Assembly (NCBI GenBank): GCA_964035545.1
Contig: OZ037765.1
Location: forward strand, 27,589,504-27,653,503
Origin: Bugula neritina
Taxonomy: Eukaryota; Animalia; Bryozoa
Reading direction: 5' to 3'
DNA: 64,000 nt
The notes beneath the pieces were generated by a model, which saw only the letters and a program-made list of their open reading frames with translations, searched no databases and was not told the origin of the DNA. The position numbers and the translations under genes were made by a program. Shown here one piece after another: positions 1 to 64,000 of the stretch. Position 1 is the stretch's first letter. The number at the start of each line of letters is the position of its first letter.

Positions 1-455
1 GTTGTTCTGTAGTATGTATTAGTTGTTCTGTAGTATGTATTAGTTGTTCTGTAGTATGTATTAATTGTTCTGTAGTATGTATTAGTTGTTCTGTAGTATG
101 TATTAGTTGTTCTGTAGTATGTATTAGTTGTTCTGTAGTATGTATTAGTTGTTCTGTAGTATGTATTAGTTGTTCTGTAGTATGTATTAGTTGTTCTGTA
201 GTATGTATTAGTTGTTATGTAGTATGTATTAGTTGTTCTGTAGTATGTATTAGTTGTTCTGTAGTATGTATTAGTTGTTCTGTAGTATGTATTAGTTGTT
301 CTGTAGTATGTATTAGTTGTTCTGTAGTATGTATTAGTTGTTCTGTAGTATGTATTAGTTGTTCTGTAGTATGTATTAGTTGTTCTGTAGTATGTATTAG
401 TTGTTCTGTAGTATGTATTAGTTGTTCAGTAGTATGTATTAGTTGTTCTGTAGTA
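1..455. repeat. 21-bp minisatellite (GTTGTTCTGTAGTATGTATTA)n, over 21 copies, intronic in the SIDT gene, truncated by the window edge
   Basis: Near-perfect tandem units are directly visible; they produce the spurious TTEQLIH-repeat ORF. Confidence 0.97.
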
Positions 456-589
456 TTTATCAATTAATGTAGTCTTCACTTTTCAAAACTGTAGTCTAAT
501 AGCCATGTTAAAATATAACAAAACACAATTAATCCTGGCTGTGAGATATAAATTCTATACCACGAAAAAATATTTGTGAGAGAACAAAC

Positions 590-1955
590 CTTCAGCCTAT
601 AAACATCTTTTATCTCATCCTGGTCAGTCAGTGTGTCAGCATCTAACAGCAGACTGTCATCATAATTAATATCATTAACAGACGTGTTACCAGCACTAGC
701 AGATGCTTCTGTGTTCCCATCACTGATAGTAGGCACTGTGCAGCAACAAACAACACACGTTATTCTATAAATAGGCAATCAACAAATTTCAATCCTTTTA
801 TTTTTGAAATTGTATGAAATTATGTTGAAAGTTTGGAAAGCCCCCTTTAGAAAGGATTTTATTTGCTCAATCCTTATCTTAATGGCCGACTCACGATTTT
901 ATGACCTGTTTTATTACTAATGAACACACTAGGCCTTCATATATTGTACTGGGGTTTACGTAGGCAAGGACGTATAACAAGTGTGGAAAGAGGAGGAGAA
1001 AGTGGGATGGTATAATGCTGGTATAACTGAACATTACAATGACTTTATACTAGTGAAATATACACTTTATATAGCCTGTCTAGTTGGCATATCGTGTCTA
1101 TGTAAGTAAGTCTAGCAAAAAGGCATGAGCAATGCAATTGAAAGGAATATATTTTATAGGCCGGCACATTGAATGCTAATGAATGAATTATATACATTCA
1201 TTGACTAAGAAATACTTAACAATATACCCAACAATAGCCCAACTGTCATGTGACATACTTGCAGCTGATAGAATTGAATATTAGTTCAACTACAAGGACA
1301 AAATGTATAAACTTGTACTAACTGAACCTACCTGGAGAAGTCATTTCAATTTCTTGAGCTTTTCTTCTTCTTTCCCTACAAATAATCAACTTTAAAGTCT
1401 CAACAAAAAATAAACAGGTTATTTGTTGAAAAAGTATTACAGAGAGAAAATATTAGCAGCCAACAAAAACCAACACGAAGCAGCAAAACTTTGGACTCAC
1501 CAAAGTTTGATTATGAGAAGATAAAGAACGGCAGCCAAGCAGTATGCAGAGCAGTAGCCAACTGCAGCCAGCAGAGCAAATATGTACACAGTCTCTGTGA
1601 AAGGAGAGATAGATTAGTATAGTATGGTTCTACTAACACAAGTCAACCATCATCAGAATGCTGATGAGAAATGCTAGTTGATAGTGTAAGTACAGCATGA
1701 TTAGCTTTATCACCCTTATATGTAACATTGGAGGAGCATGAGAATTACTTTAGCTTTATTAAGATTATAAAATAAAATTCATATTAGACACTTACACACT
1801 TACCTTCTATATGGTCTTCAATCCAAAACTCCATATCTTTCACTTTAGGATCTGCTCAAATGCATTAACAAGATAGAAATACAATATCATATTAATACAA
1901 ATAGAGTGAGTAGAGAGAGGATTTAATAACCTGTCCTTGAAATACTCTTGAAATG

Positions 1956-2015
<60 letters not shown>

Positions 2016-4455
2016 ATCTAGCTCTTAAATAAAGCCATCAAAGCTTTAAAAATGAAATCTCACCTCCCATGGGAATTATTCTTTCCTGACTGGAACAAAG
2101 TTGATCATTGGGCATAACAGCAAACACAATATACACTGCCTTCGATACACGCTGTAAACAAATATACATACAAAATACTTTCCAAACATAAAATTAAACT
2201 TTTAATTTAAAATAACTTTAATCAACCAGATAGCCAAGAGTGTCCCAGGAAAAACTTTAAGAATTTCATTCAAGAACTGTATTAAAAGTATAGGTTTTTA
2301 ACTATAACAACTGCAAGCAGACTTTAAAAAAATGGATCACCACAATAAAGACTCAATTCTATACCAAATCAAATGAGTTTGTTCATGTTTATGTCTAATA
2401 AAAAGTAGCTGCTTTCAAAAAGAGCTCAAAAAACTCTCATGTTGTTTTCAGAGTTTTAGTCTCATCTCACCAAATAATACAGAAACATTCATCTAAATGG
2501 GCAGGGTGGTGAGAGCACCTGAGCAGGGCTACACCAGAGTTTCCCCCAGAGCAACTAAGGAGCGAGGTAAAATGTGAGTGAAAGTACTATATGATATATT
2601 AAATCTAGTATTATACATTTTGTACTTTCAATATGCAATAGCAAAAGTAACCCGTGTCTAGCTATAATTGAAAAAAATTAATTTAAACTTGAGCTGTTCT
2701 TAAATCATAGAACTGTTCAATACTAGCTAAAAACCCCATTCTACTGCTCTGTGTTGAAGTATAATCTGGGTATATAAATAAATGTACAGAGATACTACAT
2801 TTATTGCCTTCTAATCCCCAAAACTTAGAAGAATTAAAGATGTAATCGGTTATATACAAACTAATGTTTGCTTGAGTCCTTAGGCTGAACATCTAAGCAA
2901 CTGGGTGTCTATTAATACTTACATTATTATTAATTATGAGGGCAGCCTTTTGGAGAAAAGTTTGGAACGTGACGCCTGTCTCAACACTACCCGTGAGGTC
3001 CTGTATTGGGCACTGAAACAGTAAAACACAGAATTTTATGCAGCTTTTTAATTTTACAAAATATTGTTATGATTTAATGTTGTTCCAAAAGATTTCAATT
3101 GAGCAAGAAAGCATGCTATGCTTACGTATTTTAAATGCACGTGTATTGAGTGAGAGTTGAGTTACCTTGGCTGATTGAATGGCAACCCGGGAGCAATAAT
3201 AGTTTTGGCTGGAGTTAACGTAGAGAGTAACTGCTTGAGTGCTGTTCTTGGGGAATGTAAACTGGTAGTACTGTGGTGAAGTAGGGGTCACAAATATTGT
3301 GTAGTCAGTTCCAATACTGAAAAACAGCACAAAGTAACATATTTGATTGCATTATGGCAATAACCGTTCAAGTATACCTTACTTATATGCATGTTATATA
3401 TGTAAACTATACACAAAATTTTTGTAACTTTGCTTTTACCTCACTGTCAAGTTTACTTGAATTTCAGCATGAATAGAAAACTCTATTAGCCTTTCTGAGA
3501 ACGTTGTCACTTCTATGGAGATCGGTAATGTAGTGTTGATGTTTTGACCAGTGGCACACAACTTCCGACTGACCTGGGAAAACTCCACTCTACAATAAAT
3601 TAAAGTGAAGATGTGATCTAAATAACTAAAGCCTTCCTCATTGTTCTGAGCAATTCAGCAATTTCATGGACAAGAACAACACAAACATATACAGTGTACA
3701 CAACATATAACCCCGATTTTAGGTAAAAGTGGACGGTAAAAATGGCACAAATGGAAAAGTTGATAAAAATAGCACACTGATGTCAAATTTTCTAAAACCC
3801 CAAACTCAAACCCTCCCCCCAACCCCAAACATCCATCCTAAACCCAAATATTGAAAATGTGCTATTTTTACCTATTTTTTCGTTAGTGCCATAATTATCT
3901 GTGCCACTTTTCCCAAACACTTATAACCTAGGTAGGTTGGTAACACAAGATTTTACATAATGTGTAACATCTACGGTTCAACCATTACACCTGACTTGCA
4001 TCTCACTATACACACCCTGATTGCATTCGCAATGGCAGATCCCATGACTGAAGTGCCAACTCTTGACGAACTACTACTTGTGTGGGGAAATCATTTGAAT
4101 AATTCGTCTCTTTATTGGTTAAATCAGTGGTAATGTATACAGCAGAGTTCTGCAAAATTTTATAAAATATTTGTATAATAAAATTCAAAGTTGGCTTTTT
4201 ATTTGAATGGATTACTTTGATTTTGCACCAATAAACATCATGTGACCATGGTCTTACATATGTGTGATTGTAGTTATATTCAAACAAGTATCCATGATTC
4301 CTTGTTGAATTTTCTTTATAGGTTTCTCCAAACACTGCTTCAACTATGTTTGGAAAGCCTGGGTGTTGTTTTGAAGAAGACTGAGTTGTGGCCAAATGCA
4401 CAAGCATAAATGCAATGAGTATATCGAGTTTTTTCCATACCTCAAGAACTAGCAT
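590..4455 (-). CDS. SIDT1: SID-1 transmembrane family protein (SIDT1/2-like), 5' portion; gene continues past the left edge
   Basis: ATG at 4455 with a signal-peptide-like start (MLVLEVWKKLDILIAFMLVHLATTQS). Phase-consistent GT-AG exons 4455-4258, 4149-4016, 3589-3440, 3316-3166, ~3013-2924, ~2152-2064, ~1855-1804, ~1596-1501 (first TM helix), ~1375-1332, ~745-590. Motifs VVVRQELALQSWDLPL, PTSPQYYQFTFP, CPIQDLTGSVETGVTFQTFLQKAAL and DADTLTDQDEIKDVYRLK match SIDT proteins as recalled. Confidence 0.88.
1964..2012. repeat. (TA)n microsatellite in a SIDT intron
   Basis: Directly visible. Confidence 0.97.
3714..3921. mobile_element. MITE-like element with degenerate long terminal inverted repeats (TIRs) in a SIDT intron
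   Basis: Left gattttaggtaaaagtggacggtaaaaatggcac pairs with right gtgccataattatctgtgccacttttcccaaacac; C-rich AACCC centre; flanks tataaccc (3706-3713) and tataacct (3922-3929) resemble an 8-bp TSD. Confidence 0.7.
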
Positions 4456-4839
4456 GCTACCTGCAAAATAAAGCAAACCAAGGCTAATTTGTTCTACTAA
4501 ATAATTTAATCAAGATCCTAAGAAATTAAAAAATTAGTTGTTGGTTTATTAAAAACACACAAAGAATTACTACATGGTACGTAGTTTGAGTTATTGAAAT
4601 AGCAACATTTTAAAATGGCTGAAAAAAAATTAGAAACATTTGTTTTTTTAAAAAAGCATCAATAATTTTAACAACTAGGCAGCTATTCCTGATGGCAAAT
4701 TGATTACCTAAACAACGAATACATATACTATGAGTATGTGAGGTCAGAAAGTTTTACATAGAAAACTGCGCACTTAAACTCACAGTTACTGCCAAATCTA
4801 TAGGCAATTTTAATCTGAGTCAGTTAAGATCAATGACTC

Positions 4840-7010
4840 AGTCAGTGAGCCAGCGACAGAGACGCCGACTGTCACTGGGATTACTGTGGTTACATTTTAA
4901 TAAGGATGAGAAAATTAACCTCTTCTGATTTTATAAATTCAAAATTACCAAAATTACTATTATAGTTATATTAGACTTAATATAACATTAAGTTTGACTA
5001 TAAATATAAGTTAAAGTATTATAACTTTTAGTTATAATAATTATAACTAATACTTTACTTTCCATTACAATCAATATTATGATTAATAAATTTTATTTCA
5101 ATTACCAAATCAATTATAATAATAATGTGACAAAAATTATAAAATTACAATATTACAAAAGAGTAAATCAGCAAACCTAAAAACAACCTAAAGAAATTCA
5201 AATAATTTAAATAATCAATTCAACTCCAATTATATTTATTTTTAAAATAACAATATGTACACATTCATTATTTAATTTAGGTATGACATTATGATTATGA
5301 TTATAAATGATTATAAGATTTAATATTAATTATATTTAATTTCATTATTTTATAAATATTATTAAATTTAATGTTCATAATGATATTCAATATTCATATT
5401 GATAATAATATTATTATCAATAAAATTGAATATAATATTTAAATTTGAATTAAATATTAATTTGAAAGCCAATTTAAATTGTGACAAATAAATATTCTAA
5501 ATCTAATCAGTAATTAAGTCAAAACTTTTCATGTTTTCAGTTTTTGTGCTGATTCAAAGACCATGACTTTGAGCCATCGATATGAGTATCACTATTACTG
5601 AGCTGGAATATTATGGAGTTCATTGATCACTATCACATGCATTTCCGCAATTGATGGGTTTTCAAGTTGTCACATCATGAATTCGTTGACTTGTCTATCG
5701 CTTGTAGCAACACCAATTTGGTGGTCAAGGACAATAAACTGGAAAAGACATAATATTATTATTTGTTGATTTAATTGTTTTATCAATGTATTTTTTAATT
5801 GATATTATTTTTATTTTAGCGGTTACTGACCCTGAATTAGAAATAATAATGTTTTCAGTTATTGGGCGCTGAACACAGTGCTTCGAAGATCTCAAGTTTA
5901 AAGTTAGGAGGGAAAGAGAGAGAGAGGAGTTCGACAACGTCTCTCTATAAGCTGTGCGCTTAGTCACTGCTTATTCGGTGCTGCTTCTAATAGTTCTAAA
6001 AAATCAATTTGTAACTTCAATAGAAGTTTTGAAAGTTAATACACAAATACGTGTATTTGCCTGAATAAAAAAAAAATTAAGATCTAGTAAAATTCTCTCA
6101 AGAAATATGGGAAAAGTTCTGCATTTCTAATAGACACTTTAACTCTGACTTGGCGATTGTATTTTTATTTTTTATCTAAACTTCCTGTAACCTTTGCATA
6201 TTCACAATTTACATTTAGTTTTACTAAAATATGATTATCATTATAGGCCACAGACCTTTATTCATTTATTCATATTAGTAGCAGTGAATATAAATAATGT
6301 TTTATAGAACAGCATGGTGAAAATTGCATCAATTCAAATCAGTTGAATCATTAACTTTCAATCACACTCACAGTCATTCTCAGTCTCACAGTCATTGTGG
6401 TTGTGATTGTCATTGTGAATCATTGTGATTGTGATACTGATTGACTATTGAGTATTGAGTGATTGAAATTGTGATTGTCAATCATCAATGGCTAACCAAA
6501 GTTAAAGTGAAAGTTTATTCAAAATAATTCAATTTCATACTGCTGATAAAAAAGTATTACTATTAGTATTACTAGTAGTAGTAGTATTACTATTACTCAG
6601 TATTACTATTAGTCATGCTCAGCCTCATCTCATGATCCATGGTGATGTTGATTCTGATAGTGATACTCATACTTATGCCTATGGTAATCTCAATCTGATA
6701 GTAGTACTACTAGTAGTACTGGTGGTACCGCAGGCGTAGTTGGTAGTTTCAACTAGTAATACTAATACTGAACTAAAAATAGAATTGGTGAATCACGTGC
6801 AATTGCATGATAATGCACTTGGTTATGGTAGAAGTTTAAAATTAATTAAACAGATTAAATAATAACATTTTATTAATTTTTAAATTTAGTTATTATTATT
6901 ATTAATATTATTGTTATTATCGGATTCGTAAGAACTAAAATGCATACTTCATAAAACGAAATTCTGACTCACTGACATCAGTATTACTATTAGATATCAA
7001 TTTCAATGAC
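4840..7010. promoter_or_regulatory. Divergent (head-to-head) promoter region between SIDT (-) and TP53RK (+), flanked by TAN/TGA-rich low-complexity tracts
   Basis: The two genes point away from this interval; a more GC-rich core at ~5640-5990 lies between degenerate ATT/AGT/TGA triplet tracts. Transcription start sites are not directly visible. Confidence 0.5.
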
Positions 7011-7482
7011 TAAAAAGTCAACAAATTAAAAAACAATATGCGGTGTAGTACTTGAGTTTAAAAATGCCTTTACCAAGTAACCCATGCCCTGCTAATGCAC
7101 AAACTAACAATATGTAATACCTAACTATAACATACAGTTACACCCATGGCTAGTCTACTGGATCTAGAATTTTTGGTCTATAAACGGAAAAAAGTACTTA
7201 TTACAGGGCCATTTACCTTAAAACTATAAGTAACAATTCCCTATTTTAGTGCAAAATTTGGAAAATGTTCTAGCATAAATTTTTTATCAAGTATAATCTT
7301 TTTTTTGCCTTTGACAGTCAAAGAACTTTGTTTGGGTTTTGGCTTAAACCCAGTAGTGCTTGATAACTGTTGATGAAAATTCGAAAAAATGTATTTTGGG
7401 CAACTAAGCATAAGCCCAAGTTGCCCTTTTTTATGTTGAATAAATAAATATCAACATGCTTATATGCTTTGGTCCCTAGCAA

Positions 7483-8599
7483 ATGGATGTGTACAAACAA
7501 GGAGCTGAAGCCAGAATTTATTTGACAACATTTCTCGGAAAAAAATGTGTGATTAAAGAAAGATTCAAAAAATCATATCGCCATCCTCAACTTGAAGAAA
7601 ATTTGAGCACACAGCGTCTCAAGAATGAAGTGCGAGCATTAATTAAATGTCGACAATGTGGTATGTATTAAATTGTATACATGTCTATATTATGCAAATG
7701 AGTGCAAATCATTTTCATTTGTTACAAATTGTTTTAAGCCGTTGTTTTTAGATTTCAGGAGTTTTTACTTTTCATCTTAAATAAAATATAAAAATTTCTT
7801 TCAATATTGCATACCAATAAACACTGAAAATATCTTTTATAAGCATGTATTTTATTAAAACTTGCGGGAGTGAATGGCCTATTTTCTGTTTCAAGATATA
7901 CATGTAAGTTTACTTTTAAATTATAGGCGTACCAACTCCCTCATTACTTTATGTGGATCAAATGAAAAACTCCATATACATCGAATATTTAGATGACTGT
8001 GTAACTCTCAAGGAATGGATTGATCGCCTCCTCTCCAACAAGGATGAGCCAAGTCTCGATGAAGCTGCTAAAGCCTTAGGAGAAGTTATAGCAAAACTTC
8101 ATTTAAATGGCATCATACATGGCGATTTAACTACATCCAATTTCTTGGTTAGAGCGAGCCAAATGAATGAGTTTCAGCTCATAGTTATAGATTTTGGGCT
8201 TACCACAATAGAAAGTGCCAATAATCCTGAAGACAAAGGTAACTGATACAGTATTGTCTAGGCTTAGGCCAATGTTATATAGATGTAAGTTTGCACAAAG
8301 TGTCTATGTGTGGACCACTGCACTTCATTGGTAGTTTCGAGAAAAAAGTCATGGCAAATATAACATAAACGCAAGTTTGACAATTTTACTCTATTTTTCA
8401 TATAAATGGCTTTATTTCCATAGGTGTAGATCTATATGTCCTGGAAAGAGCGTTCCTTAGTACACACCCAAACACAGAACAGCTCTTTAAATTGGTACTG
8501 AATGCTTACAAGCACGCATATGGCGGCAATAGTAAAGATACATTTGCCAAACTTGATGAGGTTCGATTAAGAGGGCGAAAGCGAACAATGGTTGGTTGA
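7483..8599 (+). CDS. TP53RK: TP53-regulating kinase (PRPK/Bud32), KEOPS complex subunit; 3 exons, 221 aa
   Basis: Exons 7483-7660, 7927-8238, 8424-8599 (GT-AG, phase 1/1, 666 nt). Motifs [54 protein letters not shown] and C-terminal [11 protein letters not shown]. Confidence 0.97.
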
Positions 8600-8655
8600 A
8601 ATCAGGAGGAGACACAGCAGTCATGCTAAATGGCATATATGTTATGTGCATTGCC

Positions 8656-8664
8656 TTTAATAAA
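8656..8664. terminator. Overlapping poly(A) signals: AATAAA on + (8659-8664) and ATTAAA on - (8661-8656)
   Basis: TTTAATAAA lies between the convergent TP53RK and DLG5 stop codons; a second + strand AATAAA is at 8793-8798. Confidence 0.45.
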
Positions 8665-9070
8665 AATTGGTTTTTTTTTAAATATTTGTATATTGACTAT
8701 TTCACAAAACAAAATATATCTGCCAATTCAACATATATCTTTACTGACACAATATATACAAAATTTAAAATTAATCTGCAGCAATAATCATTAATAAATT
8801 TCAAAAGACTGCAAATTTTAGGTGTTGAATAGTATGTTATAAATGTCTAAATTTTGGTCATGAATAATTTGCAGTCAAAACTTATTGAAAAATAGAAAAA
8901 TATCAGGAGCGGAAAGCAATAATCTATAAAGGAATGTTATAGTATTCCAGTTACAACATGCAGTCTGATATATTAGATAAGATATTAGATTGTAATATTG
9001 TGTATACATAATTTGTACAGTATCGTAGTGCAACAGTTTCCACTTTTTACATATAGCTCCTGTTGGGTTG

Positions 9071-9844
9071 TTACAGCCACACATGCTTTTCCTGCTCCTC
9101 ATCAACAACACGCTTGATATTTTGGTGCATAGCTGCCATATTAGCACCTTGAACTTCCACTAAAAAATATAGAAAACACTGGCGTAAATGGTTAGCTGCA
9201 GCAGAAAATAGTTAATCAAGATTCACAGTACTTAACAGTATCTGTAATGCCTTGGTAAAAAAATGGAAAACTAGTCAAAGCTGTAATATTTCAATGGGTA
9301 TCATAAGGAAGTTGTTCCAAATCTGTGAATTAAATCACATTAAAATCACCCATGTTTGATCATTCTAAGAGTGGTAGTGAGCATGGTGTCATCGTAGATA
9401 GACGCTTCCCAGTTAGACGCTAGGCTAAATTTCTCAAATGCACGCTTCCCAGTTAGACGCTAGGCTAAATTTCCCACATGCACGCTTCCCAGTTAGAGGC
9501 TATTTATTTTGGTACAATATATGTATTTTATACATATGCTTTTTTATTTGAAGATTACAGAAATATGTGTATTTTGGTAATATTAGATTTTCTTCAATTT
9601 TGAAATAAATTCTTTTGATTTGTATTAACTTATTAATTTTGCATTTTCTATACTTCTTGTTGTTTGAAAAAATATTTCATTAACAAGTATTCATTGAAGA
9701 TAATATCTATTATTGCTGTATTTCTGGTTTTTTTTTGTTTTACACAAATCCGTGAAAATTGGAATATTATTCCAGAGAATACATATTAACTATTTTTCAT
9801 GTTTAGCAACCAATACAACAGTTATATAAGTATAAATAGGTATA

Positions 9845-9902
<58 letters not shown>

Positions 9903-12900
9903 ACCAAAATAAAAAATGATGTCTAACGGGAAGCATATAAGTGGGAAGCGTCTATCTGGGATGAAACCGTATGCATTGTTTATGCTGTAAACTATGGTCC
10001 TTCATCTATACAATTTGAGCAACATAAAAGAAGAAAATCGTATTCTCTCATTGCTACACTGCTAAGCAAGTAGGTACGATCCTCTAGCATGGCTTTTTAA
10101 TTCTAGTATATAGCTTGCGGTGCATCAATTTTAATTTACTTTTCAGCATATTTTTTGACATCTAAGACGTTTGTTTCATATTGTTCAGAATGAAAGAAGA
10201 CCTAAAAGGTGGTAAACTGACAGTTATCTTGCATAAACTTTCTTTATTGATTCACTCACCAGTGAAGAGGTTCTTGAATTCTAACTCAATTTTAGAAAAA
10301 TACTCAAAGAGTTCTTTGGCAGACTTGCTTGATAAATGATCAGGCAGAAATCGAGGATCTTTTACTTCTCTGGAAAACACAAATTAAAATAATGTAATTC
10401 AAAGTTTCGAAAACTATAGTGATGTACATAACAGATACAATAAAATAATGATAAATGCTACAAAATAAATTCATTTGAAATCAATGCCTAAAAGTTAACT
10501 AATGTCAAAATTAGACAGAAAATTCAAACTAAAAAATATGAAAGTAAGTGTTAGTAACACTTACTTTATTTGTTTGAGAGATTTGTGTTTAATGTATATA
10601 ACAATGGGGTAGAGCTTGCATCTGCGCATTCGATCAATTGCCAGTGGATGAACCCTCAATAAACTGTGCCGATTCTGAAAAGAACATAATTATTCAAGGA
10701 GTGAGCTGTTTACAAGCTATAAAATATGAGGGTTTGTCTTCCCAAATTCAACATATATTACTGTTTTTAACAAAAATCAAGCTTTATATCAACTAAAAAT
10801 AACATTTAAAGTGATTAGGTAAACAAATAAGAGCAGGTGTGGTAGGAAAAAATTATCCGTGTCCAATTAAATTTGCCTCACCGATTGAGCTATTCTGTGT
10901 AGCGTATCTGTTCGGGTGACCTTAAATAGGTCATTGACCTTCTTATAGTCAACAAAGACCCCTTTACTAATGTCATCCTCTATGACAGTATTGTCAGTAT
11001 TGAGAAACTCCTCTTCATATTCCTTGAACTTATCAAAAGACTCATTCACTAACTTCTGTATCAGAGCTTCAGCAAATGGGCCCAGTATGACTACAGGCCT
11101 TGGATAATGACCTACAAGTAAATTAGTATATCATATAACATTTCCACCTCAAGTTACAGTATGTGTAAATAACAGTGTTGTTTACAAAAGCTAAGCTTAG
11201 CTTTTTAATTCACAAAAAAATTAAGACATCATAACTTGTAGCAAGATATTGGCTGGAATTTTAATTTACATTTTATTTTCTCTACTCGCTGATACAGGAG
11301 AGGTGCACCGTCATCTGCAGTTGGCACATTGTCATTACTAGCACTGAGATCAGAAAATGAGGTCAATTCACGGCTGTCTTTGGAACCGCTGCGCTGGTGT
11401 TGATGACGACCACTTCGTCGTTTGAAAAAACTCCGCCTCCCGATGGATCCATTTCGTTTGCTTGACTTGGAGTCTTCATCGGGCATCACATCAGAGAAGC
11501 TGCGTCTAAGAGAATACGACTCCTCCATTCTTAAAATAGAAGAACCGAAGTTTTGCAGGATATTATATAGCAGCTTGCTTTACATCAGCAAAATTGAAAG
11601 CCCTGTTCAGTATTCTCAAAACTTGTTCAATAACATTCTTTAGCATCAATGCAAGTAGAAGCAAAGTCAGTGAAAACAAATTAGAAAAGTAAACAAATTG
11701 CTTAGTTGGAATAAACATGCTAAAAATACAAACTCACTTTATTCTACTGGGTACAACTCCACTGCTACCAATTTTGTTGTCCATTTCATCAATTTTGCAG
11801 ACATACCATTTGCCGATCTGACCATACAGTAGACTGTTCTCTACTCGGAACAAATCACCCGGTGATATGCTCAACTCTTCTGCAGCCTCTGCCTCATACT
11901 TGAAGTGAGCACGGACATAGAAATGATCACCGGAGCCAGCGTGAATCATACTGTATTCTTCAAAACAACACACACATTAAATAGATCTAAAATTTTATAA
12001 GTAGCTATTACTAGGTCATAATGTTTATTAAAATAAAATAATGGGAGCAAACCAGTCAACTGGTAATATGGTAACTAAGATTTGTTTAGAATGCAATACT
12101 GCACATTGATGGACTTACTTACTGTGACTTATCCATTTAGTTGGCCTCATAAATACAATTATATCATATGCTGGTGACATGCAACACTTTACATTGAAGC
12201 ACTTACTGTTGAGGTTATGCTGAGCAACCACACTGATGGTGTCAGATGGTCTGTTGAGTTCAGTAGCAACCTGCTCGGCTGTGAAACCTTTCAGGTCTTT
12301 GCCATTGATAACTAGGAGCTGATCAGCAATGCGGAGGTCAGAGTTGGAAAACGGGCTGTCGCTAGAGATCTCGGCTACGAAGACGCCGGTGATGTTACCT
12401 CCACACAGCCGCAGCCCTACTTCCTGTGACATTCTTTGCACAGTAATCTTCCGGGGTGGATCAGTCCCTGATTCATCACTACTACTTCTGAAACACAAAT
12501 TTCACCAAAAACATATTCACCTGTCCACCTATACCACACCGAGTGTTAGTTACAATATTCCACTAGATGAACAATTGCCAGCTCTTTCCTAATTAATTTC
12601 TACTAGTAAAAATACTTACATAATTCAACATGCAATTTTTTGACTAAAAAATATAACAAGAGTATTTAAGATAGATTCACCGAGCTAGTCATATTATGTT
12701 TGTCACAGAAAATAGATAAAAAATGAACTACTAAAAACATTTGTCATAAGTTACCCATTGCTGTGTACAACATAAAGGGGTTTCTTCTGAGAATGGCCAT
12801 TCTCCAAGTATGCATGTATGGTTTGTATGCTACCAGTTACTGAGTTCTTGTCCACATCTTGACTCTGCTCGGGGAAATGTTTACAACCTGAAAGAACCAT

Positions 12901-15900
12901 GCTAAAGAATTAACTGGCACTCGGTTACAATAAAATTTAATACCCAAATTATCAAGATAATACTATTATATAAATTATATAATATAATATCATTATTGTT
13001 ACATACGCTTAGGATTATATTGCACTTTCATTTTGACTTTTCCGTCTCCTGACTGCCATGATTTCAAAACAGTTGAAGCCATCTCGTAACTGGCCGTCCT
13101 CATGTTGATACCACAAAACTAAGAGATACAAAACACGGGTAAGTTGTTGCAAGATTAACTTATAACCACAAAGTGACAAGTCATTCTACCAGCTGATAGA
13201 AGAACTTGACAACTTTTAAACAAACCAATACTTGGAATATTTAACAATATTTTGATGGAACTTAAACAATAGACTCATCCAGGCTGAAAGGAAATATATA
13301 TTATCATAATCATGATTTAGTATCTCACTATTCAGATAAATCTCAACACACTAATGACTTCGTGTCTCTATTTCAAGCTTAGAACAATACCTCTATTATC
13401 TGATCGCCTTTTTCAATTCCAACTTCTGCTGCCAAGCTCTTCGGGCTGACGGAAGTTATGAAAATGCCAGTTCCTGGCTGCTCGGTTATTGTGATGCCCA
13501 GATGTTCAAAAGACGTATCCAACTCTAGCTCTCTCAGCACTCCCTCCTTCAACCTACAAAACAATAACTTCAGGCTCATGCAAGTTGAAAAGACTTGAAA
13601 ACCATATCCATTCAATTGAAATCATTTCTCATAAAATGAAAACAAAAGCAAAAAAATCAAACAGAAAGAGGAAACACGTGATCAAATAGCTTTATGATAT
13701 ATTTTAAGCAATTTTCTGGTCACTTGCATGCATCTTGTATAACAATTAATTAAATAATATTGAAAATCAATGTATACACGCGTATCTCTAAGTCACTCAC
13801 TTTTTGTGACGAAGGTTCGTGCCTCTGCCATGAATAAATTCTTCAGATTTCCGATAGTAAAACTCTGGAGCCAAGGGAGAAGATAGTGGACTGCTTCTTC
13901 CGGACGATACTGAAGAAATTAGAGAACAACTCCAAACATTGCAAACTCATGTAATATTGTATTTCAGTTGTGAATAATTATCGACAACTTAGTTGATCTG
14001 CGGCTCCAAACATACCAACAATTACTACAAGACAGATAACCAACACCTCTGGAAACTGGGATGGCCTCTTTACAGTAGATATATAATGGAACTTGCTAGA
14101 AATTGATAATTATGAAACAGATTGCTTATTTTGTCATTTTGTCAATCCTTATTCATTGAGCACTCAAAATGCATTGAGTTTAAGATATACATTTATATAA
14201 TTTTTAGATTTATATACAAATATTTTATTAGAACGAAGAAAAATTTCTTTTCAATTTTTTAAAACTTCAAAACATAATTGTTGACGAAATTTATCAATAT
14301 TCTATATTATGTGAGTTGGGTGTAGTAGTAATGAGCTACAATTTCTTAGCTAAATGGTCTCCCGATACAACGTGCTGTTAAGTCAAGCTAACAAATGTTT
14401 TGATTTTTCTTCGACAGCAGAAACTATTGAGAGCACAACTCTACTACTACGCAATGTAAATACCAACGCACAAACTTCTAGACAACAGCACCTACCAATT
14501 TCTAATGAGTTAGAGTTGAGAGATCTCTTGTTGGATGAGACACTGTGATTGGAGGGAAACTTTACTCTGGCTGTAGAGTAGTCAGTGCTGGACGCAGGTC
14601 TAACCGGCACAGCGTGGTGTATCTGAGAACTGCCGGGAGCAAACTTCCTGTCTAGCGTGTGACTCTGAAATATCCACCATTAGCCGTGGTAGTACAGGCA
14701 TGTGTATATATGACAGAGTAGCTGAGATAAGCACTGTACTCAACAGTTTATAACTCAATCTGTATGCAACCTGGTCAAACAGTTTAAGCTCCCGGTAATG
14801 CAGTAGTTGAAGGTAAACATCATCATGAGTAAGAAAGGAGCATACCTGGTATGGAGCAATGGAGGAATCATTGCCATCTTTATGGTTGTATCTATCATTG
14901 GGCGACATGAAGAATGGAGAGCTGTACATCTTCTCAGAATATGGAGGCGGAGGAGAACAAGATGGCTGAAATATCTTGTGCGGATTAGACGGAGTGGAAA
15001 AGAACATTTGACTGCTGCTGCTACTTCTGCTGCCCGTGGTGGGCTGGCTGGCCACACTGCTTGGTCTGGTGCTGTCATTAAACCCAAAGTTGTGGGACAG
15101 CGGGCTAATAACAAAGCAACCCAGTATTAGTTGGTTTAAGTAGCTAACAGAGCCTACAACACCACATGACTGCCACAAATAGTTGTAATACATATATAGT
15201 TAAATACCTCTCAAGTGTAAACTGTCTATTCTTATGTAATGGTGAGGATGGCACCAGTCTGTTATTATCACTGGGAGTTATGGCACGCTGAAAATTAGTC
15301 GGCCTCCTTCGGTCTTTTCTCTCATCAGCTAAAAAATTACAAGATCTGATATTCTGACTGATGCAAACAAATGCAAGCAAAAGTGTAGATAACAAAAGGT
15401 ATATAAGTTATTATTAACTAAGAGTAGGCTGAGCTGCTACTTCAACTGTTCCATTACACTGGATACTTCGGTACTTCGGTCACATTGCAGTTGGATCTAG
15501 TATGATTATTCTTCTATTGCCACATGAACTGTTAGCAGTTGCAGTAGTAAACATAACATTGATATTAGTAATAGTTATAACAATTGTAATTATTGAATAT
15601 CTAGACATTTAAAAATTAAATTATAACATTAATATTTTAAAATTTAATTAAACGATACAAACAGTATTAAACTATTAATTATAATTATGAAGCTACAGGT
15701 AATACAACTACCATAATTGATAAACAATAAATAGTATGTATCATCAGTTTGTTATTTAATTATATCTAATAGCTGTCCAAAAAATCAAGTATCAAAAATA
15801 CCAACTAATCAAAACAAAAATAACATACACAGAGTTTACTAGTTTAATTAGTTTCAGTATTCTAAGTAGAAACAGCACAGAAAACCTTTTTCAAAAAACA

Positions 15901-18900
15901 ACAGAAAATGCGTTGATACGATATTTATTACCTGCAATTCGTTTGTTTAGCATATCTTGAACTTTCATGTCAAGCGATCGCACTTCTGCATTCGGGGGAT
16001 ACAGAGGATCGGGGTAGTCTCCCCTGCCACTAGCGTGACCTTCCAGAGAATTTGATTTCTTATCTTTAGGCACATGCATCCGTATCGACCTGCAATACTA
16101 CACTGATAAATTCTTGCCATAACAAGTTTACAAACCCCTGAGCTAATGGGAGAGCAAAAAATCTTTGAATAACAGTTTTAAAACCAGCCAATATCTTAAC
16201 ATCTCAAAATTTCATCACTTCAATAGTGATAGAAAAACACATTGAAACTGCAAACACAACATTATTAAAGTCAAACAGTTTGAACATCTATTGTGCAAGG
16301 AAGTAAAAGCTCCAGACCTACCCATTCTGGTTTGGCAGCGTTTGCACTTTAGGCTCATATATAGGAGCGTGACGGTCAAATAAAGTGGATGAGGTAACAC
16401 TAATTCTGTCTAGAGGACTCTGTGGAGAATATGATGTTGATGGATAATAGCCTGGGGTCCTTAGCTGTCGGTCCGTCTTAGAATCAACAGGGTCACCACT
16501 ATTATGCCTCTGAGGCTTAGTGGAATATATCTGTTGCATGCAGAAGTTGGAGTCATATTTTATACACATATTGAAAGATATGAAAGATATTGAAAGTACA
16601 TTATATACACTTGGTAGAAATTTGAGTTGGTTCTGAACACAATTCCATCTCAATCTGATAATTAAAAAATGAATCAATTTAAAACTGTGCAGTAAATAAC
16701 AGAATAATATACCATTTGCAGATGCTACTGATAAGCAGCCCATATCATACAACACAGTTGCAGAAATTTGCTAATAAAAACAAACCTTGTCGTGATCGAC
16801 TATGGAATTTGGTATAGTAGGCTTAGAGTGTGGTCTCTGTTTAAAGGTAACAGTGCCAAATGTGGATACATCCACTCCATCTGAACAGGGGGCAGAGGAT
16901 AGACTCCCCATGTCAACATCTCCAGCACCACGGTGCATTTTCTCTAGTATAGACATCACATGGTCTGTTTTTACCTTAAAAACCAACCAGTAAACTACAA
17001 CATCTGACATACAACTATTTATGTGTATACTTATTGCAATACTGCCAGGTTTCTTGACAGTCATGATGACTGGTTGTCAGGAGGTTTAAATACTCTGACA
17101 CGACAAGAAATATAGCAGGAAAAGAACGTACTATATGTGTAACCAATAATTTAGTTATAGATGTAAAAATTTTAACCTTGAAATTAATTGTCTATATTGC
17201 TCTCAAGATACATTTTGAGCACGAACAACCCAACAATACAAGAGTAATCTCATGAAATGCAACTTTAAAAATAGAATATTTTTAGTTAGGAAGTAAAAAG
17301 GTACAGGCATTAGATTATTTTCATGTTATTTAGCAAATTGTCAAATTGTTGAACAAAAGACAACATAAAAAGCAAACTTGTACATCGGTTCAAAAGAACT
17401 GTCAAAAATTTTGTAAAATCTAAAAGCAAATTATTTTGTCAGTCAAACTCTCAGTTTTCTCATCACTTTTTAAGAAAGACATTTCAAACCCAGCAAAGAT
17501 AAAGGGAGGTATAAGACCTTGTAATTTCTACAGTAAAGCCAGTGTCACATGCGTAAATTCAAAATATCTATGAATTAGACCTTTTACAGATGTATCAGTG
17601 AAATGAAATATGCATTAAGTGAAAAAATGGTTTTTTTGAACAGTCTTTTCCATAACACAGCTATACTTGACTATAATTGATAGTTTGCTAAAGAACTTGC
17701 TCTCATAAATTGTCTATATTTGGTATTACAACTTTAATTTGTATTTCATTATCTAATTTACTAACAGATTCCGTGCATTGTATGTACACAGTCTGTAACA
17801 CAAAGCAGACTGAGAAGTTAGTAGGAGTTAGAAGATGACATCATGCAGTGGGTAGCACTTGCACTAGCTAATACCCTGTGATAGCAAACAGAAAGTTGAA
17901 CAGTATAGCAGATGAAAAGCCTCCTAATCACCCCATTGACCTTTGACTAACAAGATTTAGATTAGAACATATCCCACCTTGCAACCTACACCTCACTTAA
18001 TTTATTACATCACGCAAGTCACTTTTACAAGTAAGATTTCTGCAAATGGAAATACTTTCGACTAGAAAATAAGATGCAGGCAAGTATCGGAGAAGAGTGT
18101 TGACAAAAAGAATATACTGTATAGTTTTAGCTGCCAGTAGGTGGTAGCAGGTGGCAGTCAACAGCAGGTGACAGCCAACAGCAGGTGATAGCAGGTGGTA
18201 AGAGATAGAATTAACTGACCATTTCAAAACAAATTTTACAATCAAAACCTACTTTAATCGTATCAGACTCATCCTTGTCATCAGAAGAGGAAGTGGTCTT
18301 GAACAGACTGAATATGCCATGCCTGCCCCCTGTTGAAGACTTGTGTCTCTTGCTAGTTGTGCCTAGGAAAAATAACCATAAATAAAAACTTTTGCCATCA
18401 AATCTTAAACTAATAAAAGTAAAATTAATCAATAAAAAGCCACCACAAAATAAATGTATGGGGTCCATAACAGCTTTAATACTAACTAGACATCTAGTGT
18501 GATATTTGAGCAAAACAGAGAAAGACCAGAGAAACAAACCATCACACACATGTCACGATTATTCCTTGCATTTGATAACAAAAACCACATGATTTGACAA
18601 TATTAAGACAGTGAAGCTTTTGTATAAAGTAACAACTGTGGCTGTATTTTGATTACACTATACAAAGGGCATTTCTGTCTTCTTTTGGATAAACATGCCA
18701 AATTCAAGCACAACAGATGAAATCCAAGCACTTATTGCATCAACCATCTTGTTACATACATAAAGCATAAGAGAGGAAGAAAGTAAGAGCACAGTGTGTA
18801 TAGTATACAGGCATATGTCTTCACATACCGGTACCAGTATCTGCTGACACATTGGGCTGATGCTGCTTGCTAGAAAGATTTTTATCACTGTTTCTAAATT

Positions 18901-21900
18901 TGTTCTTGACCTTTTCAATGAGGCTATTGCTGCCGTTGATGGATGGTGGTGAGTTGTTGTCTGCCGGCATCACTCCATACTTACCAACGTGTAGCACAAT
19001 ATAGTCCCCAGACCCCTCTATCATTTTCATTACCTCCTATTGTGTGAAGAAGTTGTTGATATAGTAACATGCTACAGAAATGCTAAACCCTAATCGTAAT
19101 ATATAGGTACATATATGTGTACAGTTACATTTGTTGGCAGCCTGAATATAGGTTAAACATCACTGAGTAGCATTGAACACTTTCCTTATATGCTTAAAAG
19201 TATAGATATAACTCAATACATGATTTTACAGAACATTTAATTCTCACCTAGAATACAACAATATTGCTGTTACAAGACGTTTGAGGTGATGAAAATAGCT
19301 CACATAATATTCTTTTTAAACACGAGGACATAGATATCACGCAAGAAATTATTTAGAAAACCTACTATTGCTACTATATAAATATTTTAGTTATTAGATT
19401 ATTGACTGTATGGTGTTTACTGGAAGAGATGAGAGAGTAATTAAAGAATAAGGGCAACTTTGGAATTAAAGTATTTTCACAAGGCATGAATGTTATTAAT
19501 ACATATAAAAATCATAAACTAACATCAAATGAAGTAGACTATCTTGCATTATCTTTAGTCTATAAAAAGACTGTTGAAACCAATTAAAATAATTAAGTTT
19601 ATTATCCAGTTTTCTCCCGATACCTTGGCAGTCTTGTGTTCCACGGACTTGTTGTTGACCAATAGCACTCTGTCACCAACAGCAACGTTTCCTTCCTTTG
19701 CCAAGTAAGAACCGGGTGAAATCTTGCTAATGTACACGCCGCTTTCCAGCTGCAGTCCTAGATCTAAAATATTTCATTTTCTAGAACATTAGGAAATTGG
19801 TCACATGCTGCAACACATAAAAAATTATAACTGTGTGGGAGTTCCAATCTTATTTAAGACACATGAACCCACTGACACCATAAAAACTGAATTAATATTT
19901 TTATTAGCGGCTGCTGGTTTCACTCAATGTCGCATTACTTGTTAAGTAGAAGAGCTGAAAGGTGTGAGCACAAGTACTGTAAACATAATTACTATTAGCT
20001 CTCATATTTCAGACCTTTCTTGTTGAGACGAAAAGCAACAGGAATGTTGAAACGCCCAATCGCCTTCTTGCGACGAACTTTCAGATTAACCACTGAAGAG
20101 GGGGAAGACTTGATAGCATCCAAGGCTCTCTCTTTAGAAGCACTGGTCATATCCACATTGTTCACTCTCAGGAGGACATCATTCACCCTGAAATACCAAC
20201 AGCCCTTATCTCATTCGCAATATTAAACCAACACCAACCCGTGAGAAAAATATAGTTCATTATTTGTCCGGATAATAATTAGTAATAAAATGTTCAACAT
20301 ACCTAAGTTTCCCATCACAGGGACTTCCTTTTGCTATGGAGTTGACGTAGAGAACGGGGTCCGAGAGATCTCCCCCACTGCAGGAGAGGTCTATGCCCAG
20401 GTCCATGTGGTACATGTTGTTAGATAGCTCCTACAGTTATCAAATATCAAAATGTAAGCAAAGAGTAGTGGATAGTTTCATGTAACTATTACTGTCAGTG
20501 CAAAGTAGCCTTTAACTATTACTGTCAGTACAGAGTAGCATGTTACTATTACTGTCAGTACAGAGTAGCAGTTAACTATTACTGTCAGTACAGAGTAGCA
20601 TGTTACTATTACTATCAGTGAAGGGTCACCTGTAGAAAGCAATGCATTTCATTGTTACTCCAACAAGACACATGAAGACTGACAACAGCTAACAAACCCT
20701 GACTAGAAAATGCAATGTATGTAATAGATTATAGAACATTCCAGACTACATGCATTCACTACTTGAAGATTACTTGAAGTCTTATTGCCACTTACTATAT
20801 GCTCGACTTACAGCATTGGTCACCTACTGTAATCACTACTTGCTATATACTTATTTATTATATATGACTCATATATTATATTACAGTCTATTTACTATAC
20901 GACTTTCCTCACAAGCTGCTACTCACTATATCATATTCTAGTGTTTCAGTGTCCCAGTCCTGGTAGTCATTGTCTATAGCTGAGTCTCTACTGTTACTTC
21001 CAGCTGTGAGATGATTTCGCCTCTCCTCCTTGTCTAACTTCTCCCTAATAATAAAACAACAATGACTAGGCTAAATAAACTGAGCATATCTACAGCAGTT
21101 AACCACAGACGACTTAAATCTAGTTCATTTTTATTCTAGATTCTATCCGACTAACAATATTAATATTTATCATGTTGACTACTTGTAAAATATACTTTTA
21201 GTATACTACAGCGGGATTAACTTTTTTAATCAAAAACTGACCTCATTTCAGTCAACTCTCGAGTGGTTACAGCCTTAAACTTTTTAAGATCATCTAAAGT
21301 ACGCAATTCCTCCGCATGATTGCTAACAGCTCGATCTCTTTCACGACGGAGCTCATCACATTGACGTCTAATACTCTCCCTTTCCTGTACAATCTTATCT
21401 CTTTCCTGGAAAGCCCAATCTCGTCTCAAAATGCAAACAGCTGCCTCATCTTTGGCCTCTGCAGAAAGAATGCACATGAAAAGGAACTCAAAGAGACAGC
21501 TTTCAAATTCAAAGTTATCTATAAACTGAACAGTGAACTTAATTTTAGTCATGAAAAATCCATTTAAAAGTTTCTGGATCTTTAGGTTGTATGCTAATGA
21601 TTCAGAAGAGTTTCAGAATAGAACTTGACTTTAAATATTCCAATTTAAGCTATATTTAGAAAGAACTGTTGGTACCTGTGAGGTAGAATAATATTAATAT
21701 GATATAAGATGACTATGACACTTGGCCAACAAACCTTTTAACTCTTGCTGGAGTAAACTGATTTCTTTCAGAAGGTTTTCCACTTCTTTGGATGAGTGGA
21801 CATCGGGAGGTGACTCTTTGGTGTCATAGCTCGGCACCAGAGGCCTCGGCTGCTCCTCATTCACCTCATTCCTGAAAAAATCCTCAATTTGTTTCACTTG

Positions 21901-24900
21901 CTGCAGCATCTGGTGCCTTTGATGACAAACTTGAGAAGTAAACTATCACTGAAGATATTCTTCTATTTCAATTGTCTAGTAGAGTTTAACAGCAGAGAAC
22001 ACTAGCTGCCGAGCATATCAGCAGCACTAGTTGACACGGAGAGCACAGTGTAACAGGTATCAAGTGAAGTACACATCCACAGCTGACAGCAGTCAAGTAA
22101 AATCTGCTTATTATGCATATAAACAGTGCGGAGTTAACTCATAACAAAAAGGTCAGATCCCAGCCCATTAGGTGGCAGGTAGATAATTATATGTTAGTGA
22201 TATTCACTGCCAATGCAGCAAGTACCAAGTATCACTAGGTTGACCTTTCAACCTCTTACTAACTGGTAAGTATACTCCTATAATGATTGTATTGATGCTT
22301 CACACAATAGTCTGTAAAACAGTGCAACAACCCACAGCAAGCCTGCAATTATTTTTTGTAAACAGTCCTTTTCAGTGCCGATATTTAATTTTAAAATTAC
22401 AAAACAAACTAAAGTAATAGAATATCACACAAAAAGCAAGTAAAATAAAGATCATAAAGTTCACCAATTCATACAAGTTATTAACAACTCGTAACAGTGG
22501 GCAGCTTTCTAGTCATACAAAAATTGCTAGTTGACAGAATACTACTGTTATTTCACAAACTATTCTAGTATGACCTTTTGTGATTTCCCTGTGTAGGTAC
22601 AACATTTCCAGAAATTATAATTTCCAAAATTTAGAATTTTCAAGCATATCAATTTATGATCATATGTTTTTGTAAAAGATATCTTTTGAATTTCGAATTA
22701 TTTCATATAGAGAATAAAAAGATTGATTGGTTTATTTGAGGGATACAAGAGTGGAAAATCTCCGATACTAGAAAATATAGGCAATGATGACATCATAGCT
22801 GACCAGGCATATAATAGTTATGGAATGACTGTCCCTATTATAAAAGCATAAATATGGAGGCAGGTGCAAAAAACCAGGTTTGTTGTACATGTAACTTATT
22901 ATTGCCATCTATTTTTATTGCATTAATTTTTTTTTAATAATTAAGCTTTGAAGAAAAAGTAAGTTTGAACCGTTTTCATAATATTCATAATATTCAATAT
23001 ATCTGCAATAACGAATTCAGATATGTTATGTTGCAAGAGTAAGTGTAGCTCAAAAGTCATATTGAGGAACTATTTTTAAACGTGGAAACAAAAAGAGTTG
23101 TGAAAAAGTTAGATTTTCTAATAGTGTAAATAAATTTCCAACATAATTAGGAATTCAAAAACTATTCAGAATGAGCATATAAATAAAAATGTATTGGCTA
23201 ATAGAAAAAAATCTTGGATTTTAAAATATAAGCCTACCATGTAATATTCTGTTTATTAATATTTACCACCTGTGGACTGAAAATAGCAATATTTGTCAAC
23301 AAATGATTAATAGAATATGAAAAAATGTGGTTTTATAGCCTATATTGAATGAATAATGCATGCACTTGTGAGAGGTCTTCAGTTGATAGAAAAGTTATCA
23401 GGGGAGGCAACTTTACCCTATCTTAAATGTAAATTAAAATTAAAAAATGGAAATCTTGATTAAACTCTATTGGTAATGAAATATATAAATTGGAATTTAA
23501 TTATAACTAAATAGATTTTAATGTGACAGATCTGATATTTTTGAAAGGCTCTAGTCTGCTCTCTGGTATATAAAAGGTAAAGGATGTAATAACTTTCTTT
23601 CAGCAAACTATTTTCAATAATGAAACATATTCATTTCAACAGGACTGCTTAGTTACTTACTTTCATCCAAATTATCAAATATATGTTAGCTATCTGTTAA
23701 ATATAGTTCCAAGGTTTCATGTAGGTTTCATAACAAATTTTTAGGCAAATTGTAGTCAATCAACTCAAATGAATTTCTGTAAACGACTAGAACAGCACAA
23801 CACCAAATCAAAGCTTTTTAATGCAGAAGCTTAGACTATATGTGATGAAAGTCTTACCTACTAACTATCTTATCCATCTTACCAAACCTTCACAACAAGC
23901 TTGTCATGCCTGACGGCAGCAAGCACAACATGTACCATAAAATCAATGCCGTTAGATATACAAGTTTGAGCTGTATTTGAGTTGCACCCAATATATTTCT
24001 GCAGATTAATAGTAAGTACATCAGGTTAATTAGGCAGACCTGCTTTGAATCACTACAAGCTTGCTGTAATAAGTTGTGATTCAGAATACGAATAAATAAT
24101 ATATCACTGTTGCTATTAATGCTATAGTTGTTGTTTGTACAATGATATTCACTGTATTTAACTCAACAGTAAGTTTACTGGTTGTGATACACAGGTGTGG
24201 GTACACTACCTGTCTGGTCTGGAGGTGTCCAGGAGACGGTTCTTCAGCGCCATTCTCAGTCGACTATGGTCTAGAGAAGAATCGTTCAGAATGTCTGCGA
24301 TGTGCTTTTGGGCCTGATCCCTGTCTCGGAGAGCAGCCTGCAACTCTTGCTTGTAGGTGACCACTTTATCATTCATCTGCTTCCTCTCATGCTCCAGCTG
24401 ACTCACCTGAAATGGTAGCTGCCGAATTGGATTTAAAGCTTTGTAGATTTGAAGCAGCTTTGAATCAGTGTAATACCAACTCAGTGTAATACCAACTCTG
24501 TATAATACTAACTCTGTGTAATACTAACTCTGTGTAATACTAACTCTGTGTAATACTAACTCTGTATAATACTAACTCTGTATAATACTAACTCTGTGTA
24601 ATACTAACTCTGTATAATACTAACTCTGTATAATACTAACTCTGTGTAATACTAACTCTGTGTAACACTAACTCTGTATAATACTAACTCTGTATAATAC
24701 TAACTCTGTATAATACTAACTCTGTATAATACTAACTCTGTATAATACTAACTCTGTATAATACTAACTCTGTATAATACTAACTAGAGCATCTAGTAAA
24801 AACCATTTGTTAACAGAAAGATTACATACGCAGAGTTTAAAGTTATAGGTAAATGGTACTGGTTAGAATACGTTCTACCAGATTGGTATATATGAGTGTA

Positions 24901-27900
24901 TAAAGTAGCAGATCATTACATCAGAGTGCTAAGCTTATAGAAACTCAACAGTCTATATACTGTAAATCTTGTATATATAGAATAACATCTTTCAGCTTTA
25001 ATAATTCTGTCACATAGTGGTTACAGAAGCCCATATTTATTGCAGTTAAAAGGGTAGTTCTATTATTTTGCATCTTCTTATGATGTTGGTGGCACTTCAG
25101 ATAATTACGTATTTATTTCAGTGGAAGTGAAGTTTGCCAGTGCTTTAGTCAAGGCCATGTCGTCAAAAAGTCAGTCTGTTGAAAGGGTTTTGTGATTTGC
25201 ACTAGATACGGATACGTGTATAATATGGTAACACGAGCACTAGTTTGGTCTTCACCAGGTAGCCATACATTATGATGGTAAGGGTGTGAATATATATCAA
25301 ATGAGTGCATCAGTGAACTAAGCACCAGGTACTGGTGGTGTTATTATAACAACACAAGTAACCCGTAATAGCCTCATACTCGTACTAACAATAGCATAAC
25401 ACAATGAGCCATAATGATGATGGTACTTCATCAGCTGCTTATTCTAGCAATAACAACAATAAATAATAATTATACTAGACTGTAATACACAGATCTGAAG
25501 TAGAGTTGTTATTACAGATAATCTATCCGCATTGTGTTATTTTCACCTGACTGCAGGGTGAGTAGTGAAATGGAGGTATAATGATGTTGTCATACAAAGG
25601 TTACATATTATTTATATCACAGTAGTACTAATGTGCTGAGAACTGTGCCAATAACATCCTACCTCCATCTACTCAACTTTATATCCTATGAAACAATGCT
25701 ATCATAATAATTGAAAAACAAAACATGAACAAGCTTATGAAATAAGATTTAAACTGCAAGTAAGTGTTTACCTTGCTATCAGCTTTAGCTATTCTATCAT
25801 TTAGCATGTCTATCTCTTTATGCACTCCATCTCTTTCCGACATTACAAGGTGGTGATTTTTGGCCAATTCGTCTTTTTCTCTGCACAGCAATGCATAATC
25901 ATGATCCTTCACACTTCTTAAATTCAACAACTCATTTGAAAGCTGCAAGAAGAAAGTGTATGATTGGTCAACACCAGCATCACAGCCTACTGCCAGTATT
26001 AGTTATTATGCAACTACTTGAGGGCAGGCTGACTGGAGAGTGAGAAAACGGAATGCTCCAGCCTGAGCATTCCCCTAAACAGACCTTTCAACAGCCAGCA
26101 CAATAAATCATTTACTATACAATACCAAGAGTAGTCTGTATATTATATGAGTCTATCTTATAGAGCAGACTTGGGCTATTCAGAATCTAGTCAGGCAGGT
26201 AAACTCTGCAAGTAAACCAGGCAGGTGAACTTGTAGGGTCTTCTTCTAAGCCAGTAGTGATACAGGAGTTATTGGTCATTCACCTGTCCAGGTACCAACT
26301 GGCCTGCTGTACTTTGATGACATCATATGATCACCACAAGGCAGTGACCAAAGTCTCAAGTCATCAACACTGAGTGTGGTAGTGGACAGCACACATTACA
26401 AGGTTACAAGGTCAACACGCAACCATGCCTTGGAAAATGGCTAATAATCTCTATTAGGTGTTCAATGTCCTGGGCGAATCAAAATACTCTTCATTGAAAA
26501 TTATTAGAAAGTACAAGTCCGGTTGTTGAAAATTGGAACTAAAATTACAATTGAAGAGGCTGCTAAGTCCCTTCTAGCTAATCTCATCTAAAAAGGTGGG
26601 CTATTGACATTTACATTGCAACAATCGACTAACGGTAAGTAATATGTTGAACAAAACCTTTCGCAGGGTAAGCTTAGCTAGGATTAGCTGCACTAAGACC
26701 AAGCACTGATTATTATACACGGTAAACGTTAGTAGATAGATCTGGAAACCAGTAATAACCTGGTAAAACCTTGTTAAAGCAGAAAATTAACTGCCGCCGT
26801 AGTAACAATATTATAAAACTAGTTTATTCTCAAATTGCTTTAATATAGAAGTCGAGGGAATAGCGTAGCCCTGCTCATCCAACCCTGTTGCTAGCTACAA
26901 CTTGGTTTAATCCCAATTTACGTAGACTCAAACGAACAGGAAATGAGAGTTTACCCTCACTGCTTCCTTTCCAGCGCAGGCCCAAGTGACACTAAGGTTA
27001 CACACCCACCTAATTACACTTAACACGGTGCAAGACAAATTGCCAATGGAAGGCAATTGCTAAATTTTCACATTAGTAAAGGAAATACGTAGTGTAGACT
27101 ATTAAGTACTAGATTGACAATTTTCCAACAGAGTAGCTACAGATACTGGCAACACTCAACATACACGTATGTATGTCATCTTCACATGACCAGCCTATAT
27201 TACTTCATCATTTGAGAATCAATCAAACTACCCTGGATAATCAGTTGCTCCCACCACCACTACCATCCATCACCATCCACCACACAAGTCACTACATCTA
27301 ACAACTAATGAGTTCCGTTCAGTTGGGTGTGGAAGTAGATTCTAGCTAAGCTTGAAGTTCCAGTTTCTGGTCTGTTGCTTGGCTTGGAAAATTTTTTTTT
27401 CATAGTAGGGCAGTTTTTCAGACAACTAAGTTCTGTTAGAACTAGGGGGTACTATAAGCCAGCACCTATCTAGATCAGTAGAACTGACTGAATACTTCTA
27501 TGGGCCTCAATTTACTTTCTAGCAGCTGCGCAAAGCCACATATCACATAGAAAAGTGTGAATAGTACATCGATTTGAATTTCAGATAAAAACTAAATATG
27601 GCAAGCTAAAAACTAGAAGTAAACTTTTTGCTTTGTTTTACACTTTAGGGCTTATAAGAGCTATATTTTAGTTTACCTGATAATGAACAAGTAGAAAATT
27701 ATTTAACCTTGGGTTAAAGATTATTATAAGGTTTGTAATAAGACACAGCTTGATATTGTATACTATATACATTATATACTTGCCTTCTCATTTTCCAGCT
27801 TCATTGCTTTGTTCATTTTTTCAAGTTCTTGATTCTCGTTGCTGAGTAGTTGCCAGTTCTGTGTAACAGATTGCCACTTCTGTGTGACAGCTGTGCATTG

Positions 27901-30511
27901 AGCTCTCAGGGTTTGGGATTCCGCCTTGTCCTTTAGAGTAGAAAGCAAAATATGTGAATCACATATTATATGTTATATATCACATATGTTATGTACTATA
28001 TTTTATATGCTATATTATATATTACATACTAGATGTTATGTATTATATATTAGATGTTATATTATATATAATATGTTATGTATTATATCTTACAATGTTA
28101 TATTATATATTACATATGTTATGTATTATACATATATCATGTACCCCTAGCTGTATCTGGCCTTTTAGGACTGTATTGCACAGAGTAACCCCATGAAAAT
28201 CTACCGTCTTACAAAAAGGAAGTATTAAGTCTTAAACTCCGCCTGTCTGGGGACATTTAGGGATTAGCCTATGCCAGCATAGAAAATAAATATAAAATTG
28301 TGGCGCAAGAGTTCGGGTTTGCACCTCTAATACAATACTTTAAACTGCACAACTATAGTACACAGCTTCAGGAGCATAAAGCCAGCGTCAGTAAGTGGGA
28401 AGGTCACTGGCCAACATTTGATGTCTTATTATCATAATGGCTTCCTTGAAAGTGTCAGACTGAGCCAATTCTGACTTCAGTAGAAGTTAGTGAACCAAAT
28501 AGGAGTTACTGGGTTCTGCAAGATTGCTGCTTCTGCCAGAAGCAGTAATTAACAAATTATCACTTTTGGAGTAAATTATTATTGAAATTGAAAGTTTTGT
28601 GACCCGTAATAAAACAAAATTACATATTCGAAATTGCTCTCAATGGTTCTCCAATATATTAGTCTACCTGTATTAATTAGGTTATGACATACACACCCCT
28701 GATTGAGAAGCTACACAGCCATATTACAGGGTACAGGGGTGTTACCCTATAGCATAGGTGTCTAGCTACAGTGAAGAAGGGAAGAACTGATGGGGAAATT
28801 AATTATTACTAGTCTAGTAATCTAAGATTAAGTTTTATGTCAACTTGTAAAAAAGTGAAATTAATCACACAACCCAACACATCTAGATTGATTCTGCAAT
28901 GGATCACATTATATTTCTAAAATGTCAAAATTTGATAAATCAAGGTTCTGGTAGCCACTAGGATAGTGACACCAAATCTCCGAATTCAGACAAGGTGATC
29001 TAACCTAACATTATTACTAGTGACACACACCTAATATGCCATTTGCTACATATTACATGCTATTTCAATCTAATTTCCTCAACAGGTGAAGCAACTGACC
29101 ATTGGGAACCCCCACCACCTCCACCCCTCTTCCTCTATTAATCAATTTTTAGTTGACTGCTAGCTTATACAAGGTTTCATCATCGCCTTGTAAAACAACT
29201 GGTGTACAGTTTCTGCACATATAACTGCAATACTAGAGTTGCTATCTTAAAGAAAAATAGGTGCTCCAACATGCAGGATATAGATTGATGTATTGGCTAA
29301 TTTAATAGCTAGACTTTAGTAAAGAAAGCCCTTGGACAGTTTTGGCATAAATAAACCAGCAGTAAATTTATGTGCAAGCTTCCAACGACAATAAAACACT
29401 AAATGAAAGGTCAAGAATATCCTGTTGAAAGATGCTTTGTCAGTTAATAGTGCCGTTAAACGCCTCTATTTATAATTTTGGTTGCTATTTTGGAGACTTT
29501 TTTCTTAATATAGACTAGGCGTTGAAACAAAACACTGGAATTTAAACCATAAATTTCCCATTTTCAAAATTGATCAGAATTTCATTTCTCATTTCTATTT
29601 TGTAGATAAAGAATTTTTAAAAACATTCAAAAAGTAGTGAGAAAAGCAGTGAATCATGAATTACATAATCTTAAAATTGCCAGAGGTTATTATTTGTCAG
29701 CAGGTTGTTCAACTATGTCCAAACTCTAACGATCAGAAATCACTTGATAGGAGCAAAACTTTAAAAAAATTGTTGGTGATCACATGACCTAGCTCAGTTC
29801 TACTACAGTGCATATTAGCTTGAGATTCCATAAGTCACCTTATTGAGCTCTTCACATTGACTCTCATACATCATCTTCATCTTATGACTGTCCTCCGTAA
29901 GACTGCGGTAGCACTCACGCAGCTGGTCCATTTCATTCTTGAGATGGTTGTATCTACAATATCTCTTTCAATTTTGGCAACAGTCTTCAGTGTCCAGTGA
30001 ATTCAAACCAAATTAAAGTTTCAACCAAATGAAAATCTAGTAGAAAAATAACTGAGCTTCTGATCTCACTTCTCCAAATACATTCAGCAAAGAGTAAACA
30101 CGGTACCTGGCCACAGAGTCCAAGTAAGATTGGTGAGACTCCATCAGCTGTTGTTTATACATGCCATTCTCAGCTTCTAACTTACCAGCGTGAGCCTGCC
30201 AGATGCAACAAGTAGAATAAGACATATTGTTACATAAACATTACATCAACTAGTTGTGAAGGAACCTATCTCTAGCAGGTTCTACTCCATAGCACTCATT
30301 AATCTATAGAACTCAAATTGGGAAAGGGAAAAAAAATCAGAATTGATTTAGATATACTGCGTCACCAAGCCTTGGAGAGGTGATTAATAGAAGCAATTGA
30401 AGCATTAGAGAGGTATAAGAAACCTTAAGGCTTTCCATGTCTCTATAATCCCTCATAGACATGTCACAAGTAGTCTCTAACTCCTGATAACTGCTCCTTG
30501 TGAGTGCAAGT
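9071..30511 (-). CDS. DLG5: Disks large homolog 5 (MAGUK: coiled coil, 4 PDZ, SH3, guanylate kinase-like); about 30 exons, start codon not resolved
   Basis: Exons include 30511-30424, 30195-30107, 29953-29839, 27930-27784, 25942-25772, 24406-24210, 21871-21735, 21458-21242, PDZ exons at ~20430-18826, ~13552-13006 and ~12487-12206, SH3 ~11950-11738, GUK ~11112-10260, and last exon 9159-9071 (..DEEQEKHVWL*). DLG5-type motifs RRDWAFQERDKIVQERESIRRQCDELRRERDRAVS, SRDSAIDND..WDTE, GDHFYVRAHF, RRSFFKRR. Confidence 0.93.
9385..9968. mobile_element. MITE/foldback element in the last DLG5 intron, with 40-bp subterminal tandem repeats and an internal (TA)n
   Basis: TIRs ggtgtcatcgtagatagacgcttccc / gggaagcgtctatctgggatgaaacc (23 of 26 complementary); a second inverted pair tattttggtacaatatat / atatattgtaccaaaata; flanks gtgagcat / gtatgcat (6 of 8). 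Confidence 0.8.
20484..20620. repeat. 30-bp minisatellite, about 4.5 copies, DLG5 intron
   Basis: Unit ACTATTACTGTCAGTACAGAGTAGCA(TGTT) repeated. Confidence 0.9.
24465..24785. repeat. 17-bp minisatellite (TAATACTAACTCTGTR-type), about 19 copies, DLG5 intron
   Basis: Directly visible tandem units. Confidence 0.95.
27950..28140. repeat. Degenerate TATTATAT/ATGTT low-complexity repeat, DLG5 intron
   Basis: Directly visible; explains the Y/I-rich ORFs at 27926 and 27954. Confidence 0.8.
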
Positions 30512-33174
30512 CTTTACCAACACAAGTGAATTGCATTCATAGAAAGCATTTGGAGAGCCCATCAAACTAGCAATGTTCCCAGAGCCTTCTACAAAATATG
30601 TTATAAAAGCTATTTTATTTTGATTTGAGTTTCAATATAAACATACAGGTAATAAAATTGTATTCAAATATATTTTATTGCAGTCAAGAGTGAAACTATT
30701 GTCAAATGCAGAAACCATTATTATATGAAAGAGATGAAGAAAAAATGTTTTGTTACTTAGAATATAAAATAAGTAACTGAAATATAAAGTCAAACTTAGC
30801 TTGTAACAAATTATAAAGTGAATATAAAATTAATAACACAATTCTATTCTATGTAAAAGTACTTAATGCAAATTATAAATGAAATGACAGTTTCCAAGTA
30901 ATTACATAACTTAATTTTGCTTACACATTAAGCATTCACTATATTTAAAGTACTATTCATGAATATATTGTAAGGTGCTATATTTCATGAACTAAGCTCA
31001 TGCATAATCTCACAGTTTATTTATTCACAGCCTCTAAATGATAGATATTTATTATATTTCATTTGAACTCTATGGTCAATGGCTAAAAACTCTGTAAGAC
31101 AGTTTTTCATCTAATTAAATCAGACAGAGGGGCAGGAAACTATTATTACTGCAATTATACACTTTCAATGGCTGAATGTCACATCTACTGGGTCACCACA
31201 GCATTTGCAATTATCATAATATCTGAGGTGCCACTTTGTTTGCACAGTATAAAGATAAGTGAAAGATAGTATATACTATATATAGCACGCTGATGATAAT
31301 AATAGACCACTAAAAATAGAAATGATTCCTAATGAAGGTTAGCATCTGCAGATAGTACGATTATATACAGTAGCATAAATTTCTTACAGATAGCAATAAA
31401 AAGAAAGAAGATAGAAGGAAAATCAGTTTTGAATTTGGACCATTATACTGTAGATAAACTTCAGTTTAAATACATAGAAATGTGAAGGTAGTGTTTAAAA
31501 ACTAAAATGTCAAAAAGATGATTCTTTGAATATATCAACACATTATCACAATACTAAATCAGGCAAAATTCCAAAAAGAACTTGAAACATTAAACAGCCA
31601 CAGTGCATTAAACATAATTGTTCTAATTTCATAATTGATAAAGAATTTAGAAGCAAAAAAATTTGAAATTGAAGACCATAGATTTACTAATTATCAACAT
31701 TACGATATAAATATTCTTTAGGTACTACCCTAAACAACATACTGGCTAAAGTACTTCATACTTTAATCACTTGAAAGTATTATAATTCATATTATTTTAA
31801 CGTAGAAGTTGAAACCTATTATGTTGTATCAATCACAGTATAAACAAAACTGAAATTTTCTAATAATATAAATGAATAACCAAACATGGGAAGCTATCAT
31901 TTTGTTCACCAATTAAATTTAATCTTCAACAGAACTAAAAAAACAGGTCCGTCAATAAATCCTACTCACACCAAAACAATTTGATTGAATTCGGATCAAA
32001 CTCTTGGCTTGCAACATTTTTACTTAAAATAAAAAGCACCCGGGTGAAAATTTCTTCACAAGAACTGATGTCAGTGTGCTCAGAGCCTATGATTGCTAGA
32101 ACCTGAGAAAATATCTCTATGAATCTCCATTAGGATTTTTACTTAATGATTTTAATAATTATAAAGCTCCACGCTTTGAAGAATATTTTCAATAGTGAAT
32201 GTTAGCAAGTGATTACCACCGTTTTTATTAGAAAACCCGGCAGTTTTTTATTTTAATAATTTCATCTCCACTGGTACCATGACTGATATCAATATTTAAT
32301 AATGATGTTTAGATACACATATAACCTAAGTCTCCAGTAATGAATTGTTACTAAATAATAGCTATTAATTCTAATTATTCACTCACCAATAAGTGATATA
32401 GAAAGCTCAACTTGCAATTATAGAACTAAAAATTTATAATCCCAGTATAAAACTTAGTCTAAACAATCTTATTTAAAATAGAATAAACTATATACAACCA
32501 TCAGTAGTAATTAGACTTGACATATTTTATTACTGAGTAAGTAATAAAATAAAGTCAAATAAAATTTAAAGATCAGTAAAATACTTTGTTTATGTAACAA
32601 TATATTATATTATATTAATTAATGTGACTACAAAATATGAATGTGTCAGCATGAGTATAGGTATGAGCATCCATAGGGTGTAAATGTATTGTATAATACT
32701 TACACTAACATTTACTACAACGCCTGAACTACAGGTATAACATTACCTGTGAGTAAAAGTAATACTAATACAGCAATAATAATCGAAGTTATTTTGTTTA
32801 TCTATTATGATTATCAGTTATGAGTAACATCAAACTAAAACTGAAAGTCAACTTGAAGCACTATTCACAATATCAGTCCCAGAGTGAGGGTGATTGTATG
32901 GTAAAAATCACAGTGTGAATGTCAATGTGAAACCTAATAAGGCATTGAAAATGAATATATCTCGAAACTGTAATACTAACATTAAAAGAGTTAAACTAAT
33001 GTTAATAGTAAATTAAATATTTAATTTATGCTAACTAAGTCCAAGTTACAGGTAACAGCAACAGGCAATAGTAATACTATCAGTATCATTATGACTATTA
33101 CTAACTAAAACTGTGCCAGTAGAAGTTAGTAAGTCAGCTACTGTTAATTTTAATATCAAATTCAATATTAATAT

Positions 33175-33625
33175 GGGTGCAGGTCATTTCATACACAAGT
33201 CGTTTCTTACCCACTTTTCTCGGTTGTTTTATACACATCAATATGAATTAACTACAATACATATTTTTTGATATCTATTTATTATTTGATGTACAAGTCA
33301 TACAGTACAGCTCACAAGTAACTTGCACATTTTATTTCGCAGCATGCTTATTTATTATTGAGATATAGAGATGTTATGGAGGTAACTGCTCTTTTGGTCT
33401 AGATATTATCAGTAGATGACAACACTTAGTCATTGAATATATAGCTTTTTTGTTTCTGGGATGCAATAAATAAGTAAACTGGCATCATTTAAAATGGTTA
33501 TCCAGTGGATCAATTTATTATTCATTTTGTGTACGGAATAGACAGCGGTTTGTGTACAAAACAACTAATTTGTATACGAAATGACAGGTGTACGAAATGA
33601 CTTGTGTACAAAATGACAGTAACCC
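33175..33625. mobile_element. MITE with degenerate TIRs and subterminal TACGAAATGAC repeats
   Basis: Left gggtgcaggtcatttcatacacaagtcgtttc versus right gaaatgacttgtgtacaaaatgacagtaaccc; flanks attaatat / atcaatgt (6 of 8). Confidence 0.75.
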
Positions 33626-33699
33626 ATCAATGTTATATGAATATAAATAAAAGCTTTTTAGTTCTTACGGCTCAGTTATACTCAATTTTTATCTTACTT

Positions 33700-35230
33700 T
33701 AACTCTTACAGTTACTGTTTTACAGCTACTCATAATGTTACAGACCGAGACTACAGCCCTTCAATAAAATGAAAATCAAATTGAAGTACAATTATTACTA
33801 TAAGTATAAATATAACATTAATATTACTGTTAAAGTTACAATTAGTATTATTATTACTATTAGTATAACTAATAGTCTATAAACACTATTATACTTAGTG
33901 AATTACTATTACTATTTTCATTTTGATTATCGTCATGACTTGGGGGCATTATCATTGTGATTATTTATCATTTAAAATTAATGATTAATATAAATATGAT
34001 TTATATAATTTAAATCAGCATTTCTATGATAACGATTTTTAGTATGATGATGATTATCATTATTATCACGATAATCAAATTAAAATTCAATGATCGACAA
34101 TACAATAGAAAAGGCTGAGACATAGTGATACTCATATTGATATTGATACTCATAGTCAAGTCACACCCATAGAGATAGTATTAGTATTACTATATTTACT
34201 ACGTCTATTAATATAATTATTATTAGTCATAGTCACTCATAGTCATAGTCGTACTCGTAGTGATACTGATAGTGATACTATTACTCATAAGGCTAAGCCA
34301 TAATTATAACCACAATGATAATATTTATATTCATATTACTTATCAGTATAACTATAACTTTATAAATTAAAATTATAAATATAACGATAAGTATTAGACT
34401 AAGAGTAAGTATTACTATTAGTATTACTAAAAGTAAAGTCTAAAACTAAAAGTAAAAGTGCAATATTATGATTAACTGTAAGTGTAACTCTGCAACACTA
34501 CCTGTAAGTATTTACTCAGTAATACTTACACTTACAGAGCTACAGTTAATTCACTGCATTACTATTAGTATAACTATAAGTATTACTATTACTATAGTAT
34601 CACTATTAGTATTACTAATAGTAATACTATTAGTATTAGTATTACTATAACTATAAGTATAACCATGTCTGTTGCCAATGCCATTGGTATTACTATTAGT
34701 ATTAGTATTATTATTACTATTAGTATTACCATTAGTATTAGTATTACTATAACTATTGCCTATTATAATTATCATTACTATTAGTATCACTATTACTATT
34801 ACAGTATTAGACATTAGACTTAGTGATTGGTCTGATCATTAGACTTAGAAATAGAGGCGCTTCTGATAGTGATTTGCCTTGGGTTACGCACGTAGTACTA
34901 CTAGTACTAGTACACTACTAGTAGTACTCACTAGTAGTAGTACTACTACTACTAGACTAGTAGTAGTAATACTATTAGAGTTAGACTAGTAGAACTAGCA
35001 ACTAGTACTACTACGTCTACTAGTAGCACTATAAGTATAACTATTAATATTACTATTACTATTAGTATTTGACAGCTGACCAGTGACTGTCGACTCGTTG
35101 AGAACTTTGAGTTACTGTTAGTGTTAGTGTTACTGTTAGTGTTGACTCTAATTTTTATTCATTTTCAACTTACAAGTGAATCGCTGTGACTGTCATTGTA
35201 ATTATCATGGTGCTCGAACTATAATTAACT
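33700..35230. repeat. TAG/CTA/ATT-rich low-complexity tract at the presumed DLG5/FAM167 divergent 5' region
   Basis: Degenerate (AGT)n, (ACT)n and (ATTAGT)n runs. Confidence 0.8.
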
Positions 35231-36359
35231 AAATAAATTATATATCTTAGTAGCTACCCTAACAAAAAACAATGTTACTGTGAATGTAAATGTAAATCAG
35301 TATGTGCGTTTACTCGTTAGTCATTTAGCAAATTAGACTGTTACTTTGACCCTTTATTATTTTTGAATTTTCGTAATGCGGAGTCAAATTTAAAAGCCAC
35401 AATCTTTAAAAAGTTGGTCTAAATTTTGAAGAGTTTTCCTTCCATCTTAGTAAAAGACTATTACTAAAATTTCATTACAGGGAGATAACTCTTTGCACAC
35501 GTAGCATTATCACATTTGGTCAAAGCCCAACAATATTCTTACATTATTAAGTCATTAACAATATTATATCATATAAAGTTTCAGATTAAAATATTATCAT
35601 CCTTGCAGGGTAAGATATTTTATTGATGTTATAATAGAAAAAGAAATATGCCAGTATATATTTTGTGATAGCTATATTGATACTTTGATAAGAAAATCCT
35701 CTTTCGATCCTCGAGGGATAGGCAGGCTGCTAATAAAACATGAAAGTTCATAACTAAATGAGCACACGCATCATGCTTGTTTTCGAAAAAAATATTATAT
35801 TTTTTAAAAAAAGTATCTGATTAAATATGATTACAATTAGTTTTGGATACATAACACCTAAAAGGATATTAAAAAACTACTCATTATGCTTGGTATTTAA
35901 CTTTTCTTTCGATTATGATAAAACAAAATTGTTAAAGGGCTAAAGAGCATGGCAGTGGGAGACAAGAATGGTTGAGTTCTTCATTCTTAGAGCAAAATAC
36001 AATTTCAAGACTCACTGGCTGAAAATGTTGGTCCCAGACTTTTCAACACTCGAATTACCATATGAATTATAAGCTGTTGTGTGAGCTTATATAGTTTCTA
36101 TCTGTTTTTATAACTGTATTGAAGAAAGTTGTTGTGCATTAAAGCTTGATCTTGGCTTATTTAAGGAAAATTTTGCTAGATTTTACTATTTTTATATTAT
36201 ATTTATGAATTCAGTACTCATAATAATAATGCCAGTTTTTAAACCAAAGTAAAAATTTGCCCATGATATAACTAAGCCTAGGATCAAATATTGTGGCGAC
36301 AACTCTTATATTTATTATACTAATTACGAAATAAAGATAACATAACTCTGAAGGAAAAT

Positions 36360-36546
<187 letters not shown>

Positions 36547-37769
36547 CCATTTTAACTCTAGGCGAAATGATATCTATATGCAAAGCATGTGTTTGCGATC
36601 AACTTTGTTATTACAAACACATGGTGAGCATATTATATAGCATAAAAATACATGATGCGAACACCATTGCATATTTTTGTTATAATATGGTACACAGTTT
36701 TTTTACTAATAGAGTATTAAACTTTTCTCTTTTAACCATCAATCATAAATTTTACTAACCTATTAGTTTATGGAAACAGTGTTAAGAAAACCATGATTAT
36801 TGACTTGGATCTTTTGATGTGTATTGGTGCCCAAAGTGCAGCTACACTTTTACTGGCTATATTATAATAATAATTATTGTATATAAGTGATGATGCTGGT
36901 TAAGCTTATATCAGCCATATAAACAATGCAATTGGGTTAACAGAGTTTTTTAGTATTATAGTCATCAAAACTCTCCTTCACTGGTGATCTGGTTCTATGC
37001 AAATCTCTAAATCTTTGTAGCAGTTTTAATGGTGTATCTCATGGGCAAGAATATATTTAATGTCATTATTTATTACATATAATTAATTAAAGACTGAAAC
37101 ATTGTAACTCTCATGTCTAAATTTTTAGTTTATAAATATTATTGAAAAATGTGCAAAGTTCAATGCGCACACATTTAAAGAGTTTTCAAACAGTTTAAAA
37201 GTACCCAAGAGGTATGAGGAAGGCAGCCAGAAGAAGTGAAATAACAGAGTGTAGGTATGGATGATTCAACACCCATAATGAATTATATGAGCTGAGTTCA
37301 TAGCTGCAAAATCACAATCTACATAATTCTTTTAGTTAACAAGTAAACAGCTTCACAACTATAAGTTCTGCCAAGTAATTGATTTGGAATTGTCTTTTCA
37401 TCTTCAACAGAGAAAAGTGGGCTGGCCAAGCTTTCAATAGTGCCCTTTGTGACCTTGTACCACTCAACACTATAATATGTATATTACACGTCTCTGAATG
37501 ATTCAATCATTTATAAAAAAAGTTATTGCTATTAAGCTTTACTTGCTGTAAGAATCTTTCACATTCTTATTTGGTTACTTTTTAGAACTATTACTTCTGA
37601 TGGTACGTTGCACTGTTTTATTGTTTATATTTTACTACGGTATAGTTTTTTAAAAATGTAATGTTTTTAACAGAATAAGACTCTTTATTTGTACTTTATT
37701 ACTTATGGAACTATTTTACAGACTAAGGGCACAGCAGTATTGATACTTCCACATAATTGACTGCAAAAT

Positions 37770-39506
37770 ATGGATCCATATAACTCTCAGAACATACCAA
37801 TAATACAGTTCACACCAGCAGAGTTAGACCCAAACTTCACAGACAATAAAAAAATTAAGTTGGAGCTAAATAACAACACTGAGAAACAAGATTTTGTTTC
37901 TTCTGAGGAAAATCAAACAGTGAAACTTGTGAATTCGGATAGGAAAGATAAAACTATAACTGAACGAATAAGCGATTTAGGTTACTGCATAAGATGGATC
38001 ACCGAAGAACTGGTAAGAGTTATAATAAAATGTAATTTTTTGGAGTAAAAGTGTTGCATCATAGAATTACAAAATCTTCATTTTTTTTCTCTAAGAAAAA
38101 TTGGAATATGTAAGTGTATGGACTTGAAAGAATATGTAGACTGATTTATTTAACTTTTTACCATAAAAAATTTGTTATGTCATTTTTGTGGTGTGCTTTA
38201 AGATTATTTAAACAAAACTTAACCTCAAATTGATTTATTGCCCTGTTGTTCATGGCTCAAGTGTGGAGTGTATTTGATTTCAGTTCATTTAAATTCTTTA
38301 TAATACCTTTACCATGAGTTATCTTAATCCTTATCTCCACGCTAAAGAGAAATACCACACTTGCACATAGAGCTAATTCCTCTAATCAGCTAGATAAAAC
38401 TTTTCCTATTCTGATAGTTCGATGTAGTTAATTAGTATTTACTTGCTAAACTACACGTTCATGAGTCAAGTCAGACCAATAACTTCCTTCATATTGGACA
38501 AGCAATATGTTGAAATTTGATGTTGAAAAAATAGCTGTCTTAGCTGGTTAGATGAATCCATTACTTTGCACGCAAAAACTGCTTTTACTAAAAATGTTGC
38601 TTGCTATCACCTGCAAAGCGTAAAATTTACGACAGCAGCTGTGCATATTATCAATTAGTGAGAATGAAATATCCATAGCACTATGCAAACATACTATAAA
38701 TATCTTGTAATTCACACTGTGTTAAGGCATATATTATATTATTTGTTACGAGCTATTATATAACAAGAGATTAAAGCAAAGAAATTGATGAAGTCTAGAT
38801 ATTACATTTATTTGAAATTGGAACTAAGTAAAATATGTATTCAATGACCACTTATTATTCAATTCCCAATTGAGTTAAATTGAAAGATATGAAAATTCCT
38901 CAGACCCTAAACAATAATTGAAAAGTATGAATCAAAAATTTCAAGCTGGTGTGAGGTCAAGAGAGCTAACCTATCCTATTTGAACAAGCACAATATGCCA
39001 TGGCACCAGGGCCTCATCCTAGAAGTATACTTCTCTGATTCATATTGAATATGAATATTATTTCTGAATACAAGTTATATCATAAGCTATTGTTGAAGGA
39101 ACAGGCAATGAGTGCTGTAGAAAATAAATAAGCAATTGAGCTCTTTTTTGAACCTAACACTCTCCTTTCCACCTTGTAGGCAACTTTAAAAAAGACAGAC
39201 GAGTCTTTAGCTAAACAGTTCACAGACATGGAAATGGAGATTCAGCACATTGGCAGCCTCATCCCCACAAGTCCTTTCACTTCCTGCAGTAGCTTGCAAT
39301 CTCATGAAGACGATCTTGCTTTTGATCAGCTCAGTTTATCCGATCAATGTGAACATGAGTTTAGAGGCCGAACCTCTAGTTTATTGCTTCCGCAGAGAAG
39401 TCAAATGTTTAGCCCCAATTTACACAGAAAAGCAACAACTAATAGGACTTTAAATAAATTAACTAGGCCCAAGTCTTTAACACATTTGAATAGTCTTTGT
39501 ATATGA
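37770..39506 (+). CDS. FAM167-family-like coiled-coil protein; 2 coding exons, 189 aa
   Basis: Exons 37770-38012 and 39180-39506 (phase 0, GTAAGA...TTGTAG). The spliced junction reads ISDLGYCIRWITEEL|ATLKKTDESLAKQFTDMEMEIQHI, resembling the FAM167 core (..IEWLRKELxEMRxQDQQLARQLMRLRxDI..) as recalled. Confidence 0.65.
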
Positions 39507-40932
39507 CACTAGCTATTACAACCACATAGAATAATATTCTTTTTTTTAAGATAATTCATTTTGTAATTAGAATTTTGTATGATAATACAGATTGTTTACA
39601 TGTAAATAAGTAAAGAAAACACAAAGGCTAATTGTCTTTGTTGATATACCACTTACAATCAACAGGTACAATTCTTAGCTTGGTTTACTCAGGTAATTGC
39701 AAAGAAACAGTTGGTTAGTGTTTATATATCAGTTATATCGCAAGGTATAAGTGTGTAGATACATAGCAGAGGAGGGGGACTAGCAGGTAGTTTTATATTG
39801 GCTTATATCTGATTTAAGGACCGATTGATGTGGCAGTTGAATAACATCAAAGTTCAGCTACAATTAAAATAAAAACTTTAGAAATCTGACACTCCTATGA
39901 ATAAGCAGCATTTCAAAGCTACATTGATTATAACAAACATGTATAGAGGTGAGATGTGAGAGGCATGTTTTGCTCTGACTAAGTAAGAGAAAGCTCCAGT
40001 AGCTGATGAATGCTTGAAGATTGTGTGCTAAAAATGCACTAAAACAACAACTAGTCAAAAGCAGATCAATACCTGCACAAAAGTGCTTAGAAAAGCTATG
40101 GCATGCATAAATGCGTACAAAAATCGTCTAGTATTTAGAAATTATTGTGAACAGACTGAAATGCTGTATATACGATCACCAAGGTATTTGAACTATTGAT
40201 TGAAAATAGAAAGTAGCTTTGAATATTACAGAACTATTCAACACCGAGACGACTTAATGACACCTCTATCAACTATATTGGTCATGACATGATACCTGGT
40301 CTAAAGCTTCAGCCATTTTTATTCTAACTCAATTTTCCACCTATTCATACACCAGTTTCTGTGTGAGCATGAAACTTGATACTCTATCGAAATGCATCAA
40401 TGCATTATCAAATAATTAGACATGCAACTATCTATGGTATGCTATGACTTAAATAATAAGGAGACATTTCACTTCAGGGCTAAAGGTAATGTCTATTTGC
40501 AAAAGGTTGACACACTACAAATAGCTTTCATGTTCAGCATTGATTCATTATATAACATGAAAGAGCCTATTCTGAACATACAATACGTAATTTGCAACTA
40601 GTTTAGCTCTCAGTTGAGCATACAAAATATTATTTCAACACACATGTGATACATTCTGATATTCTTATCTAAATATGCTAAGAAGAGATTCAGAAAAAAG
40701 TGAAAAAATGAATATGCCGTTGACTAATGGGTGATTTGCAGAGGAATGCATGCATACAGGATATCACCTATTTACATATTTATAAATATAATTGTATGAT
40801 TTATAACTGGAATATATTTATTCAATCATTTTTTGGTGTAAAATAAAAATATTTATACAGAATAGACAAAAAATATGAGTAGTATTTACAACTTATAGCT
40901 AGGTGCAAAGTAGGAACTGGACGGAATTTGTT

Positions 40933-43900
40933 TTACTGTGTTGGACAACTGTTAGCATCTTGCTCGCTGCTTTTGGTGTTGATCACTTTTTTCACTGCCT
41001 AAAATATAATAAAAATATAAAGGTAAAAGATAGATTTGAAAGTGGATCATTTTATTTTACAACTATTTTATAATACATTGCGTAGGTACTATTACTATCC
41101 TTTAGTTCAGAATTATAAGAGCCTGAAGATAGCAAGGAGACTGTTGGAATGATGCATTTTCTTTTAATTTTGTATTAATTCAAGATATTTAAACCAACTT
41201 GTAAGATCAATTCCAAAATTATCTATGTGGTAAATAAGAGGTTTCATGAAGTGATAACTCTAAATATTTCTATTGCTCACTATTCACAACTTATGCGGAA
41301 GTAGTACCTAAAAATAAGTTATAATGCAATCATTATGCATTTATTATATCCGGTTAGAAGTATTCATATGTACTATTTGCAAATATTTATATTATAAAGC
41401 TATTAATATTGAGCTTAGCTAAATTGCATCTTTTTAGCCAATCCCATACATGTTAATACATCACATTTTCTGCTAATAACCCTCCTGTAATACACATAAT
41501 AATGTCAAGGACTATTCCACTTCTGCTGTTAGACATTGCATAATAAATATTACTCTATACTCAGTAATTCATCCATATGAGAAAAATAAAATGCTGCTGT
41601 TTTACTCTCATTGAAAAGAAAGCCACAAAATGTTAAGTCATTATATATTACTCATGCTAGTAGCTTTACAATATTTAATTTTGTCTCAGTTTCTAATCCC
41701 TTATAAAGTTAGTATATTCACTACGTAGACCACACAATGGTAATTGTGAAGATTATAAAGAAGCCCCATAATAATCAATCAGATTTATTTTATGCTCATC
41801 TCTATTTAACTTCATTCAGCTTATAAAACACACCAAAATAGGATATACATTAGCTCCTTCTATGTGAGCCTACTATTTGTATATATCAATTATATACTTC
41901 TACAAAAGAACAGGCTTGCATTGAATTTCATCTCAACAGGATAGAAAACTTGATACTTTATTAACTCAACAAAGTTCCTGATTCTCTAAGAAAAGGCTAC
42001 ACTCTACACTTCCGCTTACGTTTATTTCCAATAAAATAAAGCATTAAAGTTGACAGCTTTTTAAGGGCATACCCTGCTATAAAATAGTGCTGAAAGCTGA
42101 AATTTTAAAACTACTGTGCAAGCTGTTAGATTACAGCAGGATGTTAGAGCTAATCTCATAAGCTTTAGAATATTGCAGTCTGCTCAAATTGTTGAAAGCT
42201 ACCCACGGATAGAAGCACATAATATATTGTAAACAAGAATAGAAAGCAGATTATATAAATCATTTGAAAGATGTAGCCATAAGCTGATTTTAGTAACAGA
42301 AAAGGTTAGCGGGAAGGTAGCTCAGTGTAATACTCACAGCGTTGGTTTGTGAATTGTCATAAAATTTGGCATTCTCCTAAAACATGGTCACAGAATTCTA
42401 AACAAACTGCAAATCTTGCATAGAGGTGCAGATTCTAAAAACTATACACAGTTGGAGCAACTTACACTTTCTACGACATATTCCTAGAATAACAGCCATA
42501 GATAATAGCTGACTATCAGCAATGATTTATTGCAACTGCTAAGATAAGCTGTTTACTGAATACAAGGTGAAGATATAAATATTATGGTTTCAGACACGTT
42601 TGTATATATTATACTGTCTTATTCATTTTTAATTACAAGACTTTGTGACAAATGAAATCAGATATAGCAGGAGACAGCTGGCAGCTAGAGAAACAAGTTA
42701 CAAGAGAATATAAACAATAGTTAAGGATACATTTTTCCACTCACTCTAAACAATAATCATAATAATGGCAATTTTAAATGATAATGAAAAATATTGTAGA
42801 ATTGAGGTTCTCAAGCTATTCTTGAAGGACTGATACTTTATTAAAAAGAAGGTACATGATCCCAGCTGTTGAGTGTTAGTCAGTTTTATTCCAACACCCA
42901 TTGGTGAAAGTAACAAGTATAATTCTGATATTTTATCAGCTATTAAGAATTTTTACTAATAAATAATGAGTACAATCAATTCACTATGAAAAACAACCCA
43001 AATAAAAGAGCTGATAACTCCGAATTCCAATATTGGAGCCTATTCAAAACCTTGCTGCATTAAATTTATAGGTTCTTAAATAATGGCTTAAGCTGGTAAA
43101 GCTCTCAGGCATTTCAAACACTTGCAAGACTTTTTCAGTTTATTCCATTACATATCATATATTGATTGTGTAGTTCTACTACATACAGCTGCAACTACTT
43201 CTAGTAGACATCCCTACTCTAAGAAGTGTGCATACAATGCATTTAGTTAGATAAATACAGGCCAACTTTAATATAAGGGGAACATTTTCACTCTGGGACT
43301 ACTCTTTACACTTGGTTTATAGCACAAAGAGCTGTAAAAGTTGCATACATAATGCCAAGCATACAGAATATCTTGTCGTTAATTCATTTATTTTTAAAAA
43401 TTCCAAAAAAGATGTCACAGCAGCTCAAAATTAAAGTGGCAAACCAAAGCACCACATATAAAGCATTGCATGTTTAAGAAGTTATCCCATCTTAAAAATA
43501 CTTTAGTAAAAGCGTTAACTGGTGAATTCTATGCAAAACATGCTATCAAAATAGTTACATCAGCAGTTCTGCTTTTCACGAAGTAATACATAGAAAATTG
43601 GCCTTACTACATAGAAGACTGGACTTAATACATAGAAGATTGGACGAAACAAAGATAGAATAAACAGGAACAAATGTTTAACGTAAACAAATAGTAGCAT
43701 CAGACAAAAAAACACTAGCAGACTAAAGCATGAGAGGATAGTAGATAGAGAAAGACAGTCACCTGTACAGTAGCATACCTGGCCATCTGCCCACAGACTG
43801 TCTGTACTAGACATGGGAGACTTTAATTCCTTCTTAAAGTATAAACCGGGACTACGAGGTCTCGTAGGCGACTTATTCTCCGTCTGGGGGGAGTCTGTTG

Positions 43901-46900
43901 ACTGAGTCAGATCTGCTTTGTGCTCTACACCAGCTCTTGGTGTAGTCTCACTATTCTGAGATCTTTCTGACAGAACAAGATCTGCATCAGACTGACACCG
44001 CTACAAAAAATTTTTATTAATTTTTTTCAAGTTAATGAAAAATAATCGTGATAACTTGCAGATGAATTTTCTTTGGTGAATAACCTATATATAAATTGAA
44101 ACAGCTTATATAATCATAGTGAAAAATATAACAACAATTTTAATAACAAACTAATAAATTTAAATTTTTTTTAGTAAATATATGTATATATAACTACTAT
44201 ATATTATTTTATCATTTATTTTTACTAATGGGCTAAGTATGAGCTGTTAATAAGGTATTAAGATATCTGAATAGAGCTCTGTAACATCATTATAATTGTG
44301 TCAATTTGTCTACATTTAGAGGTCACTGATCTTGCAGACATACAATTTAATAACTCGTTTACTAATGTGAACACATTGTGCACAGGGTAGACAACTGCCA
44401 ATTCAGCATTACCAGTGTGCAGGTTTACTTGGTTTAGTTTAATTTTAAATAAAACCGGTGGTTAAAGCTTACACTAGATACTCCATCTGGCTGGTCACTG
44501 GGGGTGGAGAGGGACACATCACTAGAATGCTCATCTCTCTCCCCTGTTTCATCAACTGGTTGAGGAGCAGCCTGCCAGCTGGCTGAACCTGGTTGAGAAT
44601 CAGCTCCCAGAAGAGCGTTGGCTGTATTAGAATCAAAGTTGGGTATGTCTTCCACATGGCCCCTCTCTAACCTGGTGTCAGATCTAGAGTCACCTACTCA
44701 ATAATAAAGTGTGTCTATTAATAAAGCTTCATTAAAACCTAAGCAACAAATTTTTCTCAACTTTATAAACTCTGATAATTTAAAACCAGAACACCTTAGA
44801 TTAAGGTGTTTTAGTGTAACTGCTTTGTCACAAATATGTGCCCTAAGACAGCCTTACAAGCTACTATTACTTTGTAGCATTAAAGAACTAGAGACACTAA
44901 CAAGAGTAATAAAAAAAACTCAACAGATACAAATTAATGAGCTAGTAAAATTGATTTGAACTAGAATTCAATTCTACATCATGCAACACTCTCAACTCAC
45001 CCTCGTACTTGGCTTTGAAATCTTCCAATTTAACTGAAAGTTGAATATTTTGTGCATGCAGCTGGTTTGCTTTACTTTCAATATTTCGGAGTTTATGTTG
45101 GACATCATTCAGCTGCTGCGTGTTGTACGTAGAGGCAAGACGTCTCTCATCCAGCTCCTTCTTCATTGCCTTTAACTCTGCACTAAACAGACCCAAACAT
45201 TACATTATAAGAATTGCTTAAAAATATTTATTAATTACAATACAGTACATGCAAGTTTTATGGACAGTTTTATAATATAAGGAGTTGCGAAACAAATATT
45301 TTACATGAAAAGATAACTCCATTTGAGATGAGAGTAAACTCACTCTTTGGTGAGGAGGAGGCTTTCAACAAACTGCACCGTCTTATAGTCTGTTTCCTGA
45401 ACTGCTGAAGAACTTCTAAGGGGTTGTACAACTGATTTGACCTGTGAAAACACAAACCTCAAGCTACAGTTGGAAGTTTATAGCATAGAAATACTTTCAA
45501 ATTCATACCAAAGACCTTTCCTTACTATATGAATGTATGCATGTATGTACAGTATGTATGTACAGTACATATGTATACACAACACATTATGAACACTTTT
45601 ACACATGCCTCACCACACGCACACACAGACACGCACACACAGACACGCACACACAGACACGCACACACATATATAAGTGTAGGGCCACACGACACGTTTT
45701 ACAACGAGCGTGACGTGCGAGAAATCCCATTTAGCCCAAAAATTGGACGTTGCGTGCGGATTTTCAAGCGTCTAACATGCTAAGCGAGAAGTGCGACACG
45801 CTTGTGCGACACAGTTTGATCTAATTGGCTTATTACCATGTAATATTTAGCAAGCACATTTTTTTATTTTAATTTACGATTTAACTTCTAGCGAGCTGAA
45901 TTAAAACAGTTTTATATAGTTTGCATTTCCGCTTTTATAATATCCGAATCCGATGACGTAGTCTAAAAACAAACGTCTGTAGGCGAGCAGTAAAGTTTAA
46001 CGCTAACATCATTGGCTAATAAATTTTTGCACTCGCAACACACGCACTGTGTGTGGCAGGTCACTAGCGTGTATTCTAATGGGATTTCTCGCACGTCACG
46101 CTCGCGTAAAACGCGTCGTGTGGCCCTACACGAAATGTACAACACAATATATACACTTCTACACATGCCTCACCTCATCTGTGGATAACTTTAATGTAAG
46201 ATAGCGAATTTCATTCCTGGCTTCAGTTAGCTGATTCTCCAACTCAGTCACATGATTGCTATCCACCTGCCCACTCGCCATTCTTATTATATTAGACATC
46301 TGCAGCTGTAACAAACCATCACACTGAAACCTTACAAAGAGTTAACTGCTAAAAATAACCAGTTTATACAGTTTATACCTTTCCAATAAGGTATTTGAAC
46401 AAACCATTGCAGATAAAATACAGCATGTACCAAGATATCACCTAAAAATATCATTAGGTAGAAGGAATTCGCATCATTTCTGACATATATTCATAGTTAG
46501 TAGTTGAGGCTCTCAAAATCAGTTAATCATTGCCTTCATTTCCTTTACGAATAAATTAGCAATAAATCATGTAAACTATCCAGACGGGATGCATGGTTGG
46601 TCAACAAACAACTCTAACCAGTTTCTGAATAACTTATTAGAAAGGACACAGGTTTGAAATAACCTGTATACGCTGAAACTATTAATAACCGGAACTTGTA
46701 AGAAGCTATGATTGTAACATATGCATAGCAACCATTACAGTAATTTTAATGATATTGCTGTAAAAAGTTACTAATTATAATTTTTCGTAGCTTGAATAAT
46801 TAAATATTGTTTTTGTCTAAGACAAACTAGGATGCCATTTTTTTAATCTATAAAATAACATAATGTCCTAGAATAATAAGTTTATAATTAATTTTAACGA

Positions 46901-49900
46901 AGTGGAACACATACCATGCATACATTTGCTTTATACAATACAGCTTTACACAATACAGCTTCATAAAATACATTCTACCAAAATCATCGCTAGAAATGCT
47001 TACAATAGCAGTAGTTATGTTAATAAATATTTTTCTAAAATTGATTTCAAATTATGATTTAACCCTAATGATACAAAACGATTTTCATTTGCAAATTAAG
47101 ACAGACTACATAAGATAATCATAATAGAGTATAAATATGTGTTCATCACAAATAAAAGAAATGGGCGGAATATTAAAACTGCCTATTGAAGCACAAGCAT
47201 TGCCTATTGGGTATTGAGCAAATCCAGTTAGGTCACTTCCAAGAAGAGACAACTCATACAAACTATGTGAAATTTTTGAAAATAAAAATTTAAAATATTA
47301 GGTGGTAAGTGTTCATATAGTTTATGTTGGGAGTTGATAAAATAACAGCACACAGCATAGTCTACATCATACATAAACTGGTCGACATCATACATAAACT
47401 GGTCGACATCATACATGGGCGATGGGAAAGCAACATAAAATTTCATTACCTTTAGTTTAGAGATCTGCTTCTTGCCAAGATCATACTGATTAACCAAACT
47501 CTCATATTTCACATTCAATAGCAGCAGCTTTTTCTCAGCTTCCTGACGCTTGTCATCCAACTAGAATGATATACACATCTGAATGAACACAAGGTAGATG
47601 AGCTAGCATAACATGTAATGTATAACTTACATCAGCAGACAATATATATACCAGCTACTAGCTAGATAATATACTGATATATCGGTGGTATCGGTATATG
47701 TACAGAGCTACTGGTATATGTAATGCAGGTAGAGGATATAATACTAAGGAGTGAAGTGACATAATTTCTCTTAAACTAAAACTTTTTGCGAAAACGTCTG
47801 GAATTGATTAAATCACTTTCCAAGCACATGGTCAAAATATTGACATGTCAAAGTTTATTGACATATTTTTTGTTTCTTTTTTCTGATGCATATTTTAATA
47901 CTTAAATAAGTATTTTTGTTTTCATATCTTCAAAACGTTAATTACTGGTTATTTTATTGGTTCTACCTAAACTATTCTATAAAGTTAAAAAGCAATTTTT
48001 GAAGCTCAATTTTGATTTTTCACTGTCAAATTGACAAAACAATCAGAACTCAACTCTAGAAACTGAACTTATTTTTGAAGCTGAATTTATTTAAACCATT
48101 TATAGTATTGAATCACTAAAAAAGCTCATATTGCTAAAATCATCTTTCTTTTGGTCATAACCAGAACTTTATGTCATTCTCTTCGTACCATAAACTATAA
48201 TATAGACAACATAATATGACCAGATGCTGCTTACTTCAGTGAACATGGAGTTTCCTTTCTGTTTGTGATCTCGGTCATTCATTCTCAACATATCAATCTC
48301 ACACCTCAACTCCTGGTTCTCCTGAGTGGTAGCCTGAAATCATACCACCAGTTCAGCACTATAGTTGGCACGCATAGTAACATGAGTGTGTAGAACATTT
48401 TGGAAATATGGCTACAGCGTTTCTGAGTGGAAAACTAAAACTTACACCGTGTTAGAGACAACGTATAATAAACCCATAACACTGTATATATCAACAGAGC
48501 TCAATGAATATTCATGGCACAAAAACCTAACTAATAGTTGAAAAATAGTCAACTGGTAAGTAGTGACTAGCAGACTAAGGACAGTTACTAGTAGACAGTA
48601 AGTCATGTCATAAACTAGCAGTGGTTCAGTTAAACTGTATACTATCAGTGACTTAGTCTAACTGAGTCCCTGAGAGTATACAGTCTAACTATTAGTGAGT
48701 CAGTTAAACTGTAGACTATCAGTGACTAAGTTAGACTGTAGATTAGTAGTCAGTCGGTTAGACTGTAGACTAGAAGTGACTCAGTTAAACTGTAGACTAT
48801 CAGTCAATAGTTACTCACCATGAATGAGTTGGACATATTGGAGAGCTGAGAATTAGCATACGTCAGTTCTTCTTCTAGACTAGATATTTGCTGAATGTAA
48901 GACTCCAGTTGGTGGGTGAGATGGTCAATTTGACTCTGCTGAGATACGCAGTTACTGTTGGACTCATCCTATAAACAGTAATAATATTTGTACACAGTCA
49001 GAATTGATATTCACCAAACGCACCTCATGTTCAAAGCTGCACACAACTTTTCAAAATATATTGAGGCCATTTACTGAGTCAAGCCTATAATAATTTCACA
49101 ATAACACAGACATAAATTATAAAGTACATGCCATATAATATACACTATGCAGCTTATCGGCCAGTGTTTAGGATACAAGTGTGTATAGGTATTGTAGAAT
49201 ACACTGTGCCACCTATAGCTGGATATAGTACAGACAAATAGTGGTATGCAATAGGTTAGTAGTTATCAGTGAATAAACTAGTTCCTAGTGATAACCAGTA
49301 GGCTAAGAAGCTATAATAGCTGGATACTTGGCATGCTGTCAAAGGTGGTAGTTGGAGGTATAATGTAAACTCAACTTGTTTACATTTGGCAGCACCAATG
49401 CCAAGAATGCACCATTACCTGAAATCTTAGATAAATACCAGGTGACCCAATATGCCAGTTACAAACCCCAAGACTAAACACAAGTCCCAGTGATAAAATA
49501 TACCACACAGATAGTTTGGCAAATGACTGAGGGGGGAGACCACAAAATCAGAGTGAAACAACTACCATGACTCAACTACTTGCAGTGTCACTAGAAAACA
49601 ACTCAAATATATCACATGGCACAGGTGAGTAGTTTTAGCTGTTTTTGGCAGCCCATATTGTATTAAAATAGGTTACTTAACTATGCAAATTTCTAATCAT
49701 TTTATTCTAAAATTGTAGTGAAATTTAACATATTGCAGCATAGTAATGGAACTGCATTGCATGGAGAGAATACTGATAATATGCTACCTGACAATGACTT
49801 GCAGCAGTGTGTCATGTCATGGCATGCTGAATGTCACCAACCATGTTCAAAGAATACATTGAAAGAAGCAGTTCAATGAATAACCCCAGGCAGATAAAAA

Positions 49901-52409
49901 TCAGGTTGAACAGAGTTTACTCATTGCAACATTCTAATAATAAGTTATATGACCTGTTAGTTACATACAGTAAATATTTCATCTAGAAGAATAATTTAAC
50001 AAGACAACCAAAACTTCATAGTTAAACCACAATTCTAATGATGTTACTATAAAATAACAGTAATGTAAAATGATTTTTTGTCATTACGAATTTCAAGTGA
50101 ATAAAATTTTGTCACGCCTGCCCAACCTGCAACACTATAAAAATTCTAATTCACAAACTGAAGAAAGCAAATAGCCAACTGTTTTCCAAAACATTTTCCA
50201 AAAATTAGGAAAAAAGTAATAATACATGAAAACCACCAGCTTACCCGTTCTGATTTAATGGACTGCAGTTCTTTGAGAAGCTCTGCGACCTCCTCAGTGT
50301 CTGTTTTACTCTCCTGGACTGCCAATAGTCTGCTGTTCACTTCCTCCAGCTGAGTCTTGTGCGAGTCTACCACACTCGTCAAATGCTTGTTGTCCAGATT
50401 TGATTTGTCTAACAGTGACTCTAGTTCTCTGATCTGAAACATGCACATCTCTCAATCACATCAACACACCGCAGTGAATGAGTGCAACATTGCTAACTAC
50501 TACTACTGCATATAGTGCTTCTAAACCAAATCACAAGAAATATCATGTAGAAGTTGAAAGAACTTGGGCTATGAGAGTTGGTTTTATGCAAGCTAATATT
50601 TAATTACAGGAAGTTGAGCCTGTACTAGTCTTATTATAGTCATGCAATGTTGAATGCTGGTGTGTTTGCCTCAGCTGCAACATTTACTCAATTGTTGGAG
50701 TAAATAAACAAAAACAATACCTACGTTTTTGCATTGTGAAATGGTCATTGTGCTGCACTACTTTAATTTTGTAAGAATCGGGCATCTTAGTTTGTGTATG
50801 TTTGAAATAAAACCCAAGATGGAAAGATAAGATAGCAGTGACCTTACAGAACAGGTTACAATAGCATTCACACATACTACAATGTTGAGATGAGCCCCCA
50901 GCGCACACAGTGAAATGACCCTAATTTAGGATAACTCAAGCACCGATAACTCACGCAGGTTTATAGTCGCTATCCCTGTGAGAAACCCCTGATAGAACGG
51001 GTTTTTGTTAAAGCGGGCTAAGGACTTATTTAAATGAGGCACAGGAGCAATTATGACTGGATGCTCTTCCTAACATCACCAACGGCCTTTGTCCGGCTCG
51101 AACCCATGACCTTCTGTTTACTAGGCAAACACTCTAACCCCTAGACTACACCTCAAGCACCCATTCTTCATCAAATTAGCTTACTCTGTATCTCAGCTCA
51201 CTAATCAGCTGTGATTGATCTCTCAGCTCATTTAAAACTTTCATTTCATCTCGTTGGCTGCCTAAATGCTTCTTCAGAGTTTCAATCTCATCTTGATATT
51301 CCATTTCCATTCTCTCTTTGTGCTCCAACCTTTGAGTTACTGAATAGTTTTCTTCCTTTAATATCTGCCAGAATCAAACCAGACTATAATTATGTGAAAC
51401 TGGATATATTCTTATGAAAAGATTACTATTTATAAAACAACAATAAGATTTGTAAGATTAGTTTCTCTTCCACTCTAAAACATTGACATTTTCTCAATGT
51501 CTGGAGTCAATTATTAGAGATTCACATAAATTATATGATGCTTAGAGAAACCATGCCATAGGGTTACTACATGTTATGCTAGCAGCACGAGGAATGCAAG
51601 TGCTGTCAAAGTCATGTCACTTGATTTCTCCTCAACTACCAATCATAGTAATTGTCTATGCAATGTAATTGTCTATCTCAACTGTCTATGCAATTAGAGA
51701 GTGGAAAAAGTATTATGCAAAAAACTTCGTGTAGCCACATAGAGATTAAAGCAGAATAATAATGGTTCCATTTCTTCATAAACCTATAGCTTTACAGCCT
51801 AGTAACTAGACACTCCTTTACGATTTCTATATGCACTACACTCTACAGTGAAGAGTAAATTTCTCTTCAGCTGTCACAAAATTATATGCATGAAGGTTTC
51901 TGTTGACAAAAACATGACAGAATTTAAAATTAATGACACTTACGAAGTGCAGGTTAAACATTAACCAGCTGAGCTGCATACACTTGATATATTCAAATAT
52001 ATTCAAAATACCAACAGTAGAGGCTAAACTATTTGTGTCTAATGAGGAATTAGATATAAGTGCCCCTTTATGAAATGTAGTCTAAATTACTTATTACTCA
52101 GCATTGACAATAGCACACATACAATCTAGAACCTGCAAGCACAATACTACATGTGCATAACATGTTATATGTATATTAATAGTTTTCTTTCAGATGAAAA
52201 TTCAATATGACTTATCTGACCACCTCAAGCTGTCGGGTGAATTTTCTAGTCATGTCATCAATGCTTTGTGCCAACTCTCGATTCTGGTCAAGCAAGTCTT
52301 TACCATACTGAGCAGATGTGCGCAAGATTTGATCCTTTTCCTCTAAACGTGCTCTCAGAGATTCAACGTCACACAATGAAGAGGATGAGGAGCTACATGA
52401 GCTAGCCAT
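40933..52409 (-). CDS. SPDL1: Spindly, kinetochore dynein-dynactin adaptor; 13 exons, about 625 aa
   Basis: Exons 52409-~52221, 51364-51185, 50433-50245, 48968-48819, 48333-48235, 47560-47450, 46305-46174, 45441-45344, 45182-45001, 44693-44473, 44000-43779, 42376-42338, 40998-40933; all phase-consistent. CC1 box (SAQYGKDLL), Spindly motif KGNSMFTELDDKR followed by VKYESL..KLQM, and C-terminal CaaX CPTQ* (human Spindly ends CPQQ). Confidence 0.92.
45616..45669. repeat. 12-bp CA-rich repeat (CACGCACACAGA-type)
   Basis: Directly visible next to the MITE. Confidence 0.8.
45677..46131. mobile_element. MITE with ~55-bp well-preserved TIRs in Spindly intron 7
   Basis: gtgtagggccacacgacacgttttacaacgagcgtgacgtgcgagaaatcccatt ... 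aatgggatttctcgcacgtcacgctcgcgtaaaacgcgtcgtgtggccctacac; CpG-rich relative to the host sequence; no transposase ORF. Confidence 0.88.
47364..47416. repeat. 21-bp tandem repeat, 2.5 copies, Spindly intron
   Basis: ACATCATACATAAACTGGTCG repeated. Confidence 0.85.
48590..48806. repeat. Degenerate ~29-bp tandem repeat (AGTTAAACTGTAGACTATCAGTGACT), Spindly intron
   Basis: Several imperfect units next to the exon 4 donor. Confidence 0.7.
50945..51151 (-). mobile_element. tRNA-derived SINE with a MetaSINE/MESC-like core and a 10-bp TSD
   Basis: The minus strand begins gtgtagtctaggggttagagtg (A box-like), then GGTTCGAGCC (B box), then core gttggtgatgttaggaagagcatccagtcataa. Perfect TSD ctcaagcacc at 50935-50944 and 51152-51161. 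The core-family assignment is from memory. Confidence 0.85.
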
Positions 52410-53049
52410 GACTGCCACTGTGTAAAACAAATATAACAATAAAGTGAGAAAAGTAAAACTACCTAATACCTGTACTAATTGCTCCCATAATGCTGCAACT
52501 TGAAGTATGTAAATTTGAGTGAAAAATAACTATATCACATGAAAGCACTTGTTCTAAGCCATGATGTTACATCGTACTTTTCCTTAGTGACACATTGATG
52601 ACATATTTAAAATATATGTTAAAAATCAGTGAGAACCATTGACAGTAATTCAAAATTTAGATAGAAGCTATGAAACTTTTGCATAATTGTATGGTACCTT
52701 ACTTAAGTTAGAATCTTGTTTTTGGTTAACAAAAACTATACATAAAAGATGCTGCCAGAAAACTATTAGAATTTCAAATTAACTTTGTAAAATAATGACC
52801 GAAGCAAATTTACGGAACGAGTCTAACAGGTTTGTTATGATTATTCAACTTTTAGGCATGCTGCAATGTATTGCAATAACTGCTTTCTCATTTCATAAGT
52901 TCGTAGATCTGCCTTGCTGCTGAATTGTTAGCTCCAACTTTTTCACATATGTCTAAATCACGAGGTTAAATTTTCCAGTCATTCATTAACTTATTTCAAT
53001 TATCTACGATAATGTTAATGATAAAGCAAAAGTCATATGCTAATAAAAT

Positions 53050-53910
53050 ACCCCCCTAATAATTATGATTATCATTATGGTTATAACTACTAGTACTACT
53101 GCTCTAGGCTACTACTAGTAGTAGTAGTACATACTAAGCATTAATATTTATACTAATACTAATACTATAGTAACAGTAAAAGACTAATAGTAATAGTTAT
53201 ACTTATAGTAATACTAAGAGTAAGTCTAATATCAATACTATAGTAAACTATAAAACTAAATGTAACACTAATAGTAATAATAATTAAATGTGATAGTAGT
53301 AGCTATACTTATTTTTATAGTATAATTATAACATTAACTATAAGTAGGCTATGTAGTACTAGTAGTACTAGTAGTAGTAGTAGTAGCACTTTAGTGGTAC
53401 CTGTACTACTAGTACTGCTAGAACTACTAGTAGTAGTAGTAGTACTACTAGCAGTAGACGTAGTACAGTAATGAGTAAGTGCATCATCACATTCACTCGC
53501 AATAAGACCTAACAGTAACTGTAAGAGTAGGTGTAACATAAACTGCCACTACTAGTGCTACTCCTACTTCAAGTAGCACTACTAGTACTATTACTGTATT
53601 AGTAATAGTACGTCTATACCTAGATACTAGTAGTAGTAGTACTAGTAGTAGTAGTAGTACTCTACTTACAGTTACTATTAGTATTAGTATTACTATTACT
53701 ATTAGTATTACTATTACTATTAGTTATTGCTATTAGTTATTACTATTACTGTTGTCTATTAGCATTGGCAATACTAATAGTAATACTATTGTCATTGATG
53801 TTACTATTAATATTATTATTAGTAATATTTTTGTATTAACTATTACTATTACTATTAGTATTACAGTACTAGTAGTAGTACTAGATTGCAGTTACTGTTA
53901 CTTTTATTGC
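53050..53910. repeat. (AGT)n/(ACT)n/(ATT)n low-complexity tract upstream of Spindly
   Basis: Directly visible degenerate trinucleotide runs. Confidence 0.85.
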
Positions 53911-54569
53911 TAAGCCTAATGATACGATAGAAAAAACGATCCATTGTAGCCCTAATCCCAATGTATAATAATTAGTATTTCTAATAATTGTATTTGTAAC
54001 TATAACCAGAGGGAGAGTGGTTTACTTCAACTCCGAGTTTTAAATTCCATGAAATGACTTAAACCCGCCCCAAATTAAAAATGAACAGTAACATAAGGAT
54101 ATGATAAAATCGTTGTATTCGACGGTTTCCCTGAAAAGACAACTCTTAATATATGTTCTAGCGTGAAGATTTTACCTTCACAATACTGAAAAGTAAGAGA
54201 TTAATTTATACAAGAGAAATGACATTATATTGAGATGAAAGTTCTCAGCAAATGTAATGCTGACTTGCAACGACTATTTTTATGAAAACTACCAGTTTTT
54301 ATCTTACAACTTTGCTTGATTATTGATAGCGAACAAGGGAACAGGGCTTGATTTTTTCAAAAATGCAATTTGGCATTTGGTTTATTATACTTGCATACTT
54401 GGATTTTGACTAATCATAACTTAATATTATAAAGTGTATAAGAATTGTCAATCTTTTAAATAATTACACTCCTGGCACAACCAGTAAAACAGAAAATAAA
54501 CTTGCTATATAAATATATTTACACCACCAACAGTTGATGTAGTAAAATAAATTTATTTTCACAACACTA

Positions 54570-55505
54570 CTATCTGCCAAAACTCATATTATCATTATTT
54601 GGTAAGGTAGTAAGTAAATTTCTCACTCTGCACAAAATAATTTCATTTGAACTAGAACAGTTTTCAGGAAAATATGGAGGTTCAATTGTAACAGTTCCAT
54701 TAGCTATAGTGAGAGTGTCTGCTGATTTAGTGACAGGTATTCTATTAGCACCAAACCACCGACATACTGCATCTCTTCGTTCAGCTATTTGGGATGCACT
54801 CAAATCAATCTACAATAAGAACAGAAATTCACATATAAAATTTTTTTTTCAAAAATTGGTATAACTTGGCTCAATTTACTATATTATACATTTACATTTT
54901 GATAAAAATTCAATACAGCTTTTGATAACAAAATTTAGGGCATACACTCAACATTATATGTACCTCATGTGTTTTCCCATATTGCGATATTATATCTAGA
55001 ACCCAACTAGGACATTCCTCGTCAAAGACATTTACATCAGTAACCGAGGTATTATTTACAATAACCACATTCATTTTATGTGTATCTTCATCATTTGAAC
55101 AGGAAAACAATACCCAGCTGTGAGTCACTGGGTCAATAGTGTAAACATATCCTTCATAACTAACACCTTCACTTGTTGAAAGAATGACCTACAATAACCA
55201 CATTAGCAGTGAAACCATGCATGCAAAAAGAAAAACACATTACAAAAACATCATCATACCAAGGAAATTAGCAAATTATTTAAATGGTGCAGCACAAAAT
55301 GGTTCAACTCCTAATTCAGAATTGAATAAAAACAAAAGTAAATATTCAGAAAATAATTCAGTTGTATGTTACCATACATCTTCCACAAGACAAACCAACT
55401 CACTCTTTTATTTACATAGTTCCACAGTTTATGTGGATCTGTCTTAAAAACTGGGTGCAAATCTTTCTCTTCTTGTGCAACGTTTATACCATATGTAGAT
55501 GTCAT
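54570..55505 (-). CDS. GEMIN6: Gem-associated protein 6 (SMN complex, Sm-like fold); 3 exons, 188 aa
   Basis: Exons 55505-55404, 55188-54964, 54809-54570 (GT-AG, phase 0/0). DPHKLWNYVNKRV..YEGYVYTIDPVTHSWVL and TIEPPYFPENCSSSNEIILCRVRNLL match Gemin6 (human ..TIDPPYGPENCSSSNEIILSRVQDLI, recalled). AATAAA (-) at 54557-54552. Confidence 0.93.
55407..55412 (-). terminator. Candidate MED9 poly(A) signal AATAAA embedded in GEMIN6 exon 1 (Asn-Lys codons)
   Basis: The minus strand reads GTA AAT AAA AGA|GTGAGTTGGTTTGTCTTGTGG, about 100 nt after the MED9 stop, followed by GU/U-rich sequence. Confidence 0.5.
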
Positions 55506-55509
55506 ATTT

Positions 55510-56464
55510 CTAGCTGTTAAATGTGCAGAGTTTTCTGTATTTGACTAACAAATCTGATTTTAGAGCAATCTGCTTCTTTGTATAAGTTTCAAGTTTCTGT
55601 TGTTCCTCTGGACACAAAGATATTCCTGGATATGAATTAACTTGAGATTTAGCTTGATCCAACTGGTGCTTGAAGTCTTTAATTTTTTGAGTAATATCCT
55701 GACCTTCTTCAATTCTACAACATATGGCTATAGTGATGATAAAATATTTAATACAATGTAGTTTTTTATTTACAAATGATGATACGATATAAGTATATAC
55801 ATAACTATAGAGCATATTCAAATTTGCCCAAGATTAAAAAAATGAACAAGGTCAAATGAAAACATTCACACACCATATACACTTGCTATTATTTTACTAT
55901 TTGCTATTATAATTTTAATAAATGTATGATAATCATTATCATTATGGTATTAATAATCAGTATGGGTATCATAATAATGATAATTTACATAATATTTATC
56001 CTATTCATAATGATAATGATAATAATAATCTAAAAGTAAATCATAAAGTGATAATCACATTAATCATTATGATTATTGACATTAAGTTTAAGTTTATGAT
56101 AATCATAATGACTTTAAGTTTAAGTTTATGTTAATGATATTGATAATCATAATGACTTGTTTAATGAAGTGATAATCGTTATCTCTTAGTGTTAGTGCTA
56201 TTCATGATCATAAAATCACATTCACATGATTCAGTTTCACAGACCATGAGCCTGAGCCCTGAGGCATGATGATGATGATGATGATGATAATCATAATCTG
56301 AAGAGTGAAAATCAAATTGACTAAAATTTCAATTTAATAATTTAGAACTTGTTGTATATACAAATTAAACAACAAACAACACAAAATTAATAGACTAAAA
56401 GCACGCACCCTTTTAATATGTTATAAACTTTGGGAAGGAACTGGAAAACTTCAGAGTCGGCCAT
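55510..56464 (-). CDS. MED9: Mediator of RNA polymerase II transcription subunit 9; 2 exons, 86 aa
   Basis: Exon 1 56464-56409 (MADSEVFQFLPKVYNILK, GG|GTGCGT, phase 2) and exon 2 55714-55510 (IEEGQDITQKIKDFKHQLDQAKSQVNSYPGISLCPEEQQKLETYTKKQIALKSDLLVKYRKLCTFNS*). FLP, PGIxxxPEEQ and KxxLLxKY motifs of Med9. Confidence 0.9.
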
Positions 56465-56478
56465 TACTGGAATTGTTC

Positions 56479-56636
56479 TATAAGCAGCTCCGAGTTGGGG
56501 GTGAAGGACGATTTTGGTGTAGGGCTCTCACGCTGAACTGAAACTATAGTCATAGTTCAATGGGCTCTCACGCATAAGTTGGAGACTTAAATCAATACTG
56601 AAATCGTTTTTCACCCCCAACTCGGAGCTGCTTATA
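56479..56636. mobile_element. 158-bp palindromic MITE-like element 14 nt upstream of the MED9 ATG
   Basis: Perfect 27-bp inverted repeat tataagcagctccgagttgggggtgaa / ttcacccccaactcggagctgcttata, extendable with mismatches; TA at both ends; internal direct repeat gggctctcacgc twice. Confidence 0.75.
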
Positions 56637-57372
56637 AACTATTTTTAAATCAATGCGTTAATTCAAGCAGAGTTATCTTCTTAGCCAAAAAAGATAACTC
56701 GAAAAATGAAGTTTAAGAAATTGTTGAAAACGTTTTTGAAACTACACTGCGCCCCAATTCTTCGGCATTTGTAACTTTCTAGCATTTTGTTGAGATTACA
56801 GAATAGCTGAGCCTAGCAACTTATATTGAAAATGCAAAGCTCTACAAATAAAATCACAAATATGGCTTAAATATGGGAAGGATGTACTTGATGCATTTTA
56901 TCAATTTCTCATGACAGTTGAGGCATATTGATATATTTTTAACAGGTGCAGCTAGATAACAGAGCAAAACATAACACCAGTTCAGACATAAAAAGATTAG
57001 TTAGGCTTGCCACAGTTTGCTAAATAGAACTTAGTACAGCTTTGATTACTACTTTATCAATTATAATAAGCTGCAAGGTGCTGATTTCAATAAGCATCAC
57101 ATTAAAAAAAACATACTTTTACAGTTGATGCTTTTATTTGATGATACATTACAACTAGACAAATAGCAGTCTAAAGAATTTTTATGAACAGATGCCATTA
57201 TAAGCTGAATAAAAAGTGATTAAATTTCAATAGTACACCATGAACAATCAGCAAAATGTCATTTCTAATTATAGCTAAGAAAACCTGTCAGTAGTTTCCT
57301 AGATCCACAAAAACTGTCTGGAACATTTACACAATTAAATGCTTGCTAATAAATAGTCAAAAAATAACATTT

Positions 57373-60300
57373 CTATAGGCTAGTTGACTGATGGGACATG
57401 TCAGGAGTACTAGTTGTAGAGGCAGCGACAGCAAAGGAAGTGGACAAGTTGCAAGCAGCGGAAGAGTCAAAACTTTGGGAAATTGTAGCGTCACCAGACA
57501 GCATTTCACCTTCAATTATAGTCTCATCAACTTCCTGGGCTCCAGTAATGATGTTAGAAAGCACACTGCTATCAAAAACATTGGAATCAACAGACATGTC
57601 ATCATCGTTCTCTGAATAGTCACTATAAAAATCTTCTCTTGTATCACCATTGTTTGAAAGCGAGTTTAAATATGGTTTAGAGGCAATATGTCGGTAATCC
57701 TTGGGCGTAGTCCATTTTATTGCCGAATGCTCCTGAAATGAGGAAACATATTTGCTTAGGTATTGTGAGTAATAACATAAAGGCATCAGAACAATAACAA
57801 AAATGCTAGCACTGGAAACTTACTGTAGTGAGATGTTTATGAATGGCTGATGCATATCTAGTCTCGTATGTGCACTCTGTGCAGCGATATACGTAGTTAT
57901 TATGTATGAGGTCTACGTGTCTCTTTCGCTGTTTCTTATTTTGAAAAACTAAGTCACACCAAATACATCTAAAATATGAGTTGGATTCAAATAATACATA
58001 AAATATGTCTGTTAAAAAGGTATGATTAACTCACAACATAAAGTATCGTGCAAAAAATTCAATTAAAAGTACAGATACATTTGGGAAACGCATATTAGTA
58101 AACAAAATGAAGAGCAGATATTTGATAGAGATGACAGAAGCAGATACATTAGAATAACCAACTACTAACGGGAACTCCTTATTCATGTGTTTAGCTCTAA
58201 GGTGAGTTGATAGAGCAGAACTAGTGTAGAACTCTGCATCACAGCTAGGACAGGCAAACTGACGTTCTTCAGTGTGAGTAACCAAGTGAGCATTTAGACC
58301 AGCAGCTGACTAAAATACGCAAATGAATAATTTTACACAAATATAGTAGGTGAAGTTAAAAAGAATTGTTGGTTCATGTACATACAGTTCTTACAGCTGG
58401 TAGAAATATAAAGCAATAAATGTATCGAGATACGCCAAATGGCAAAAGATGTAAAGGAAATATAAATTTTCATCACCATTTTCATATAGACAAATATGAA
58501 AATGCTTAAAATAATGTGAAAATAGTAGAAACGATAATTCTCAGAACGAAGGCTGTTCAATGTGGATAAAAGCTAAAAAAGGGGCTAAAAAGTTCCTTAG
58601 AAACCATGACATGGCTTTAGGAGCTGGGGAATTAAATGTATTCAGAAACCTTCTTGCATGAACATTTACTAAAAGACTAATGAAAATAGAAAACAATAAA
58701 CCGTGATGTCTAAAACAGAGCACGGCAAGCATTTATAATATGAATAAGATTTTGTAGACAACTCACCAAGTAGCACTTGTTGCACTTGCTACACTTATGA
58801 GCTGATTTGCCCTGGTCGTGATTCACGAAAACATGTGAATCTAAACTTTTTTGACTACAAAATACAATTCTATTACTAAGTTTATAGAATAATAGAGAAA
58901 AACTGTAGTTCAATTTTGTTATTATTCATATCAATATATAATCACAAAGCAAGGAATTAACCTGTAGAAATCCTTGCCACACTCCGTACAAGGAAAGACT
59001 TGCGGCTTCACCCCTTGAGCCAGAGCCTCATTCCTGATATGTGTGACTGTGTTTTTGTGCTTATTCAGCAACTTCAGCGTTTTGTAAGAAATCTTACAAG
59101 CTTCACACCTATACTTGTCATCGGCATCTGCAAAAGTTGCTTTGTATACAAATCAAAAATCATCAACCTAAACAGCGGTAGCAGCACAATTTAATGTGAA
59201 TGTTGGTGGGAGAAAAAGTTTTCACTACTGCAAATGCTAGAAATACTACATCATGCAAGTATAATAATTCTATAGACACCAGGATTATGTCTACCACTTA
59301 CCAGATGCAATTGCAACACCAGATTTAAAGCGTTTAGAAGCACTAGGGAGTTCTCCCTCGAATGGTTCATCAGCCACATGACGATAATCCTTAGGCTTTG
59401 TCCATTCTATCTCTGGGTGGTACTAAACATGAGTAGCAACATTAACAACTTACAGAACCAAAATCATTTAATAAATGTCCTATCTAAAAGTGAAAATACT
59501 TCACACAAATAAATTCATGCTCTAGATGTTTACGACTACTGCTGCTTGCATCAACTTTCCATTTAATTAAGCAAAAGCAGAGTGTTTACCATTTTGATGT
59601 GGGTTTTCATAGAATCACCATTTCGATGATTGTAGCTGCAATATTTGCATCTGTATATGAAATTGTGGTGGTACAAACTGTAATGCTTTGACCTGATCTT
59701 TCTGTTGTTGAATTCCACACCACAGTAGATACATCTAAAATATTGACAAAGAAAATTAACATCTCACACATTTCTTCACAAAATTACAATTTACTATTTT
59801 AGAACAAATATAAAACAGATAACAAGGACAGTACAGCATAGATACTTGTTATATAAACATTTATATATTTATGCACCTTTCTCAAATTATACAACGGAGT
59901 AAGAGAAATTAAAATTGTATTTTGAGCTTGTAGAGTCCTACCTTTCAACTATATTGTATATTCCTAAATCTGCTAAAAGTACTAAACAATTTGTAAACAG
60001 CTGGTAGTTTTTTAAATTGATCATAAAACTCGGACAATAATAATTATTTTGGAATGATGGCTGCTATGAGTGAGCAACAAAATCAAATTCAGGTTTGTTT
60101 ATAAACTTGTACATACGGAAAGATCCTGTTGTTTGAATGAACAACATCATTATGATCTCTTAAACCTGCCATATTCTTAAAATCCCTGTGGCATATCTCA
60201 CAAGAGTAATAACGTTGAGATGTGTGTGAAGCCATGTGTGTCTTGTATCCGCCAATTGTCTATAAAAAGAGTATACTTCTACCATTGAACAAATCATATA

Positions 60301-62958
60301 CAATGAAGGAATAAATTAAAACCCGAGGAGCTACCTAAAAATTGTTGCTCAAATAACTAAGTAATTTATAAAGCTTATAACAAAGAACTACAAATATTAC
60401 ATAAATTATTAATGCTATTAGTTCCTGTGTGAGAAGGTACCATAAAAACGTATACACCAACTGCTAGATTTATCACTCACCTTCAACCTCTTGCCACAGG
60501 TTTTACACTCATATTCTTGTTCATGATATCCTTCTTGGTGCACCCTTGAGTGATGCTCCAATTTCTCTTTGCTGAAATAAACCACACCTGACTAAAGCTA
60601 AATATACGCACAGCTACGTAGCATAAACTACTGTCTGCAACTAATCAAATATGTGGAGCTCAAGTTGCTGCTGACCTGATAAAATTCCTACCACAAACGT
60701 CACACGAGATAGGCTCACAAGTGGTGCCAGATTTGTTAGCAAAAGCTTGTATATGTGACGTCTTCAACAAGTGTTTCTTCCAGTTGGTCTCGCCCATCAC
60801 AGTTTCATCACAGGCGTCACAGTAATGAGGTGTCTTGAACGATCGACCACCGCCATCCTTACTTTTTTGAGACACTGCACAGAAGAGAGGTCCTAGGTGA
60901 GCAGGCATAGCCATAATGATAAATTATTAGTATTACAATCAATTGTATAACATGCGACTACAGCTACAAGATCAGAAGGTAGAACATGCCTGTTGAAGAT
61001 TTGATGGTTGCATTGTGTACACTATCAATTGCTGCATTAAACTTCATCTTTTCAATCTCAATGTCCGGGTTTAGATTAGCTATGTCTGCCATGGGTTCAC
61101 CTCTGCAACAGGAGAGATTATATAAGTTATTTTGACGACTACTGATCTTTCTTGTATCATATAATAACGCAGTTTCTCATCACATACTTTGTAGAATCAG
61201 CACAAGTATCGCAGTAAATCCTGCTGGCACTCCGAGACTCGGGATTCCGTGGAATGAAGTCTTTTCCGCAGCAATCACAAACCTATAGAAAGTAGTTACA
61301 GGAATGTATTGAAAATATCAACTCTGTTGGAGCATATGTGCACAACAGCTGGACTTGAGCAGTAACGTGCAACAATGTGCGGACACAGCACTAGAACATG
61401 ACCAATATGTACACCACATATACTGTACATAATATACTCACAATTATCATTTCATGATCTTCATAAACATGCATGGCACATTCAGTAGCGTTGCTATACT
61501 TCTCGTGACACACTTTACACGTGACTTTAGCTCTAGCAGAGTAATAATGAGTAGACATGTGGTTCTAAAATATTAAATACCAAGTAAATTTGTAGCTATA
61601 AATAGAACAATACAAAAAATACAAGACAGATTCCATATAATGCATGTTTGTAAATAAACCTACATTGAGTTTATATGGCCTTGTGAAATGCTTCTTACAG
61701 ACAGGACACTGGTGTCTTTGTACACAGAGATGAAATTTCAACATCTCTAAGTTGACAACTTCTCGCTTACAAAACCGGCAGCAGCAGCGTTCATCTAAAA
61801 GTATATAAATATAGAAAAAATTTTAAAATACACCAACATCAAATACAATACTAATTTAAAAATGATATTATATAAAACAAAACTTTGAACTATTGTAGGG
61901 CTGAAAGCAGCATCAAACTGGTAATAAATAATGAAAGTAATGACCTTGATGAGAAACAGTTAGATGCAACTTATAAGACTTGAGATTCTTCAAGATCAGT
62001 CGACAGTATATGCAGATCCACTTGCTATTCTCTGGCCACTTGCGATCTCCCTGTTTGCGGACTGTTTGTGCGGCCGGGTTGCTGAACTCTACACCCTCCG
62101 GCAGGTACAGCTTCGGCTCTCTAGGATTTTGCACATTCTTCTTGCTTTTATTGATGTACTGTTTCGAACTCGATGGTTCAAACACATAGACTGCTTTGGA
62201 ATTTGGTTGGTCATTAGCAACAGCAGTTAATGCACGCTCCAGCATAACAATCGGTTGCAATTCCGTTTCCTACAGATGAATAAAAGCAAAATCCACAGTT
62301 ATAAAAAAATTAAGATAAACTTACAACAGAATGCATTTATAAGCAAGTCACTTACAGAAGCATAGCATTATCTAATTATTTTATTAAAATATAAATAAAA
62401 TACTTACATCTCCCACGACCTCTTCATACATATCTTGGTCTTCTTCATGACTGCTATAGGCATGATTGGAGATATCAGACTCAAGATCACAATACAAACG
62501 CTTCCCGCCAATCTGTCTAGAAACAGGTGTTTCTTGCGAGGAGGCTGGCACCCTAATGATAACAGCAACCTCATGTTACAATCTTCTAACTAGAGCAGCA
62601 AATTTAGCATTTGAGATTTCATTATTTATACATATAACATAAAAATATAAAGAATTATATTCAACAAAGTTGCATATACTCACCTAAGCACTCTTATGTC
62701 CGAGGCATCTAATAGAGAGGTACCGTCAACCAATAACTCTTTGGAAGTTGGCAAAGAGCCTACATTCAACTGATTCACTTCATTTATATTCTTTATTGAT
62801 ACTATCAACTTATTCACAGTCACCAGAGGTTCATCAAACTTCACGGCCACAGAAACATGGCCAACATCCAGATATTGCTTTATGTTGTTCAGTAATACTA
62901 ACACTTGAACTTGGTCAGCAGCATCAAGTTTGTCCACAAACAGCTTAATAATACTAGC
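57373..62958 (-). CDS. Multi-C2H2 zinc-finger protein (about 16-17 fingers, acidic Ser-rich tail); about 17 exons, start codon upstream and not found
   Basis: Spliced exons give CIYC..H..H, CRFC, CPVC, CKVC, CDAC, CDVC, CKTC, CEIC, CIYC, CKYC, CEAC, CTEC, CSKC, CPSC, CIWC and CTEC fingers. The last exon is 57732-57373; the first visible exon starts at 62958 after TTTTTTTTAG. Confidence 0.85.
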
Positions 62959-63091
62959 CTAAAAAAAATCAGCTATCACACAATTTGAGACTTAGTCTTA
63001 TGCAGTTATACTACTACTAATAATAATAATTAGTATAACTGCATACTCAAATTAAGAGTAAAAAACAGAAACCATAGATGATACTTTTAAC

Positions 63092-63537
63092 GAATCCACG
63101 ACTATGCGAAAAGAACAATTGGAAAACACTTATTTGGAAAACGGTCAATTCACCAATAAACAACTGGAAAATAGACAATTAGAAAATAGACATTTGGAAA
63201 ATGACATTTGGAAAATTAAGAATATTCAACATAGACTAGTCTGGAGGGGGCGTTTAGAATCTGCTCAGGTCCAAAATAGCTTTTTAAAAAATAAATAAAA
63301 AATTTGAATCAGTTAGACCTATCATGGAAGTAGAATTAGTTACCGAATAGTTTCAATTTTAAATTGCACATGTTTACAAAAAGTGCTGAATGTCCCCTCC
63401 AGACTAGTCCATGTTGAATATTCTTAATTTTTCAAATGTCCATTTTCTAATTGTCTATTTTCCAGTTGGCTATTGATGAATGGTCTGTTTGCCAAATAAG
63501 CGTTTTACAATTGTCATTTTCGAAACTTCGTGTCACC
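63092..63537. mobile_element. Foldback/MITE element with ~150-bp inverted arms built of GGAAAA/ACAATT subrepeats
   Basis: Left arm ..aattaagaatattcaacatagactagtctggagggg pairs with right arm cccctccagactagtccatgttgaatattcttaatt..; flanks cttttaac / attttaaa (6 of 8). Confidence 0.85.
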
Positions 63538-63679
63538 ATTTTAAACGGACCAAAGAAAGGCCAGAGTCATCAGGCTCTGGCTGTTACTGTAAAACTAAAT
63601 CAAAATGTGAGACTGGGTACAATTTTAACTCAAAAGTAGAAACTGAAGAAATAGCAAGACTAAGGTCAAGGGAATAGAT

Positions 63680-64000
63680 AATAGTAATAGGCTACTAACA
63701 TTATCATTACTACTATAAATTAATAGCAATGGCCTAATGGTTATTAGTAATGACTATAAGTATAACTATAAGTATAAGTATTAGGACAACTAATACTATA
63801 AGTATAATTTATTAATTATAACTATAACCTATTAACTACATGTATAACTATAAGTATAAGTATAATTTGAAGTAGAAGTAACTTGTAATACTAATAGTAA
63901 TACCAAGTCTACTAGTACTAACAAGTAATACTAATAGCTAATAACTATAACTATAAGTATAACTACTAGTACTAGACACTAGTACTACTACCAGTAACTG
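63680..64000. repeat. TAA/TAG/CTA low-complexity tract upstream of the first visible zinc-finger exon
   Basis: Directly visible degenerate ACTATA/AGTATA/ACTAGT units. Confidence 0.8.

What the first reader, a model, noticed from the sequence alone, without database searches (positions are those of the whole stretch)
54570..56464. MED9 and GEMIN6 form one transcription unit: stop and start codons are 4 nt apart
Seen: on the minus strand the intact MED9 ORF ends ...TTT AAC AGC TAG (55512-55510), followed by AAAT and then the ATG (55505) of an intact three-exon GEMIN6 in a different frame. There is no room for a MED9 3' UTR or an intergenic GEMIN6 promoter. Known: MED9 (Mediator middle module) and GEMIN6 (SMN complex, snRNP assembly) are unrelated proteins. 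Short upstream ORFs with adjacent stop and start codons allow reinitiation or leaky scanning in animal dicistronic mRNAs. Inference: this is a dicistronic or operon-like unit co-expressing a transcription factor subunit and a spliceosome-assembly factor. The 86-codon MED9 has no internal in-frame Met and could behave as a conserved-protein uORF controlling GEMIN6.
Basis: partly seen in the sequence, partly recalled or inferred. Interest (0 to 1): 0.9.

Follow-up and report, generated by a model that had tools for sequence, protein, structure and literature searches.

The report
MED9 last exon leads GEMIN6
In the moss animal Bugula neritina the genes for MED9 and GEMIN6 share one exon with only 4 bases between stop and start. 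One assembled RNA carries a leader from another chromosome in place of MED9's first exon, so GEMIN6 becomes the first readable protein on that message.

Summary
On the minus strand, a two-exon, 86-codon MED9 ends at TAG 55512-55510. Four bases later, at 55505, a three-exon GEMIN6 starts in the same exon.

This is not an assembly fault. The same junction occurs in independent B. neritina contigs. A 5-base version occurs in an unnamed relative whose synonymous sites are saturated against B. neritina. A 6-base version occurs in Watersipora subatra.

One public RNA-seq contig (L004) carries MED9 exon 2, the junction and spliced GEMIN6 on one RNA. Its 5' end is not MED9 exon 1. It is a 27-base leader joined exactly at the MED9 exon-2 acceptor.

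That leader is absent from the window. It matches the end of a ~71-base leader exon found in about 13 small RNA-type genes on another chromosome. This looks like spliced-leader trans-splicing.

On this RNA, MED9 exon 2 is an AUG-free 5' UTR and GEMIN6 is the first ORF, so reinitiation is not needed.

The weak points are that there is only one RNA contig and that raw reads could not be obtained.

The parts
56409..56464 (-). MED9 exon 1 (ATG 56464-56462, 18 codons + 2 nt; donor GT at 56408-56407)
   Evidence: A homologous exon (DIFQFLPKIHNILK) is present in Watersipora subatra.
55715..56408 (-). MED9 intron 1. It holds a six-base-periodic tract at 55861-56370. Its 3' AG (55716-55715) is the acceptor to which the foreign leader is joined in RNA contig L004.
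   Evidence: the leader ends exactly where exon 2 begins; periodicity scan.
55404..55714 (-). Shared exon: MED9 coding 55714-55513, stop TAG 55512-55510, spacer AAAT 55509-55506, GEMIN6 ATG 55505-55503 and GEMIN6 coding to 55404. There is no ATG in any frame from 55714 to 55506.
   Evidence: The stretch is contiguous in RNA contig L004 nt 28-340.
54964..55188 (-). GEMIN6 exon 2 (Sm-like domain)
   Evidence: PF06372, E=7e-4, below the cut-off on this exon alone. It is spliced as predicted in L004.
54570..54809 (-). GEMIN6 exon 3 (Gemin6_C; stop TAG 54572-54570). AATAAA follows at 54557-54552.
54621..54627 (-). Cryptic donor inside GEMIN6 exon 3 (the exon part ends at 54627, followed by GTGAGA). 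In L004 it is spliced to the Spindly acceptor.
53011..53940 (-). Six-base-periodic A[C/G]T-type tract between GEMIN6 and Spindly (likely the Spindly promoter-proximal region or outron)
52224..52419 (-). Spindly (SPDL1) first coding exon: acceptor AG 52419-52418, exon from 52417, ATG 52409-52407

Best explanation
MED9 and GEMIN6 form one overlapping two-gene unit that has been kept in cheilostome bryozoans.

The last coding exon of MED9 runs, after the stop and 4 bases, straight into the first coding part of GEMIN6. GEMIN6-coding RNA is made by joining a spliced leader to the 3' splice site of MED9 intron 1. The leader is about 71 nt and is donated by a roughly 210-nt small RNA from a multi-copy gene family on another chromosome.

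This removes MED9 exon 1 and its start codon. The remaining MED9 exon 2 contains no AUG, so it acts as a 209-nt 5' UTR and the first AUG is GEMIN6's. MED9 protein is made only from RNAs in which exon 1 is cis-spliced to that same acceptor.

Shown here: the layout, its conservation, one RNA contig with leader, MED9 exon 2 and spliced GEMIN6, and the leader gene family.

Inferred: that this isoform is the main source of GEMIN6; that the choice is a competition between cis- and trans-splicing on one precursor, rather than a second promoter in the intron; and that AUG depletion is selected for this reason.
For: 1. RNA contig L004 (Logan SRR4125604). Nt 1-27 are foreign. Nt 28 onward are MED9 exon 2, TAG-AAAT-ATG, and GEMIN6 exons spliced at the predicted sites.

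2. The 27-mer is absent from the 64-kb window, which reaches 8.3 kb upstream, and from same-haplotype DNA contigs, even allowing 5 edits.

3. The 27-mer is a variant of the 3' end of a leader exon found in about 13 discrete units of ~290 bp on G000:C8 11.85-13.14 Mb. Each unit has a conserved upstream box, a ~71-nt exon, a GT donor, and then ~140 nt that are 96-98% conserved, ending at an A/T run.

4. The predicted fold pairs the leader's 3' half with the downstream part and places the donor in the stem. Five pairs show compensatory changes.

5. Four dispersed genomic copies start exactly at the leader's first base and lack the upstream box. After the leader's last base they run into different LINE-like mRNA bodies. 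This is what retrocopies of leader-bearing mRNAs would look like.

6. ATG counts between the exon-2 start and the GEMIN6 ATG are 0, 0 and 1 in three species. Codon shuffles expect about 2 per species. GEMIN6 coding sequence carries 1.8-3.6 ATG per 100 nt. Only about 2% of 209-nt windows in local coding DNA are ATG-free. Three Met positions of human MED9 are non-Met in the three bryozoan sequences.

7. The unit has a single six-base-periodic tract, in MED9 intron 1 just upstream of the acceptor used. The neighbouring genes each have such a tract ahead of their first coding exon, that is, at their 5' end.

8. I did not verify this.
Against: There is only one assembled RNA contig, and it comes from a 2-3% diverged haplotype or sibling type. 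I obtained no raw reads, so I have no junction counts, no transcript starts and no poly(A) sites.

The exact 27-mer variant is not in this assembly.

The candidate SL RNA has no canonical Sm site and no Rfam match.

Trans-splicing to an acceptor that has an upstream cis donor is unusual. It could be low-level noise that the assembler happened to keep.

The AUG depletion is only modestly significant under the conservative codon-shuffle null (P = 0.08, 0.07 and 0.26). It is also predicted by the leaky-scanning rival.

The same contig also carries an aberrant read-through splice into Spindly, so it need not represent the typical GEMIN6 mRNA.
Confidence: 0.55

Rival explanations
1. True dicistronic mRNA. 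Exon 1, exon 2 and GEMIN6 are on one mature mRNA. Ribosomes that skip the MED9 AUG (leaky scanning), or that terminate at the stop 4-6 nt upstream (reinitiation), translate GEMIN6. It could coexist with the leader isoform.
For: AUG depletion of the whole MED9 mRNA up to the GEMIN6 ATG. A conserved stop-start distance of 4-6 nt. No conserved poly(A) signal between the ORFs: the AATAAA at the end of GEMIN6 exon 1 is absent in W. subatra. The W. subatra MED9 AUG has C at -3.
Against: No RNA with exon 1 joined to exon 2 was seen. No 86-aa MED9 product was found among products of 37-117 aa in the protein collection that holds Logan contigs. The B. neritina MED9 AUG has G at -3 and G at +4, which is not a weak context. 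From general knowledge, reinitiation after an 86-codon ORF is normally inefficient. The leader isoform already provides a simple route to GEMIN6.
Confidence: 0.2
2. Classical SL-resolved operon without intercistronic DNA (Ciona or C. elegans SL1 type). The leader is trans-spliced at the AG lying in or just after the MED9 stop (CTAG|AAAT-ATG). MED9 mRNA is cleaved and polyadenylated there.
For: An AG lies 2-5 nt before the GEMIN6 ATG in all three species: CTAG in B. neritina, ATAG in the relative, and CTAG inside the spacer of W. subatra, whose stop is TAA. The species appears to use a spliced leader. Ciona operons have this form (PMC1488885). This idea was also raised in note s1-487255.
Against: L004 runs uninterrupted through this AG from MED9 exon 2 and carries its leader 209 nt upstream. 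No AATAAA lies at a suitable distance upstream of the stop in B. neritina or W. subatra. An AG in a 4-6 nt spacer next to a stop codon is not improbable by chance. This model does not explain the AUG depletion of MED9 exon 2.
Confidence: 0.12
3. GEMIN6 has an ordinary promoter of its own inside MED9 intron 1 or exon 2 and needs no leader. The leader on L004 is rare splicing noise or a library artefact.
For: A single contig is thin evidence. The periodic tract in intron 1 might mark a promoter (s1-481163).
Against: Both sides of the L004 junction fall on genuine splice sites: the donor of about 13 leader genes and the acceptor of MED9 intron 1. There is no shared 31-mer that could cause a false join. 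Leader-bearing retrocopies show that the leader does reach mRNAs.
Confidence: 0.1

Closest known systems
SL-resolved operons lacking intercistronic DNA (Ciona intestinalis; C. elegans SL1-type operons), PMC1488885
   Same: Two unrelated same-strand genes with essentially no DNA between them, in an organism that adds a spliced leader. One precursor molecule can yield either the upstream or the downstream mRNA, but not both.
   Different: Here the leader was seen at the upstream gene's internal acceptor, not at the gene boundary. The upstream gene's last coding exon is therefore kept as the downstream gene's 5' UTR. No cleavage or poly(A) site was seen at the boundary. In Ciona, one downstream gene (operon 42) had a single EST with the SL on an internal exon, its own exon 2, and that was treated as an exception.
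Dicistronic mRNAs read by leaky scanning (Drosophila dicistronic genes, PMC4528330; green-algal polycistronic mRNAs, PMC7896298; Drosophila stoned/Snapin with an AUG-free first cistron, recalled from memory and not checked)
   Same: Two unrelated conserved ORFs in tandem, a tiny spacer, and an upstream ORF depleted of AUGs.
   Different: An isoform lacking the upstream start codon exists here and makes scanning past it unnecessary. The upstream AUG context in B. neritina is not weak.
Known metazoan SL RNAs (nematode SL1/SL2, flatworm, Hydra, rotifer, tunicate, chaetognath)
   Same: A multi-copy small gene with an upstream promoter box, a leader exon followed by a GU donor, a donor held in a stem formed with downstream sequence, and the leader found on unrelated mRNAs.
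   Different: The leader is about 71 nt, whereas known leaders are roughly 16-50 nt (from memory). The RNA is about 210 nt. I saw no canonical Sm site and found no Rfam match. I found no published report of SL trans-splicing in Bryozoa in the library.
Loci that give two unrelated proteins by alternative 5' exon use (for example the cholinergic locus cha-1/unc-17; from memory)
   Same: One transcription unit yields one of two unrelated proteins according to which 5' exon is joined to a common acceptor.
   Different: Here one of the two alternative 5' exons appears to be a trans-spliced leader, and the shared exon is coding for one product and UTR for the other.

Membership tests
MED9 (Pfam PF07544) and GEMIN6 (PF06372 + PF20417) | Significant match to the family profiles, with intact ORFs | tested here: met
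   Med9 scores 40 bits (cut-off 26.9); Gemin6_C scores 68.9 bits (cut-off 33.4); the Sm-like domain scores 20.1 bits on exon 2 alone (cut-off 23.9); alignment to human and mouse MED9 chains. NCBI names KAF6033027.1 GEMIN6.
SL-resolved operon | The organism performs spliced-leader trans-splicing | tested here: met
   One RNA contig carries a leader not encoded within 8.3 kb upstream. A leader gene family lies on another chromosome. Leader-bearing retrocopies exist. This rests on one RNA contig plus genomic inference.
SL-resolved operon | Same-strand genes separated by a very short intercistronic distance | tested here: met
   4 nt in B. neritina, 5 nt in the relative, 6 nt in W. subatra.
SL-resolved operon | The downstream mRNA 5' end is formed by trans-splicing at an acceptor between the two cistrons | tested here: not met
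   In L004 the leader is joined 209 nt upstream, at the MED9 exon-2 acceptor, and the RNA runs through the boundary AG. A single contig cannot exclude use of the boundary AG in other molecules.
SL-resolved operon | A polycistronic precursor spans both complete cistrons, and the upstream mRNA has its own 3' end | not testable with these tools
L004 spans MED9 exon 2 to GEMIN6 and runs on into Spindly, but it lacks MED9 exon 1.
Leaky-scanning dicistronic mRNA | The upstream ORF is free of AUGs in all frames | tested here: met
   0 ATG in 265 nt in B. neritina. 0 in 210 nt in the relative. 1 in about 210 nt in W. subatra, opening a 25-codon uORF that ends about 60 nt before the GEMIN6 ATG.
Leaky-scanning dicistronic mRNA | A weak initiation context at the upstream AUG, and both ORFs on one mature mRNA | tested here: inconclusive
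   The context is G at -3 and G at +4 in B. neritina, and C at -3 in W. subatra. No exon-1-containing RNA was available.
SL RNA gene | A multi-copy small gene: promoter element, leader exon, GU donor and a conserved structured 3' part | tested here: met
   About 13 units. Conservation is confined to about 290 bp. The part after the donor is 96-98% conserved. Five compensatory pairs were found.
SL RNA gene | An Sm-binding site (RAU3-6GR) in a single-stranded stretch of the 3' part | tested here: not met
   No such motif is present in the consensus. No Rfam family matched at E up to 10.
SL RNA gene | The leader is found on many unrelated mRNAs | tested here: inconclusive
   It was seen on one RNA contig and on four genomic retrocopies with at least three different LINE-like bodies. 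Attempts to fetch other RNA contigs returned only DNA-type contigs.

The most novel reading that the evidence does not exclude
Cheilostome bryozoans use spliced-leader trans-splicing with an unusually long (~71 nt) leader. At the MED9/GEMIN6 locus they use competition between cis-splicing of a tiny first exon and trans-splicing of the leader at one shared acceptor. This decides which of two unrelated proteins a single promoter produces: a Mediator subunit or an snRNP-assembly factor. The arrangement is held across a split between cheilostome families deep enough that synonymous sites are saturated, with the shared exon kept nearly free of AUGs.
Probability: 0.3. Interest if true: 0.8.

Novelty: new variant of a known kind. 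Interest (0 to 1): 0.65.

Why it matters
If it holds, this locus gives a clean, conserved example of how an animal can express two unrelated proteins from overlapping genes without dicistronic translation. Swapping the first exon for a trans-spliced leader turns the upstream gene's last coding exon into the downstream gene's 5' UTR.

It also adds sequence-level support for spliced-leader trans-splicing in Bryozoa, in the form of candidate SL RNA genes and leader-bearing retrocopies. I found no report of this for the phylum in the searchable literature.

It explains why the published B. neritina annotation fuses the two proteins (KAF6028202.1).

GEMIN6 helps assemble the Sm core. In known SL systems the SL RNP itself needs that core, so coupling GEMIN6 output to leader supply is a testable idea.

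Tried and rejected

Exons were searched one by one by reference. Exons were joined only inside local scripts, to count ATGs and check frames.

3. I tried to find the leader on other transcripts. Spindly N-terminus searches gave only NCBI records. The HSP70 long-exon search gave Logan contigs that proved to be DNA-type runs. That HSP70 gene has a classical heat-shock/TATA promoter with its own 5' UTR.

4. The leader pattern was not found in JGI metagenome contigs. Rfam found nothing in the window or in a leader gene.

5. I asked whether the leader units are the 'promoter + first exon cassettes' of TRIM genes from note s1-445862. B-box exons on C8 lie at 5.4-10.3 Mb, not among the leader units at 11.85-13.14 Mb. 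The two are probably different things, but I did not settle this.

6. I looked for the profilin-COA4 'shared exon' pair (s1-466988) as a second example. None of the three profilin loci I examined, of the six matches, showed it.

7. Contig L040 of another relative keeps GEMIN6-Spindly synteny but does not reach MED9.

8. My recollection that a fly Gemin is encoded on a bicistronic mRNA was wrong. PMC6385987 does not say so.

9. No TURBS-like motif (UGGGA) was evident by eye upstream of the stop. I did not pursue this.

Full report
THE OBSERVATION

On the minus strand, MED9 is encoded by two exons: 56464-56409 and 55714-55510. The split codon restores the frame and gives an 86-residue protein that ends ...CTFNS-TAG. 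Four bases later (AAAT), at 55505, a three-part GEMIN6 ORF begins: 55505-55404, 55188-54964 and 54809-54570. An AATAAA lies 13 nt after its stop.

Pfam confirms both identities. Med9 gives E=4e-10 on exon 2. Gemin6_C gives E=3e-19 on exon 3. The Sm-like domain is just under its cut-off when exon 2 is scored alone. Human and mouse MED9 from Mediator structures align right to the end of exon 2, so MED9 is complete at its C-terminus.

The organism is Bugula neritina. NCBI holds GEMIN6 KAF6033027.1 (188 aa) and also a 276-aa model, KAF6028202.1. That model fuses MED9 to GEMIN6 by slipping frame across the stop.

NOT AN ARTEFACT, AND CONSERVED

The same TAG-AAAT-ATG junction is present in three genomic-type Logan contigs and one RNA contig from a B. 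neritina lineage that is 2-12% diverged.

ENA metagenome contigs from an unnamed relative keep the layout with TAG, 5 nt, ATG. Its MED9 exon 2 is 80% identical in protein but only 67% in DNA, and dS could not be estimated (saturated).

In the annotated genome of Watersipora subatra, a different cheilostome family, MED9 exon 1, a 2.2-kb intron, MED9 exon 2, stop TAA, 6 nt, the GEMIN6 ATG and then Spindly all lie on one strand. A further relative also keeps GEMIN6 followed by Spindly.

The near-abutment of stop and start is therefore an old, maintained feature.

RNA EVIDENCE

The only RNA evidence is therefore one assembled contig reached through the protein collection: L004, from Logan run SRR4125604.

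L004 aligns to the window as follows:
- 55716-55402: MED9 exon 2, the stop, the spacer and the first GEMIN6 coding part, all contiguous;
- 55188-54964 and 54811-54627: the next two GEMIN6 exons, confirming the predicted GEMIN6 introns;
- 52420-52224 and onward: it jumps from a cryptic GT inside GEMIN6 exon 3 to the acceptor in front of the Spindly start codon and continues through Spindly exons.

So transcription does run across the MED9/GEMIN6 boundary, and at least sometimes on into Spindly.

The important part is the 5' end. Nt 1-27 of L004 are not MED9 exon 1. They are a foreign sequence joined exactly at the first base of exon 2.

THE LEADER

The 27-mer is absent from the whole window and from same-haplotype DNA contigs, even allowing five edits. 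The exact variant is also absent from the assembly.

Its 3' half led to a family of about 17 genomic copies. About 13 of them lie scattered over G000:C8 11.85-13.14 Mb as discrete units of about 290 bp. Each unit has:
- a conserved CACACCGTTT box about 60 nt upstream;
- an exon of about 71 nt, with a short variable stretch where the L004 variant also differs;
- a GTAAAT donor;
- about 140 nt that are the best conserved part (96-98%), ending sharply at an A/T run.

The predicted RNA pairs the leader's 3' half with the downstream region and puts the donor inside the stem. Two more hairpins follow, and five pairs show compensatory changes.

Four other copies, on three different contigs (C1, C5, C9), lack the upstream box and start exactly at the leader's first base. 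After its last base they continue into LINE-like bodies with different junctions, 8 to 24 nt before their start codons where an ORF could be read. That is what retrocopies of leader-bearing mRNAs should look like.

Taken together, this is the anatomy of a spliced-leader RNA gene family. Two features are missing: I saw no canonical Sm site, and there is no Rfam match.

The 27 nt retained in L004 is also about what a k=31 assembler would keep of a sequence shared by many transcripts. That Logan uses k=31 is my own knowledge, not a tool result.

I found no paper reporting SL trans-splicing in Bryozoa. An earlier agent of this scan proposed it from raw reads on two other genes (s1-481163). I could not check whether its leader is the same one.

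WHAT THIS MEANS FOR THE LOCUS

On the leader-bearing RNA the MED9 start codon is gone. Neither the leader nor MED9 exon 2 plus the spacer contains an ATG, so the first AUG is GEMIN6's.

The absence of ATG in any frame holds for 265 nt in B. neritina and 210 nt in the unnamed relative. W. subatra has one out-of-frame ATG, whose 25-codon ORF ends about 60 nt before the GEMIN6 start.

By contrast, GEMIN6 coding sequence has 1.8-3.6 ATG per 100 nt. Only about 2% of 209-nt windows in local coding DNA are ATG-free. Codon shuffles that already keep the Met-free composition give P = 0.08, 0.07 and 0.26. The signal is therefore suggestive rather than decisive. Three Met positions of human MED9 are non-Met in the three bryozoan sequences.

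The depletion fits a role of exon 2 as a 5' UTR. It would equally fit leaky scanning on an exon-1-containing dicistronic RNA. No exon-1-to-exon-2 RNA could be examined.

PROMOTERS

Six-base-periodic tracts occur once per transcription unit in this region. One lies upstream of the zinc-finger gene (63571 to the window end). One lies in MED9 intron 1 (55861-56370). One lies upstream of Spindly (53011-53940). None lies between the zinc-finger stop (57373) and the MED9 ATG.

Note s1-481163 links such tracts to the stretch just behind promoters that is replaced by the leader. On that unverified reading, MED9 and GEMIN6 share one promoter-proximal region. MED9 exon 1 would then be a small donor-bearing exon inside what is otherwise an outron. 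If the donor is used the RNA encodes MED9; if the leader wins, it encodes GEMIN6. A second promoter at the start of the intron would give the same RNAs. I cannot tell these two apart.

RIVALS

A classical operon, with trans-splicing at the AG in or next to the stop, remains possible. An AG sits 2-5 nt before the GEMIN6 ATG in all three species. However, L004 runs through that AG, no suitable poly(A) signal precedes it, and this model leaves the ATG depletion unexplained.

The AATAAA in the last codons of the first GEMIN6 coding part (note s1-487384) is present in the unnamed relative but not in W. subatra, and L004 splices past it.

Ciona operons without intercistronic DNA (PMC1488885) are the nearest described system. 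They differ in where the leader lands.

VERDICT

'One transcription unit' is supported. 'MED9 acting as a uORF with reinitiation' is unnecessary and untested.

The best-supported mechanism is exon-1/leader exchange at a shared acceptor (confidence 0.55).

This is a new variant of known kinds (SL trans-splicing, overlapping or dicistronic loci) in a phylum where none has been published. The main evidence, one contig, is thin, and a read-level test is straightforward.

Noticed in passing
G000:C8 11.85-13.14 Mb (loci L025-L031, L034, L036, L037, L039, L067, L070): About 13 dispersed units of ~290 bp: a CACACCGTTT box, a ~71-nt leader exon, a GT donor, and ~140 nt of highly conserved, structured sequence. 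They are candidate spliced-leader RNA genes. They have no Rfam match and no canonical Sm site.
   Followed up: partly
L032 (G000:C5), L033 and L038 (C1), L035 (C9): LINE-like elements (PHD-finger ORF1) whose genomic copies begin with the complete leader, joined 8-24 nt before the ORF where one could be read, and lack the leader gene's promoter. They look like retrocopies of trans-spliced element mRNAs.
   Followed up: partly
window 54627 -> 52417 (minus strand): RNA contig L004 splices a cryptic GT donor inside GEMIN6 exon 3 to the acceptor 8 nt before the Spindly ATG. This gives a read-through GEMIN6(truncated)-Spindly RNA and shows that this acceptor works and that transcription passes the GEMIN6 poly(A) signal.
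   Followed up: partly
window 4921-5490, 6331-6930, 32731-35220, 53011-53940, 55861-56370, 63571-64000: Six-base-periodic tracts rich in ACT/AGT or ATN triplets. The three in the part I annotated each lie at the 5' side of a transcription unit. No such tract is seen in the syntenic 10 kb of Watersipora subatra.
   Followed up: partly
window 56475-56640 (minus strand, just upstream of the MED9 ATG): An inverted repeat of about 165 bp with ~30-nt terminal arms (…AGCAGCTCCGAGTTGGGGGTGAA… / …TTCACCCCCAACTCGGAGCTGCT…). It looks like a MITE and ends 10 nt before the CAG that precedes the MED9 ATG.
   Followed up: no
NCBI KAF6028202.1 (P0152): The published B. neritina proteome contains a 276-aa MED9-GEMIN6 fusion made by a frame slip across the MED9 stop (…KYR|NSVHLTARN|MTSTYG…). 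It is most likely an annotation artefact of this tight junction. UniRef names it MED9.
   Followed up: yes
L073:490-510 (Watersipora subatra): The W. subatra MED9 start is preceded by a 4-codon uORF whose TGA overlaps the MED9 ATG (…ACTGATGG…).
   Followed up: no
L047 (G000:C1:21314637-21319370): A tandem of HSP70 genes with heat-shock elements, a TATA box, a tiny first coding exon and one ~600-codon exon. They appear conventionally transcribed, with their own 5' UTR.
   Followed up: no
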